Assembly (NCBI GenBank): GCA_963712745.1
Contig: CAVQJC010000015.1
Span: 138,529-202,528, forward strand
DNA from: an uncultured Chloroflexia bacterium
GTDB lineage: Bacteria > Chloroflexota > Limnocylindria > Limnocylindrales > CSP1-4
DNA length: 64,000 nucleotides
Direction of reading: 5' to 3'
Positions 1 through 64,000 of this stretch are shown piece after piece (within the stretch, counting starts at the first letter, position 1; each line of letters opens with the position of its first letter). The notes under the pieces are model-generated. The model had not been told where the DNA came from. It made no database searches and was given only the letters and a program-made list of their open reading frames with translations. The position numbers were made by a program, and so were the translations under genes.

Positions 1-2205
1 GCCGGGGCCCAGGATGCCGGCAAGTACGTCGAACGCCAGGGTGACCAGCACGTCTACGACGGGGCCAAGCTGATCGACGATATCAACCAGTCGACCATCG
101 AGGAAGACCTGGTCGCCTTCGCCGAGGAGACCGGCATCGATCTCGTGGTCTATACGCAGAAGAAGAGCAAGGTCGGCGCGCGCAAGGACGCCCGGCAGGA
201 AGCAGCCGCACTTCTCGAGGAATGGGGAGTCGGCGGCGAGAGCGGGCAGGGCGCGGTGATGTTCTGGAACGTCCGCCCCGACGGCGAGATCACGCGTAAC
301 GGGATCGCGCTCGGAAGCGCCTTCTCGGCCGGCGATGCCAGGGCCATCGACGAGGCCGTCAACGGCGACATCCGCTCGGCCCTGCAGGAGGGCGACTGGG
401 TCAGTGCCATCAACGTCGGCATCCTCGATCTTGGGGACCGCCTTGTAGCTGCTCCTGCACCCTCCACCACACCGGCCGCCACCCGGCGGCCGACCGCCGC
501 CACCACGAGCCCGGGCACGGGCCCGCTGCGGCCCACGACGACCTCCGGCACCCGACCCACCACGGGCCTTGACCCCGATCCAGGGCCACCCTTCCCCGAC
601 CCCTTCACGGGCGTGGCGGTCTACGACTACGCCGAGGTCATCAGCCCCGACGTCATCGGTCGCCTGGAGCGCTCCATCGATGCTATCGAAGAGCGCACCG
701 CGGCCGAGATCGTCATCTACACGCAGGTGAAACCGGATGCGAATGACCCGGCCAGCACCGAGCGGGATGCCATCGCGCTCATCGACCAGTGGGGCGTCGG
801 GCGGGCCGGCTTCGACGACGGCATGGCCATCTTCTTCAACCTCACCAGCGACCTCTGCCACGGGCAGGTCCAGCTCTACGGCGCGCCCGGCTACCGGGCG
901 GCATACCTCTCGAATACCGAGCGCCAGTCGATCTACGAAGACGTGATGCTGCCGCGCCTGCGGAGCTGCGACTTCGATGAAGCCCTCGTCTCGGCCATGG
1001 CCGAGCTCGATGCGACCGCCACCGCCGACCACGCTCGGAACCTGCAGGTGGGACGGCAGCTCGATGCGGCATCGGGCCTCATCGCCGCCCCGCTGCTGCT
1101 CATGGGGCTCATCGGTTGGGCCGGCTGGTCATGGCTGCGATACGGACGTGATCCGGTCTACCTCGACGATGCGTCGATCCTCATGCCCGCGCCCCCGCCG
1201 GGCCTGTCGCCGGCGGCCGCGGCCGTGATCATGGACGGGAGATCCAAGCGGCGGGCTCTGACGACGACACTGGTGGACCTGGCGGCGCGCGGAGAGATCA
1301 GCTTCCGCGCGGCCGAAAACGATCCCGCCGAGCTCTCCATCGACATCACCGTGCCCGACCAGCGTGATGCACGGCTGGCTCGCAACCGCCGTCTGCCCCT
1401 GGGCCAGGCCGAGAAGTACGCGCTCGATGAGCTCAGGAGACTCGGCGGCGCCAAACGCACCATCGATGCCGACGACGTGCCCAAGTTCGCCAAGACCGTG
1501 GGTGGCTTCGACGACCGGATCGAGGACACGGTCGCCCAGAACGGCTGGTTCAGCGAGGCTCCGGGCGACTCGATCGACCGCTGGTCGCGGCGGGGGGCAG
1601 TGGCGCTCATCGGCGGCATCGCAGCCGTGTTCTTCGGTCTCAACCTGCCCAGCAACGGCCTGCTGCTCATCGGCGTGGCGGCCATCGCCGGCGCGGTGGC
1701 CATGTTCGTCATCGCGCGCACCATGCCCCAACGGACGATGGAGGGGGCGCGCATCTACGCGCAACTGGCGGCGTATCGGCGCACGCTGCAGAAGACGCTG
1801 GAGCAGTCGCGCACGATGGAGCAGGTCGTCAGCAGCAAGGCCCTGCCCTGGGTGGAGACGCCGGACCAGGCGGTCGTCTGGGCCTACGCACTGGGTCTGC
1901 ACGAGGAGGCCGAGGAGGTCCTCGAACGCTCGATGGAGGACGTGCGCACGGGTGCAGCCTCGCCCACGCGGACCTACTTCCCACTCTGGTATGGCATCGG
2001 CGCACGCTCGTCTCCACGCATCAGCGGCGGCGGCCGCGCGCCGACCGCAGGCCTCTTCTCGAGCGGCGTGGTGCCCGACTTCACGAGCATGACTGCGGCG
2101 CTGACGACGATCGGCTCCGCGCCCAGCTCGTCGGGTAGCGGCGGGGGTGGCTTCAGCGGTGGCGGCAGCGGTGGCGGAGGCGGTGGCGCCGGCGGTGGCT
2201 TCTAG
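1..2205 (+). CDS. Membrane protein with two TPM domains and a DUF2207-like C-terminus (5' partial)
   Basis: Frame is open from base 1; two TPM-like segments (VYD.A..I...EIVIYT, WGVGR.GFDDG); Pro/Thr linker; TM helices; Gly/Ser tail GGGFSGGGSGGGGGG. Confidence 0.8.
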   Translation, partial: AGAQDAGKYVERQGDQHVYDGAKLIDDINQSTIEEDLVAFAEETGIDLVVYTQKKSKVGARKDARQEAAALLEEWGVGGESGQGAVMFWNVRPDGEITRNGIALGSAFSAGDARAIDEAVNGDIRSALQEGDWVSAINVGILDLGDRLVAAPAPSTTPAATRRPTAATTSPGTGPLRPTTTSGTRPTTGLDPDPGPPFPDPFTGVAVYDYAEVISPDVIGRLERSIDAIEERTAAEIVIYTQVKPDANDPASTERDAIALIDQWGVGRAGFDDGMAIFFNLTSDLCHGQVQLYGAPGYRAAYLSNTERQSIYEDVMLPRLRSCDFDEALVSAMAELDATATADHARNLQVGRQLDAASGLIAAPLLLMGLIGWAGWSWLRYGRDPVYLDDASILMPAPPPGLSPAAAAVIMDGRSKRRALTTTLVDLAARGEISFRAAENDPAELSIDITVPDQRDARLARNRRLPLGQAEKYALDELRRLGGAKRTIDADDVPKFAKTVGGFDDRIEDTVAQNGWFSEAPGDSIDRWSRRGAVALIGGIAAVFFGLNLPSNGLLLIGVAAIAGAVAMFVIARTMPQRTMEGARIYAQLAAYRRTLQKTLEQSRTMEQVVSSKALPWVETPDQAVVWAYALGLHEEAEEVLERSMEDVRTGAASPTRTYFPLWYGIGARSSPRISGGGRAPTAGLFSSGVVPDFTSMTAALTTIGSAPSSSGSGGGGFSGGGSGGGGGGAGGGF

Positions 2206-2262
2206 AAGAGGCGCGTGCTCGATGTTTCGGCGCTCGCGCCGCCGGTCGCCTAGTCTGTAGTC

Positions 2263-2592
2263 ATGGGTGCGAGCGACACGATGGAGATCTTCTTCGAGAA
2301 GCTGAACGAGGGTGACCGCCAGGGCGCGGTCGACCTCATGGAGGAGCGCGTCGAGATGCGCGTGCACGTGCGCGACGGTTCGCGGACCCTGCGCGGCGTG
2401 AGCCAGGTCGGCGGCTGGTTCCTGCGCGGGGATACGGGCCTGAAGATGGTGCCCGGCGAGGTGCGCGAGATGGGCAACACCTACGAGGCCGACCTGCTCG
2501 TCCTGCGCCCCGATGCCCCCTCACAGCACATCGACGCCACGTTCCGCGTGGAAGCCGGCAAGATCACCAGCATCAACTTCTCGCCGCGCTAG
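2263..2592 (+). CDS. Small SnoaL/NTF2-like protein
   Basis: 109 aa; FFEKLNEGD...TLRG...TFRVEAGKITSI pattern; TAGTCT 6 nt before ATG. Confidence 0.6.
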   Translation: MGASDTMEIFFEKLNEGDRQGAVDLMEERVEMRVHVRDGSRTLRGVSQVGGWFLRGDTGLKMVPGEVREMGNTYEADLLVLRPDAPSQHIDATFRVEAGKITSINFSPR

Positions 2593-3479
2593 CGGCGCTC
2601 AGCGGGGCCGCCAGCGGCCGTCGCCCGAACGGACCAGGCGGCCACCGGTCCGGCCACGCCCTTGAGCTCCAGCTGGCGCTGCTCTGCCCGCTCGAGCGGT
2701 TGCCCCAGCTGAGACGCTGCGGCATCGCTCACCAGCAGCTCAGCCGCAGCCGCCGAGGAGCTGATGCGCTCGGCTACATTGACCACGTCCCCGAGGGCGG
2801 TGAAGTCCGTGGGCTGGCCCGGCTGGCCCACGATGCCGACGTAGGCTTCGCCCAGATGCACTCCGATGCCGACCGGCAGCGGGCGCTCACCCGGCGGCAG
2901 GTCGGGATGATCGGCGACCTGGTCCATGATGCGCCGTGCGGCAGTGACTGCCACGTCTGCCGCCTCGCCGTCCACGAAACCTCTGATGAACAGGGCTAGC
3001 ACGCCGTCGCCAAGGTACTTGTCGACGATCCCACCCGAGCCTTGCACCGCCGCAGCCACGATGCCGTAGAAGACGTTGAGCAGGTTCCGGTACTCCCCCG
3101 GCTTCATGCGTGCTGCGATCTGCGTGGAGCCGCGGAGGTCCGCGAACATCACCGCCAGGTCCACTTCGGCCCCACCCTGCGTCTTCCTCATCGCGTCCAT
3201 GCACTTGCCGCAGAGGCTGGGGTTGTCCTCCCAGGGGCCATAGCCGAGGCGTCTCACGAACGGTCCGAACGGTCGGCCGTACGGCGCGTAGCACCACTTG
3301 CAGCGCGGCTCGGAGGGCAGGTGACGGAAGAGGGCCCGACCAACGCGGGACAGCGGCTCCAGCTGAGCGCGGCCCGTCAGCAGATCCCGCCAGTACTGCT
3401 CGACTTCGGGATCCTGGTCGACAGCGGGGGCGCGCGAGGGGTCGTCTGTCCGGTCTGTCAGCGGGGGGACGTCGGGCAC
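2589..3479 (-). CDS. Class III adenylate/guanylate cyclase with N-terminal CxxC...CxxC segment
   Basis: FADLRGST, VDKYLGDG and DFTALGDVVNVAERI motifs; start moved to GTG at 3479. Confidence 0.85.
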   Translation of the reverse strand: MPDVPPLTDRTDDPSRAPAVDQDPEVEQYWRDLLTGRAQLEPLSRVGRALFRHLPSEPRCKWCYAPYGRPFGPFVRRLGYGPWEDNPSLCGKCMDAMRKTQGGAEVDLAVMFADLRGSTQIAARMKPGEYRNLLNVFYGIVAAAVQGSGGIVDKYLGDGVLALFIRGFVDGEAADVAVTAARRIMDQVADHPDLPPGERPLPVGIGVHLGEAYVGIVGQPGQPTDFTALGDVVNVAERISSSAAAAELLVSDAAASQLGQPLERAEQRQLELKGVAGPVAAWSVRATAAGGPAERR

Positions 3480-3516
3480 GAGCGCATCATGCCATCGCTT
3501 GCCTGACGGGGAAAGC

Positions 3517-4656
3517 CTACGGTTCGGGCGTGGCGTTGCGCCAGTTCGGAGGGCAGCTGAAGCCCTCGGGCGGGATCTCATAGCGTGCGCCGAGCTGCAC
3601 GATGTTCTTGTTGACGATGCCGTTGAGGCACTGGAGGTGGGCGGGCTTGACCTCGAACTTGGCCGCGATAGCGCTGAGCGTGTCGCCGGCTTTGACCTTG
3701 TAGAACCGGCGCTTGGGCTCTTCGGTCTGACCAGGCTCCTCGCTGGGGGCCGGCGTGACCACCGGCGCACGGGTGGTAGTGGGGACCACCAAGGCCGCTG
3801 GCTCAGGAGAGGTCGCGGCCGAGGGCCCACCGTCGTCGCCACCGCCGAGCTGGGTCGCCACGAGGAAGACGACGATGGAGACCACCAAGAGCCCCAGAAC
3901 ACCGAGCAGGATCGGCGGCGTGATGCCGTGGCGGCGGCTGACCAGCGGCTCGTGGGCGGGCGGATCGGCATAGAACCACTCGCCCGAACCACGCGACCGG
4001 ATGGGATCGAGGGGAGGCTTGCGGCGGCGCATCGGCAGCGCGGCCGGGACCTTCGGTGCCTGCGTCGATTCCTCGCCGCCGGCCGGGTCGGGCTCTTCAT
4101 CGGCCTCTTCGTCGGGCTCGTCCTCGATGGCCTCGAGCTCGGCAGCCTCTATCTCCGCGCGCTCATCCCAGGGCACCTCAGCCCAGGCAGAGGCGGAGAC
4201 CCAGTCGAGCCGCTCGGTCGCGCCCACCTGCTCGGTTGCGGCCGGATCGGTCGGCCCGAACAGGCCGTCCTCGGGGGTCGGCTCGGGCAACGAGTCATCC
4301 CCATCGCCGGCCGCTGCGTGGTCGACGCTTGCCTCGTCCACGGCTGCAGCGTCCGGGTCGTGAGTCCCCTCGGGTGCCGCGATGCCGGAGCCCCAGGCTT
4401 TCTTCGCGGCCTCGGTCACATAGGCTGGCTCGGCAGCGTTGCGCGCGGCCCAGGCAAGGAACACCGAGCATCTTGCGAAGTCGGCGGAGTAACAGAACTC
4501 GGACTGGTAGACGAGGTCGCGGCGGCGGGGAGCCTTCTCCGCGTAGCAGCGGTTGTCCTCGTCGGGTGCGTCGGCACGTCGATCGCGATCCTCGGCGAGC
4601 GCAACGAAGGGGCAGACCGAGGGGCCGGCACCTGAGAGAGGACGCGATCCAGTCAC
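3517..4656 (-). CDS. Membrane-anchored LysM protein with Cys-rich N-terminal domain
   Basis: C-terminal YKVKAGDTLSAIAAKF...LNGI LysM; one TM helix; N-terminal CPF...RC...C...RC; TATCAT 6 nt before GTG. Confidence 0.8.
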   Translation of the reverse strand: MTGSRPLSGAGPSVCPFVALAEDRDRRADAPDEDNRCYAEKAPRRRDLVYQSEFCYSADFARCSVFLAWAARNAAEPAYVTEAAKKAWGSGIAAPEGTHDPDAAAVDEASVDHAAAGDGDDSLPEPTPEDGLFGPTDPAATEQVGATERLDWVSASAWAEVPWDERAEIEAAELEAIEDEPDEEADEEPDPAGGEESTQAPKVPAALPMRRRKPPLDPIRSRGSGEWFYADPPAHEPLVSRRHGITPPILLGVLGLLVVSIVVFLVATQLGGGDDGGPSAATSPEPAALVVPTTTRAPVVTPAPSEEPGQTEEPKRRFYKVKAGDTLSAIAAKFEVKPAHLQCLNGIVNKNIVQLGARYEIPPEGFSCPPNWRNATPEP

Positions 4657-4840
4657 CGCTCGATGATACGGCCGAGCCCCGTCTTGGGCCGCCGCGGGCG
4701 GCCAGGCTCGCGGCCGTCGCAGGGGACAAGCTGGCAGGTCGTTGCGGCCGGAGCAGACGAAGAAGCGGTGAGCCCCTGGGCAGTGGGGCCCACCGCGTGA
4801 GGGCGAGGAGGCGGCCGGCAGCCGGCAGCAGCCGCCCGAT

Positions 4841-6130
4841 CTAGGCGGCCGGCTCCTCCTCCAGGTCGAGCTCGGGCTCAGGTCCCGTGCGCACGACCAT
4901 GCCCGCACCGACGGTGTCACTGGTGGACTCATCGATGAGGATGAAGCCGCCGGTGGCTCGGGACAGGCGGTACTCGTCGAGCAACAGTGGCGTGCTGGTA
5001 CGGATGCGGACGCGGCCGATCTCGTTGAGACCAAGCTCGTCGGCTTCCTGGTCGCGCTGGAGCGAGTTGACGTCCATGCGATAGCGCAGGTCGTCGACGA
5101 TGGCCTTGGCCGAGCGGGTCGCGTGCTTGATGACGTAGCGGCCGCCAGGACGAAGCGGCTCGTCGGCCATCCAGCAGACCATGGCCTCGAAATCGTTGGT
5201 GATCTCGGGCTGGTTGTGCGGACGGCAGATGAGGTCACCGCGTGAGACGTCGACGTCGTCCTCCAGCTGCATGATCACCGACAGCGGCGGCGAAGCCACC
5301 TCGAGCTCGCCGTCGAATGTGCGGATCTCCTTGACCTTGGAACGCTTGCCCGACGGAAGCACGATGACGTCATCGCCCTTCTTGAACGTGCCCGAGGCGA
5401 TCTGGCCGGCGTAGCCACGGAAGTCGTGATGCTCGTCACTCTGCGGCCGCACCACCCACTGCACAGGAAAGCGCACGTCGATGAGGTTGACGTCGGAACC
5501 GATATAGACGTGCTCGAGGTGATAGAGCAGTGACGGGCCCTGGTACCAGGGCATGGCCAGTGAGCGCTGTACGACGTTGTCACCGTGGAGAGCGCTGATG
5601 GGGATGAACTGGATGTCGTGGACGTCGAGCTTGGCGGCCCAGTCCGAGAACTCCTCGGTGATGCGATCGTAGACCTCCTCGTCATAGCCGACGAGATCCA
5701 TCTTGTTGACCGCGACCACGATATGCGGGATGCCCAGCAGAGCCGCGATGAAGGCGTGGCGGTGGGACTGTTCGAGGACGCCGAGGCGGGCGTCGATGAG
5801 CACGATGGCCAGGTCTGCGGTGGATGAGCCAGTGACCATGTTGCGGGTGTACTGCACGTGGCCCGGCGTGTCCGCGATGATGAACTTGCGCTTGGGTGTG
5901 GCGAAGTAGCGGTAGGCCACGTCGATGGTGATGCCCTGCTCACGCTCGGCCCGGAGCCCATCGGTCAGGAGAGCCAGGTCGACCTGGTGGTTGCCACGAG
6001 CCGCACTGGTGCGCTCGATGGCCTGCAGCTGATCCTCGAAGATGCCCTTGGAGTCGAAGAGCAGGCGCCCGATGAGCGTGGACTTGCCGTCGTCGACCGA
6101 ACCGGCGGTGGAGAAACGAAGCAGATCCAT
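4841..6130 (-). CDS. cysN: Sulfate adenylyltransferase subunit 1 (GTPase), no APS-kinase domain
   Basis: MDLLRFSTAGSVDDGKSTLIGRLL, AEREQGITIDVAYRYF, DTPGH, NKMD. Confidence 0.95.
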   Translation of the reverse strand: MDLLRFSTAGSVDDGKSTLIGRLLFDSKGIFEDQLQAIERTSAARGNHQVDLALLTDGLRAEREQGITIDVAYRYFATPKRKFIIADTPGHVQYTRNMVTGSSTADLAIVLIDARLGVLEQSHRHAFIAALLGIPHIVVAVNKMDLVGYDEEVYDRITEEFSDWAAKLDVHDIQFIPISALHGDNVVQRSLAMPWYQGPSLLYHLEHVYIGSDVNLIDVRFPVQWVVRPQSDEHHDFRGYAGQIASGTFKKGDDVIVLPSGKRSKVKEIRTFDGELEVASPPLSVIMQLEDDVDVSRGDLICRPHNQPEITNDFEAMVCWMADEPLRPGGRYVIKHATRSAKAIVDDLRYRMDVNSLQRDQEADELGLNEIGRVRIRTSTPLLLDEYRLSRATGGFILIDESTSDTVGAGMVVRTGPEPELDLEEEPAA

Positions 6131-6131
6131 G

Positions 6132-7067
6132 CTAGAAGTAGCCTTCCTTCTTGCGGTCTTCCATGGACGTCTCGCTGAAGGAGTCGTCAGCACGGGTGGC
6201 GCCGCGTTCGGTGATACGCGCGGCAGCGGTCTCCGCGATGATGGCCTCGAGGTCGGCGGCGTCGGAGTTGACCGCGCCGGTGCAGGTCATGTCACCGACG
6301 GTGCGGTAGCGCACGACCATCCGCTCGATGGACTCGTCGGGACCGGGCTGGAGGTAGGGGCCCGTGGATAGCCACATACCGTCGCGGCGGAAGACCTCGC
6401 GCTCGTGTGCGTAGTAGATGGACGGCACCTCGATGCCCTCACGCTCGATGTACTGCCAGACGTCCATCTCAGTCCAGTTGGAGATGGGGAAGACACGCAT
6501 GTGCTGGCCCTGCCGGATGCGGCCGTTGTAGAGAGCCCACAGCTCGGGGCGCTGGCTGCGAGGCTCCCACTGGCCGAACTCGTCACGCAGGCTGAAGACG
6601 CGCTCCTTGGCACGAGCCTTCTCCTCATCGCGGCGGGCGCCGCCGAAGACGGCGTCGAACTTGTGCTCGGTGATGGCATCGAGCAGGGTCGTGGTCTGGA
6701 GGCGGTTGCGGGAAGGGTTGCCCGGCTCCTCGCGCACGCGGCCCTTGTCGATCGACTCCTGGACGGAGGCCACTATGAGTCGCTCGCCGAGCTCTTCGAC
6801 GCGTCGGTCGCGGAACTTGAGAACCTCGGGGAAGTTGTGCCCGGTGTCGATGTGCATGATCGGGAAGGGGAACTTCGCGGGACGGAAGGCTTTCTCGGCG
6901 ATGCGCAGCAAGACGATGGAGTCCTTGCCGCCGGAGAACAGCAGGACCGGCCGCTGGAACTCGGCCGCGACCTCTCGCATGATGAAGATGGACTCCGCCT
7001 CAAGGGCATCCAGGTGGGTGGCGCGGTGCGCGATGGCGCGCGCGCCCGCGGGTCTCGTTTCGATCAT
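6132..7067 (-). CDS. cysD: Sulfate adenylyltransferase subunit 2
   Basis: LFSGGKDS, GGARRDEEKARAKER, MEDRKKEGYF end; adjacent to cysN. Confidence 0.95.
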   Translation of the reverse strand: MIETRPAGARAIAHRATHLDALEAESIFIMREVAAEFQRPVLLFSGGKDSIVLLRIAEKAFRPAKFPFPIMHIDTGHNFPEVLKFRDRRVEELGERLIVASVQESIDKGRVREEPGNPSRNRLQTTTLLDAITEHKFDAVFGGARRDEEKARAKERVFSLRDEFGQWEPRSQRPELWALYNGRIRQGQHMRVFPISNWTEMDVWQYIEREGIEVPSIYYAHEREVFRRDGMWLSTGPYLQPGPDESIERMVVRYRTVGDMTCTGAVNSDAADLEAIIAETAAARITERGATRADDSFSETSMEDRKKEGYF

Positions 7068-7116
7068 CTGGTGGGGGTCGACCTCTGCTTCACGGATCGG
7101 CGACGACGTCTGTCGC

Positions 7117-7180
7117 TATGCTACCCTTTCCCGACCGATATGATAGACATTATCGGGATAATCAGGTAAGTGGGAGTATA
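7117..7180. promoter_or_regulatory. Overlapping divergent promoters with a shared AT-rich sulfur operator
   Basis: TATGCT on + (7117-7122), TATACT on - (7175-7180); core GATAGACATTATCG (7142-7155) recurs upstream of sbp. Confidence 0.6.
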
Positions 7181-7242
7181 CCCACGATTCCGGGCGCCGC
7201 GCACAGGGGTGGCCGCTGACAAGGGAGCGAACGCAGAGACAC

Positions 7243-8325
7243 GTGAGCGACACCACCTCGGAGGAGACCGCCGCAAGCGCCGTGGCCAGCGCCGCCGCCG
7301 CGAGCCTGGCCGCAGCGCACGAGGCCGCAGCGAGCCAGGCCGCACAGAACGAGGGGCCGGCCTTCCCGCACAGCAAGAGCAAGCCGGCGCAGCTCCCGGG
7401 CATCTGGGAGAAGGAACCCCGCTGGGTCCGCTCCTTCCGCTACAGGATCGACGTTGGGCCCCGCCAGTTCGCCGCCTCGGTGGCAGCGGTCATCATCGCC
7501 ATCGCCGTCGTCTCGGCGACCGTGATACTGGCGCCGGCCGACCAGCGCTCACTCATCGCAGGAGCCTCGCTGGTGGGGCTGGTCGCGGGCGCGGCTCTGA
7601 CCTCGGTCGGCGTCTACGGCGGGGTGCTCGTGCCGGGCCTGCTGCTGCTGGGCGTGCACCCGCTCTTCGCCGCTCCCCTGTCACTCTTCCTGCAAGTGCT
7701 CATCGTGCCCTTCGGCGCCAGCGCCCACGTCCGCCTCGGCAACGTTTCGCGGCCGATCGTGGTGCCGCTCGTCATCGGCGGCGTCATCGGCGCGGTGCTG
7801 GGGCCGGTCGTGGCCTCATTCTTCGAGGCCGACGTCATCCGTCTGGCGGTGGAGGTGCTCATCATCGTCAGCGCCATCCTGCTGCTGGTGAGCCTGCCGC
7901 TGAAGAAGATGCAGGTGTCGCGGCCGCCGGGTGACGAGCCCGCAGCCCGCATCGGGGCCATCGGCACCGCCTCCGGCATGGCCAGCGGCATCTCCGGCGC
8001 CGGGTGGGGCCCGATGGGCGTGACGCTGCTCATCCTCTCACGCCTGGAACCGCGCATCGCGGTGGGCTCCTCGGTGTTCGGGCGCATCTTCATGGCCGCA
8101 GCCGCAGTGGTCAGCGCCGTCGTGCTGCTGTCCACGGGATCGGGTCACTTCGACGAGGTGGTGCCGCAGTGGGAGCTCGTGCCGGCCATCCTGGCGGCTT
8201 CGCTGGCGGCGATGCTACCTGGCGCCATCCTGACCTCGCGCCTGGGCCGCACGCGCATGTCGGTGCTCATCGCCACGGTCTCGATCAGCCTCGCCTCGGC
8301 TGCGCTCATCGTGGGCCTGCTGTAG
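7243..8325 (+). CDS. TauE/SafE family sulfite exporter
   Basis: Multi-TM protein; GVYGGVLVPGL and GISGAGWGP repeat motifs; divergent from cysDN. Confidence 0.75.
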   Translation: MSDTTSEETAASAVASAAAASLAAAHEAAASQAAQNEGPAFPHSKSKPAQLPGIWEKEPRWVRSFRYRIDVGPRQFAASVAAVIIAIAVVSATVILAPADQRSLIAGASLVGLVAGAALTSVGVYGGVLVPGLLLLGVHPLFAAPLSLFLQVLIVPFGASAHVRLGNVSRPIVVPLVIGGVIGAVLGPVVASFFEADVIRLAVEVLIIVSAILLLVSLPLKKMQVSRPPGDEPAARIGAIGTASGMASGISGAGWGPMGVTLLILSRLEPRIAVGSSVFGRIFMAAAAVVSAVVLLSTGSGHFDEVVPQWELVPAILAASLAAMLPGAILTSRLGRTRMSVLIATVSISLASAALIVGLL

Positions 8326-8461
8326 GCGCGGGCGGGTCGCGCTGGCCTGACTGAGCGTGCTGGTCGTGCCGGTCGGGCTGGTCGTGCTGCCGGGCGGGTG
8401 GTGGCGGCGGTGGTGGCGGTGGTGAGCGGTGATACGCGGTGAGGAGCGGTGATGACCGGTT

Positions 8462-8613
8462 GTTCCCGTCAAACGGGACGACGCGACGAGATGGCTGTCG
8501 AACCGTCTTGATCCAGGTCATTCAACGGGATTTCGCGTCACGGTGTCCCGATGGTCGGGAATCCTCGGCGTTTTCTGGACATGCCACGTCGTGTTGTCCC
8601 GTCGAGCGGGAAC
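8462..8613. mobile_element. MITE/REP-like non-coding element with 27-bp imperfect terminal inverted repeats
   Basis: GTTCCCGTCAAACGGGACGACGCGACG ... CGTCGTGTTGTCCCGTCGAGCGGGAAC; related element at 57050-57222. Confidence 0.5.
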
Positions 8614-8704
8614 CGCACGGTGGGGCCTGCGCCGTGGGAACCGCACGGTGGGGCCTGCGCCGTGGGAACCGCACGGTGGGGCCTGCGCCGTGGGAACCGC
8701 ACGG
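8608..8704. repeat. 28-bp tandem repeat, 3 full units plus a partial unit
   Basis: GGGAACCGCACGGTGGGGCCTGCGCCGT at 8608, 8636, 8664; partial at 8692. Confidence 0.95.
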
Positions 8705-8824
8705 AGGTCCGCGCTGAAGAGTCCGCGCCGGGAGGACCGAGTCCCTAACAGGGCGCCGGCGCCGGAGGCTCGGGCCCCAGCGCCGGCGCGCCGTTCGCGG
8801 CTGGTATTCAGGTAAGGGTCGCTG

Positions 8825-10222
8825 CTATGGCTTGATGTCGAGCAGGATCTGTGCCTTGCGCAGGTTGGCGTTGCGATCGTTCCAGGCAGGGACGCGGAGG
8901 CGGAAGCAGTCGGCGTTGGCAGCGGAGACGAGGACCCGCGAGGAGTCGCGCCCTGCCGGGTACACGGAGAACTCCTTGAGGTTGCGCAGGCCGCCGGGGC
9001 GATAGCCGCGCAGGCCGAGGTTGCCCTTGAAGCCGTCTGCCAGGTGGAGGCTGACGGTGGCCAGGCCGCTGGAGGGACGGCGCACACCGGGCACCGCGGC
9101 TCGGAGACGCGAGTTGGCGAACGCCTCCGCTGTGATGCTGGCCGGCGCGCCAGTCCCCGGACCGATGCGATCCAAGTGGAGCACGACACGCTCGTAGCCC
9201 GAGCCGTCCGCGAACGACACCCGACCCAGGGACCAGACGCGGCCACGCGGGTCCTCGAGGCGTACCGAGCCGTCGCAGATCCAGCCGCTGCGCCTCGTCT
9301 GCACCCCGGCGTCCCTGGGCGTGATGGACGTCTCCGATCGTGCTCCGCCGGCTGTCTGATCGACACCCTCACCGTCGAGCGTGGTCGTGGATAGCCCTCG
9401 GTCCGAGCCAGCCTCGAGCGGGTCCGACTCGAGCGGATCCGGGCCGGCCTCGAGCGGATCCGGGCCAGCCTCGAGCGGGTCCGACTCGAGCGGGTCGGAC
9501 TCGAGTGGGTCGAGGCTGAGGTCTCGTGCGAGCACCTGCGCCGAGGCCGGCATCTCCGTCGGGCCGGCGGCCGCACGCGTCGGTGCGAACGTCGCGGGCG
9601 CGTCGTCAGCGTCCGTCGCGGCCGCGATCGAGGGGGCCGGAGAGGACGGGGCCAGCATGGCAGCCGCGGCGGGCTCACGCGCACCGCCTCGCGGCGCCAG
9701 GGTGGCGTACATCGCCGAGACACCGACGACGGCGGCGACCACGAGGGACGCCGCGAGGAAGGCACGACGGCCGCGCGAGGCGTGCCGCCGCTGCCTGGCA
9801 TCGGAGCCTGACGCGAGGCCAGCGGCGCCGAAGCCCGAGAACGCGGTGGGGACCGATGCGGGCGGCAGCGCGGTCACGGGCGCCGCTCGCAGCTGCTCGG
9901 ACGGCCCCGAAGACGGACTGGAGCCGATGAACGATGCGCACTCGATGCAGAACGAGCGGCTAGGCAGATTGGGCGTGTCACAGCTCCAGCACGACACCGT
10001 CGAGCCCGTTTCCGGGGCGGGAGCCGCCGCCCGGAAGGCGCCCTGCACGGGGATAGGTGACGGGGCACGCGCTGGCGGAGGAGCGGCGGCGGAAGCGGCA
10101 GGCACAGCGGAGTCGAACCGCTCGACCTCGGCCGGGGGCAGGAGCGACTCGCAAACGCCACAGAAGACTGAGGCGGCAGGGACTCGCGAGCCGCAGGCAG
10201 GACAGACAAGTTGGTCGGGCAC
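8825..10222 (-). CDS. Double zinc-ribbon membrane protein with AMIN-like C-terminal domain
   Basis: CPACG...FCGVC and CWSC...FCIEC; one TM; GYERVVLHLD...ILLDIK C-terminus. Confidence 0.65.
   Translation of the reverse strand: MPDQLVCPACGSRVPAASVFCGVCESLLPPAEVERFDSAVPAASAAAPPPARAPSPIPVQGAFRAAAPAPETGSTVSCWSCDTPNLPSRSFCIECASFIGSSPSSGPSEQLRAAPVTALPPASVPTAFSGFGAAGLASGSDARQRRHASRGRRAFLAASLVVAAVVGVSAMYATLAPRGGAREPAAAAMLAPSSPAPSIAAATDADDAPATFAPTRAAAGPTEMPASAQVLARDLSLDPLESDPLESDPLEAGPDPLEAGPDPLESDPLEAGSDRGLSTTTLDGEGVDQTAGGARSETSITPRDAGVQTRRSGWICDGSVRLEDPRGRVWSLGRVSFADGSGYERVVLHLDRIGPGTGAPASITAEAFANSRLRAAVPGVRRPSSGLATVSLHLADGFKGNLGLRGYRPGGLRNLKEFSVYPAGRDSSRVLVSAANADCFRLRVPAWNDRNANLRKAQILLDIKP
9413..9513 (-). 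repeat. Intragenic 15/21-bp repeats encoding DPLES/DPLEAGP
   Basis: DPLESDPLESDPLEAGPDPLEAGPDPLESDPLEAG in the translation. Confidence 0.85.
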
Positions 10223-10307
10223 GCCGCAAGCCTGATGGCTGGGCTGGGCAGGCGTGAATGAGCAGACGTGCGTAGCGGACAAGTACTACGCCTCGTGTGG
10301 TACCACT

Positions 10308-10345
10308 GGCTCGCCTCGCGTCAGCGGCTCGCCTCGCGTCAGCGG
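10308..10345. repeat. 18-bp tandem duplication
   Basis: GGCTCGCCTCGCGTCAGC x2. Confidence 0.85.
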
Positions 10346-10492
10346 AGCCCAGGCTTCGGTCGGGACGGGGGTCGCGGCCAGCGTCAGGCCCGCCAGCGCG
10401 CCCAGGACCACCCAGTCGCGCGTCCGGCCAAGACCGCCAAGGCGCTCGGAGAAGGCCCGAAGCCAGGCAGGATGAGCGGCCGTGGGCAGTTT

Positions 10493-11539
10493 CTACTCCA
10501 CGCCCAGGACGACGAAGAGCGAGAGGCTCACCAGCGCGAGCATGACCGCCACGGCAAGGCCCATGATGAACGGGGCCGGCCCCGTCTGGCGCAGCGACGC
10601 CAGCTTGGTCGAGAGGCCCACGCCCACGAGCGCCATGACGATGAAGACCCCGGAGATACGGACGAGGGCGTCGGCTACCTCCTCGGGGATGAAGCCGGCG
10701 CTGTTGACGAGCGCCAGCGCCAGGAAGCCGAGCAGGAACGGGGGCACCGCCTTGCGCGCCGACTTCAGCCAACTGCGGCGCTCATCCGGGCTCGGCGCGC
10801 TTGACGAACCGCCATCTTCGCGGCCGGCGAACCACATCCCCACCGCGAAGATGACCGGCACCATCAGCGTGTTGCGGGTGAGCTTGACGATGGTAGCGGT
10901 CTCGCCGGCCTCGACCGAGTAGCTGAAGGCGGTGGCGGTGACTTGGCTGGTGTCGTTGACGGCCGCACCGGCCCAGTGCCCGAAGAGCACGTCCGACATG
11001 CCCAGTGCGTGCCCGATGAGCGGATAGACGATGACGGCTGCGGTGCCGAAGAGAGTGATGGTGGCGACCGCGAACGAAAGGTCGCGCTCCTCGGCCTTGA
11101 TCACGGGGGCGGTCGCGGCGATGGCGGTGTTGCCGCAGATGGCCGTGCCTACGCCGATGAGCGCGGAGAGCTTCGGCGACAGGCCCAGGGCGCGCCCCAG
11201 CGCCAGCGTCACCACCAGCACCAGCACGATATCGATGACCAGCACCGCGATGGCGCCAAGACCGGTCGAGAGGATGTCGGCGAGCGACAGTCGAGCGCCG
11301 AGCAGGACGATGCCGATGGGCAGGAACCAGCTACGCGCCAGCTTGGCCCCGGGGTCGATGGCGGGGCTGGGCCGCAGGTTGGCCACGATGATGCCGAGGA
11401 AGAGGCCGACTGTGACCGCACCGAAGATGCCCGGAAGGACGAGTGTGGAAGCGTAGGCCACGACGGCCAACACGACGACCAGGAGCAGTCCGGGCGCGGT
11501 TTGGGCGAGGGCGTCCCGACGAAACACATCGGGAACCAT
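10493..11539 (-). CDS. YeiH/PSE family putative sulfate exporter
   Basis: IGVGTAICGNTAIAATAP, WAGAAVNDTSQV, ATIVKLTRN. Confidence 0.9.
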   Translation of the reverse strand: MVPDVFRRDALAQTAPGLLLVVVLAVVAYASTLVLPGIFGAVTVGLFLGIIVANLRPSPAIDPGAKLARSWFLPIGIVLLGARLSLADILSTGLGAIAVLVIDIVLVLVVTLALGRALGLSPKLSALIGVGTAICGNTAIAATAPVIKAEERDLSFAVATITLFGTAAVIVYPLIGHALGMSDVLFGHWAGAAVNDTSQVTATAFSYSVEAGETATIVKLTRNTLMVPVIFAVGMWFAGREDGGSSSAPSPDERRSWLKSARKAVPPFLLGFLALALVNSAGFIPEEVADALVRISGVFIVMALVGVGLSTKLASLRQTGPAPFIMGLAVAVMLALVSLSLFVVLGVE

Positions 11540-11606
11540 AGCGTCCGGTGGTGTCGCGCAAGCCGCCGGCCCGTCCGGCCCCGGCGGTCGGCGTGATGTG
11601 GGGTCG

Positions 11607-12125
11607 CTAGCCGGTAGGCTCGGCCCAGACGACGCCGGGGCCCAGCAGGATGCTCACGTCGCGTCGCTCCTTGGAGCTCGCGTCACGGACCTCGTGGGCC
11701 ACGAAGGCGCCAAAGCCCTGGCGGGTGCGCATCGACTCTGCCATCACCTCCGCAGCCACGTTGCTGGGCAGGAAGCCCACCTGCCGGCTGTCGTCGCCGG
11801 TCCAGACGGCGATGGCAAATCGATCCTGCGGCTGAGCGTCGGGCTTGAGCAGCACGCGCTGGCCGACTTGGAGGGCCGGATGCTGAAGCCCGTCGAAGTC
11901 CATGACGCCGGCTACCTCGGACAGGCGGCAGCCAGCCTCGACGAGAGCTCGCGGCAACTCATGCTCCTCCAACCAGTTGCCGCCGTCTTCACTGAAGCGC
12001 AGGCCGCGCGCCTCGATCCCGGAGTCGATCGCGCCCCACCACTCGGGCAGCACGGCGGCCAAAGACGCTGAGCCGGCGTGGACGATGAACTGCTGGCGCT
12101 GCGGGCGATGCTTCGGCTGTGTCAT
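11607..12125 (-). CDS. HIRAN-domain protein
   Basis: VAGV...LQVGQRVLLKPD...DRFAIAVW...QVGFLP. Confidence 0.65.
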   Translation of the reverse strand: MTQPKHRPQRQQFIVHAGSASLAAVLPEWWGAIDSGIEARGLRFSEDGGNWLEEHELPRALVEAGCRLSEVAGVMDFDGLQHPALQVGQRVLLKPDAQPQDRFAIAVWTGDDSRQVGFLPSNVAAEVMAESMRTRQGFGAFVAHEVRDASSKERRDVSILLGPGVVWAEPTG

Positions 12126-12228
12126 CTGGCGGGATCCCTCGGTATACGGGCGAATGACAACAGCGTAACTCGGAGCGCGCTGCAGTGGACTGCAGGGTGC
12201 AGTGGCGCCGGCCGCCGCCTGGCTACCG

Positions 12229-12513
12229 TCAGCGCATGAGCAGTCTGATCCCGGCTCGGGCCACTCGGCGCACGAGGTTGACCGCGAATGCGATCACGAG
12301 CAGCGACAGCCCTGAGGAGCCGGCCGGCGTGGCCACCCAGGCCAGGCGTTGATAGCCCATGGCCTCCTCGGCCTCGACGGCAGGGGTGCGCTCCCAATCT
12401 TCGAACGGGTCCTCGTCCGGTCGGCCGAGCGCTTCCGGCCCGCCGGCGGCATCTCCTCCATCGGCCGTGCCCGGTCGGCTCCGGCGGCGCGAGCCGCGTC
12501 GTTGCTGGATCAC
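12229..12513 (-). CDS. Small protein with C-terminal membrane helix
   Basis: GTG preceded by GGGGGAAG; hydrophobic C-terminus; operator and -35 element upstream. Confidence 0.4.
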   Translation of the reverse strand: MIQQRRGSRRRSRPGTADGGDAAGGPEALGRPDEDPFEDWERTPAVEAEEAMGYQRLAWVATPAGSSGLSLLVIAFAVNLVRRVARAGIRLLMR

Positions 12514-12570
12514 CGTGCTTCCCCCAACGTGCGAGCGTTTCTGACCCCATCGTGCGCCCCTTGACCGCAG

Positions 12571-12590
12571 AGTCAAGTGACCGAAGTCCC
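12571..12590 (-). promoter_or_regulatory. GGGACTTCGGTCAC operator abutting TTGACT (-35)
   Basis: Same module as upstream of the riboswitch-like cassettes. Confidence 0.5.
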
Positions 12591-12649
12591 TGGCGACACA
12601 GCAGACGCCCGCGGGGTCGTAGCTGAGCTGGACCGGGTGGCGCGGTGCG

Positions 12650-14116
12650 CTAACGGGCGAGGGCGACGTCGCTGCGGGCGAGATCCTTGGCCGCCAGCAG
12701 TGACGGCCGGCCGGTGAGGTACTCATCGACCGCACGGGCACATTCCCGGCCCTCGCTGATGGCCCACACCACGAGCGACTGGCCGCGACGCATGTCGCCG
12801 GCCACGAACACGCCCTGGCGCGAGGTGGCGTAGCCCGACGAGGCGCAGTTGCCACGGTCGTCCTTCTCGACGCCGAAATCGTCGAGGACGGCGTGCTCAG
12901 GATGAAGGAAACCCATGGCCAGCAGCACCAGCTGCGCCGGCAACTCGTACTCGGAGTCGGCCACCTCCTTGGGGTGTCCCTGACTCCAGTCGCCGCGCAC
13001 CGCACGGATGGCCCGAAGCGCGCCCGTATCGTCGGTCAGGAACTCCTTGGACATCACCGCCCAGTCACGCTCGGCACCCTCGGCCTGCGAGGTCGAGGTC
13101 GAAAGCCCGCGCGGACCTGGGTGGGTCGGCCAGGGAGTGGCCTCGGTCCGGCCCTCGGGCGGCTTGGGCATGATCTCGATCTGCGTGACCGAGCGTGCGC
13201 CCTGGCGGATGGACGTTCCGACACAGTCGGAGCCGGTGTCGCCGCCGCCGATGACGACCACGTCCTTGCCGGTGGCCAGGATGTCGGTCCCCTCGGGGAT
13301 GGCGTCACCGGCCACGCGCCGGTTGGACTGGGCCAGGAAGTCCATGGCGAACTCGACGCCGTCGGACAGACGCCCGGGGATGGGCAGGTCGCGAGGCTTG
13401 GTCGAACCACCGGCCAGCACGACTGCGTCGTACTTGGCCTGCAGCTGGGAGGCCGGGTAGTCCACGCCGACGTGTGTTCCCGTGCGGAAGACCACGCCCT
13501 CGTCAAGCATCAGGTTGATTCGCCGGTCGAGCACGCGCTTGCCGAGCTTGAAGTCGGGGATGCCGTAGCGCAGCAGGCCACCCGGTCGGTCGGCTCGTTC
13601 GAAGACGACCACCTGGTGGCCGGCACGGTTGAGCTGGTCGGCAGCGGCCAGACCGGCCGGGCCCGAGCCGATGACCGCCACCCGCTTGCCCGTGCGCTCC
13701 GCCGGCGGCCGCGGCGAGGCCCAGCCCTCCTCGAAGGCCTTCTCGATGATCGCCAGCTCGATGTTCTTGATGGTCACGGCCGGCTTGTTGATGGCCAGCA
13801 CACAGGCCGACTCGCACGGGGCCGGACAGACCCGCCCGGTGAACTCGGGGAAGTTGTTGGTGGAGTAGAGCGCCTTCAGCGCCCGCTCCCATTTGCCGCG
13901 GTAGACGTGGTCGTTGAAGTCGGGGATGACGTTGGCCAGGGGGCAGCCGCTGTGACAGAAGGGCACGCCGCAGTTCATGCAGCGAGCGCCCTGCTCTTCC
14001 ACCTCCGTCTGCGCCATGGGCAGGGCGAACTCCTGCCAGTGGCGGATACGCTCGTCGACCGGCTCGTAGCCGGGGACCTTGCGCTCGAACTCCTTGAAGC
14101 CTGTGTCCTTGCCCAT
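12650..14116 (-). CDS. gltD: Glutamate synthase small subunit
   Basis: [46 protein letters not shown]. Confidence 0.95.
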
Positions 14117-14129
14117 GCCGCTCCCTGCC

Positions 14130-18642
<4,513 letters not shown>

Positions 18643-18746
18643 GGCGATCCTGCCTGGGTACGTTCGCCCGGAGGGCGACGTAGAGAGGGTTACCCAGCCT
18701 TCCGGGAACCCCTGCCGCCGTCCCCGGACTCGTGGGTGGACCCCGA

Positions 18747-18775
18747 ACTGTATGGAACGCGAGCGTCGCGGTCAA
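18747..18775 (-). promoter_or_regulatory. Sigma70-type promoter of gltBD
   Basis: TTGACC-17 nt-TACAGT; implies a ~100-nt structured leader. Confidence 0.6.
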
Positions 18776-18854
18776 ACGCGCGCTGTGGTGCGGGGGTTCG
18801 GCGCGGGCTCGGGCCGGGCGATCATGGTGCCTTCGAGCACCACCGTGGGCCCGC

Positions 18855-19442
18855 TCAGGGTCGCTCGTAGAAGCCCAACAGCGTGGCCTCGGCCAGGACG
18901 TGGTCGTGGATGGCCTCGATGACGGTGAGCTTGTCCGCGCCGGGCTCCCATCCGAGCTCCACGTCAAGCGCCAAGACCTTGAACACGTAGCGATGCGTGC
19001 CGTTGGGCGGACAGGGTCCACCGTAGCCGGTTCGGCCCCACGAGTTGGTGCCCGGCGTGCCCAGCGCCTCCACGTCCTCGGCGATCTCAGCCACCGGTTC
19101 GATGTCGTACTCGACCCAGTGGTCCCAGGTGCCGGCCGGGGCGTCGGGGTCGTCCACGAGCAGGGCCAGCGAGACGGTCCCGGTCGGGATGTCATCGATG
19201 GACAGCGGCGGTGAGACGTCGATCCCATCACAGGTGTAGCGCTCGGGGATGTCACCCTCGTGCTCGAACGCGGTCGATGTGATTCGCATGGTCTTCTCCT
19301 CGCTGACCGGCGACTCCTGCGGCGCCGACTCTAGGTGCGGATCGGGACTGAGGACCGGGTCGGGGCTTTGGGCCACGACCTCGGCGGCCATGACGAGCGC
19401 CAGAAGGAGGCCGGACCCGACCCGGACGGCACTGCTCAGCAT
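18855..19442 (-). CDS. YbhB/YbcL (PEBP/RKIP-like) protein with signal peptide
   Basis: IPERYTCDG.DVSPPL, DDPDAP.GTWDHW, YGGPCPP.G.HRY. Confidence 0.9.
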   Translation of the reverse strand: MLSSAVRVGSGLLLALVMAAEVVAQSPDPVLSPDPHLESAPQESPVSEEKTMRITSTAFEHEGDIPERYTCDGIDVSPPLSIDDIPTGTVSLALLVDDPDAPAGTWDHWVEYDIEPVAEIAEDVEALGTPGTNSWGRTGYGGPCPPNGTHRYVFKVLALDVELGWEPGADKLTVIEAIHDHVLAEATLLGFYERP

Positions 19443-19633
19443 GTCACCTGCAGGATGGCCGAGATTCGGGCCAGGTCAAGGGGCCATCGGCACAGCCACC
19501 GGCCCGAGGTTCCGCGGTGACCGTGAGATGTAACCGATATCTCACTCGCCCGCTACGCCCCTGTCCGAGCGCGGGCGATAGGCTCGAAGGACCGCGCGGC
19601 AGGCACGCCACGAAGTGTCACGCCGAACCAGGG

Positions 19634-19888
19634 ATGGAGGCCAGCTTGCAGTCGAAGGGTGATCAGGACCAGCGCCGAACGGCTGCAGCACGGGCCATGT
19701 GGGATGAGCTGGCCGTTCAGGCCAAGACGGTCCACTGCCCGACCCACTTTGCCCAGCCCTGGCGCGTCACCGTCCTCGGTGACGCACCGGCGGACTTCCG
19801 GCTATACGTCTCTGGCTGCTGCCCCCGCATCGGCGAGGCCGTCACCGAGATGATCCGCAAGGACCCTCGCGTCGCCGCGACCCGCTAG
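19634..19888 (+). CDS. Small hypothetical protein with CPxH and GCC motifs
   Basis: 84 aa with GC-rich codon pattern; possible metal ligands. Confidence 0.5.
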   Translation: MEASLQSKGDQDQRRTAAARAMWDELAVQAKTVHCPTHFAQPWRVTVLGDAPADFRLYVSGCCPRIGEAVTEMIRKDPRVAATR

Positions 19889-19971
19889 GTTCCGCCGGCC
19901 AGGACCGGGTTCGAGCGGCCGGCAACTTGCCTTCTGGGGGACACTTGGCGACTTCCGACCGTCTATGGGGC

Positions 19972-20517
19972 ATGGAGGTCATGACGGGAGCGTTCGACCG
20001 CGAACTCACCGGGGTCATCGCATCAGCGGCCAGGGGCGACGAGGTCGCCTTCGGCCAGATCGTTGCGGCATACCACGCGGACATGCACCGCGTATGCGTC
20101 TTCGTCTGCGGCGACCAGTCCGTGGCCGAGGATGCGGTCCAGGCAGCGTGGGCCATCGCCTGGCGCAAGCTCGACTCCGTCCGCGATGGCAGCCGGCTCA
20201 AGCCCTGGCTGGTGTCGGTCGCGGTCAACCAGGCCCGCGATCTCATGCGCAAACGGCGACGGCAAGCGGAGATCGAGGTCCTCGCGGAGCGCGGGCGTGA
20301 GCAGGGCGGCATCGACCCGGCCACCGGCATCGATGCGCTCGATATGCGACATGCCCTCCTGGCCCTCAAGCCCGAAGACCGGGCGCTGCTGGCCATGCGC
20401 TACGTGGCCGGCTTCAACGCGACCGAGCTGTCCAACGCACTCGGCATCAGCCCATCCGGCGTGCGCAACCGGCTGGAACGACTGACCGCGCGCCTGCGCG
20501 AGGAGCTCGAGGCATGA
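19972..20517 (+). CDS. ECF-type RNA polymerase sigma factor
   Basis: GD..AF..IV..Y, AEDAVQ..W..AW, WL..VAVNQARD, region-4 HTH; CGTCTA 6 nt before ATG. Confidence 0.9.
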   Translation: MEVMTGAFDRELTGVIASAARGDEVAFGQIVAAYHADMHRVCVFVCGDQSVAEDAVQAAWAIAWRKLDSVRDGSRLKPWLVSVAVNQARDLMRKRRRQAEIEVLAERGREQGGIDPATGIDALDMRHALLALKPEDRALLAMRYVAGFNATELSNALGISPSGVRNRLERLTARLREELEA

Positions 20518-21176
20518 CCGACAAGAACGCCTTCGACCGCCAGCTCGCGCGGGAGATCGAAAATCTCTCCGGCCCCGTGCCTCGCGTGGACGTCAGGACC
20601 ATCGTGGCCGAGGCGGCCCGGCCCGCGATGCGCCCACGCTGGGCCTGGCTGGGCGGCTCGCTCCGGCTCGCTGCGGCCACCGCGGTCATCGCCCTCTTCG
20701 GCGCGGTGCTCGTGCTGGGCTTCATGCGCAGCGGTGAGCAGGGAGTCATGCTGCCGCCGGGCGCTTCGTCGTCACCCCTACCTCTTCCCTCCCCCTCCGT
20801 CGGGGGCTCCGTCCCGGTCAGCGGGACGTGGGTCCTGCCCGATCCGCCGACCTGCGAGACAGCCATGGCCCCGGTGGACGAGCCGATGATGCTGTCGGCC
20901 ACGACCTGTCACGGGCTCCGCGTGCAGGCTGACGACCCGCGCCTCAGCGGAGAGGGAAGCACCAGGCAGGAGGTGTGGGCGGACGATCTGCCGACGCCGG
21001 AGGTGTGGAGCCTCGTCAACGCCGGCGGCACGTGGACCAGCCAGCGCTACCACGACCACGACCGCTTCGTCTTCGTCGGCGAAGGCGGCTACGACGGTCT
21101 CACCGCGGTCGTGACCCTGGCTGAGGACGGGAGCCTGCATGGCTTCGTTCGCGTCGGCCAGCCACGCGGGGACTGA
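20514..21176 (+). CDS. Putative membrane anti-sigma factor with extracytoplasmic DPRxSG-family domain
   Basis: ATGA overlap with the sigma gene; one TM; C-terminal ADDPRLSG...LVNAGGTW...VGEGGYDGLT. Confidence 0.7.
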   Translation: MTDKNAFDRQLAREIENLSGPVPRVDVRTIVAEAARPAMRPRWAWLGGSLRLAAATAVIALFGAVLVLGFMRSGEQGVMLPPGASSSPLPLPSPSVGGSVPVSGTWVLPDPPTCETAMAPVDEPMMLSATTCHGLRVQADDPRLSGEGSTRQEVWADDLPTPEVWSLVNAGGTWTSQRYHDHDRFVFVGEGGYDGLTAVVTLAEDGSLHGFVRVGQPRGD

Positions 21177-21356
21177 CCGCATGCTTCGACTGACCACCTA
21201 CCGACGCCCGGGCCTGGTCCCGCGGCGCATGAACCTGGCCCCATGGCCGAGGCCCTTGTCGACTGCTCCATGGAGCGGGCCTCGATGGAACGACCGACGC
21301 GCGAGCCCGGGCTCGAGACCGGCGCCGCACGTCAGCGACGAACAAGGAGAGAACTC

Positions 21357-21908
21357 ATGAAGGTCAAGACGCGCATGCTGGCGGCGGTCGTCGCCGGGCT
21401 TGTGGCCGCATCCATCTCGGGTGTGGCCGCCCAGGAGAGCGATAGCGGCGCCGCGTTCTTCGAGGTGAGCATCAAGCCCGGCGGATCGCCGACCGAGGGC
21501 ACGGAGGGTGATTCGGGCGCTGGCTGGGCAACGTCCATGGGCGCGTCGAACACGGGAATCGCCGTCGACGCGGGCGACCCGCGTGCAAGCGGACTCCTCG
21601 ACACGACACTCAACTCCACGTTCTTCGAGCTGCCGGATGGAGTCATGGAGGTCGGGATCTACTCCTGGCGACTGGCCAACGAAGAAGGAGCGTGGGCCGG
21701 AGGTGGCCCCTTCACCCTGGTCGCCGAAGGTGGCCCGCCCTCGCAGGTAGACGCATCGATGACCCTCATCGGTGAAGGCGCCTACCAGGGTTTGGTGCTG
21801 GAGTTCCACGGTGAAGAGCCCGACGAGAACATGCAGGAAGTATGGTGGGGCGTCATCTACCCCGCCGCCGCGATCTCTCCCGAGCCGGAGGCGATCGCCG
21901 CCGACTAG
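21357..21908 (+). CDS. Secreted DPRxSG-family protein (paralogue 1)
   Basis: SD AAGGAG; signal peptide ending VAAQ; AGDPRASG, LANEEGAW, IGEGAYQGL. Confidence 0.8.
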   Translation: MKVKTRMLAAVVAGLVAASISGVAAQESDSGAAFFEVSIKPGGSPTEGTEGDSGAGWATSMGASNTGIAVDAGDPRASGLLDTTLNSTFFELPDGVMEVGIYSWRLANEEGAWAGGGPFTLVAEGGPPSQVDASMTLIGEGAYQGLVLEFHGEEPDENMQEVWWGVIYPAAAISPEPEAIAAD

Positions 21909-21928
21909 CGACCCGTCCTCCTCCTGCT

Positions 21929-21960
21929 CGTGAGCCGGCCCCAACGCGGGCCGGCTCACG
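21929..21960. terminator. Hairpin between convergent genes
   Basis: CGTGAGCCGGCCC-CAACGC-GGGCCGGCTCACG. Confidence 0.7.
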
Positions 21961-21970
21961 GCTTGTTCGG

Positions 21971-22534
21971 CTAGAACGCCAGTCCCCGTGGCTCCGGCCC
22001 CAGCGGCGGCACGGTCTCGTCGGCCAGGCGGAAGCCGTTGGCCTTGTAGGCCGCGTAGTCGAAGTCCTCACACTCGTCGTAGCCGACCTGGTGGTACGCG
22101 TCGAAACCCTGCCAGTCCTCGTAGCCCTCGCCAAACGAGTGGTCGAGGAACGCGTCGGCCATGGCCATCCCCAGCTTCGGCCCGATGAAGAAGGCGCCCA
22201 TGGCCAGCACGTTGCAGTGGTTCGCGGTGGCGGCGCGCTTGGCCGAAGGCTCACTCTCGCAGACGGCTGCGTGGACGTGTGGGCACTTGCTGGCGGCGAT
22301 GTGGATGCCCATGCCACTGCCGCAGAACGCGAGCCCCTTCTCGAACTCCCGCTCGGCGATCCTCGCGCCGAGCATGAAGCCGGCACGGTGGTACATCGGG
22401 GTCTCTTCGAGGATCGGCGTCAGGTCCTCGACCGTCCAGCCTCGCTGTATCAGGTGCTCCTTGACCGCCTCCTTCAGCGGGTAGCCAGCGAAGTCGGCGC
22501 TGACCACGACGTGCTTGTCCCTGGCTGTCTTCAT
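21971..22534 (-). CDS. RpiB/LacA/LacB family sugar-phosphate isomerase
   Basis: ADFAGYPLK, FCGSGMGIHIAASK, NHCNVLAMG. Confidence 0.85.
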   Translation of the reverse strand: MKTARDKHVVVSADFAGYPLKEAVKEHLIQRGWTVEDLTPILEETPMYHRAGFMLGARIAEREFEKGLAFCGSGMGIHIAASKCPHVHAAVCESEPSAKRAATANHCNVLAMGAFFIGPKLGMAMADAFLDHSFGEGYEDWQGFDAYHQVGYDECEDFDYAAYKANGFRLADETVPPLGPEPRGLAF

Positions 22535-22713
22535 GAGGACTGTCCTTTCCTGCTCCCGCATCGAACGTCCGGTGCGGCTCTCCAGCCCGATCGGCTGGGC
22601 TGCCTTCCTGCGGCCACGATGATGTCTGTGGCTCTTGCAGTCACGCATAGGCCGCGGCCGCCTCGTCGTGACCTGCTGAGCGTGGACCTAGCGTGAGTAT
22701 GGAGGTTCACGGA

Positions 22714-22749
22714 AACGACCTGTCGCTCCAGAACGACCTGTCGCTCCAG
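22714..22749. repeat. 18-bp tandem duplication
   Basis: AACGACCTGTCGCTCCAG x2. Confidence 0.85.
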
Positions 22750-22804
22750 ACTCATCGGCGGGCAGGAAGTCGATGGTCTCGGCGATAGTTGCTGCCGGGC
22801 GGCC

Positions 22805-22818
22805 GTGACCTGGGTCAC
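22805..22818. promoter_or_regulatory. Palindromic operator GTGACCTGGGTCAC (cassette 1)
   Basis: GTGAC-N4-GTCAC at an equivalent position in all four cassettes. Confidence 0.55.
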
Positions 22819-22856
22819 CTGATCGATGCCCCGGCTGGGGAGTCACATGTGTCGTA

Positions 22857-22932
22857 GCGGGAGGCCGTGAAGCCCGACTCGCGTACGTTGGCCGCCCTGA
22901 GTCGCTCCGAGCCATTGGCGAACCGGACCCGT
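22857..22932 (+). ncRNA. c-di-GMP-II-like riboswitch variant, copy 1 (slightly degenerate)
   Basis: GGGAGGCCGTGAAG...TTGGCCGCCCTG...GAGCCATTGGCGAACCGGACCC. Confidence 0.65.
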
Positions 22933-22956
22933 GTGTGAGCACCAGGGAGGTGCGAG

Positions 22957-23488
22957 ATGCGTTCGATGCGATCGATCCCGGCTGCGGTGGTCGTCCTGGT
23001 GCTGCTCGGAGCATGGGCTGCCGCAGTCGCCGCCGAGGACACGGCCGACCCGATGGCCCCGCCCTACTTCACCTACACGGCGGAGCCCGTGGGGGAGTCC
23101 TACATGCCCGGTGGGAGATGGTGCGTGACCACCGGGACATGCGGATGGCGGAGGCAACCGACCCACGGGCCTCGGGTCTTGTCACCCTCAGCGTCAACTC
23201 GAGCCTGGTCGCGCTTGACGAAGGAGGCGGTCTGACGGCGGCGTTGAGTGAACGATTGACCAACGACGGCGGAGCCTGGTCGGGCAGCGGTCGGTTCGTC
23301 ATTGCCGGGGCGGGTACGGGGGGATGACGGCGGCGATGGACAGGCTGACCGGTGAGGGCGGCTATGAGGGCCTGACCCCCATCATGGGCCAGTCCGCAGG
23401 CGCCGACGCGATGGTGAACTGGGGCGTGGTCGTCCCGAGCGACCAGATGCCGCCGATGCCTGACCCCGTGTCGCCCACCACCGAGTAG
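22957..23488 (+). pseudogene. Secreted DPRxSG-family paralogue 2 with two frameshifts
   Basis: Signal peptide plus DPMAPPYFTY in one frame, ATDPRASG...NDGGAWSG in a second, LTGEGGYEGL...PSDQMPPMPDP after the G6 run at 23318-23323. Confidence 0.7.
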
Positions 23489-23600
23489 CCCTGGGAGCGG
23501 ACCTCGATCCGACCATCGACCACGATGGGCTCAGGGCGGCTGTCGCCCGGGACTCGACCAACGTCCTCGACCCTCATCACGGTCGGCCGACGGATCGGCT

Positions 23601-24617
23601 CTAGTGGACAGGCAGGAGTGTCAGTGACTCCGAGATTGCAGCGAACGAGAATCCGGTGTCGCCCCCGCATTCGATGGCATAGAGGACGTCGCGCCCGCCC
23701 GTCCCTCCCGCGTATCGCACCTGGCCGGATACCTCGCTCGAGCGCGGTCCGTCCATCAGGTCGACCCGGTCGCTGGAGTCGGGAAGCATGAGCGTCGGCT
23801 CGAACTCGCTCCCACTCCACCTCGGTGCCCGGTCGTCACCGCTCATGGAGCCGAACCCGTAGCCGTCGAGCGATGTCGCACTTGGGGAGACCGCGAATGT
23901 GACGGAGCAGGTCCGCCGTCGGGATGGATCGAAGGCCCGCAACACCTCCCAGGCCTCGCCCGGCTGGGCGGCTGCCGGGTCGCGTTCGGGTGACAGGACC
24001 TCGACCGACCAGGCGGCCGGCAGGTCGACGGCGAAGCCCGCCCTGGCGAGCTCGACGTGCCCGCCCTCGCGGGCCGGTCCCAGCGGCGGCGGCGGCTGGA
24101 ATGGCCCGGGATCAGCCGGTCTCAAGGCCACGCTGACGACTACGAGCGGAACGAGCACGATCGCCAGGATCACGAGCATCCTCCTGCCGTCGGATGGGTC
24201 TCGTGGTCGCGCGGCCGGCCACGACGACACAAGCTCGTGTCCGACGAAGCCGAACAGGATGAGGCCGAGAGCCCAGGAGGCGATGGCCGGCACGCTCGCT
24301 GCCAGGGACTCGAGAGGCGGCAACACCGTTCGAGTGAGCACGACCAGCAGCTCGAGCGCCCACACCACCATGGTGACCAGGCCCAGGGCGCGAGCCCAGG
24401 CTTGCGCGCGCAGGATGCCGACCGCTGCCACGATGGCCGCGATGCCGGCGACGAGCGAGACCGCCGGGGCATCGAGCGGCGACGGCAGCATGGTGATGCC
24501 ATACCCGTAGCCGTACACCAGGGTCTGCGCGCCCCAGAGCCCGAGCAGGATGGCCGCCACGCGCATCCGCCGTGGCACCAATACCCAGCCTCTCCCTGCA
24601 TCCGGCGAGTGTTCCAT
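23601..24617 (-). CDS. Multi-TM protein with extracytoplasmic GFxVDLPxxW (PsbP-like?) domain
   Basis: About 5 TM helices, then GFAVDLPAAW...TCSV...YAIEC; similar to the 27341-28021 product. Confidence 0.65.
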   Translation of the reverse strand: MEHSPDAGRGWVLVPRRMRVAAILLGLWGAQTLVYGYGYGITMLPSPLDAPAVSLVAGIAAIVAAVGILRAQAWARALGLVTMVVWALELLVVLTRTVLPPLESLAASVPAIASWALGLILFGFVGHELVSSWPAARPRDPSDGRRMLVILAIVLVPLVVVSVALRPADPGPFQPPPPLGPAREGGHVELARAGFAVDLPAAWSVEVLSPERDPAAAQPGEAWEVLRAFDPSRRRTCSVTFAVSPSATSLDGYGFGSMSGDDRAPRWSGSEFEPTLMLPDSSDRVDLMDGPRSSEVSGQVRYAGGTGGRDVLYAIECGGDTGFSFAAISESLTLLPVH

Positions 24618-24935
24618 CGGACGTCTCCCATGCGGTCCTGATCGATCTCGAGAATGGGCCTAAGTCGGGCCCCGTGCATCGGTCGCAGCCTCAGACCCCG
24701 ACTCAACTGGGTGGATGTCGACGCCGCTCGGCGGGCCAGGGTCCGGGTGGATCGGCGGCGCAGCCGCGACATGTCTGCCGACGACCGTATGGAGCTCACA
24801 GCTTGTGGAAAACCGGGTCGACAGTGAAGTTGCCGTCTGGCACGCTAGCCGCCTTCAAGGTCGCCGTCGGTGCGGTCGAGGGAGCCGACGCCTTCGGTCC
24901 GACCACAGTGGGGGCAGGAGAAGAAGAGGAGCCTC

Positions 24936-25157
24936 ATGAAGCGGAAGATGCTCGCGATCGTGGCTGCCACAGCGTTCGCCACGGCCAGTCTGGCTGCACC
25001 TACGACGGCGGCCACGGAGGCGGAGATCCAGGCCTGCGTAGACGAAGCGACGACCATCCTGCTCAACAACCCGAGGTATCGCGCTTTCAGGTGGGTCATC
25101 AAGCTGGGCATCTGGGATGCGACCCTGAGGGCCAGCTGCGTGCGGACCCTGGGCTAG
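24936..25157 (+). CDS. Small secreted peptide (73 aa) with two Cys
   Basis: SD GAGGAG; Sec signal MKRKMLAIVAATAFATASLAA; strong terminator follows. Confidence 0.65.
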   Translation: MKRKMLAIVAATAFATASLAAPTTAATEAEIQACVDEATTILLNNPRYRAFRWVIKLGIWDATLRASCVRTLG

Positions 25158-25176
25158 CTGTCCGGCCGACCGTCAT

Positions 25177-25208
25177 GAAAGGCCCGTCCCGCGAGGGACG
25201 GGCCTTTC
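25177..25208 (+). terminator. Intrinsic terminator
   Basis: GAAAGGCCCGTCCC-GCGA-GGGACGGGCCTTTC followed by pyrimidines. Confidence 0.8.
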
Positions 25209-25257
25209 TCCTTCTGATGGGTGCTCGTGCAGGGATCACGCGTCCCCCCACGGGGAT

Positions 25258-25300
25258 GAGTTGGGCCCGATGGGCAAGAGTTGGGCCCGATGGGCAAGAG
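25258..25300. repeat. 20-bp tandem duplication
   Basis: GAGTTGGGCCCGATGGGCAA x2. Confidence 0.85.
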
Positions 25301-25437
25301 CTCGTACCTGAAGACATCGACGCGACACCCGGCAGCGGCACTGAGCCTGAGCGACTCTTCGTTCCTGCTGGACCGGCTCCAGATGTCTTCCCGGCGACTG
25401 GGCGGCCTGTCGGAAACGGGACCGTGAGCGGCGCGAA

Positions 25438-25695
25438 CTAGATGCCGAGGCCCACGATCCTCGCGTTCAGCAAGGCCACGTAGCCGCACGGGTCACACGT
25501 CAGTACGACAAAGCGGAAGCCACTCTCGTGCGCGATCCTCGTCCCGTTCGCGTCGGCCACGAAGCCGGGCATGAAGGACATCGAATTCTCCACCGACCAC
25601 TCGTCTTCATGACCAGCCGGGCAGCGCGCCTGGCCCATCCAATGCGCATCCAGCCAGCTCTGGATGATCGTCGTCTGCTCGTCGGTAAGAGTCAT
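25438..25695 (-). CDS. Small zinc-ribbon-like protein
   Basis: CPAGH...W...LTCDPCGYV. Confidence 0.65.
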   Translation of the reverse strand: MTLTDEQTTIIQSWLDAHWMGQARCPAGHEDEWSVENSMSFMPGFVADANGTRIAHESGFRFVVLTCDPCGYVALLNARIVGLGI

Positions 25696-25785
25696 GCTGT
25701 CCCCATGTGCGTCGAATCGGCCACGGTAGCCGCAACGGGGAGTGTATGACGGAGCCTCAGGGATAGGATGACGAAGCTGACTGGC

Positions 25786-26280
25786 CTATTCCTCGTCGGG
25801 AAAGGAACTCGTCGGACTCGGCGACGTAGAACCGGCGGCCCTGGGGCGCTTCCTACCCTCGCCGTAGCGGCGTCGGTACCACGTGCGATAGGCAAGCCAT
25901 GCGAGTCCGGCCAGCACCAGTGGCCCAAGGATGACCGAAGCGAGGAGCGGGAGGTCGGCCGCAGGACTGACCGTGTACTGGTAGATGCCCGCCAGCACAG
26001 CGACCGGGACCGCGACCAGCCGAAATGGCCGGACGTATAGCAGTTTGTGGGCCAGCGCTGTCATCGGGGGCGCTGTCCCCGTGCCGCAGTACTCGCAAAC
26101 CGCGCCGTCGACGGGCTCGCCGCAGACGCGACACTCGGCCGACGGCTCCGGTTCTTCGCGCGGGACACCCACCTCGGGTACGTCGCCTGGCGGCGGCCAC
26201 GCCGAGCCGTCCGGTCCCATCCTCGGGCGGACGGCCGCCATCCCGTACTTGCGGAGCCGGCGGCGAGTGCCTTCATCCAT
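25786..26280 (-). CDS. Zinc-ribbon protein with two TM helices
   Basis: CRVCG...CEYCG then two hydrophobic segments; start uncertain. Confidence 0.55.
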   Translation of the reverse strand: MDEGTRRRLRKYGMAAVRPRMGPDGSAWPPPGDVPEVGVPREEPEPSAECRVCGEPVDGAVCEYCGTGTAPPMTALAHKLLYVRPFRLVAVPVAVLAGIYQYTVSPAADLPLLASVILGPLVLAGLAWLAYRTWYRRRYGEGRKRPRAAGSTSPSPTSSFPDEE

Positions 26281-26356
26281 CGCGTTCCTGGCGCGAGCAT
26301 CAGGGCTCCTTCTCCCCGGGTCAAGGGCCGGACGGACCGCCTGCTCCTCGGTGGTC

Positions 26357-26399
26357 AGGACCTCCGTCACTTGACCCTCGTGATGGCCAGGAGTGTCAT
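26357..26399 (+). promoter_or_regulatory. Operator plus promoter (cassette 2)
   Basis: AGGACCTCCGTCAC-TTGACC-17 nt-TGTCAT. Confidence 0.6.
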
Positions 26400-26407
26400 A
26401 CGACCTA

Positions 26408-26482
26408 GCGGGAGGCTGTGAGGCACGGTCCGCGTACGTTGGCCGCCTGAGCCGTGCCGAGCCACTGGCGAACCCGGCCCGT
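26408..26482 (+). ncRNA. c-di-GMP-II-like riboswitch variant, copy 2
   Basis: Same core as copy 4 with compensatory stem changes (GCACGG/CCGTGC). Confidence 0.7.
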
Positions 26483-26504
26483 GCACAAGCCATGGAGGCT
26501 TGAC

Positions 26505-27050
26505 ATGCATGCGCTGCGAGTATCGACCGCCGGGACGGTCATCCTCATGCTGGTCGCCAGCCTGTCGTCGGCGGTGGGAGCACAAGAGACGGAGGCAGAC
26601 TCGATGGCCCCGGCCCACTTCACCTACACGCTCGAGTCGCTCGTGGAGCCCTCGATGGGCGACGGCGACGGATTCACCAGAGAGGTGCGAGGCGTTCTGG
26701 AGAAGGAGGAGGTCGAAGCCAGTGACCCGCGAGCATCTGGGTTGATGACCACGTACGGTCACGCGAACCTGGTGGAGGTCGATGGCGGTGGCTTCCTGGT
26801 CGGAGCCATGAACGTGGCGCTGGCCAACGATGGCGGCGCGTGGTCGGGTACGGGCACGGTGGTGCAGATAGTGGTCGAGGACGGCGGTGCCATGTGGCAA
26901 GCCGTGTTGACTGGAGAGGATGGCTACGACGGGCTGACCCTCATCATGACCCAGTACTACGACGACAACGCCCAGACGCGTCGGGGGGTCATCGTCCCGA
27001 CCGACCAGATGCCTCCGCAGCCTGACCCCGTCGAAGCGGTGGCTGAGTGA
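26505..27050 (+). CDS. Secreted DPRxSG-family protein (paralogue 3)
   Basis: SD GGAGG; signal peptide ending VGAQ; ASDPRASG, NDGGAWSG, LTGEDGYDGL. Confidence 0.85.
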   Translation: MHALRVSTAGTVILMLVASLSSAVGAQETEADSMAPAHFTYTLESLVEPSMGDGDGFTREVRGVLEKEEVEASDPRASGLMTTYGHANLVEVDGGGFLVGAMNVALANDGGAWSGTGTVVQIVVEDGGAMWQAVLTGEDGYDGLTLIMTQYYDDNAQTRRGVIVPTDQMPPQPDPVEAVAE

Positions 27051-27340
27051 CGACTCGGCACAAGGAAACTTCCCGTCTGCGCATGGCGATCGCCCCTGAC
27101 GGGGACGGTCTCCTGGCTCCCTGAGACAGAGTACGCGGGCTTCATCTACGAGGGCGCGCCGCCCGCGGGTGCTGGACACCGACGAAGTACCAACCGAGTG
27201 ATCGGCTCGTGGCGACGCGGTTGCCTGCGGCGTGACGCCAGGCGCTCAGGTCAAGGGCTGGACGGCACGCGGGATGGCTGCGCCCGCGCAGGTGTGCTCA
27301 GGCGAGGTTCACGAATCGGCATCAGAGCTCGCTCTACCGC

Positions 27341-28021
27341 CTACTCGGCGGACAGGATCCTGAAGGTGTCGGCGATGGGCTGGATGGCCCAGTTCGCGTA
27401 GAACGGCTCGCTCGGCCAGGGCACTTCAGAGCGACTGCCATCAGGCAGCCACGGGGTCAGCACGCAGGCCAGCACGTAGTCCCGGTCCCCGGCATCGAAG
27501 TGGTAGGCGACGAAGACCTCGCCGCTCGGCTGCCTGAAACTCAGGCTCACCGGCCCCCCGAGCCTCAGGGTCCCGATGCTCCACTCCGGAGCGCACTCGT
27601 ACTCGCCGGTGAGAGGGCCGATCACCCGGTCGGCCGCTTCCCATGCGTCCTCGCCCCAGGATTCGTCGGCGTCGCGCGGGAAACAGCCCCCGGCCGTGGG
27701 GGCGTCACCCGTGGCCACGTACACCGTGCAAGTGGAGCCGATGTCCGGCGGGTCGGCTGCCATGACCGGCCGCAGCCCGGTGCGCTCGATCGGTTCCGGG
27801 TCTTGGGCTGGTGTCCTGTCGACCCTCCAGCCTGTGGGCAGGTCCACCGAGAAACCCTCGGCCGACATCTCGTAGTGGCTCCGCTCGCTCTCGAGCCCGA
27901 GGAGCATCTCATCCCACCGCCCCGGGTCATTCGCGTCACGCATCCACACGAGTCCGGTAGCCAACAGGATCACGATGACGACCATGACCACGACGACGAT
28001 GAGCCAGACCTTGCGTTCCAT
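27341..28021 (-). CDS. Membrane-anchored protein with GFxVDLPxxW (PsbP-like?) domain
   Basis: N-terminal TM; GFSVDLPTGW...TCTV...YVLAC...IADTFRIL. Confidence 0.65.
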   Translation of the reverse strand: MERKVWLIVVVVMVVIVILLATGLVWMRDANDPGRWDEMLLGLESERSHYEMSAEGFSVDLPTGWRVDRTPAQDPEPIERTGLRPVMAADPPDIGSTCTVYVATGDAPTAGGCFPRDADESWGEDAWEAADRVIGPLTGEYECAPEWSIGTLRLGGPVSLSFRQPSGEVFVAYHFDAGDRDYVLACVLTPWLPDGSRSEVPWPSEPFYANWAIQPIADTFRILSAE

Positions 28022-28164
28022 CCGGTATGCCTCGACTGCGAGGAGCCCCATCCTCCTCCGCACCTCACCCAGCTGGTCAAGTGACGTATGGCTCATGCAG
28101 TGTCGTGGGCGAGGATGTCAGTCTTACGGACCGCCACCTACTGACTGCCGACGGGAGCGTTACG

Positions 28165-28779
28165 ATGCCCGGCTCGTGGTTCTACAACCTCATCTACCGC
28201 TTCGGCGCACCGTGGGAGATCGGGGTCCGCACGGAGCTCAAGGAGCTCGTCGAGAGCGGGCGCCTTCGACCAGCGCCCGGTGAAACGGCGATCGACCTCG
28301 GCTGCGGCACCGGCGCCAACACGCTCTTCCTCGCCGAGTCCGGCTGGGAGACCGTCGGTGTCGATTTCTCGCCGGTGGCGGTCGATAAGGCGAGAGCACG
28401 CGCTCGCGAGGCCGGCGGCTTCGACAACCTCCGCTTCGTGGTCGGTGATCTCTCCGGCACGACGCTGCAGGGCGCAGAGGGACCGTTCGACTTCCTGCTG
28501 GACTACGGCACGCTCGACGACCTCCAGGAGCCGCATCGCACGCGTATGGCGCAGCTCATCACGCGCATCGCAGCACCAAACGCGCGCTTCCTGATGTGGT
28601 GCTTCTACGGCCGATCCGAGGCCATGCCTCGACCGATGCGAGGACGGATATCGACGAGCATCGAGCCGGGCGAATTGGAGGAGAGGTTCGGTGCCGAGTG
28701 GGACATCGAGGAGTTGGCAGGCATGACCGGGGAGCCCAAGACCGCCCTGTTCCTCCTGACCCGCAAGGCGTCGGGCTGA
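28165..28779 (+). CDS. Class I SAM-dependent methyltransferase
   Basis: APWEIG, AIDLGCGTG, VGVDFS, FDFLLDYG. Confidence 0.9.
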   Translation: MPGSWFYNLIYRFGAPWEIGVRTELKELVESGRLRPAPGETAIDLGCGTGANTLFLAESGWETVGVDFSPVAVDKARARAREAGGFDNLRFVVGDLSGTTLQGAEGPFDFLLDYGTLDDLQEPHRTRMAQLITRIAAPNARFLMWCFYGRSEAMPRPMRGRISTSIEPGELEERFGAEWDIEELAGMTGEPKTALFLLTRKASG

Positions 28780-28898
28780 ACCAGGCGACGCTGGGCCGCG
28801 GGTGTGCTCACCCAGGCTTCAGGAAAGGCAGCTCGCCGGCCTCTGCTCCACCTCCGGAAGGAACGCGGGGGGTCTCGGCGATGGAGGTCCAGCCGGTC

Positions 28899-28990
28899 GG
28901 GACCTCGGTCACTTGCCCCGGCGCTGAACAGGAGTCCGATGGGTCGTAGCGGGAGGCCGTGACGTCCGACTCGCGTACGTTGGCCGCCTG
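28899..28990 (+). ncRNA. Operator/promoter plus 5' half of the riboswitch-like element (truncated copy 3)
   Basis: GGGACCTCGGTCAC-TTGCCC; GCGGGAGGCCGTGACG...TTGGCCGCCTG stops at 28990. Confidence 0.65.
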
Positions 28991-28995
28991 CGCAG

Positions 28996-29038
28996 GTGAC
29001 GTCCGTCACTTGACCCCGTCACCTGCGGGGAGTGTCAT
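28996..29038 (+). promoter_or_regulatory. Operator plus promoter (cassette 4)
   Basis: GTGACGTCCGTCAC-TTGACC-17 nt-TGTCAT. Confidence 0.6.
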
Positions 29039-29046
29039 ACGTGGTA

Positions 29047-29121
29047 GCGGGAGGCCGTGAAGCCCGACTCGCGTACGTTGGCCGCCTGAGTCGCTCCGAG
29101 CCACTGGCGAACCCGACCCGT
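29047..29121 (+). ncRNA. c-di-GMP-II-like riboswitch variant, copy 4
   Basis: P1 GCGGG/CCCGT, GGC/GCC, kink-turn-like UGAA/GA, CGACTC/GAGTCG, pseudoknot CGCC/GGCG and TTGG/CCGA. Confidence 0.7.
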
Positions 29122-29143
29122 GTATGAGCCAGGGAGGCGTGTC

Positions 29144-29707
29144 ATGCGTACGTTGCGACCGTTGCTCGCAGGGATGGTCAGCGTGGGGCTGGTCGCCAGC
29201 CTCTCCTTGACCGTGGTCGCGCAAGAGACAGAGACGGATCCGATGGCCCCGGCCTACTTCACGTTCACCAGGGGGATGGCCTCGAAGTCGATCGGCGGGG
29301 AGGTCGAGGCTATCGACGGCGACGGCTTTCCCGTTCTGCGTGGCCAGATGGAGGTCGATATCCCGGTCGAAGCGAGCGACCCACGAGCATCAGGCCTCTG
29401 GACCTTCGCCTTGAATGCGGACTTCGTGGAGGCCGCCGGCGGTACCGTCGGGATGGACACCAGGAGCAATCGGCTCGTCAACGACGATGGGGCGTGGAGA
29501 GGTACGGGTACGGCCATCTCCGCCTTCGTCGAGGATGGTGACTTCGCCGCGGGCCTGACCGTGCTGACCGGCGAGGGAGCCTACGCGGGCCTGAGCCTCA
29601 TCTTCAGCCAGACCTATGAGGATGGTGGGGAGTCGTACTGGGGCATCATCCTCCCGAGCGACAAGGTCCCACCGTTCCCGGACCCCACGGCACCATCAGC
29701 CGAATAG
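29144..29707 (+). CDS. Secreted DPRxSG-family protein (paralogue 4)
   Basis: SD GGGAGG; signal peptide ending VVAQ; ASDPRASG, NDDGAWRG, LTGEGAYAGL. Confidence 0.85.
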   Translation: MRTLRPLLAGMVSVGLVASLSLTVVAQETETDPMAPAYFTFTRGMASKSIGGEVEAIDGDGFPVLRGQMEVDIPVEASDPRASGLWTFALNADFVEAAGGTVGMDTRSNRLVNDDGAWRGTGTAISAFVEDGDFAAGLTVLTGEGAYAGLSLIFSQTYEDGGESYWGIILPSDKVPPFPDPTAPSAE

Positions 29708-29870
29708 CCACCACACGCGAAGGGGGAATGGCATGAGTGCGTTGCGCTCGTCCTTCGTTGGCATCGTCGTCGAAGGGGCGATGCCCCCGATGCCCGAGCC
29801 GCTGGAGCCAACCGCCCCTTAGCCGTTTCGCGCCGCCTCGGCTGCTTGCGGCGTCGGAGCGGGTGTGCTC

Positions 29871-31145
29871 CTACGCGGGGAACATCTCCTCGAGCTCGGC
29901 GCGGAGGCCGTCGCGGACAGCCTTGTGCGAGAAGTGGCGCAGGCCGGCGGCGTAGTTGACCTCGGCCCGCTCGGCGATGCTGGCCGGGTCGTCGAGCAGA
30001 GCACGCGTCTCCTCGACCACGGCCTCGGTCACGAAGCCGTTCATCTCGACGTTGCGGAACCCCTTGGGCCGGATGTCCAGGTCGTAGACCGGGTAGCGGT
30101 TCACGAAGACTGGCCTGCGATGGTAGACAGCCTCCAGATAGGCATTGCCGAAGCCCTCGATGAGCGAGGGATAGGCCACGAGGTCGCAGGCGTCGTACAT
30201 GTCGCCCAGCGCATAGATCGTCCGTCCGTCCGCACCCCGACCGCGCCCGATGTCGGCCACCCGGTCGGCCGCCCACAGCAGGTCCACGTCGAGCAGCCGG
30301 GCGAACTCCCGCAGGCGTGCCTCGTACTCCATGCCCTCGTCGCCGCTGGCGTGGGAGATGACCAGCCGAGCCGGCCGACCCAGGCGCGCAACCAGCTCGA
30401 TGGCGTGCTCGAGCCCCTTGCGAGGGACCACGCGCACGGGCGCCAGCACGAAGAGCTCATCGTCGGCCAGCCCCAGGTCTGCGCGCAGGTCGGCAGTGAC
30501 CTCGTCGGGCCGTATCGGCGGGTCCTCGAAATCCATGACGTTGGGAATCACTCGGGCGCTGCGTCCCAGGCGTCGGGCGATCTGCTCACGCTGCGTGGTG
30601 TTGATGCAGGCGTGGCGCACGTTCGGCAACGCCGGCGGGAACGCCGCACTGATGATGTCGTGGACGCTGTTGACCAGGAAGCGCTGCCGCTCCCAGGGCA
30701 GATCGTGGTGATGCGCGAGCACCGCCATGCCCGACTCGGCCGCCAGCTGCGTGATGGCCAGCCCCAGCGGCAAGTGCATGGGGATGGTCAGGGCGTTCTC
30801 CGGGATGAGCAGGTCAAGCTCGAGATCCCGCACGAACGAGTGCAGGGCCGACTTCAGATGGGCCGTGAGCTCGTCGATCTGGCGGGAGACCGACTCGGGC
30901 CGCCCAGATGACGCATCGCCGAAGACGGCATCGTTGATGGCCGCAACGTCGGGATGGCCGAAGAACGCTTCGGGCACCTCGCGGCTCTTCTCCGGCGGCC
31001 GGTCGACGATGCCTGCGAAGTAGCAGACGTCGTGGCCCATCGCCCGCAGCTCGACAGCCCACTTCTCCGACTCCAGGGAAACGCCGTCGGTCCCCGCGAA
31101 GCGGGTGCCCACGAAACCGATGCGCAGGGGTCGCGTCTCAGCCAT
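29871..31145 (-). CDS. GT4 glycosyltransferase, mannosylglucosylglycerate-synthase-like
   Basis: TRFAGTDGVSLE..KW, HHHD..WER, RVVPRKGLEHAI, YPSLIEGFGNA. Confidence 0.8.
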   Translation of the reverse strand: MAETRPLRIGFVGTRFAGTDGVSLESEKWAVELRAMGHDVCYFAGIVDRPPEKSREVPEAFFGHPDVAAINDAVFGDASSGRPESVSRQIDELTAHLKSALHSFVRDLELDLLIPENALTIPMHLPLGLAITQLAAESGMAVLAHHHDLPWERQRFLVNSVHDIISAAFPPALPNVRHACINTTQREQIARRLGRSARVIPNVMDFEDPPIRPDEVTADLRADLGLADDELFVLAPVRVVPRKGLEHAIELVARLGRPARLVISHASGDEGMEYEARLREFARLLDVDLLWAADRVADIGRGRGADGRTIYALGDMYDACDLVAYPSLIEGFGNAYLEAVYHRRPVFVNRYPVYDLDIRPKGFRNVEMNGFVTEAVVEETRALLDDPASIAERAEVNYAAGLRHFSHKAVRDGLRAELEEMFPA

Positions 31146-31578
31146 GTGCGCAAGGTACACGGCCGTGACCCTCGCGAGCAGGACGGTTCTTCGCAGTCAT
31201 CGAACGAACGGGCTCCGAACCGCCAGGTGGCTCGACGATGGAGCCTGCGCGCGGCGGTGGGCATGCCCCGCCACGCTCGAGATTCGCGAGTGGCGGCGGC
31301 CGTGGTCGCTCGCGGGCCTCGGTCATGGCCCGATCAGGGCCGGGACGCCCAAGATCGTTCATTCATCGCGAAGAGTCGGCCAGCTAGCTCGCCGCGGGCG
31401 GCCTCATGGACCGCGACTTCACACGAGAGTCGAACACATCGGGGCCGATCGGCGTCGGTGGCACGATCGGTCGCCCCGGCCGGCGCCAGAGGCGAACCTG
31501 TTCCTCGACCGTGTGGAGCTGCCCACCGCTCGAGGGCTGTGGCGATGTCGGCGCCGCTGCTCTCTCCCAGAGGCGCGC

Positions 31579-34306
31579 CTACGCCGCGGGGGCCTGCGCA
31601 CGGGCCTCGCGGCGGCGGAGCCGCCAGCTTCTCGATCTCGACAGCGATGAACGGCACCGGCGTGACCAGCAGCACCAGCCCCAGCTCCGCCGCGGACAGG
31701 GCGGTGGTCTGGAAGACCGGCTGCAGGAAGGGCACGTAGATCAGCGCCAGCTGCACCAGCACGCTCACCACGATCACGACCAGCAAGACCATGTTCGAGC
31801 GCAGCCCCAGCGTGAAGACCGACTCGCGCTCGGAGCGCACCACCAGCGCGTGCGAGAGCTGCAGGAACGCGAGCGCCGTGAATACCATCGTGCGCCACGT
31901 CTCCTCGGGCGCGCCGCCGTGGTAGGAGATGGCCTGGATGCCCAGCACCAGCCCGGCCATCAGCAGGCCGACCCAGATGGCATGCTGCCACAGGCCGTCG
32001 CCGAGGATCGAGGCGCTCGAGTCGCGCGGCGGCTGCTTCATGGCACGCGGATGGGCCGGCTCCACGCCCAGCGAGAGCGCCGGTGCACCGTCGGTGACGA
32101 GGTTGATCCAGAGGATCTGGATGGCCAGGAGCGGCAGCGGCAGGCCCAGGAACGGCGCCATCACCATGACCCAGATCTCGGCCGAGTTGGTGGTCAGCAG
32201 ATAGCGCACGAAACGGCGGATGTTGGCGTAGATGCGCCGCCCCTCTTCCACCGCCGCCACGATGGTGGAGAAGTCGTCGTCCTCGAGGATCATGTCCGCC
32301 GCTTCCTTGGAGACGTCAGTGCCGGTGATGCCCATGGCCACGCCGATATCGGCCATGCGCAGCGCAGGCGCGTCGTTGACCCCGTCGCCGGTCATGGCCA
32401 CCACCGCGTCCCGCTTGCGCCAGGCATCGACGATGCGCAGCTTCTGCTCAGGGTTGGTGCGTGCATAGACCCCGATGCGGGACACACGCTCGGCGAACTC
32501 GTCATCGGGGATCTCCGCCAGCTGGGCCCCGGTGATCGACTCCCGGGACTCGTCGAGCATGCCCAGCCGGCGGGCGATGGATACGGCCGTGAGCTGGTGG
32601 TCACCGGTGATCATGACCGGCGTGATACCGGCCGATCGCGACTCGGCGATGGCCAGCGCGGCCGCCTCGCGAGGCGGGTCGGCCATGGCCACCACGCCCG
32701 CCAGCTGCAGGCCCTGCTCGGCATCCTCGGGTTCGTCGGGCAAGGAGTCGATGCCGGCATCGGCCAATGCCAGCACGCGGTAGCCGTCCCTGGCGTAGCC
32801 CTCGGCAACCTCCCGCGCTGCCTCCAGGGCCGGCCCCTGGTCGCTCGCCAGCAGCGGCGCGATGGATTCGACAGCGCCCTTGACCGCGACCCAGTTGGGC
32901 TGCTCGGTGTGCAGACCGCCTTCACCGCGGGTGTGGACCGTGGTCATGCGCCGCCGCTCCGAATCGAAGGAGACCTCGGCCACGCGCGGGCAGTAGGCGT
33001 GGAGCTCCTTCTGGCGCACCCCGAGCTTGGCTGCGAAGGCCACCAGCGCGCCCTCGGTCGGATCGCCGGTGATGGACCACTCCCCGCCCCCGTCGGGCGG
33101 TACCAGCGTGGCGTCGTTACAGGCGGCCGCGACGTGGGCTGCGCGCAGGGCCAGAGCATCGTCATCGGCAGAGGGCGTGAGCGAACCATCGGGCGAATAG
33201 CCGTCGCCGCCGACCGAGTACTCGCCGTTGGGCGTCCACAGCCGCTCGACCAGCATGCGGTTCTCGGTGAGCGTGCCGGTCTTGTCGGTGCAGATGACCG
33301 AGACGGAACCCAGCGTCTCGACCGCCGGCAGCCGCCGCACGAGGGCATGCCGAGCAGCCATCCGCCGGGCACCGAGCGCGAGCGAGATGGTGACCACCGC
33401 CGGCAGCCCCTCGGGGATGGCCGCCACGGCCAGCGACACGGCTATCAGGAACATCTCCTCGGCCGACTCGCCGCGTGCCACGCCCAGCCCGAAGACCACG
33501 CCGCAGATGGCGATGGCCGCGATGGCCAGCCACTTGCCTAGCTGGCCCAGCCGCTTCTGCAGCGGCGTATCCTCGTCCTCGCCCTGCTGCAATAGCTCAG
33601 CGATGCGGCCGATGGCCGTCGACATCCCGGTCGAGACCACCAGGCCCCGGGCACGCCCCAGCGTCACCGCTGTCCCGCTGAAGGCCATGTTGCGCTGGTC
33701 GGCAGGGGTGGCGGCGCCCACCTCCGGCAGCGGCTCGGTGACCTTGGCCACCGGCTCCGATTCGCCCGTCAAGGGCGCCTCGTTGACCTTCAGCCCTGGC
33801 GCCTCGCTCAGGCGCATGTCGGCAGTGACGATGTCGCCCTGCTCGAGCAGGACCACGTCACCGGGCACCACCTCCGCGGCAGGCACCAACACCACCTCGC
33901 CACCGCGGACCACGCGCGCCTCCGGCGAGGACATCCTCTTGAGGGCATCCATGGCCTGCCCCGCCCGGTACTCCTGCACGAAGCCGACCACGCCGTTGAA
34001 GACGACGATGGCAAGGATGATGACGGTGTCCTTGGTCTGGCCGATGAACAGCGTCACCAGGGCGGCCGCGAACAGCACCAGGATCATGGGGCTGGTGAAC
34101 TGATCCACCAACAGCATCCACACCGGGCGCTGCTTCTTCTCGATCAGCTCGTTGCGTCCGAACTCCGACAACCGTGCAGCGGCCGTGGCCGCGTCGAGTC
34201 CGGCGTCCTCGCTGGTAGCCAGGGCGGAGGCCACCTCGGACGCGGGGATGCGCCAGGGCTGGATGTGCTCGTCCGCTTGCTGTGTCGCCGGGTCCCCCGC
34301 CGCCAT
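31579..34306 (-). CDS. P2A-type cation (Ca2+)-transporting ATPase
   Basis: [27 protein letters not shown]; probable 1-nt insertion near 31628 (natural end [20 protein letters not shown] at 31579; ORF track runs on to 31334). Confidence 0.9.
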
Positions 34307-34319
34307 CCCCTGTCGCTCC

Positions 34320-35381
34320 CTAGGCTCCGGCGGTGAAGATCATGTACATGAGCACGACATAGGCCACCAGCGTCATGCCCGAGCCCGGTTCCAGGCGCGA
34401 GGCCCGCGTCTTGGCGCCGTGGATGATGCCGGCCACCACGATGGCCATGAGCAGGATGGCGCTGACGCCGACGAAGGCCTGGACGGGATCGACCGCGGCC
34501 AGGATGGGGCCCTCGGTGTAGAACAGGTCGACGAAGAGGATGATGGCCATATTGAAGGCGTTGCTGCCGAGCAGCGAGCCCACGGCCAGGTCGAAGGCTC
34601 CGATGCGCACGGCCGCCACCGCGGTCGCCAGCTCCGGCAGGGAGGTCGAGAAGGCCAGGAACGAGGCGCCCACGAACGACTCACCCAGCTGCGCTTCCAC
34701 GGCGATGCCGTCGGCGGCATCGACGAGGACCGGTGCGGCAAGGAGGATGACCAGCGCAGCCACTCCGAACTTGGCCAGGTCCCAGCGGATGGCGTGGATG
34801 ATGGCCCGCCGGCTGGTGACCTCGGAGCCACTGAGGTGCTCGTGCTCGGCCTCCTCGTGAGTGATCCGCCCGTGGCTGACCTCGCCGGTGGGCACGGCCG
34901 GGGTCGACGAGCGGTGGGTCCAGGCGATGAGACTGAGGAAGCCGATGAAGATGACGAACGACTCGATGCCGACCCAGCCGATAGCCAGCTCGAAGGGCCG
35001 CATGACGGCCAGCGTGGCCACGGCCGTGAGCGCGATCGCCACCGCAGCGGTGCGGGCATGACCCGAGCCCACCCGATGCCAGACCCGGCCGCGATAGGCC
35101 AGGTCGACGACGGCCAGCAGGGCCATGTTGGCCATGTTGCTGCCGAAGAGGTTGCCGATGGCCAGGTCCGGCGAGTCCTCGGTGACGACGGCGCTGACGG
35201 CCACGGCGATCTCGGGCAGGGAGGTAGCGGCCGCCACCAGCACCATGCCGATGAGCAGGCCGCCCAGGCCGGTCACGTCGGCGATGCGGTCGCCCGACTT
35301 GGCCAGCAGCACACCCGCCCCGATGATGACTACCGACATCACCGCGAAGAGAGCCAGGTAGTAGATGAGGTCGGTGTTCAA
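34320..35381 (-). CDS. CaCA family sodium/calcium antiporter (YrbG-like)
   Basis: Two TSLPE repeats; GNLFGSN and GSLLGSNAFN. Confidence 0.9.
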   Translation of the reverse strand: MNTDLIYYLALFAVMSVVIIGAGVLLAKSGDRIADVTGLGGLLIGMVLVAAATSLPEIAVAVSAVVTEDSPDLAIGNLFGSNMANMALLAVVDLAYRGRVWHRVGSGHARTAAVAIALTAVATLAVMRPFELAIGWVGIESFVIFIGFLSLIAWTHRSSTPAVPTGEVSHGRITHEEAEHEHLSGSEVTSRRAIIHAIRWDLAKFGVAALVILLAAPVLVDAADGIAVEAQLGESFVGASFLAFSTSLPELATAVAAVRIGAFDLAVGSLLGSNAFNMAIILFVDLFYTEGPILAAVDPVQAFVGVSAILLMAIVVAGIIHGAKTRASRLEPGSGMTLVAYVVLMYMIFTAGA

Positions 35382-35499
35382 GAGCGCTCCATGAGGCAGC
35401 GCGGCAGAGGGCTCAGGGTCGGCTGCAGGGTGAATCGTATTCGATGCGGCACCGGAGCCGCTGTCAGGGCGCGGGAAGGGTCATCACCGGCCCGCGCGC

Positions 35500-36459
35500 T
35501 CAGGCAGCCACGAAAACGTGATCGCGCCGCGAGCGCACCGAGACTGCCTGGCCCGGCGAGAGAGCCAGGCGCTCTGCCTCGTCACGCGGGACCTGGGCCC
35601 AGACGTGCACACCGTCGTCGCGCATGAGCTCGAGCCGCACTTCGAAGCCGAGGTAGACCACCCGCTCCACGATCGCTTCGCTACCGCCGTCCACGGGCGT
35701 CAGCTGGACCTCGATGTCGTGCGGACGGACGAGGGCGTTCCCCAGGCGCGTGATCGGCCCGATGAAGCTCATCACGAACTCGTTGGCAGGGTGTTCGTAC
35801 AGCTCGCGAGGCATGCCTTCCTGCTCGATATGCCCATAGTCCATGACCACGATGTGGTCAGCCACGTCCATGGCCTCCTCCTGGTCATGGGTCACGAAGA
35901 CCGTGGTGACCTGGGTCTCATCGTGGAGGCGCCGGAGCCAGGCACGGAGCTCCTTGCGGACTCGTGCGTCGAGTGCGCCGAAGGGCTCATCGAGGAGCAG
36001 GACGGAGGGACGGATGGCAAGGGCTCTCGCGAGGGCCATGCGCTGGCGCTGCCCACCTGAGAGCTGCGAGGGATAGCGATCGGCCAGATGCGCGATCTGC
36101 ACCAACCCCAGGAGGTCTCCCACGGTCGAGCGGATGACATCGCGGGGTTGGTGTCGGATGGTCAGGCCGAAGGCCACGTTGTCCCATACGGTCATGTGCT
36201 TGAACGGCGCGTAGTGCTGGAACACGAAGCCGATGCCGCGGTCCTGTGGCGGGACACGCGTGACGTCACGGCCATCGAGTCGGACGGTCCCGGCGTCGGG
36301 CACGTCCAATCCGGCGATGATGCGCAGCAGCGTGGTCTTGCCGCTGCCGCTGGGGCCCAGGAGTGCTGTCAGTGTCCCGTCGGTGATCTCCAGCGAGACG
36401 TCGTCGAGTGCCACGAAATCACCGAACCGCTTGGTGAGGCTCATCAGGCTGATGGCCAT
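35500..36459 (-). CDS. cysA: Sulfate ABC transporter ATP-binding subunit
   Basis: [42 protein letters not shown]; TOBE domain. Confidence 0.93.
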
Positions 36460-37330
36460 GTCTGCTTCTCCTTCCGAACGAACCGGATTGGTACACCGTC
36501 ATGGCCAGCAGCACGCTCAGGGCCATGAGGGCAAGCACGATGGAGGCGGTGTAGGCACCCACGAGGTCGAATGCGTGGAAGCGCTCCTCCACGTGCGTGG
36601 TGAGCGTCTCGGTCTTGCCCGAGATCTTGCCCGAGACGATGGCCACCGCCCCGAACTCACCGAGCGAGCGGGCGGTGGTCAGGATGACGCCGTAGACGAC
36701 GCCCCAGCGGATGGCGGGCAGGGTCACGCGCCAGAACGTGCGCCAGGGTGAGGCACCTAGCGTGTACGCAGCCTGCTCCGCGTCGGTGCCTATCTGGCGG
36801 AGCACGGGCATGACCTCCCGCACGACGAAGGGAAGGGACACGAACATCGTCGCGAGGACCATGCCCGGCATGGCGAAGATGACCTCGAACCCGATGCTTT
36901 CGAGGAGGCCCCCGAGCCAGCCGTTCTTGCCGTAGACGAGCACGAGCGCGAGGCCGATGACCACCGGTGAGACGGCGAAGGGCAGGTCGATGAGCCCATT
37001 GAGCAGGCCGCGGCCGGGGAAGCGGCGACGCACCAGGGCCAGCGCGGCCACGATGCCGAAGGCGGTGTTGATGGGCACCGCGATGAGCGTGATCTCGAGG
37101 GTCAGCCAGAAGGCCGACGCGAAAGCCGGGCGGTTGATGGCTTCGAGCACCGGCGCGAGTCCGTTCTCGAACGTCCGCCAGAAGACCGCCAGGACCGGCA
37201 GGCCAAGGAGCAGGAGCAGATAGCCCAGGGCCAGTGTTCGGAGCCCGAGTCGCGCGGCCCGGATGCGGGGCTCCTGCGACGGCACCTGCCGGGGCATGGT
37301 CGTGGAGAGGACGATGTCGGAGGCGCTCAT
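36419..37330 (-). CDS. cysW: Sulfate ABC transporter permease
   Basis: [26 protein letters not shown]. Confidence 0.92.
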
Positions 37331-38172
37331 GCCATGACCTCCTCGTGGCGAGAGATACGACGTCGGAGCAGGTCGAACACGGTCAGCAGGGCCAGCGAGG
37401 TGGCGAGCATCACGACCGAGACGGCTGCCGCCGCGCCGGGCCGATCCGCTTCGACCTGTCCATAGATGTAGACCGAGGCGAGCTCCGTGCGATACGGGAT
37501 GTTGCCGGCGATGAGTACCACTGAGCCGAACTCGCCGATGCAGCGAGCGAATCCCAGCGCTGCGCCGCTCAAGATGGCCGGGAACAGGTTCGGCAGGATG
37601 ATGCGTCGCACGACCGTGGCCGTGGATGCCCCGAGTGACGCGGCGGCCTCCTCCATCTCCTCGTCGAGCTCCTGCAGGACGGGCTGGACCGCACGCACCA
37701 CGAAGGGCAGCGTGATGAAGAGCAGGGCTAGCACGATGCCCGCCTGGGAGAAGGCGACGTTGACACCGAATGGGCTGCGCGGACCGTAGAGCGCTAGCAG
37801 GGTCAGCCCGGCCACGATGGTGGGCAGCGCGAAGGGCAGGTCTATCAGCGCATTGACGAATGGCTTGCCACGGAAGTCATCGCGCACCAGGACCCATGCC
37901 ATCAGCGTGCCCATCAGGGCGTTGATGGCCATGACAACGAACGACGTCGTGAGCGTGAGCTGCAAGGCGGCCACGGCCTGGGGCGAGGTGATGGCGGCCA
38001 CGAAATCGTCGGGGCCATCCGATACCGAGCGCCACAGGATGGCGGCGATCGGGATGAGGACGAGGAGGCCCAGGTAGGCAGCGGCGATGCCCGGGCCCAT
38101 GAGACCCCGCCCATCGTAGGTCCCCCGGGAGATCGACCCGATGGCAGGTCGAGCGCCCACGTCCGGGCTCAT
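37327..38172 (-). CDS. cysT: Sulfate ABC transporter permease
   Basis: DLPFALPTIVAGLTL, TLPFVVRAVQPVL, GEFGSVV.IAGN. Confidence 0.92.
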   Translation of the reverse strand: MSPDVGARPAIGSISRGTYDGRGLMGPGIAAAYLGLLVLIPIAAILWRSVSDGPDDFVAAITSPQAVAALQLTLTTSFVVMAINALMGTLMAWVLVRDDFRGKPFVNALIDLPFALPTIVAGLTLLALYGPRSPFGVNVAFSQAGIVLALLFITLPFVVRAVQPVLQELDEEMEEAAASLGASTATVVRRIILPNLFPAILSGAALGFARCIGEFGSVVLIAGNIPYRTELASVYIYGQVEADRPGAAAAVSVVMLATSLALLTVFDLLRRRISRHEEVMA

Positions 38173-39203
38173 GACGCTGCGCGGCCAAGCTCGGCGAAGA
38201 TCTCGGCCACCATGCCCACATCCGGGTCGAAGAACCGCGAGCGTGCCTCACTCCAGCCGCCCATGTCGGCGATGGTGAACAGGTTGGCCGGCTGGACATA
38301 ATCGAACTGGGCCAACACGTCCTGCAGCACGGGTCGATAGCCGTGGCGACCAAAGACCGCCTGGGCCTCAGGCGTGTAGAGGAAGTCGACGAAGGCCCTT
38401 GACGCCTCGGGGGCATCACCGGTCAACGTCAGCGCCACCGGGTTCTCGATGAGGATCGTCGCGTCGGGCACGATGTACTGCAGCGGTTGCCCGGCCTGCA
38501 GCGCGAAGATGGCCTCGTTCTCGTAGGCGATGAGCACGTCACCCTGCCCGGCGGCGAACGTGGTCAGCGCCTCGCGAGCGCTGCGGTCCATGACGCTGGT
38601 GTTGGCCACCAGCTGGCGCAGGTACTCCCTGGCCTCTGCCTCGGTCCCACCGCTGACGATCATCGCCTGGTACGCAGCCAGCAGGTTCCACTGGGCTCCA
38701 CCGGAGGTGAACGGGTTCGGGGTGATGACATCGACGTCGTCGCGGATGAGGTCCTCCCAGGTGTCGATGCCCTTGGGGTTGCCGGGTCGGACCGCGAACA
38801 CGACGACGCTGTCATGGACGATGCCCTGGTACTCGTTCTGCGACCAGTCCGGTGCCACGATGCCGGGTGCCACGAGGCGGTCGATGTCGGGCCAGAGCGA
38901 GAGGGCGACCACGTCAGCCGGCAGACCGGCTTCCACCGCGCGACTCTGATCGCCGGAGCCCGAGTACGACGTCTCGAACGACACACCCGCCCCGGCCTCG
39001 GTGGCCTGATACATGGGGATGAGCTCTTCGTAGGCCTCGCGAGGCGTGGTGTAGGCGGCGAGCGTCACCGGAGCATCGCGCGCGTCGGCCTCGGCCACCA
39101 CGGCGGTCGAAGACCCGAGCGTCGAACCCAGCGCGGTCACCAGTGCACACGCCGACAACACGGTCGCGGATGGCCATCGGATACCTGATCGTCTGCTGAC
39201 CAT
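38169..39203 (-). CDS. sbp: Sulfate/thiosulfate-binding protein
   Basis: SYSGSGDQSRAV..GL.ADVV, TPNPFTSGGA.WN, GDVLIAYENEA. Confidence 0.92.
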   Translation of the reverse strand: MVSRRSGIRWPSATVLSACALVTALGSTLGSSTAVVAEADARDAPVTLAAYTTPREAYEELIPMYQATEAGAGVSFETSYSGSGDQSRAVEAGLPADVVALSLWPDIDRLVAPGIVAPDWSQNEYQGIVHDSVVVFAVRPGNPKGIDTWEDLIRDDVDVITPNPFTSGGAQWNLLAAYQAMIVSGGTEAEAREYLRQLVANTSVMDRSAREALTTFAAGQGDVLIAYENEAIFALQAGQPLQYIVPDATILIENPVALTLTGDAPEASRAFVDFLYTPEAQAVFGRHGYRPVLQDVLAQFDYVQPANLFTIADMGGWSEARSRFFDPDVGMVAEIFAELGRAAS

Positions 39204-39230
39204 GGTGGAACACCCCCGCTATTGTCTAGT

Positions 39231-39297
39231 ATTCCTATATTGTCGATAACGTCTATCGACTTTATAGGATGATATGGAAGCGGTGCCCGGTTGTCAA
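39231..39297 (-). promoter_or_regulatory. sbp promoter with downstream sulfur operator
   Basis: TTGACA (39292-39297)-17 nt-TATCAT (39269-39274); operator core GATAGACGTTATCG (39244-39257). Confidence 0.7.
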
Positions 39298-39398
39298 ACG
39301 TTGACCTCGACCAGCCGTGGCAGAATCGAGGTCCCACGCCCCGGCGCCGGGTCTCTGAAGCCCCGCTCTGCGCCGCCGACCTGAGAAGGAGAGCCCTG

Positions 39399-39809
39399 AT
39401 GGATCTGCGTTTCCTCGCCCCCAAGCGGACCGCCCACGCTCACTGCGACATCCCCTGCGGCGTCTATGACCCGGAACAGGCCCGCATCGAGGCCGAGTCC
39501 TGCCATCGCATCATCGAGCGCTACCACGCCTCTGACGACGAGGTCTTCCGCGCCCGCTGCATCGTGGTCAAGGAAGAGCGAGCCGACCTGGTGAAGCACC
39601 ACATCGACGTCCTCTGGCACGACTACTTCAAGCCCGAGCACGTCGAGCAGTACCCCGAGCTGCACGACACCTGCTGGAAGGCCTCCAAGGCGGCCTCCGC
39701 GGTCAAGCAGGGCGTCGACCTCGACGCCGCCAAGAACCTGCTCGCGCTCATCGACCAGGTCGACGCGATGTGGAAGGGCACCGGCGGCCCCGGCAAGACC
39801 CGCATGTAA
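39399..39809 (+). CDS. sodN: Nickel superoxide dismutase
   Basis: Ni-hook HCDIPCGVYDP after a short leader; LW.DYFK. Confidence 0.97.
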   Translation: MDLRFLAPKRTAHAHCDIPCGVYDPEQARIEAESCHRIIERYHASDDEVFRARCIVVKEERADLVKHHIDVLWHDYFKPEHVEQYPELHDTCWKASKAASAVKQGVDLDAAKNLLALIDQVDAMWKGTGGPGKTRM

Positions 39810-39828
39810 CTCGGATCCCGAGCCCGAT

Positions 39829-39861
39829 GACGACCCGCTCAGGATGCCTGGGCGGGTCGTT
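39829..39861 (+). terminator. Stem-loop after sodN
   Basis: GACGACCCGCTCAGG-ATG-CCTGGGCGGGTCGTT. Confidence 0.65.
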
Positions 39862-39883
39862 CTGATTCGCCGGCAGGACGGCA

Positions 39884-39969
39884 GATGATGCACCGACTGG
39901 GGCGCTTGATGATGCACCGACTGGGATGCCCATGATCCACCGACAGGGATGCCCATGATCCACCGACTG
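39884..39969. repeat. 23-24-bp tandem repeat x4 spanning the sodX start
   Basis: ATGAT(G/C)CACCGAC at 39885, 39909, 39932, 39955. Confidence 0.85.
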
Positions 39970-40299
39970 ATCCGCTCCTGGGGCGCCCGCGTCGCGGTCG
40001 AGGGCGACTCGATGCGCCCGACGCTGGAGCCCGGCGACTGGCTGCTGGCCGACCCCGATGCCTATGCCGATGCGCCCCCCATCAGCGGGGATCTCGTGCT
40101 CGTGCCCGATCCCCGAGGGCCCGCGCGCCTTCTAGTCAAGCGCGTGGTCGAGGTGCACGGTGCCGACGTCCTGGTCGCCGGCGACGCTCCTGGAGCGTCG
40201 ACCGACTGGCGAACCTTCGGATCGGTCGACGTCGCCTCGATCGAAGGCCGGCCCTGGTTCCGCTACTGGCCGCCGCGCCGCATCGGGGGCATCCGCTGA
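39949..40299 (+). CDS. sodX: Ni-SOD maturation protease (S26 family)
   Basis: V.GDSM.PTL..GD, LLVKRV, STD.R.FG.V; directly after sodN. Confidence 0.88.
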   Translation: MPMIHRLIRSWGARVAVEGDSMRPTLEPGDWLLADPDAYADAPPISGDLVLVPDPRGPARLLVKRVVEVHGADVLVAGDAPGASTDWRTFGSVDVASIEGRPWFRYWPPRRIGGIR

Positions 40300-40332
40300 G
40301 GGCCTGGCCCATGGCCAAGAACCGCTGCGAGT

Positions 40333-41529
40333 TCACTCAGCTTCCCGGTCCCACGGGGCATCCTCGTCACTTCCGCCGCCCTCGCGTCGAGTGAGTTCGA
40401 AGAGCCAGGGCACCGCGCTGCCCGCGAGCTTGCCGTCTGCGTAGCCGGTGATGGTGGCTTCGTAGGACTCCGAGAACGCCTCCCCGCGCGGCGGGACGCA
40501 GAAGTGCACGACCGCCTTGGGGGTGATCTCACCTAGGTAGGCCGTATACAGGATGAACTCGATGGATATCTCCAGCGCCTGCGGCAGGGTGGGACCGATC
40601 ACCTGACCAGGCTTGATCTTGGCCATCAGCTTTGAGCCTCCACCCGGACACCTGGTGGCCGGGTCGTCGGGTGGTATGGCCAGGCCGCGCTCCTCGTACT
40701 CGAAACGACCACTGACTGAGCCATCCTCGGCCACGTGGACCTCGATGGCGTTGGACCGGATCTCGGGATCGCCGTCCGACCAGGCACTGTCCAGGATGGT
40801 GGCCTCGTCGAACGTGCCACTGTACGTGCCGGCCGGGATGGCTGGCGGCAGGTCCTGGCCGAGCTTGCCGGTCGCGGTCGGCTCGATGAGCCGGGGCTCC
40901 TCATCCCGGCACTCGTCCTCGGCCGCTCCGATGGCCCGCGCGGAGCGACCGTAGACCTTGCGCGCGACCGCCCTGATCGCGATGCTCTCGAGTTCCTTGC
41001 GACCAAGTCGGATGAGGATCCTTCTGGCCACACCTCCCTGCAGGGTGCCGCCGGACTTGAGGATCTCCAGGGACTCGTTGCCGAAGGCCCGCAGGACGCG
41101 ACGACCCGATGGCCCGATCTTGTGCCAGGCCTTGGCGAAGAACCCGCGCTTGTCCCCCCTGATCTGCCGAAGCGCGCGGATGTTCTCCTGCAATCGCTGT
41201 TTCTCGACGCGGTAGCTGCGTTCGACCGACTCGCGTTCGCAGGACTGATGTGGTTCGGGGAACTTGGCGAGAGCCACCTGACGCGATCTCTCGAGCTCCA
41301 GGAGCTCCCGCTTGGCCGCGCTCAGCTGGTCCACGACGTACCGTTGCCAACCGGCGTCCAGCTCCTTCGGCGTCCCTTCAGCTGGTTCGAGTGCGCCCCA
41401 GGCGAAGTCGAACCCGAGTGAGTCGTCAACAGAACGGGTGGACTCTGGCTCGGCCGCGATGACGGGCAGGCCCAGGGTCGTGACGAAGACCAGCGCGACC
41501 AGGAGCGACAGGACCCTCTGCGCCATCAC
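40333..41529 (-). CDS. Secreted hypothetical protein
   Basis: Signal peptide; coiled-coil segment; overlaps the Kelch gene stop. Confidence 0.6.
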   Translation of the reverse strand: MMAQRVLSLLVALVFVTTLGLPVIAAEPESTRSVDDSLGFDFAWGALEPAEGTPKELDAGWQRYVVDQLSAAKRELLELERSRQVALAKFPEPHQSCERESVERSYRVEKQRLQENIRALRQIRGDKRGFFAKAWHKIGPSGRRVLRAFGNESLEILKSGGTLQGGVARRILIRLGRKELESIAIRAVARKVYGRSARAIGAAEDECRDEEPRLIEPTATGKLGQDLPPAIPAGTYSGTFDEATILDSAWSDGDPEIRSNAIEVHVAEDGSVSGRFEYEERGLAIPPDDPATRCPGGGSKLMAKIKPGQVIGPTLPQALEISIEFILYTAYLGEITPKAVVHFCVPPRGEAFSESYEATITGYADGKLAGSAVPWLFELTRREGGGSDEDAPWDREAE

Positions 41530-43127
41530 GCGTCCTCCGAGCCCGCTGAGGCAGTCTCCAACGCCAAGGCCTCCACGTAGCGAAGCTCCCCGTCCTTGAT
41601 GCCCCAGACGAGTCGGTCGCCCAGGAACAGCTCGCCGCCCTCGACGGCCTCGTCGACCGGGCCGCCCATGTACTCCTCGAGTCCGGCCGCTTCGACGACC
41701 TCGTCGAGGCTCATGTAGGCCCGGAACTGATCGGGGTCATAGGGGGCAGGCTCGACGTCTGCGCCCCCCGCCACGCGGACCGGCTCGCGGGACACCACGT
41801 CCTCGTCCTCGAACAGGAACTCGACGCCCTCGCCGTAGTACGTCCACGATCCCATGGTCACGGGCACGATGGAGCCGTCGGCCGAGACCTCGTCGAAGTA
41901 GTAGGCGGTGAACGCGTCGGGGTTGCCTAACTCGGCGTGCACGTCGTCCCTCGTCTCAAGGTCGGCTCCGACGACGGGTCGCGTCTCACTCGAGCTCGGG
42001 CCGCCGAGCTGTTCCAGCGTGTCGTCGGCTGGGTCGAAGACGAGCACGTCGTCGAGGGCCAGACCGGCGAAGTCCCCGCCGACGACGAGGGCACGGCCGT
42101 CGGGCAGCGCCGTCGCGGTGTGGCCCGTTCGTGGCAGGAAGAGCGCGTCGATCACCGTCGACTCGCCCGTGGCTGGATCGAATACCTCGACCACACTCGT
42201 CTCGATGTCTTCGGTCAGCCCGCCGAGGACGAGGACACGGCCGTCGGGCAGCATCACGGCGGTGTGGCCGATGCGTGCCTCCTGCAGCTCTCCGACAGGC
42301 TTCGTCTTGCTCTTTGCCGGGTCGAACGCCAGGACCTCGTCGCTCACGGCCTCGCCATCGAGCCCACCGATCAGCAGCACGCGTCCATCGGCAAGGGTCG
42401 TCGCGGTGTGGCCGCTGCGCTGAGGTGCGCCCTTGATCGTGGCCCACTTGCCTTTGGCAGGGAAGAAGACCTCAGCGGGCTTGCTCTTCTTCTGGGTGAC
42501 CGCTCCAGACAGGAGCACGCGACCATCGGGCAGCAGGGTGACCGCTGGACCGACGTGGGTCGCCTTCGGCTTGGCGGTGGGTTCGAAGGTGGACGTAGCA
42601 GGGACGTAGATCTCAGAACGGGCTACAGGCTTGCCGTCGTCGACACCGCCGATCAGCAACACTCGTCCATCGTCCAGGGGCACCGCCCGATGGGCTGCGC
42701 GTGCCCAGCGCATCGATCCTGCCGGTTGGCTGCGACCGGTCGCCGGATCGTACAGCTCGGCACTCGCGAGGGCGGAGTCTGTTCCGTCTGCCGCGGTCCC
42801 GCCCGCGACCAGGACGAGGCCGTCCGCGAGGGGCGTGGCAGTGTGGCCGGCGCGAGATGTGGTCAGGTCGCCCAACGCCGTGACGGTGCCGACCTGCGGG
42901 TCAATGAGCTCGACGCTGGCCAGCGCCTCCTCGCCGTTCGATCCTCCGGAGACGAGGACGTCTCCACCCTGGAGAAGCGTGGCTGCGTGCCGGGTCCGCG
43001 GACTCGACAGCAGATCCTCGCGGTCGTCGACGGTGGAGTCCTGCGCAGTGGCCATCGATGGCAGCAGCAGGGCGCAGACGAGTGTGCCGCAGAGCGCGCG
43101 AGCCGCCGTGGGCGCTCGAGACATCAT
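41526..43127 (-). CDS. Secreted Kelch-repeat beta-propeller protein
   Basis: Seven R..HTAT.L.DGRVL..GG...FDP-type repeats. Confidence 0.9.
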   Translation of the reverse strand: MMSRAPTAARALCGTLVCALLLPSMATAQDSTVDDREDLLSSPRTRHAATLLQGGDVLVSGGSNGEEALASVELIDPQVGTVTALGDLTTSRAGHTATPLADGLVLVAGGTAADGTDSALASAELYDPATGRSQPAGSMRWARAAHRAVPLDDGRVLLIGGVDDGKPVARSEIYVPATSTFEPTAKPKATHVGPAVTLLPDGRVLLSGAVTQKKSKPAEVFFPAKGKWATIKGAPQRSGHTATTLADGRVLLIGGLDGEAVSDEVLAFDPAKSKTKPVGELQEARIGHTAVMLPDGRVLVLGGLTEDIETSVVEVFDPATGESTVIDALFLPRTGHTATALPDGRALVVGGDFAGLALDDVLVFDPADDTLEQLGGPSSSETRPVVGADLETRDDVHAELGNPDAFTAYYFDEVSADGSIVPVTMGSWTYYGEGVEFLFEDEDVVSREPVRVAGGADVEPAPYDPDQFRAYMSLDEVVEAAGLEEYMGGPVDEAVEGGELFLGDRLVWGIKDGELRYVEALALETASAGSEDA

Positions 43128-43215
43128 GGCCGTTTCCCCCTTGCCACGTGTTCGCACCTAGCCTACTCCTGAGGGTAAACCCGCCTTCGGGCGCAAGTTC
43201 GAGCCCAGGAATGTC

Positions 43216-43241
43216 GAAGGCGACCCCCGAAGGGGCCGCCC
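43216..43241 (-). terminator. Hairpin downstream of the LLM gene
   Basis: GGGCGGCCCC-TTCG-GGGGTCGCC on the - strand. Confidence 0.55.
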
Positions 43242-43332
43242 GTCGCGCTCGTGGAGACTGGCTGGAGCTACTCGGGGCCTGAAGGCTTGCGCTTCAGGTC
43301 AGTCATCTCGAGTTCTCCGCTGGGCACGTGTG

Positions 43333-44271
43333 CTAGCTGAGGAGCTCGCCCATGGCTGCGATGTGGTCGGTGTCATGAGGCAGGAAGTCCTGGAACAGCA
43401 GACGGTCGATACCGGTGTCCACGTACTCTCCGATGCGTGCCCGGGCTGAAGCCGGTGTACCCGTGATCCAGCGGTCCTCTCGCCGCTTGAGCCACTCCTC
43501 GGCGGCGACCGTGGCCTCTGCGAAGATGGACTTCTGGGCCTGGACCCGCCGCGCCATCTCGGAGTCGTCCCGACCGACCAGCACCCCGGCCATGACCGAG
43601 ATCGTCAGAGTCGCCGGATCGCGCCCGACCTTCGCGCAGACCGCCTCGAGTCGAGCCTTGATCTCGCGCACCTCCGCCGGCGTCGACGAGCTGATGTTGT
43701 ACTCGTCGCCGTACTGCGCACCGAGCCGGAGTGAACGCGGCTTGCCGGTGCCGCCGACGATGAGGTTCGGTCGCTTGCCCTTGGGGCGGAACAGTGCCTC
43801 GCGCACCTGATAGTGCTCACCCTGGAACGACCAGCCATCCGGCTCGTCCCAGAGTCCACGCAGGATGGCCAGCTCCTCCTCCATGCGGTCAACGCGTTCG
43901 ACGGTGCCGGGATAGGGGATGCCCAGCGCAGCATGCTCGCGCTCGTGCCAGCCCGCGCCCACGCCCACCTCGACACGCCCGGGGCCGGCCATCTCATCGA
44001 CCGTCGAGACGACCTTGGCGAAGGATCCGGGGATGCGGAAGGTCACCGGCGAGACCATCGAACCGAGGCCGATGCCATCAGTGTCGCGCGCCAGCCCGGC
44101 CAGGGTGGTCCAGGCGTCTGTCGTGGCCAGGTCAGTGGCACCGGGGAAGCTGGAGTAGTGGTCGGAGCGGAAGTACGTCTCGAAGCCCGCGGACTTGGCA
44201 GCCTTGGCAGCGTCGAGGATGTCCTGGTAGCTGTAGCCCTGCTGGGGCTCGGTCATGAGTGCGTAGCGCAT
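43333..44271 (-). CDS. LLM-class F420-dependent oxidoreductase (Rv1855c-like)
   Basis: TEPQQG, FRSDHY, DAWTTLAGLARDT, GAGW...EH...G. Confidence 0.88.
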   Translation of the reverse strand: MRYALMTEPQQGYSYQDILDAAKAAKSAGFETYFRSDHYSSFPGATDLATTDAWTTLAGLARDTDGIGLGSMVSPVTFRIPGSFAKVVSTVDEMAGPGRVEVGVGAGWHEREHAALGIPYPGTVERVDRMEEELAILRGLWDEPDGWSFQGEHYQVREALFRPKGKRPNLIVGGTGKPRSLRLGAQYGDEYNISSSTPAEVREIKARLEAVCAKVGRDPATLTISVMAGVLVGRDDSEMARRVQAQKSIFAEATVAAEEWLKRREDRWITGTPASARARIGEYVDTGIDRLLFQDFLPHDTDHIAAMGELLS

Positions 44272-44364
44272 CCGCGGTCGTTCTCCTGTGGGCTGGGCTG
44301 GAGACCGAATGATGCCGCAGGGTCGCGCCGGTGGGGAAACGACGACCGCGGGTACGATGCGGCC

Positions 44365-44853
44365 ATGACGTCGGCACACCTACTCGACTTCCCAGCCGCG
44401 CTCCAGGCCCCCGGAACGGCCGGGTCGCCGTTCGAGCCGGCGCTGCCGCTCGGCGAGCTACCGCCCGGAGCGCTCGTGCGCATCAGCCGCGGCGACCTCG
44501 ATGTGCTGATCGCCCACACCGACTCGGGCATCCTCGCCACCGATGACCGCTGCCCGCACATGTCGGCACCGTTCTCAGAGGGCCGCCTCGAGGGCTGCAC
44601 GCTCCACTGCCCGCTCCACCGCGGCGCGTTCGATGCCTGTGACGGCGAGGTCGTGACCTTCCCGACCACCGGCGGGCTCACCGCCGATGGCGAGTACCGC
44701 CCGACCTGGCGGCCGGAGGACGCCGTGGCGAAGGCGCCGCTGCAGGCGGATGACCCCAAGGCGAGAGCGCGAGCCAGGACCCGCGTGCGTCGCCTGCGCT
44801 ACTACCCGCTGCGAGTCGAGGGGGACATGCTCGAGATCGCGCTGCCGCGATGA
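44365..44853 (+). CDS. Rieske [2Fe-2S] ferredoxin
   Basis: CPH...CPLH; TACGAT 6 nt before ATG. Confidence 0.85.
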   Translation: MTSAHLLDFPAALQAPGTAGSPFEPALPLGELPPGALVRISRGDLDVLIAHTDSGILATDDRCPHMSAPFSEGRLEGCTLHCPLHRGAFDACDGEVVTFPTTGGLTADGEYRPTWRPEDAVAKAPLQADDPKARARARTRVRRLRYYPLRVEGDMLEIALPR

Positions 44854-45275
44854 GCTCGGGGCGGCCGACGGCCCGGCAGTGGCTACCCTGGCTCGCGGTG
44901 CTGGCGGTGATGGCGCTCATCTTCCTGGCCTCGTCGGTAAGCGGCCTGCGCGTCAGTGACGACGCGGCCGTCGACAAACCGTTCCGGGTCACCGGACACC
45001 TTCTCGAGTTCGGGGCTCTGGCGGGCTTGCTGTTGGTGGCCCTGAGCTGGGGCCGGCAGCCACGCCTGCGAGACGCGACGCTGGCGCTGGGCATCACGGT
45101 GGTGTACGCACTCAGCGACGAGCTGCACCAGTCGTTCGTGCCCGACCGCACGGGCCGGCTCGACGACGTGGTCACCGACACGGTCGGGGCCGTCATCGGC
45201 ATCGGCGTGGCCTGGCTGGTGCTCTCGGTACGCGCTCGAGCACGGCGCGACGACCCAGCCAGTGAGCCGCGTTGA
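44850..45275 (+). CDS. VanZ family membrane protein
   Basis: H..EF..L, YALSDELHQSFVP.R...DV..D. Confidence 0.9.
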   Translation: MSSGRPTARQWLPWLAVLAVMALIFLASSVSGLRVSDDAAVDKPFRVTGHLLEFGALAGLLLVALSWGRQPRLRDATLALGITVVYALSDELHQSFVPDRTGRLDDVVTDTVGAVIGIGVAWLVLSVRARARRDDPASEPR

Positions 45276-45388
45276 TGCGCGGCCCGACGCGGGCGGCCAA
45301 GCTGGAGCGGGCCATCTTGGAGGCGCGGCACGCCCTGCCGTAGCGGCGAGCCCAGGAGATACGCTCGCGCCCGAGGAGCGCGGAGAGC

Positions 45389-46738
45389 CTATTGGACCGG
45401 CTGGAGCGCGGCGCCGCTGACCTCCACGCCGAGCGCGACCACGCGCAGGCCGGCCGCGGCGGCAGCTGTGGCGTCCACGATGCGCCGCCCATCGACGACC
45501 ACGTCGCCGGCCATGGTGGGCGCGATGACGGCCCACTCGAGCGAGCCGAACTCGGGCCACTCGGTGGCGACCACGACGGCATCGGCCCCGGCACAGGCAG
45601 CAGCCGCAGAGACGGCGGCCTCGATGGGGGCATCGGGCGAGCCCTTGGCCACGAGGGCCACGCCGGGCTCGAGCGAGACCGGGTCGTAGGCGGCCACCGA
45701 GGCCCCGCGCGCCAGCAAGGCCGCGCCCAGGCGCACCGCGGGCGACTCGCGCAGGTCGTCGGTGCCGGCCTTGAAGGTCAGGCCCAGCAGGGCCACGCGC
45801 AGACCCGCGAGCGAGCGGCCGGCGGCCCGCTCGAGCCCGTCGAGCAGCCACTCGGCCTGGCTCACGTTGCTGGGCCAGATGGCATCCATCAGGGGGGTCT
45901 GCACCCCGAAGCTCGCGGCCAGCTGGGGCAAGGCCCGGGCCTGGCTGGGGAAGCAGGAGCCACCGAAGCCCGGGCCGGGGCTCAGGAAGCTGCGCACGAT
46001 GCGCGCATCCAGACCCATGCCGTCGACCACCGCCTGGGCATCCGCGCCGGTGGCCGCGGTGAGGCGGCTGATCTCGTTGGCGAAGGTGATCTTGGCCGCG
46101 AGGAAGACGTTGGAGGCGACCTTGATGGTCTCGGCACTGGTGAGGTCGGTGACCACGACCGGGGCCTCGAGCGGGGCGTAGACCGCGCGCAGGGCCTCGG
46201 CCAGGGCCGTGCCGCGCCCGCCGTCGTCGTGGCCGTCGACCCCGATGACCAGGCGGTCGGGGGCGAGGAAGTCGGCCACCGCGCTCGCTTCCTTGGTGAA
46301 CTCGGGGTTGTGGGCCAGGCGCACCGCCGGGTCGATGGCGCGGACCTCGGCGGCCAGGCCCGCCGCGGTGCCCGGCAGCAGCGTCGAGCGGATGACGATG
46401 TCGCGCGGCAGGCTCGGATCGACCGCGATCGCGCGCACCGCCGCCCGCACGATCTCGCCGTTCCACTCCTCCGCGGCATCGAGCGTGCCCACGCACACCA
46501 CGACGAGGTCGGCGCCGGCGATGGCGGCGTAGTCCACGCTGAAGCGCAGCCGCCCCTCCTCGAGCCCGGTGGCCACCAGCTCGTCGAGGCCGGGCTCGTG
46601 CACCGGCAGGTCGCCCGCGCGGAGCCGTTCGATGCGCGCCGCATCGACATCGAGGCAGACGACGTCATGGCCGACGTGCGCCAGGCAGGCAGCGGTGACC
46701 AGGCCGACGTAGCCGGCGCCGACGATGGCGATGTCCAT
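45389..46738 (-). CDS. ugd: UDP-glucose/GDP-mannose dehydrogenase
   Basis: GAGYVGL, NPEF, K..SN.FLA.KI.F.NE, GFGGSCFP, FK.GTDDLRESP. Confidence 0.9.
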   Translation of the reverse strand: MDIAIVGAGYVGLVTAACLAHVGHDVVCLDVDAARIERLRAGDLPVHEPGLDELVATGLEEGRLRFSVDYAAIAGADLVVVCVGTLDAAEEWNGEIVRAAVRAIAVDPSLPRDIVIRSTLLPGTAAGLAAEVRAIDPAVRLAHNPEFTKEASAVADFLAPDRLVIGVDGHDDGGRGTALAEALRAVYAPLEAPVVVTDLTSAETIKVASNVFLAAKITFANEISRLTAATGADAQAVVDGMGLDARIVRSFLSPGPGFGGSCFPSQARALPQLAASFGVQTPLMDAIWPSNVSQAEWLLDGLERAAGRSLAGLRVALLGLTFKAGTDDLRESPAVRLGAALLARGASVAAYDPVSLEPGVALVAKGSPDAPIEAAVSAAAACAGADAVVVATEWPEFGSLEWAVIAPTMAGDVVVDGRRIVDATAAAAAGLRVVALGVEVSGAALQPVQ

Positions 46739-46838
46739 GAACTGAGCGTAGCGGAAAGCCATCCGGGCGGTGGTGGTGGTGCATCCAGGCACCACCGAGG
46801 GGTACACAAACCTTATCGGTGCGCTAACGTCGGTCGCG

Positions 46839-48632
46839 ATGCGCCGTCCCCAGCCGGCGCGTGGGCTCGCAGCCGTGATGTCGAGTCTGCTCGTCGCCAT
46901 CACGTTCGCCACGCCCGCCAGCGCTGCCATCGCGCCGGTGGAGCCGGAGGCTGCCCCGGTCTTCTCGGCCAGCTCCAGGCAATGCACCAAGTGGAGCAGC
47001 GAGTACGTCCCGCCCAAGACCATCCGGGTGCTGCGCACGTACAAGACCGACGCGCCCGCTGGGATCCGCGGCAAGGTCCAGAAGGTCGACTTCGAGAAGT
47101 ACGTAGCCACGGTCATGGCCGTGGAGTGGCCGGAGCATTATCCCCTCGAGACCCTCAAGGCGGGGGCCATCGCCACCAAGCAGTTCGCCTGGTACTACAT
47201 CCTCAACCCGCGCGGGCAGACCAAGAAGATCGACGGCAAGAAGGTCTGCTATGACGTGGAGGACTCCACGGTGGACCAGTATTTCAAGCCGGAGAAGTAC
47301 GCGCCCGGCAAGCCCAAGGGCCCGGCGCCCGATTCCAGGATCATGGCGGCCATCGATGCCACCTGGGACATCTCGCTGCGCAAGTACAGGATCAGCGACG
47401 TCGCCAGCCGCATGTTCCTGACGGGGTACCGCGCCGGCGCCAGCAAGGTCAAGAACGAGGACGGCACCTACCGGCCGATCCGCTGCGGCGAGGATGCGAC
47501 CGGCTTCAAGCTGTTCCACAACAGCACTCGCCAGTGCGGTGAGGATGGCCTGCGCTATCGCGAGATCCTGCGGCGCTACCTGCGACCCAACCTGGAGATC
47601 GTCGACCCCGGTCACGGGAACACCATCGGCAGCGCCCACGGTGATGCCAGCGCCATGCGCATCAAGCCTGGCTTGCGCATCCCGCACGTGTGGACGCCCG
47701 GCCGGACACAGCCGGACAAGACCACCAAGGCAGGCATCTCCATCTCCTCGGATGACCTGGTCTATTTCGCCTCGGGCGACATGAACGGTGACGGCCGCCA
47801 GGACCTGGTGTGGTTGAAGAAGACCGGAGGGCGCTCGGGCAAGATCAAGGTCGCGCTGAGTGACGGCAAGAACTACAGGCCGGGCACGGACTGGTGGAGC
47901 GGCAACACGCTCGTACCGGTCGATGGCGCCAGGCTGCTGGTGGGCGACTTCTACGCCAACCAGCGCCAGGACGTGGCCATCCTCTCGCGTGGCGACGAAG
48001 CTGGGACCTCACGCCTGGTGGTGCTCAAGCGATCGGGGCCGGGAGCGAGCGAGAAGCTGAGCGACCCCGAGCAGTGGTGGGCCGGCTCGCAGGACTACGG
48101 CAAGATCGCCGGTGCCTGGCTCGGCGACCTGAGCGGCGACGGACGGGCTGATCTCATCATCCGCAAGGACATCAGCGGGGGCGGCGTCGCGCTCAAGACC
48201 GCGGTCACCAAGAGCCCGCCGGGCTCGGGCGGCCAGCGCATGACCTCGCTCCAGACGCGCTTCGAGGACGGCGCGCTCAAGCCGTCCAAGGTCAAGATGG
48301 CGGTCGGCGATGCCAACCGCGACGGCCGTGCCGACGTCATCATGCTCATCGGCGGCGCTGGCTCCGCCAAGGTCGTGCGGCTCCAGGGTCAGACGAAGGG
48401 CGGCTTCAAGCGCGTCAAGCTGTGGTCGGCACCCAAGTCGGACCCGATCCTGGTGCGGACCTCGAAGATCGGCCTGGCGGACATCGACTACGACGGACGG
48501 AGTGACCTCATCGTCTACTCGGCCGACGACAAGGGCACCCGCATGCAGGCCCTCAAGACGCGCTACACGACCATGAAGCCCGGACCGGTCTGGCGCACCG
48601 GAGCCGACGTGTCGGAGATGCGCCCCTACTAG
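46839..48632 (+). CDS. Secreted SpoIID/LytB-like domain plus FG-GAP/VCBS repeat protein
   Basis: FEKYV..V...EW...ETLKA.AIA...DQY; GDMNGDGRQDL-type repeats. Confidence 0.75.
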   Translation: MRRPQPARGLAAVMSSLLVAITFATPASAAIAPVEPEAAPVFSASSRQCTKWSSEYVPPKTIRVLRTYKTDAPAGIRGKVQKVDFEKYVATVMAVEWPEHYPLETLKAGAIATKQFAWYYILNPRGQTKKIDGKKVCYDVEDSTVDQYFKPEKYAPGKPKGPAPDSRIMAAIDATWDISLRKYRISDVASRMFLTGYRAGASKVKNEDGTYRPIRCGEDATGFKLFHNSTRQCGEDGLRYREILRRYLRPNLEIVDPGHGNTIGSAHGDASAMRIKPGLRIPHVWTPGRTQPDKTTKAGISISSDDLVYFASGDMNGDGRQDLVWLKKTGGRSGKIKVALSDGKNYRPGTDWWSGNTLVPVDGARLLVGDFYANQRQDVAILSRGDEAGTSRLVVLKRSGPGASEKLSDPEQWWAGSQDYGKIAGAWLGDLSGDGRADLIIRKDISGGGVALKTAVTKSPPGSGGQRMTSLQTRFEDGALKPSKVKMAVGDANRDGRADVIMLIGGAGSAKVVRLQGQTKGGFKRVKLWSAPKSDPILVRTSKIGLADIDYDGRSDLIVYSADDKGTRMQALKTRYTTMKPGPVWRTGADVSEMRPY

Positions 48633-48682
48633 CCGGCGGACGGCCGCGAGCCTGGGCTGAGCGGCCTAGGCGGACGCGCCGA

Positions 48683-49060
48683 TCATGCTCGCCGCTGCCA
48701 CGACCTCCACGTCTCCTCGTCGATACCGATGGTGAGCTCATGGCCACAACGCACGAGAGGCAGGCGCAACAGCCCCGGGTCTGCGACCACCCGCTGAAGG
48801 ACCTCCGCCTCGCCCATGGTGAGGTAGCCGAGACCGGCCTTGCGGTACGCCTTCGAGTCTTCGTCCAGCAGCGCGCGCGCGCCGTGCTTCTGGGCGAAGC
48901 GCTTCAGCTCACCGGGGGCCGGCGGTCGCTTCTTGAGGTCGACGAAGCTGATGGGCATACGGCGCTCCTTGAAGAAGCGCTGTGCGCGCCGCGTCTCCTT
49001 GGAGTCGTTGCGGCCGAAGACCTGGATGACCGGTCCGGGGGCCCCCTCGGCAGGCGTCAG
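48683..49060 (-). CDS. ArsC/Spx family protein, probable CTG start
   Basis: IQVFG..DS..TR.A.RFFKER...LLRLPLVR; only a CTG (overlapping the upstream TGA) precedes the domain. Confidence 0.75.
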   Translation of the reverse strand: MTPAEGAPGPVIQVFGRNDSKETRRAQRFFKERRMPISFVDLKKRPPAPGELKRFAQKHGARALLDEDSKAYRKAGLGYLTMGEAEVLQRVVADPGLLRLPLVRCGHELTIGIDEETWRSWQRRA

Positions 49061-49377
49061 CTCGCTCCGCCGTCCTTGCGAGGACGGCCACGCCGCGACT
49101 TGCGCTTGGGGGTCATCAGGCCGAAGTAGAAGCCATCGGGCGACTTCTTGACCGCGACCTCCACGCCGGCCAGTTTGGCCGCACGCATGATCTGGGCACG
49201 CACGGTGGCCGGCTTCTCGTCCTTCCCCAGCACCGCCTCATACACGACCGACTCGTCGGTGATCTTCTTGATGCGGTTGATGAGCGCCTGCTGCTCTGGG
49301 CTGACGGGCCGCCCGCGCGGCTTGGGCTTGGGCGGGTTGTCCATGAACTGGGCGTCGACCTTCCTGTACTTGGGCAT
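49057..49377 (-). CDS. Small basic protein with two AT-hook-like motifs
   Basis: KPRGRP and RRGRPRK; TACACT 7 nt before ATG. Confidence 0.7.
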   Translation of the reverse strand: MPKYRKVDAQFMDNPPKPKPRGRPVSPEQQALINRIKKITDESVVYEAVLGKDEKPATVRAQIMRAAKLAGVEVAVKKSPDGFYFGLMTPKRKSRRGRPRKDGGAS

Positions 49378-49425
49378 GCGCGCAAGTGTAGTCCCGCCTG
49401 TCTGCGCTGCTACGCTCAGGCACAC

Positions 49426-50796
49426 ATGAGGAGGAGTCGAACGCTGGCCGCCGGGGCGACCGCGGCCCCCCTGTTCCTGCTGCCGGCGGCGCCGGCCAGC
49501 GCGCATGCCCTGCACGGCAATGTCGATGCACCCCTGCCCTTCGCGGTCTACCTGCTCGGCGCCGCGGCCGCGGTGGGCCTGTCCTTCGTCTTCGTATCCA
49601 TCAGCGACGGCACACCCGTCCCCGAGCCCTCTCCCGGGCGAGTGCGCACCCTCTGGCGGCCGGCTCGCTGGCTGCTGCGACTGGTCGGGCTCGCGGCCTG
49701 GATCTGGGTCGTGGCGCAGACGGTGGCCGGGGGCACGAGCGACGCTGAAGTCGGCTCGTTGTTGCTGTGGGTCTTCGGCTGGGTCGGCCTGGCCCTGGTC
49801 AGCGCCCTGCTCGGCCCGGTGTGGGCCTGGCTGGACCCCTTCAGCACGCTCCACGACGTGCTCGCGGCGGTCATCCGCCCCACCGGCATCCGGCTCGCGG
49901 GTCGGGCACCGTGGCACGGGCGCGTCGATGCCTGGCCGGCTGCCATCGGGCTCGGCTTCTTCGTCTGGCTCGAGCTGGCGGCCCGGGTCGGAGGCGGACG
50001 CGACCTCGGCTTCGTCCTCGTGGGCTACACGCTGGTAGCGCTGGGGGGTATGGCCTGGTACGGCAAGGAGCGCTGGCGGGGGCAGGGAGAGGTCTTCAGC
50101 GTCTGGTTCGGACTGCTCGGCCGGCTGGCTCCATACGGGCTGGTGGGACAGCCGGAACAGGGTCAGGTACAGCGGCGCGGCTTCGGCAGCGCCCTGGCCC
50201 GCGAGCGATGGTCGACCGCGTTGCTCTCCGTCGTGGCCATCGGCACGGGCTCGGTCATCTGGGACGGCATCAGCCAGACCCAGCCCTACTTCGACCTGGT
50301 CGGGGAGCGTCACTTCGTCACCCAGTCGTTGCTGCTGGTCGCCTTCCTCGCGCTGATGGTCGGGCTGGTGGTGGGGGTCGGACGCAAGATCGGCATGGCT
50401 GCCATGGGTGCGGGCCTGGTGCCGGTGACCGTGGGCTACCTCGTGGCCCACTACCTGACCTACCTGCTGACCGAGGGGCAGCGCATCGTGGTCGCCTTCT
50501 CGGATCCGCTGCAACAGGGCTGGGACCTCCTGGGCACGGGCTGGTTCGAACCGCGCGACGACTGGCTGCCGGCCTCGCTGGTCTGGACGCTGCAGGTCAG
50601 CGCGGTGGTGCTGGGCCACGTGGTGGGCGCCTGGCTGGGCCACTCGGCCATCCGCCGACGACGGAGCCACGGTGAGACCGTGAGCCAGTGGCCGCTGGCG
50701 GCGCTGATGATCGGCATGACCGTGGTCGCGCTGTGGTCGCTGGGGCAGAACCTCATGTTCGTAACGGGATCCGCGGACATGGTCGCCGGCAGGTGA
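49426..50796 (+). CDS. Multi-TM membrane protein (fenitrothion-hydrolase-annotated family)
   Basis: A.AH...PLP..YL, VAHY..YL...Q...SDP...GW.L.G, GHV.GA...H, SQ.PL. Confidence 0.7.
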   Translation: MRRSRTLAAGATAAPLFLLPAAPASAHALHGNVDAPLPFAVYLLGAAAAVGLSFVFVSISDGTPVPEPSPGRVRTLWRPARWLLRLVGLAAWIWVVAQTVAGGTSDAEVGSLLLWVFGWVGLALVSALLGPVWAWLDPFSTLHDVLAAVIRPTGIRLAGRAPWHGRVDAWPAAIGLGFFVWLELAARVGGGRDLGFVLVGYTLVALGGMAWYGKERWRGQGEVFSVWFGLLGRLAPYGLVGQPEQGQVQRRGFGSALARERWSTALLSVVAIGTGSVIWDGISQTQPYFDLVGERHFVTQSLLLVAFLALMVGLVVGVGRKIGMAAMGAGLVPVTVGYLVAHYLTYLLTEGQRIVVAFSDPLQQGWDLLGTGWFEPRDDWLPASLVWTLQVSAVVLGHVVGAWLGHSAIRRRRSHGETVSQWPLAALMIGMTVVALWSLGQNLMFVTGSADMVAGR

Positions 50797-51704
50797 CCCC
50801 CAGCCCGGACATCGACGCGGTCGTCCGTCTCGACTTCGAGGTCGATCCGGCATCGACCCTGGGCGAGCTACGACACGGCCCCGGCGACCCCACCATCCGC
50901 TTCGAAGGAACCGTGGTCTGGCGTGCGCTGCGCACCAGCGAGGGGCCGGCCACCACGCGCATCTCAGCCGCTGCCGACGGCTGGCGGGTGGCGGCCTGGG
51001 GACCGGGTGCGGAGGCCGCCCTGGCCGCGGTCCCGCGCCTGCTCGGCGCGGCGGATGATCCCGCTGCGCTGGAGCTGCCTCCCGGACGTTTGCGTGACCT
51101 GGCGGCGAGGTTCCAGGGCATGCGTTTCGGCCGCACCGATGCGGTCTGGCCCTCGCTGCTGCCGGCCATCTGCGGCCAGAAGGTCACGTCCGCGCAGGCA
51201 CATCGTGCCTACTTCGGCATCCTCAGCCGCTTCGGTGTTGATGCTCCCGGGCCGGGTCGCCTGCGTCTTCCGCCCATGCCCAGCGTGATCGCCGCCCTGC
51301 CCTATTTCGAGCTGCACCCCGTGGGACTCGAGCAGCGACGGGCGCTGACGCTCATCCGGGCCGCTCGGCAGGCGACCGCGCTGGAGGAGGCCACCTTGAT
51401 GGCACCCGGCGCCGCGCTGGCCCGCCTGCGATCGGTCGCGGGCATCGGGCCGTGGACCGCGGCCGAGGTAGCACGCAGTGCCTTCGGTGACCCCGACGCG
51501 GTCAGCCTCGGCGACTTCCACATCCCCAACATGGTCTGCTGGGCCCTCGCGAGCGAGCCCCGAGGCGATGACGCACGCATGCTCGAGCTGCTCGAGCCCT
51601 ACCGTGGGCAGCGGGCGCGCGTGGTGCGCATCCTCGAGCGCTCCGGCATCCGGGCACCACGATACGGGCCGCGTGCGCGGATCCAGCGCCTCGAGCGCAT
51701 CTGA
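50793..51704 (+). CDS. AlkA/HhH-GPD DNA-3-methyladenine glycosylase family
   Basis: GDPT, AI.GQKVT, GIGPWTA, GDPDAVS.GDFH. Confidence 0.88.
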   Translation: MTPSPDIDAVVRLDFEVDPASTLGELRHGPGDPTIRFEGTVVWRALRTSEGPATTRISAAADGWRVAAWGPGAEAALAAVPRLLGAADDPAALELPPGRLRDLAARFQGMRFGRTDAVWPSLLPAICGQKVTSAQAHRAYFGILSRFGVDAPGPGRLRLPPMPSVIAALPYFELHPVGLEQRRALTLIRAARQATALEEATLMAPGAALARLRSVAGIGPWTAAEVARSAFGDPDAVSLGDFHIPNMVCWALASEPRGDDARMLELLEPYRGQRARVVRILERSGIRAPRYGPRARIQRLERI

Positions 51705-51705
51705 C

Positions 51706-51830
51706 CCGGCGGCCTGGCGCTCGGGACCGCTAGGATCGGCCGGCCGCCGTGGGACCGCTATGATCCGGCGGCCTGGCGCTCGGGACCGCTATGGAATCTC
51801 CTGGCCGCCTTGGGACCGCTACCGATTCCC
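51706..51830. repeat. Degenerate ~30-bp tandem repeat x4
   Basis: GGGACCGCTA at 51723, 51751, 51782, 51812 with alternating related spacers. Confidence 0.75.
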
Positions 51831-51884
51831 TGGCCCGCCAAGGCCGTCACTTTCGCTGGCCGTTCACAGCTTCGGATCCGGGGG

Positions 51885-51913
51885 TTGACATGGTTGTGAG
51901 TAGTCACTAACAT
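51885..51913 (+). promoter_or_regulatory. tetR promoter with overlapping operator
   Basis: TTGACA-17 nt-TAACAT; TTGTGAGTAGTCACTAA inside. Confidence 0.7.
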
Positions 51914-51920
51914 CTCCGCC

Positions 51921-52502
51921 ATGACCACGGCCATCGCACCCCGACACACCGCCGACGAGCGACGCGAGGAGATCCTCCGTGCGGCCATCGTTCGATTCGG
52001 CAAGACCGGGCTGCACGGCACGTCGACCGACGTCATCGCCCGCGATGTGGGCGTGTCGCAGCCCTACCTCTTCCGCCTGTTCGGTACCAAGAAAGAGCTC
52101 TTCATGGCGGCGGTGCGCTGGGGCTTCGACCACACCGTCGAAGCATTCCGGGTCGCCGGCGAGGCGGCAGTCGATGAGCACGATGCGTTCCGGCGCATCG
52201 GGCAGGCGTATGAGGCACTCATCAGCGACCGCAGCTATCTCGGCATCCAGCTCCAGGCCTACGCGGCCACGGATGATCCTGAGATCCGGGCCGTGGTCGA
52301 GGAGAGCTTCGGCCGTCTGGTCAATGAGATCGTCCGCCACACCCAGGCCACGCCGGCACAGCTGGCGGCATTCCTGGGCCGCGGCATGCTCATGAACGTC
52401 GCGGTGTCCATGGGTGTGCTCGAGGCCAGGACGGCCTGGGCCGGCCTGGTGCGCGACGGCTGTATCGGAGGCTTCAAGGAGGTCCACGAGCAGTTCGAGT
52501 AG
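51921..52502 (+). CDS. TetR/AcrR family regulator
   Basis: F...G..GTS...IA...GVSQPYLFRLFGTKKELF. Confidence 0.92.
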   Translation: MTTAIAPRHTADERREEILRAAIVRFGKTGLHGTSTDVIARDVGVSQPYLFRLFGTKKELFMAAVRWGFDHTVEAFRVAGEAAVDEHDAFRRIGQAYEALISDRSYLGIQLQAYAATDDPEIRAVVEESFGRLVNEIVRHTQATPAQLAAFLGRGMLMNVAVSMGVLEARTAWAGLVRDGCIGGFKEVHEQFE

Positions 52503-52534
52503 TCGCCTGGACCCCCTTCTTTGACCACTGAAGT

Positions 52535-52550
52535 TAGTGAGCACTCACTA
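52535..52550. promoter_or_regulatory. Second TetR-type operator
   Basis: Palindrome TAGTGAG-CA-CTCACTA, similar to the site at 51894. Confidence 0.65.
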
Positions 52551-52565
52551 CACGGGAGAAACACC

Positions 52566-52733
52566 ATGTCAGTACGAACACTCGCCCTCTGGACCGCCGT
52601 CGCGACCGGTGCCGCCCTCGTGGTGGCGACCCGCGGTGGTCACGACCAGCGCCGCGGCGGCGCGCAAAAGTGGGACGGCCGGGAACAGGAGCATCCGCAC
52701 CGGCCACGCCGAAGCCGGGGCCGGCGCGGCTAG
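52566..52733 (+). CDS. Small membrane/secreted protein
   Basis: SD GGGAGA; hydrophobic N-terminus. Confidence 0.4.
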   Translation: MSVRTLALWTAVATGAALVVATRGGHDQRRGGAQKWDGREQEHPHRPRRSRGRRG

Positions 52734-52780
52734 GGCCGCGCGCAGGCCACACCACACAACGGGGGAGAAGGAGAAGACCC

Positions 52781-54238
52781 GTGCAAGGTCGGAATCTTGC
52801 CATCTGGACGTTCGCCGTGACGTCGGTGGCACTGGTCATGGTCATGCTCGACAACCTCGTCGTCTCGACCGCTCTCAATGTCATCCGCCAGGAACTCGGC
52901 GCGACCATCGAGCAGCTGGAATGGACGGTCAACGCCTACACGCTGACCTTCGCCGTCTTCCTGCTGACCGGCGCCGCCCTGGGTGACCGCTTCGGGCGGC
53001 AGCGCATGTTCGTCATCGGCGTAGCCATCTTCACTGCCGCCTCCGCGCTTGCGGCCATGTCCACCAGCGTCGAGATGCTGCTGGTCGGGCGCATGGCCCA
53101 GGGTATCGGCGCAGCCATCGTCACGCCCCTGACCCTGACCCTCCTGAGCGCGGCGGTGCCGGCTGATCGTCGCGGCGTTGCCCTCGGTGCCTGGGGTGCG
53201 GTGGGTGGCGTCGCTATCGCCATCGGCCCGCTCGTTGGCGGCGCCATCGTCGAGGGCGTGGCCTGGAACTGGATCTTCTGGGTCAACGTGCCCATCGGCA
53301 TCGCGCTCATCCCGCTGGCCGTGTTCGGCCTGCGCGAGTCGTTCGGTCCCGACCGGCGGCTCGACATCCCGGGCCTGGCACTGGTCTCGGCCGGCCTCTT
53401 CGGCATCGTCTGGGCACTCGTCAACGGCAACTCCGAAGGCTGGACCAGCCCCGTCATCGTGGGTGCGTTCGCGGCGGGTGTGGCCCTCATGGTCGCGTTC
53501 GTGGCGTGGGAGCGGCGGACCCCAGCGCCGATGCTGCCGCCGCAGTTCTTCCGCAGCCGCTCCTTCAGCTTCGCCAACCTCAGCGCCATGTTCATGAGCT
53601 TCGGCATGTTCGGTGCCATCTTCCTGCTGGTCCAGTACCTGCAGTTCGCGCTGCGCTACTCGCCGCTCGAGGCCGGGCTGGCCATCCTGCCCTGGACGCT
53701 GGCTCCGATGTTCGTGGCACCCATCGCGGGTGCGCTCTCCGACCGCATCGGCGGTGGACTGCTCATGGGCACCGGCCTGGCGTTGCAGGCCATCGGCCTG
53801 GCGTGGCTGGGGTTGATCTCGACCACGACCGTGGCCTACGGCGCGATGGTCGTGCCTTTCATCATCTCGGGCATCGGCATGGGTCTCTTCTTCGCGCCCA
53901 TGGCCAACGTCATCCTCTCGTCGGTCCGCTCCGATGAGGAAGGCAAGGCATCGGGCGCCAGCAGCGCCATCCGCGAGCTGGGCGGCGTGTTCGGTGTGGC
54001 CGTCCTGGCGGCGGTCTTCGCGCGGCAGGGCTCGTATGCCTCGCCGCAGGCGTTCGTCGACGGCATGGTCCCGGCCGTGCTCATCGGCGCGGTGGTGGTG
54101 GGTGTCGGTTCGGTGATCGCGTTCGCCATCCCGCGAACTCGCGCGGCGACCGGAGACCAGCCGGCCCTGGCTGGCCCCTCGCCACGACTCGCCCTCGACG
54201 GAGAAGCAGCGCCCGCCTACATCACCATCGACGAATAG
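52781..54238 (+). CDS. DHA2 family MFS efflux transporter
   Basis: LDNLVV..AL, W.VNAY.L, LGDRFGR.R, W.WIFWVNVPIG; about 14 TM. Confidence 0.92.
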   Translation: MQGRNLAIWTFAVTSVALVMVMLDNLVVSTALNVIRQELGATIEQLEWTVNAYTLTFAVFLLTGAALGDRFGRQRMFVIGVAIFTAASALAAMSTSVEMLLVGRMAQGIGAAIVTPLTLTLLSAAVPADRRGVALGAWGAVGGVAIAIGPLVGGAIVEGVAWNWIFWVNVPIGIALIPLAVFGLRESFGPDRRLDIPGLALVSAGLFGIVWALVNGNSEGWTSPVIVGAFAAGVALMVAFVAWERRTPAPMLPPQFFRSRSFSFANLSAMFMSFGMFGAIFLLVQYLQFALRYSPLEAGLAILPWTLAPMFVAPIAGALSDRIGGGLLMGTGLALQAIGLAWLGLISTTTVAYGAMVVPFIISGIGMGLFFAPMANVILSSVRSDEEGKASGASSAIRELGGVFGVAVLAAVFARQGSYASPQAFVDGMVPAVLIGAVVVGVGSVIAFAIPRTRAATGDQPALAGPSPRLALDGEAAPAYITIDE

Positions 54239-54273
54239 ATGCCTGGCGGTCGGCCACGGGTCGGCCGACACTC

Positions 54274-54374
54274 CGGCGGCGGGTACAGGAGAGACCCGCC
54301 GCCGTGGCATGCCGAATCGGGGTGGCGGGTACATGAGAGACCCGCCGCCGTGGCATGCCGAATCGGGGTGGCGG
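54274..54374. repeat. 46-bp tandem duplication containing a REP-like hairpin
   Basis: GGCGGGTACA(G/T)GAGAGACCCGCCGCCGTGGCATGCCGAATCGGGGT x2. Confidence 0.85.
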
Positions 54375-54477
54375 AGGTGTCACGCTGCGATACGCTACGC
54401 GCAGCGCGCGCCGCGAATGGTGCCCTCGAGAGCCGCGCCAGGTACACGGTCCAGCGAAACGGAGGTACACGGCAACC

Positions 54478-54933
54478 ATGGGAAATCGTCCATTCGGAGT
54501 GCTCGTGCTGGGAGCGCTGGCCATCGCCATCGCGATCGTGCGGCTGCTGCTCGGCCTGCAACTCCTCGGAGTGGCCATCTTCGGTGATATCCAGTTCGAA
54601 GGTGGGGGCGTCTTCTGGACCGGGCTGATGACGCTGGTCGTCGGCATCATCTACTTCGGGGTCGGATGGTCCCTGTGGTCGATGCGACCATGGGCGCTCG
54701 TCTTCACCATGATCATGGCCGTCTTCGGTCTCGTCGACGCCATGTTCGTGTGGATCGCCACCGGCGCTATCTCCTACGGCCTGGCTGCCGCCCTCATCCC
54801 CGCCCTGCTGCTGTGGTACACCAGCCGCGAGGACATCCGCGAGCAGTTCGCACAGGCCGACGCCGACCACTACTACGCCAACCAGCAGGCCACCGGCGAC
54901 CCGGACACCTCCGGACCGCCCACCAACCCCTGA
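54478..54933 (+). CDS. Four-TM membrane protein
   Basis: RP.GV..L, G..LW.MRPWA; SD GGAGG. Confidence 0.75.
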   Translation: MGNRPFGVLVLGALAIAIAIVRLLLGLQLLGVAIFGDIQFEGGGVFWTGLMTLVVGIIYFGVGWSLWSMRPWALVFTMIMAVFGLVDAMFVWIATGAISYGLAAALIPALLLWYTSREDIREQFAQADADHYYANQQATGDPDTSGPPTNP

Positions 54934-55026
54934 ACGCCCGGAGAGTACGGGCCCCGAGCAGACTCATCCGATAGAACGAACCGAAGGCCGGGCAGCGAAG
55001 CTCGGCCTTCGCTCTTGGGGGTGCCG

Positions 55027-56166
55027 ATGGAATACGACGTCATCGTCATCGGGGTCGGCGGCATGGGCAGCGCAACCGTGGCCGAGCTGGCGGAGCGCGG
55101 CGCACGAGTGCTCGGGCTCGAACGAGCGAGCATCCCCAACGACAGCGGGTCGTCTCACGGGGTCAACCGCATCATCCGCCTGGCCTACGCTGAGGACCGC
55201 CGCTACGTGCCCCTGCTGCGGCGGGCATATGCGCGCTGGCGCGAACTTGAGAGCCGCCTGGGGGAGCCGATCCTCATCACCACCGGCGGCCTGGACATGG
55301 GCAGGCTCGAGAGCGGCACCGTGGCCGGGTCCCTGGCGTCCGCCCGTGAGCACGACCTGTCGCACGAACTGCTGGGGGCCGACGAGATCATGGCGCGCTT
55401 CCCGGGGTTCTCCGTACCGCCCGATCTGGTCGCGGTCTACCAGCCCGACGGCGGCTTCGTGCTGAGTGAGCGCGCCATCGCGGGACAGGCACGCCTCGCG
55501 CTCGACGCCGGGGCCGAGCTCCACGGGCATGAGCCGGTCATCGACTGGCAGGCCGCCGCCGGGGGCGTGGTCGTGCGCACGGCCGCAGGCATCTACCGGG
55601 CACGCCGGCTCGTCATCAGCGCTGGTGCCTGGCTGGGCAAGATCGTGCCGCAGCTGGCGCCGGTCGCTGTGCCGGAGCGACAGGTACTGCTGTGGTCGCA
55701 GACCCGCCGGCGGGAGCTGTTCGCCCCCGACGCCCTGCCCGTCTTCATCCTGGACGTAGAGGAGGGGCTCTTCTACGGCTTCCCCGAGTACGGCATCCCC
55801 GGCCTCAAGATCGGGCGCATGCACCACCGGCGCGAGGTGGTGGACCCCGATGCCTGGGACCGGGCGCTCATCGAACCCGAGGATGAAGCGGTGCTGCGCG
55901 CCGCCACCTCGCGCTATCTGCCCGAGGCCGACGGCCCGACCCTGACGCTGCGGACGTGCATGTTCACAAACACGCCCGACGAGCACTTCATCATCGACAC
56001 GCTGCGGGGCATGCCGGGTGTTACGGTCGTCTCACCGTGCAGTGGGCACGGCTTCAAGTTCGCCAGCGTCATCGGCGAGATCGCCGCCGACCTGGCGCTG
56101 GACGGCGGCACCGAGCACGACATCGAGATGTTCCGCATCGACCGATTCGAGGGGGTATCGACATGA
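55027..56166 (+). CDS. solA: N-methyl-L-tryptophan oxidase / monomeric sarcosine oxidase family
   Basis: GVGGMGSA, GSSHG..RIIR.AY, CMFTNTPD.HFIID, CSGHGFKF. Confidence 0.85.
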   Translation: MEYDVIVIGVGGMGSATVAELAERGARVLGLERASIPNDSGSSHGVNRIIRLAYAEDRRYVPLLRRAYARWRELESRLGEPILITTGGLDMGRLESGTVAGSLASAREHDLSHELLGADEIMARFPGFSVPPDLVAVYQPDGGFVLSERAIAGQARLALDAGAELHGHEPVIDWQAAAGGVVVRTAAGIYRARRLVISAGAWLGKIVPQLAPVAVPERQVLLWSQTRRRELFAPDALPVFILDVEEGLFYGFPEYGIPGLKIGRMHHRREVVDPDAWDRALIEPEDEAVLRAATSRYLPEADGPTLTLRTCMFTNTPDEHFIIDTLRGMPGVTVVSPCSGHGFKFASVIGEIAADLALDGGTEHDIEMFRIDRFEGVST

Positions 56167-56831
56167 CACGCACCATCGTCTGCTTCGGCGACTCCAACAC
56201 GTACGGCGCGAACCCGACCGGGCATGGATCGGAGCCCGACGGTCCCAAGCGACTGCCGCGCGAGGTCCGCTGGCCACGCGTGATGGAGGCAGCTCTGGGA
56301 GCAGGCCACGAGGTCATCGAGGAGGGGCTCAACGGACGCTGCACGGTCTGGGACACGGAGATCGAGCCGGGTCGCAACGGCCTCACGTACCTGGCGCCGT
56401 GCCTGTGGTCGCACGCGCCGGTCGACCTCGTCACCATCATGCTCGGCACCAACGACCTCAAGCGCATCTACGGCAACACCGCTGCCGAGATCGCCTGCGG
56501 TGCAGCCAGGCTGGTGGACGTCGCGCGCGGGACGCTGAGCGGACCCGATGGATCGCCACCGCAGGTCCTGCTGATCTCGCCGGTGCCGCTGGGCGACATC
56601 ACGGCGCGAAGCGAGATGTGGGGCTTCGGCGAAGCGCTGGCCGCGTCCCGGCAGCTCGCTCGCATGTACCGCATCGTGGCCGACGATCACGGGGCGGCCT
56701 TCTTCGATGCAGGTTCGGTGGCGTCTGTCCACCCCGCCGACGGCGTCCATCTCGATGCGGCCGGCTGCGCCAGCCTGGGAGCGGCAGTGGCCGACGTCGT
56801 TCGCGCCCAGCTGGACGGCTCCGCGCAGTAG
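56163..56831 (+). CDS. SGNH/GDSL hydrolase (arylesterase-like)
   Basis: FGDSNT.G, EEGLNGR, MLGTND, DGVH. Confidence 0.92.
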   Translation: MTRTIVCFGDSNTYGANPTGHGSEPDGPKRLPREVRWPRVMEAALGAGHEVIEEGLNGRCTVWDTEIEPGRNGLTYLAPCLWSHAPVDLVTIMLGTNDLKRIYGNTAAEIACGAARLVDVARGTLSGPDGSPPQVLLISPVPLGDITARSEMWGFGEALAASRQLARMYRIVADDHGAAFFDAGSVASVHPADGVHLDAAGCASLGAAVADVVRAQLDGSAQ

Positions 56832-56909
56832 TTGGACGGCCCGCGCAGTGGTGGACGGCTCGCGCGGTGGCTGGACGGCTCTGCGCGGTGGCTGGACGGC
56901 TCTGCGCGG
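56812..56909. repeat. ~20-bp tandem repeat x5 starting in the last codons of the SGNH gene
   Basis: TGGACGGC... at 56812, 56833, 56852, 56872, 56893. Confidence 0.85.
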
Positions 56910-57049
56910 AAAGCGGGCGGCACCATCACCATCCACGAGACCTTCGACATCGGATAGGACTTTCCGGCAGGGCCGGCCGCTGCTCGCTTCACGGGCTACA
57001 CGGAGGCGTTGGCCGCCGCTCAGCCAGAGCTGGGCTTCTGGCGGGGCCG

Positions 57050-57222
57050 GTTCCCACTCAACGGGACAACACGACCAGCTGGTGCTCCGCCAGGGGTCCC
57101 AGCCAGCCGGCTGAGGCACAGAGTCCCCGCTCGGTGGGACGCTGTGTCACCGCTTCTCGCTGAGCGGGAACAACATGTGCCCGGACCGCCGACGCCGTCG
57201 CGTTGTCCCACTCAACGGGAAG
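57050..57222. mobile_element. Second MITE/REP-like inverted-repeat element
   Basis: GTTCCCACTCAACGGGACAACACGACC ... CGTCGCGTTGTCCCACTCAACGGGAAG. Confidence 0.5.
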
Positions 57223-57370
57223 GCCGCAGCCCAAGCGGGAAGGCCGCAGCCCAAGCAGGAAGGCGGCAGCCCTGGCGCGAAGGCGGCACCGTCAACGGGA
57301 AGGCCGCAGCCCTAGCAGGAAGGCGGCAGCCTCAACGGGAAGGCGGCAGCCTCAGCGGATGGGCCGCAGC
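57216..57370. repeat. 20-bp tandem repeat, about 8 units
   Basis: CGGGAAGGCCGCAGCCCAAG and variants at 20-bp period. Confidence 0.9.
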
Positions 57371-57389
57371 TGTGGACGTCCGGCCCCGG

Positions 57390-58091
57390 TCAGATGCCGC
57401 CGTGGAGCCCCAGGCGCTGGCCGTTCACGACACGCGCAGCGTCGCTGAAGAAGTAGCGCAGGGCTGCTGAGATCTCCGCGGGCGAAGTGGCGTGCTCGTT
57501 GTCCGAGCCATCCTCCCCTGCCGAGGTGTCGATGGCCCGCACACGAACCACGTTGACGGTAACACCGGTGCCCGCGACCTCCCGGGCCAGCGCGGCCAGG
57601 AGCGTCTCCTGCGCCGCCTTGCCCACGCCGTAGGCGCTCATGCCCGCATCGGGCGCCCCCGCCATCGGCGATGACACTGCGGCGATGCGCCCGAAGCCTG
57701 CATCGACCATGCGTGGCGCAAGCTCGCGCACGACGTTGAGCGAGGTCCAGAAGTGCTGGTCGAGCATGGAGGCGTATGGCTCGTCAGGTGATCGACCCAC
57801 GTGCATGCCGCCGGTCCAGCCACCGACCAGGTGCGCCAGCGCGTCCACCCGGCCGAAGCGTTCGTAGGCGGCGTCGACCGCGCTCAGAGCCTCACCCGCA
57901 TCACGCAGATGGGCCACCGCGGTGGCCACGCGAGCCGAGTCGAGGCCCAGCTCCTCGCTCAGCGCATCGAGCCGTGCCTGCGATGAGCCGACAAGGACCA
58001 GGTCCCAGCCATCGGCGGCCAGGTCAGCGACCAGCACTCGGCCCAGGCCACCAGTGGCACCGGTGACCATGGCCACGCGTGACTCGCTCAT
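57390..58091 (-). CDS. Short-chain dehydrogenase/reductase
   Basis: VTGATGGLG, YGVGK. Confidence 0.9.
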   Translation of the reverse strand: MSESRVAMVTGATGGLGRVLVADLAADGWDLVLVGSSQARLDALSEELGLDSARVATAVAHLRDAGEALSAVDAAYERFGRVDALAHLVGGWTGGMHVGRSPDEPYASMLDQHFWTSLNVVRELAPRMVDAGFGRIAAVSSPMAGAPDAGMSAYGVGKAAQETLLAALAREVAGTGVTVNVVRVRAIDTSAGEDGSDNEHATSPAEISAALRYFFSDAARVVNGQRLGLHGGI

Positions 58092-58885
58092 GCCCCGACC
58101 TCGACCGGGTCGAACTCCTCGAGCGCCTCGATGGCGTCGGCCGACATGCCCTCGACGACCGGTCGGTCGATCTGCTCGAGCAAGTGCTCGCGTCCGTCGA
58201 CGTCGATGAGGTGGCCCGAGCGCAGCGCCTTGGTCTCGAGATAGGAGCGGTTGTAGTCATTGGCCGGGATGACGTGCGCCACGCGGCCGCTGACGTTGAC
58301 GCCAAGCTCACGCAGTCCCTCGACCTTCCTGGGATTGTTGGTCATGAGCTCGACTGAGCGCACCTGCAGCAAGGCCAGCATGTGGGCCGCGATGCTGTAG
58401 TCGCGCTCGTCGTCGCGGAAGCCGAGGGCGATGTTTGCGTCCACAGTGTCGAGGCCCTCGTCCTGCAGGCCGTACGCACGCAGCTTGTTGAGCAGGCCGA
58501 TGCCGCGGCCTTCCTGCCGGAGGTACAGGACCATGCCGGTCTCCTGCTCACCGATCGTGCGCAGCGCAGACGTCAGCTGGTCGCGGCAGTCGCACCGCAG
58601 CGAGCCCAGCGCGTCGCCGGTTAGGCACTCGCTGTGCAGCCGGACGGGCACGTCATCCTTGCCGAAAGGATCGCCCTTGACGATAGCGATGTGGTCCTTG
58701 CCATCACGGTCGTTCCAGAAGCCGACGATGTGGAAAACGCCGAACTTGGTGGGCAGGTCGGCCACCGCGGCGATCTTGACGCAGACGTGGTCGCGACCGA
58801 CGCCGTCACATTCGTGCTCGGCGGTGGAAGCGACGAGTTGATCGTAGGTGAGGTGCCGGAGGCCCGGCTCCTGGTGCATGTCCAT
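58088..58885 (-). CDS. ribA: GTP cyclohydrolase II
   Basis: VRLHSECLTGD.LGS.RCDC, QEGRGIGL.NK, LMTNNP.K. Confidence 0.95.
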   Translation of the reverse strand: MDMHQEPGLRHLTYDQLVASTAEHECDGVGRDHVCVKIAAVADLPTKFGVFHIVGFWNDRDGKDHIAIVKGDPFGKDDVPVRLHSECLTGDALGSLRCDCRDQLTSALRTIGEQETGMVLYLRQEGRGIGLLNKLRAYGLQDEGLDTVDANIALGFRDDERDYSIAAHMLALLQVRSVELMTNNPRKVEGLRELGVNVSGRVAHVIPANDYNRSYLETKALRSGHLIDVDGREHLLEQIDRPVVEGMSADAIEALEEFDPVEVGA

Positions 58886-59010
58886 CCTGACAATGTACGG
58901 CAGACGCGGTAACGCCTCTGTGACACGGCCCACCGACAGACTCACAACGCTCGTTGTCCATTCCGATATTCTCTTGACGAAGCCGTAGCGAACTGGACAA
59001 TCGTGTTGCA

Positions 59011-59808
59011 ATGACTGGCCAGGGAGGGGCCTCGACGAGCACCCAGCGCGGGGCGCTGGCAACGGGATTGCGGACACTGGAATTGCTGGTATCCGCGCAT
59101 TCCCCGCTGGGTGTGACCGAGATCGCCGAACAGCTGGAACTGGACAAGGCCAACGCGCATCGCACGCTGGCCGCCCTTGTTCGGCTTGGGTATGTCGAAC
59201 AGGATCCGTCGACGCGCCGCTACGGCGCCACGGTCAAGGTGGTGGAGCTGGCCCGCTCGGTGCTCGACTCGCGCGATCTCACCGTGGTGGCCGCGCCGCA
59301 TCTCAAGTCGCTCTGGGCGGCGGCCGGCGAGAACACCCACCTGGCCGTCCTCGCCGGCAACCATGTGGTCTACGTCTCGATGCTCAACGGCACGACCCTG
59401 CTCAGCGTCAACACGGCCATCGGACAATCGGGTCCCTTGCACTGCACCGCCACCGGCAAGTCGATCGTGGCCAACCTCCCGCGAGGCACCACCGAGGGAC
59501 TTATCGCCTCCATCGAGTTCGAAGCATTCACGTCCCGCACGCTGACCGATCCGGCCGCACTCGAGAAGGAGCTGGCGCAGGTGCGCGTGACGGGCTACGC
59601 GGTGGACGACCGCGAGTACCACCAAGGCGTCCGCTGCATCGCCGCGCCGGTCTTCGGGATCGGCGGCGTTCTGGCCTCCCTCGGCATCTCCGCCCCCGCC
59701 GATCGGCTCGACAACGAGCGTTTGCAGGTCATCGCGCCGCTGGTGGTCGACACCGCCGCACGCGTGAGTCGAGAGTTGGGTGGTTCGACAACGAGGAAGG
59801 CTTCATGA
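59011..59808 (+). CDS. IclR family transcriptional regulator
   Basis: N-terminal HTH; PLHCTATGK; GYAVD.RE...GVRCIAAP. Confidence 0.93.
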   Translation: MTGQGGASTSTQRGALATGLRTLELLVSAHSPLGVTEIAEQLELDKANAHRTLAALVRLGYVEQDPSTRRYGATVKVVELARSVLDSRDLTVVAAPHLKSLWAAAGENTHLAVLAGNHVVYVSMLNGTTLLSVNTAIGQSGPLHCTATGKSIVANLPRGTTEGLIASIEFEAFTSRTLTDPAALEKELAQVRVTGYAVDDREYHQGVRCIAAPVFGIGGVLASLGISAPADRLDNERLQVIAPLVVDTAARVSRELGGSTTRKAS

Positions 59809-61619
59809 GCAACCTGCGTACGGGCGGACAGGTCATCGCTGACCACCTCGCAGCCAACGACGTCCCCTACGTGGCCGGCATCCCCGGTCATGGCTGCCTG
59901 CCCATGGTCGACGCCTTCGTGGGCCTCGAGAAACCGGCCTTCCTACAGGTGCGCCACGAGCAGTCGGCAGCGCACCTGGCCGACGCCTACTTCCGCGTTG
60001 CGCGAAGGCCCATGGCCGTGATGACCTCCATCGGCCCCGGTGCGGTCAACACCGCGGTGGGCATCGCTACCGCGTATGTCGATTCGTCGTCGATGCTGGT
60101 GTTCACCGGTGACGTGCACACCTACATGTTCGGCCGCGGCGTGCTGCAGGAGGTCGACCGCAAGGCCTGGGCCAACCTCTCGACGCTTTTCGAGCCTGTG
60201 ACCAAGCGCCTGTGGCAGGTCACGCGCGTGGACCAGCTTGCACGCATCATGCCCCAGGCCTATGCGCTTGCCGCCGGTGGCCGCCCGGGCCCAGTGCTCA
60301 TCTCGGTGCCCATGGACGTGCAGGCCGACGCAGCCGACGTGCCCGAGGCCCGGGCGGTCGATCTGCCCGAGCCACCCGCCCCCGCGGCCACGGCTGTGTC
60401 CCAGATCCACGCCGCGCTTGCCGATGCCGAACGTCCCGTCCTCCTCGCCGGTGGGGGCGTCGTACAGAGCGGCGCCTCCCGCCGGTTCCGCCAGATCGCG
60501 GAGCACCTGGGCATGCCCGTGGTGGCCACCTACCAGGCCAAGGGCGTGCTGCCTGAGGACCATCCGCTGTACGGGCGCTATCCCGGCTCCAAGGGCACGG
60601 ACACGGGCAATGCCCTCTGCCGTGAGGCCGACGTCATCCTCGCGGTCGGCTGCCGCTTCGCCGACGAGGCGGCCTCCTCGTATGTGCCCGGTGTGACCTT
60701 CTCGATTCCGCCGACCAAGCTCTACCAGGTCGACATCGACGAGTACGAGATCGGCAAGAACTACCCGGTGGAACTGGGTGTGCTGGCAGACGCCAACGCC
60801 TTCTGCGAGGCGCTCTGGCACGAGCTCGAGGCCGAGCCGGCCGACACCGCCAGGCGCCTGATGTGGGAGGGCCGCATCGCCGACCTGGTCGTGCCCTGGA
60901 ACGCCAAGCTGGCACCCGGGCGCACCGACCGTTCGCTGCCGCTGCGTATCTCGGCCGTGCTCGACATCGTCCGCGACAGCGTGCCCGAGGACACCATCGT
61001 GCTCACCGGCGCCGGCCACAGCCAGGCCCAGTTCCTGCAGGAATACACCGTCAACGACGCCAGCCAGGTCATCTCGCCCAACGGCTTCAGCACCATGGGC
61101 TTCACCATCCCGGGCGCCATCGGCGCCAAGCTGGCCGCGCCTGACCGCCCGGTCCTGGGCTTCGCCGGCGACGGCGACTTCCTGATGACGGTGCAGGAGC
61201 TGGCCATGGCCGTCCAGTACGGCCTCGATCTCATCTACGTCGTGGTGGACAACGCCGGCTGGCAGTCCATCCGCGACCTCCAGATGGACGTCTACGGCGA
61301 GGAGCGCGGCTTTGCGGCCGAGTTCCGCCGCCCTGACGGCGGATCCATCAGCCCGGACCTGGTCACGGTCGCCAGGGGGTTCGGGGTCCAGGCAGAGGAA
61401 GCGACCGACGAACAGGCGCTCAAGGGCGCGATCGGAAGGGCACTCGCCTTGGGCGGGCCGACCGTCATCGTCGTCCCCGTCCGACGCGAGTTCCCGGAGT
61501 CCGCCGGCCCGACCAGTGGCTGGTGGGACGTTCCGGTCCCCGCTTCGCTGCCGAAGCGCCGCAAGACCTACGAAAGGGAGGTGGCACCGGTCCGACGCGA
61601 CGCTGTGAAGCGCAGCTGA
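59805..61619 (+). CDS. Thiamine-diphosphate-dependent enzyme (ALS/IolD superfamily)
   Basis: GIPGHG, RHEQ, GPG..N, GDGDF.M...EL...DN. Confidence 0.88.
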   Translation: MSNLRTGGQVIADHLAANDVPYVAGIPGHGCLPMVDAFVGLEKPAFLQVRHEQSAAHLADAYFRVARRPMAVMTSIGPGAVNTAVGIATAYVDSSSMLVFTGDVHTYMFGRGVLQEVDRKAWANLSTLFEPVTKRLWQVTRVDQLARIMPQAYALAAGGRPGPVLISVPMDVQADAADVPEARAVDLPEPPAPAATAVSQIHAALADAERPVLLAGGGVVQSGASRRFRQIAEHLGMPVVATYQAKGVLPEDHPLYGRYPGSKGTDTGNALCREADVILAVGCRFADEAASSYVPGVTFSIPPTKLYQVDIDEYEIGKNYPVELGVLADANAFCEALWHELEAEPADTARRLMWEGRIADLVVPWNAKLAPGRTDRSLPLRISAVLDIVRDSVPEDTIVLTGAGHSQAQFLQEYTVNDASQVISPNGFSTMGFTIPGAIGAKLAAPDRPVLGFAGDGDFLMTVQELAMAVQYGLDLIYVVVDNAGWQSIRDLQMDVYGEERGFAAEFRRPDGGSISPDLVTVARGFGVQAEEATDEQALKGAIGRALALGGPTVIVVPVRREFPESAGPTSGWWDVPVPASLPKRRKTYEREVAPVRRDAVKRS

Positions 61620-61686
61620 TCCGAAAGGACGTGTTTGGGAGAACGTCATCAGGAGGACAGGAGGCACAGGAGATGACCAAGTCGGA

Positions 61687-62993
61687 ATGACATGGCGCCG
61701 CGGCTTCGCGATGGTCGCGAGCGTGGCGCTGGCAGCAGCCGCCCTGCCGGGGGTGGTGGCCGCACAGGACGACGAGATCGTCGTCATGCACTACTTCTCT
61801 GCGGAGCTCGGCGGGGCCGGCACTTCGGGAGCATCGCTAGCCGACTTCCAGGCCGAGTCGGCAAGACCGTCAACTTAGTGGACGTCGGCCATGAGGCACT
61901 TCAAGACCGGCATCCTGGTCCAGCTCGCCGGCGGCAACCCGCCGGACTGCACAACGACTGGGCCGGCGCTCGCACCGCCTTCCAGGTGGAGAACGGCTGC
62001 TCGCGCCCATCGACGAGATGTGGGCAGAGAATGAGCTCGACAACCAGTTCGGGCAGGGCATGATCGAGTCCGCCGTGACCTACGACGGCGTCGAAGTACC
62101 TGCTGCCGTTCGGCTTCCACGTCGCGCCCATGTGGTACAACCCCAAGGTCTTCGCCGACAACGGTGTGGAGGTCCCGACCACGTGGGATGGGCTGAAGGC
62201 CGCCTGCGAGACCTTCAGCGCCGCCGGCGTGCTCGCCCATCGCGTTGGGCACGGACGACAAGTGGCCGGCGCAGTTCTGGTTTGACTACCTGCTCCTGCG
62301 CACGGCCGGCGCCGAGTACCGCGCCGCGCTGATGGCCGGCGAGGCCTCGTACACCGACCCCGAGGTCATCCGGGCGATGGAGCTGTGGAAGGAGCTCTTC
62401 GACGCCGGCTGCTTCGCCGACGGCGCCACCGTCAACAGCCTGAGCATGACCGATGCGGCCGACCTGCTGGTCGACGGTGAGGCGGCCATGAACCTCATGG
62501 GCACCTGGATCATGGGCTACGTCAACGGCAACGGCGTCGTAGGCCGAGCGTCGACTACGACTTCTTCGAGTTCCCGGTCGTCGACGAGGGCGTCCCCATG
62601 TGCGGTCGTCGGACCCGTCGACGGCTGGTCGGCGGCAGCCGGGCGCTGACAACCCCGAAGGCGCCATGGAGCTCCTGGCCTTCCTGTCGCGACCGGACGT
62701 CCAGCCGCGTGGGCCAAGGTCCAGGGCAACATGCCCACCAACACCACCTCGGACACGTCGCACGGTCGGACGACTCTGAGCGAAGGCCATGGAGGTCGCG
62801 GCCGCAGCCGAGACCTACAACTTCAACTACGACCTGGCCACACCGCCCGCACCCGCCGAGGTCGGCCTGGCCATGTTCCAGAAGTTCATCGCACGACCAG
62901 AGCGACATCCAGGGCCTCATGGAGAAGACCCAGGCTGAGATCGTCGCGACGTTCGAGAACCGTAGCGACCAGGTGTGCCACGGTGCGCGCTGA
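61687..62993 (+). CDS. Carbohydrate ABC transporter substrate-binding protein (multiple apparent frameshifts)
   Basis: Signal peptide; fragments WAGART, WYNPKVF...P.TW, WPAQFWFDYLLLRTAG, FNYDLATPP in shifting frames. Confidence 0.75.
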
Positions 62994-63014
62994 CGAGCTC
63001 GCGACGCACTCATA

Positions 63015-63050
63015 TCGATGCCGGGATGGGAGTCACCATCCCGGCATCGA
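63015..63050 (+). terminator. Intercistronic hairpin after the binding-protein gene
   Basis: TCGATGCCGGGATGG-GAGTCA-CCATCCCGGCATCGA. Confidence 0.7.
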
Positions 63051-63121
63051 CGCTCTCACAGCCGACTACCATCGACCAGCGAGGAGGACATGCGAGCAGA
63101 CGCGAGTGCGGGAACCGACAC

Positions 63122-64000
63122 ATGACACGCGGCAGCCGTATCTCGCTGTTCGTCATGGCCGCCGGGCCGCTGGCCTTCTACGCCATCTTCGTGTGTGGCC
63201 GCTGGCGCAGTCGGTGTGGTACAGCTCGACCAAGTGGAACGGGCTGTCAGCGACCCGGAGTTCATCGGGCTCGACAACTTCAGCGCGGCCCTGTCCGATC
63301 CCAACTTCGTCAGGGCCTTCGAGAACACCGCCATCTGGCTCGTCGTGGCCGTGACGGTGCCGACGGTCCTGGGCTTGCTGCTGGCGGTGTTGCTCGACCG
63401 GCCGCTGCGCGGCAGTCGCCTCTACAAGTCGGCCTTCTACCTGCCCATCACGCTCTCGCTCGTGGTGGTGGGCCAGGTGTGGACCTGGATCTACCAGCCC
63501 GACTGGGGCCTCATCAACACCGTCCTGGAGGCGCTCGGCCTCGATGAGCTGACCCGCGCACTGGCTGGGTGACCCGCAGACGGCACTCATCGCGGTCATC
63601 CTGGCCTGGTGCTGGCAGCAGACGGCGCTCGGCACTGATCCTCTACCTGGCCGCGCTAACGACGGTCCCACAGGACCTGCTCGAAGCCGCCGCCATCGAC
63701 GGTGCCAACGGCTGGCAGCAGTTCACGCGCATCATCGTGCCCCTGCTTCGGCCCGAGCCAGCGTCGTGGTCATCGCCCTCGCGGTCATCAACACGCTCAA
63801 GGGCTTCGACATCGTCTTCGTGCTGACCAAGGGCGGGCCGTTCCACATGTCCACGAACCTGGCCATGTTCATGTACGAGGAGACCTTCCGCAAGTATCAG
63901 CTGCGGCTACGGCGCGGCCATCGCGGTGGCCCTGTTCGTCGCTGGCCGTCATCGTCGTCGTCGTGTACTTCCGGCAGGCCCGCGCCTCGGAGCGGCTCTA
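63122..64000 (+). CDS. Carbohydrate ABC transporter permease (frameshifted, runs to window end)
   Basis: FIGLDNF, FYLP..LS.VV, EAA.IDGA..WQ.F..I..P.L, GGP. Confidence 0.8.

What the first reader, a model, noticed from the sequence alone, without database searches (positions are those of the whole stretch)
22857..29121. Repeated c-di-GMP-II-fold riboswitch with an apparent A-C-G binding-pocket variant
Seen: a ~75-nt element occurs at 22857-22932, 26408-26482 and 29047-29121, plus a 5' half at 28949-28990. Each full copy ends about 10-15 nt before the SD of a secreted paralogue. It can form P1 GCGGG/CCCGT, GGC/GCC, a kink-turn-like UGA/GA, a variable stem with compensatory changes between copies (CGACTC/GAGTCG vs GCACGG/CCGTGC; A-U to G-C), and a pseudoknot CGCC/GGCG plus TTGG/CCGA. 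Established: this is the order of elements in the c-di-GMP-II riboswitch, whose 3' end reads roughly AGUGC-AA-CC-G-ACC. The A-A-G positions contact the ligand, and G-A-G and G-C-G variants have been described. Inference: by manual alignment all three full copies read GGCGA-AC-C(C/G)-G, i.e. A-C-G, and the conserved AGU is ACU/AUU. This could be a further variant with altered affinity or a different ligand, controlling translation of an uncharacterised secreted family.
Basis: partly seen in the sequence, partly recalled or inferred. Interest (0 to 1): 0.85.

Follow-up and report, generated by a model that had tools for sequence, protein, structure and literature searches.

The report
Fourth pocket type of c-di-GMP-II riboswitch
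Three copies of a known bacterial RNA sensor fold sit in front of genes for small secreted proteins, and their ligand pocket reads A-C-G, a natural combination that has no family of its own and is very common in one group of uncultured Chloroflexota.

Summary
Rfam covariance models hit all three full copies: 51.0, 47.4/43.9 and 37.6 bits. The coordinates given are exactly P1 start to P1 end. The 5' half copy at 28949-28990 is real.

The 7 nt between the pseudoknot strand GGCG and the P1 strand CCCG align without gaps. Positions 69/70/73 read A-C-G. This is neither the parent A-A-G nor the named G-A-G and G-C-G variants.

The window belongs to a 4.2 Mb Limnocylindria-like (Chloroflexota) MAG.
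- It has 51 matches genome-wide, 32 over the Rfam cut-off; 28 of those 32 read ACG.
- Of 173 distinct aptamers collected from this class, 76 are ACG, 67 GAG, 13 AAG and 9 GCG.
- Several types coexist in single genomes and precede orthologous genes.

Covariation supports P1 and P3.

The aptamers end about 22 nt before start codons, mostly of signal-peptide proteins, with no terminator in between.

Best reading: translational riboswitches of a large secreted-protein regulon, probably sensing c-di-GMP. A69 and G73 are kept, the genome has 8 GGDEF and 4-5 EAL matches, and GGDEF genes and aptamers are distributed alike. C70 replaces the intercalating adenine. The ligand and the ON/OFF sense are inferred, not shown.

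The parts
22857..22932 (+). Copy 1 aptamer, P1 5' to P1 3'. It is the most degenerate copy (C62U, C72G). Pocket: A69=22922, C70=23, G73=22926.
   Evidence: cmscan RF03169 37.6 bits, under the gathering score of 40, E=1.4e-4; RF03170 38.8 bits (C15:161380-161466); sequence read.
22957..23488 (+). Paralogue of the secreted family after copy 1, readable only across three frames (two frame changes). It is either a pseudogene or carries assembly indels.
   Evidence: tblastn of the two intact paralogues: frame +2 from 22957, frame +1 from about 23121, frame +3 from about 23318 to 23485.
26371..26399 (+). Promoter-like TTGACC-17 nt-TGTCAT, ending 8 nt before P1 of copy 2. The same arrangement lies at 29010-29038 before copy 3. 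Inferred only.
   Evidence: Sequence. The CWCTTGAMC motif lies 25-29 nt before 8 aptamer hits in the genome. The consensus promoter scan found nothing here.
26408..26482 (+). Copy 2 aptamer. P1 26408-26412 / 26478-26482. A 26413. P2 26414-26416 / 26461-26463. P3 26423-26430 / 26450-26457. Pseudoknot CGCC 26444-26447 with GGCG 26467-26470. Ceiling A 26464. Pocket A69=26472, C70=26473, G73=26476.
   Evidence: cmscan RF03170 51.0 bits, over the gathering score of 47.9; parent model RF01786 34.9 bits, under its gathering score of 53.5; pair counts on alignment A1.
26494..27050 (+). SD GGAGG (26494-26498) and CDS 26505-27050. The product is 181 aa with a signal-peptide-like N-terminus and a predicted 8-stranded beta-barrel. 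No Pfam family.
   Evidence: 42 relatives, all unnamed or 'hypothetical'; pLDDT 86.9; best Foldseek match 2ooj DUF3224, E=3.4e-3. Contigs of four RNA libraries cover 26452-27013 (weak evidence).
28949..28990 (+). 5' half copy (P1 5', P2 5', P3 5', loop to GGCCGCCUG). It breaks off where the promoter-like sequence of copy 3 begins, so it is a remnant of cassette duplication.
   Evidence: Sequence; no Rfam match of its own.
29047..29121 (+). Copy 3 aptamer. P1 29047-29051 / 29117-29121. Pocket A69=29111, C70=29112, G73=29115.
   Evidence: cmscan RF03169 43.9 bits, over the gathering score of 40; RF03170 47.4 bits, under 47.9; RF01786 34.2 bits.
29132..29707 (+). SD GGGAGG (29132-29137) and CDS 29144-29707. 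The product is 187 aa, a paralogue of the protein after copy 2 (50% identity in alignment A2).

Best explanation
These are 5'-leader riboswitch aptamers of the c-di-GMP-II fold (Rfam clan CL00127). Each is transcribed from its own promoter a few nucleotides upstream and ends about 22 nt before the start codon of the gene it controls.

The ligand pocket carries A69-C70-G73. The two bases that read the ligand's two nucleobases in the solved parent (A69 by its sugar edge, G73) are kept. The adenine that intercalates between the ligand's bases (A70) is a cytosine.

The most likely ligand is therefore still c-di-GMP, bound with changed affinity or kinetics.

Control is translational. There is no terminator, and the C-rich P1 3' strand and the nucleotides after it can pair with the G-rich SD or the start codon. 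Ligand-stabilised P1 would then free the initiation region (ON switch).

The three window copies belong to a regulon of about 45-50 such switches in this genome. It consists mostly of exported proteins and was spread by duplication of promoter-aptamer(-gene) cassettes.

Shown: fold, pocket letters, copy number, gene context, distribution. Inferred: ligand, affinity change, ON direction, promoter.
For: Fold:
- cmscan gives 51.0, 47.4/43.9 and 37.6 bits for the three copies.
- On 150 aptamers, 87.1% of cells are paired, against at most 41.9% when partners are slid.
- The covariation score is 0.150 against 0.094 in shuffles (0 of 500 reach it).
- P3 has changes on both sides in 8 of 8 pairs, P1 in 2 of 5. 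P2 and the pseudoknot are nearly invariant and 99.7-99.8% paired.

Pocket:
- The N7 stretch between two helices is ungapped.
- Among the 32 genome hits over the cut-off, positions 69-73 are kept in 29-31 of 32, while flanking position 68 is A 21/G 11 and position 74 is G 19/A 10/C 2/T 1.
- The types among these 32 are 28 ACG, 2 AAG, 1 GCA and 1 mis-parsed that reads GCG by eye.

Roles of A69, A70 and G73: PMC13715770, whole text.

c-di-GMP machinery:
- The genome has 8 GGDEF matches (7 with an intact GG[D/E]EF), 5 EAL-domain matches (two lie side by side in one gene region, so 4-5 genes) and 1 DAC.
- No SMODS CD-NTase and no c-di-GMP-I riboswitch were found (the genome is 84.5% complete).
- GGDEF is present in 24 of 24 genomes of the genus and 0 of 16 of the sister family. 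The aptamer is present in 23 of 24 and 0 of 16.

Translational context:
- An SD-like motif and a start codon lie within 25 nt in 33 of 43 genome hits of 38 bits or more, and in 123 of 143 downstream ORFs class-wide.
- No terminator-like site lies between aptamer and ORF in the window.
- 90 of 143 products have a signal-peptide-like N-terminus by a crude rule. This fits the cell-surface targets usual for c-di-GMP (recalled).

ON sense:
- Folded without the P1 5' strand, 8 of 31 platforms pair the SD with positions 68-79.
- By my reading of the minimum-free-energy structures, about 15 more pair the start codon with GCGCAUG-type sequence that overlaps the last two P1 nucleotides. In the methyltransferase genes the start codon pairs with CCCGU itself.
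Against: No binding or reporter data exist.

On the ligand:
- The intercalating purine is lost. The named G69 variants on the same scaffold were set apart (recalled: Weinberg et al. 2017, not readable here) because a different ligand was suspected.
- ACG coexists with GAG, GCG or AAG in single genomes, which could mean different ligands.
- The first P2 pair is G-C in 150 of 150 sequences, where 3Q3Z has A-U. In an engineered relative that change shifted cGAMP isomer preference.
- The matching distribution with GGDEF is in effect one phylogenetic contrast, confounded with genome reduction (1.1 Mb genomes).

On the expression platform:
- Mean SD accessibility is 0.54 unconstrained against 0.62 with the aptamer enforced (n=31).
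- Native energies do not differ from shuffles of the anti-SD stretch.
- In copies 2 and 3 a local hairpin around the SD persists in both states.

On the promoter: the consensus scan found none.
Confidence: 0.55

Rival explanations
1. Same fold and same translational role, but the ACG pocket senses a different small molecule. Candidates are another cyclic dinucleotide (3'3'-cGAMP, c-di-AMP), linear pGpG, or an unknown nucleotide signal. The four pocket types AA/AC/GA/GC at positions 69/70 would then be a set of specificity classes.
For: - Three pocket types are found in single genomes: G045 (GCG, GAG, ACG) and G099 (GCG, GAG, ACG). G000 has ACG with 2 AAG.
- Positions 69 and 70 are held fixed within each type while neighbouring positions 68 and 74 drift.
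- The G-C first pair of P2 replaces A-U.
- The genus keeps a GGDEF paralogue with Asn where other GGDEFs have the base-reading Asp. It is seen in G000 and in 18 of 20 fetched loci from 18 other genomes. That this residue sets the substrate base is recalled, not tested.
Against: - A69 and G73, the two base-reading nucleotides, are unchanged.
- Orthologous genes are preceded by ACG in some genomes and by GAG or GCG in others: SRPBCC at 60% identity, SAM methyltransferase at 63%, an unnamed family at 78%. A ligand change would have to move a whole regulon.
- Genomes G045 and G099 have ACG aptamers but only Asp among the GGDEFs that could be parsed (7 of 10 and 6 of 13).
- No CD-NTase was found in G000.
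Confidence: 0.3
2. The aptamer-like element no longer senses anything. It is a structured leader that travels with a duplicating promoter cassette, kept for mRNA stability or constitutive translation.
For: - The copy number is high (51 matches).
- There are truncated and degenerate copies: the half copy at 28949-28990, and copy 1 in front of a gene read in three frames.
- Folding gave no clear switching platform.
Against: - The unpaired pocket and junction nucleotides are conserved across copies whose P3 helices have diverged with compensation.
- The pseudoknot strands are 99.7% complementary.
- The element is conserved in two families of the class (f1 24 of 44, f4 22 of 50).
- A stability element would not need positions 69-73 to be fixed.
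Confidence: 0.08
3. Ordinary c-di-GMP-II (A-A-G) riboswitches whose pocket was misread through misalignment.
For: None beyond the fact that the parent model also matches weakly (34.2-34.9 bits).
Against: - The 7-nt stretch between GGCG and CCCG has the same length in all four types, so no other register is possible without breaking a helix.
- True AAG copies exist on the same scaffold for comparison (GGCGAAACCG).
Confidence: 0.02

Closest known systems
c-di-GMP-II riboswitch (Rfam RF01786; structure 3Q3Z)
   Same: Same order of elements: P1, unpaired A, P2, kink-turn-like UGA...GA, P3, and a loop-to-3' pseudoknot. Same ceiling adenine, same A69 and G73. The host has GGDEF and EAL enzymes.
   Different: C70 instead of the intercalating A70. 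The first P2 pair is G-C rather than A-U. All scores are under the gathering score of 53.5 (best in the genome 49.5; window copies 34.9 and 34.2). The host is Chloroflexota and control is translational.
c-di-GMP-II-GCG variant (Rfam RF03170)
   Same: Best-scoring model for copy 2 and for most genome copies (up to 68.9 bits). Shares C70 and G73 and nearly the whole scaffold. True GCG copies occur in the same class and even the same genomes.
   Different: A69 instead of the G69 that defines the variant.
c-di-GMP-II-GAG variant (Rfam RF03169)
   Same: Same scaffold and lineage. It is the commonest type elsewhere in the class (67 of 173) and precedes orthologues of the same genes.
   Different: Both variable pocket letters differ (A69 C70 against G69 A70). 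The model is not pocket-specific: AAG copies score 51-63 bits with it.
GEMM-I c-di-GMP / 3'3'-cGAMP riboswitches of Geobacter (recalled; cited in PMC13715770 and PMC5473149)
   Same: Many copies per genome, with pocket point changes on one scaffold inside one genome.
   Different: A different fold. There the change of ligand was shown by experiment. Here nothing has been tested.

Membership tests
c-di-GMP-II fold / Rfam clan CL00127 | Significant covariance-model match over the full length | tested here: met
   Full-length matches (model positions 1-85/86) for all three copies, E from 3.5e-7 to 1.4e-4. Two of the three are over a gathering score.
c-di-GMP-II fold / Rfam clan CL00127 | P1, P2 and P3 helices supported by covariation; pseudoknot between the P3 loop and the 3' strand | tested here: met
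   P3 8 of 8 and P1 2 of 5 pairs have changes on both sides. P2 and the pseudoknot are 99.7-99.8% paired but invariant, so they are consistent with pairing and not proven by covariation.
c-di-GMP-II fold / Rfam clan CL00127 | Binds a ligand and switches expression | not testable with these tools
   No binding or reporter data. The position in front of an SD and start codon is the only functional evidence.
c-di-GMP-II parent (RF01786) | Score at or above the gathering score of 53.5 bits | tested here: not met
   0 of 43 matches in the genome reach it. The best is 49.5; the window copies score 34.9 and 34.2.
c-di-GMP-II parent (RF01786) | Pocket A69-A70-G73 | tested here: not met
   C at position 70 in all three window copies and in 29 of the 32 genome hits over the cut-off.
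c-di-GMP-II-GCG (RF03170) | Score at or above the gathering score of 47.9 bits | tested here: inconclusive
   Copy 2 scores 51.0 (met), copy 3 scores 47.4 (0.5 short) and copy 1 scores 38.8 (not met).
c-di-GMP-II-GCG (RF03170) | Pocket G69-C70-G73 | tested here: not met
   A at position 69 in all three copies.
c-di-GMP-II-GAG (RF03169) | Pocket G69-A70-G73 | tested here: not met
   A69 and C70 in all three copies. Copy 3 nevertheless passes this model's gathering score (43.9 against 40), as do AAG copies. The score therefore does not test the pocket.

The most novel reading that the evidence does not exclude
A69/G69 crossed with A70/C70 forms a natural two-by-two set of pockets on one scaffold. 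All four are alive in Limnocylindria, up to three per genome. They discriminate between different nucleotide signals. ACG, the unnamed fourth member, senses something other than c-di-GMP, possibly the product of the genus-specific GGDEF paralogue that carries Asn at the base-reading position.
Probability: 0.2. Interest if true: 0.85.

Novelty: new variant of a known kind. Interest (0 to 1): 0.6.

Why it matters
The G-A-G and G-C-G variants of c-di-GMP-II have Rfam families. In the papers I could search, nothing assigns them a ligand.

A-C-G is the missing single-step intermediate between the parent and G-C-G. It is not rare: 76 of the 173 aptamers collected here, and about 90% of the copies in this genome.

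Rfam-based annotation will label these as 'GCG' or 'GAG' because the models score the scaffold, not the pocket.

The lineage offers all four pockets in front of orthologous genes, sometimes within one genome. That is a ready-made comparison for asking what positions 69 and 70 do to ligand choice and affinity.

It also points to one of the larger single-fold riboswitch regulons seen in one genome (51 matches in 4.2 Mb). That regulon controls mostly exported proteins of unknown function in an uncultured, widespread sediment and soil group.

Tried and rejected
Literature and earlier notes:
- Papers not held: Weinberg et al. 2017, Smith et al. 2011, Lee et al. 2010 and Bose et al. 2016. What the first description said about A-C-G is therefore unknown to me. 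Its supplements may list it.

Structure proposals:
Rejected.
- An extension of the pseudoknot by pair 41-74 (C with position 68) is 28% paired. Rejected as a general feature.

Expression platform and promoter:
- ViennaRNA gave no uniform switch, and shuffles of the anti-SD stretch fold as well as the native sequence. The ON sense stays an inference.
- The sigma-70 consensus scan found 0 sites.

Link between pocket type and a variant GGDEF:
- The Asn paralogue is conserved in the genus.
- Genomes G045 and G099 have ACG aptamers with only Asp among the parsed GGDEFs. G160 (GCG+GAG) has one Thr form.
- No pattern emerged, and the sample is small and incompletely parsed.

Other:
- Foldseek against the PDB for the secreted protein gave nothing at E<=0.001.
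- RNA-library contigs gave no cover over copies 1 and 3 and no usable transcript ends. The cover of copy 2's gene may be DNA carry-over.
- My first script for the GGDEF residue picked wrong reading frames and was redone.
- One regex mis-registered a GCG copy as 'CGC'.


Full report
**Observation**

- 26402-26488 to RF03170 (c-di-GMP-II-GCG): 51.0 bits, gathering score 47.9.
- 29041-29127 to RF03169 (c-di-GMP-II-GAG): 43.9 bits, gathering score 40.

A permissive search of 22000-30000 adds 22852-22938 to RF03169 at 37.6 bits, under the gathering score, E=1.4e-4. It also shows that copy 3 scores 47.4 with RF03170.

The stretch 28949-28990 repeats the 5' half of the aptamer up to the loop GGCCGCCUG. 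It then runs into the promoter-like sequence of copy 3.

**The pocket**

PMC13715770 (whole text read) states the following for the solved parent, 3Q3Z:
- The upper guanine of c-di-GMP is read by the sugar edge of A69.
- The lower guanine is read by G73 and the ribose of A70.
- A third adenine intercalates between the two bases.
- Another adenine forms the ceiling.
- The first P2 pair, A14-U60, lies against the ligand backbone.

If the invariant A after P2 is that ceiling adenine (A61), the model consensus cAgUGGCGAGCCCG numbers as G69, C70, G73. The GAG model then gives G69, A70, G73, which fits the family names. This numbering is my inference.

All three window copies read UGGCG-A-A-C-C-C/G-G, that is A69, C70, G73. 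The alignment is ungapped with top posterior probability. The 7 nt between the pseudoknot strand GGCG and the P1 strand CCCG have the same length in every pocket type. No other register is open.

**Structure**

I collected 173 distinct aptamers from the loci fetched, using a regular expression that fixes parts of P2, the junction and the pseudoknot 3' strand but neither P1 nor P3. I aligned 147 of them with the three window copies.

For P1, P2, P3 and the pseudoknot plus two test helices:
- 87.1% of cells pair, against 31.6-41.9% when the partners are slid.
- The covariation score is 0.150 against 0.094 in shuffles (0 of 500 reach it).
- P3 has changes on both sides in 8 of 8 pairs, P1 in 2 of 5.
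- P2 and the pseudoknot are almost invariant.

**Scale**

The window lies in a 4.2 Mb, 20-contig MAG that is 84.5% complete.
- RF03170 finds 51 matches at E<=1, of which 32 are over the cut-off.
- The parent model RF01786 finds 43 matches, none over its cut-off.
- Of the 32, 28 read ACG, 2 AAG and 1 GCA. One that my regex mis-parsed reads GCG by eye.
- Positions 69-73 are kept in 29-31 of 32, while position 68 is A 21/G 11 and position 74 is G 19/A 10/C 2/T 1.

Nearly all come from MAGs titled Chloroflexota, Chloroflexia or Candidatus Limnocylindria, including CSP1-4. The window's own taxon is inferred from this.

In the same genus, 23 of 24 other genomes have the element, at 1-31 copies under filters where G000 shows 47. 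In the sister family of about 1.1 Mb genomes, 0 of 16 have it.

In an even draw of the class, 47 of 151 genomes have it: family f1 24 of 44, f4 22 of 50, f3 0 of 49. Only 27 candidates per genome were scored, so copy numbers are capped there. Two of the genomes, G132 and G158, are unpublished and have one match each.

**Pocket types**

Among the 173 aptamers, ACG is 76, GAG 67, AAG 13, GCG 9 and other 8. All four combinations of A/G at position 69 and A/C at position 70 therefore exist on this one scaffold.

The genus of the window is almost purely ACG: 21 ACG and 1 ACA among the relatives' loci.

Types also coexist elsewhere. Of 40 fetched aptamers, 33 could be parsed:
- G045 gave GCG 2, GAG 2, ACG 1. 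Two unparsed ones read GCG and GAG by eye.
- G099 gave GCG 1, GAG 1, ACG 2.
- G160 gave GCG 1, GAG 1.
- ACG also occurs in family f4.

The Rfam variant models do not separate the types. Four AAG copies score 51.4-63.2 bits with the GAG model.

**Genes**

In G000 an SD-like motif and a start codon lie within 25 nt of 33 of the 43 hits of 38 bits or more. Class-wide the figure is 123 of 143 downstream ORFs.

The products include:
- a secreted family without a Pfam match (10 paralogues in G000, among them the three in the window);
- five SAM methyltransferases;
- three secreted cupin-like proteins;
- two SRPBCC proteins;
- a rhodanese, a BD-FAE esterase, a GNAT, a 4Fe-4S protein and a deaminase.

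By a crude rule, 90 of 143 products have a signal-peptide-like N-terminus.

Across genomes the same families are preceded by different pocket types:
- SRPBCC: 5 ACG, 4 GAG, 1 GCG; best cross-type identity 60.5%.
- Methyltransferase: 8 ACG, 2 GAG; 62.6%.
- An unnamed family: 2 ACG, 2 GAG; 77.5%.

The window family has 42 relatives, all unnamed or called hypothetical. Its AlphaFold2 model is an 8-stranded barrel behind a signal helix (pLDDT 86.9). Foldseek finds only weak resemblance to DUF3224 and cyclase-like barrels (best E=3.4e-3).

The gene after copy 1 is readable only across three frames. Several other downstream ORFs in this assembly also look shifted, so assembly indels are as likely as decay.

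**Mechanism**

No terminator-like site lies between aptamer and ORF, and the consensus promoter scan found nothing.

A shared TTGACC-17-TGTCAT arrangement ends 8 nt before P1 of copies 2 and 3. Another upstream class, GMGAGAATC, ends 1-2 nt before the aptamer hit in 14 of its 26 genome-wide occurrences. I infer a promoter directly upstream.

Folding gives no uniform platform. Mean SD accessibility is 0.54 unconstrained and 0.62 with the aptamer enforced (n=31).

With the P1 5' strand left out, the SD pairs with positions 68-79 in 8 of 31 platforms. In many others the start codon pairs with sequence that overlaps the end of the P1 3' strand. Shuffled controls fold as well as the native sequence.

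An ON switch, in which P1 formation frees the initiation region, is my preferred reading, at about 55%.

**Ligand**

- The genome has 8 GGDEF matches, 5 EAL-domain matches (4-5 genes) and 1 DAC.
- No SMODS enzyme and no c-di-GMP-I riboswitch were found.
- GGDEF genes are present in 24 of 24 genomes of the genus and 0 of 16 of the sister family. The aptamer follows the same pattern. This is one contrast, confounded with genome size.
- A69 and G73 are kept.

I therefore favour c-di-GMP, with C70 tuning affinity. Another dinucleotide is the main rival.

One lead for the rival is a GGDEF paralogue with Asn in GHEAGN, where six of the seven other GGDEFs of G000 have GH..GD (the seventh is degenerate). 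It is conserved in 18 further genomes of the genus. It did not track pocket type in the few other genomes examined.

**Expression**

Contigs of four metatranscriptome libraries match 26452-27013 with 0-1 differences. One contig bridges the aptamer's 3' half and the coding region. DNA carry-over cannot be excluded.

**Literature**

In the searchable library no paper assigns a ligand to the GAG or GCG variants, mentions A-C-G, or links c-di-GMP-II to Chloroflexi (searches; passages read). The 2017 paper that named the variants could not be read.

**Verdict**

This is a real member of the c-di-GMP-II fold. Its pocket matches none of the three Rfam families of the clan. It is abundant in one bacterial class and massively expanded in this genome.

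Noticed in passing
G000 contig C17:336188-336646 (- strand), outside the window; loci L187-L204: A GGDEF paralogue (649-aa ORF, active site RYGGDEF) carries Asn in the motif GHEAGN. Six of the seven other GGDEFs of the genome have Asp there (GH..GD); the seventh is degenerate. The same Asn is present in 18 of 20 loci fetched from 18 other genomes of the genus. That this residue reads the substrate base is recalled, not tested.
   Followed up: partly
G000 genome-wide; upstream of window copies at 26360-26399 and 29000-29038: There are two upstream cassette types before the aptamers. (1) GACCTCCGYCWCTTGAMC-N17-CATAC, seen in the window copies; its GACCTBBGYCWC part occurs 184 times in the genome. 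(2) TGGACGCCCGCGAGAGAATC; 14 of the 26 genome-wide GMGAGAATC sites end 1-2 nt before an aptamer hit. Type 2 is often preceded by a conserved CCCGCTATTCATGGCGATTC about 45 nt upstream, which may be a regulator site.
   Followed up: partly
window 22957-23488: The paralogue after copy 1 needs three reading frames. Several other riboswitch-linked ORFs in the assembly also look frame-shifted, which suggests indel errors in the assembly as much as pseudogenes.
   Followed up: partly
window 25173-25265: A strong GC-rich hairpin, AAAGGCCCGUCCC...GGGACGGGCCUUU, gives weak Rfam matches (Thr_leader 24.4 bits; CC2171; anti-hemB), all far under their gathering scores. Contigs of two RNA libraries match only the 33 nt at 25177-25209 and then run on into unlike sequence, so the hairpin also occurs elsewhere. 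It is probably a bidirectional terminator or a repeated hairpin.
   Followed up: no
window 28027-28779: A SAM methyltransferase gene (Methyltransf_25, TPMT-like) ends about 170 nt before the half copy. It belongs to a different subfamily from the riboswitch-controlled methyltransferases elsewhere in the genome.
   Followed up: no
L116, L133, L134 (MAGs titled Thermaceae); control genome Deinococcus radiodurans: GAG-type aptamers with C at position 68 precede DUF4388 genes in Thermaceae MAGs. RF03170 also matches over its cut-off in the Deinococcus radiodurans control. The variant scaffold is therefore not confined to Chloroflexota.
   Followed up: no
G000 C7:63326-75337, C5:76792-112590, C17:158784-173667: The aptamers are clustered. 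There are eight hits within 12 kb of contig C7 and runs on C5 and C17, some in front of duplicated genes (identical 441-aa and 299-aa products on two contigs). Some of this may be uncollapsed assembly duplication.
   Followed up: no
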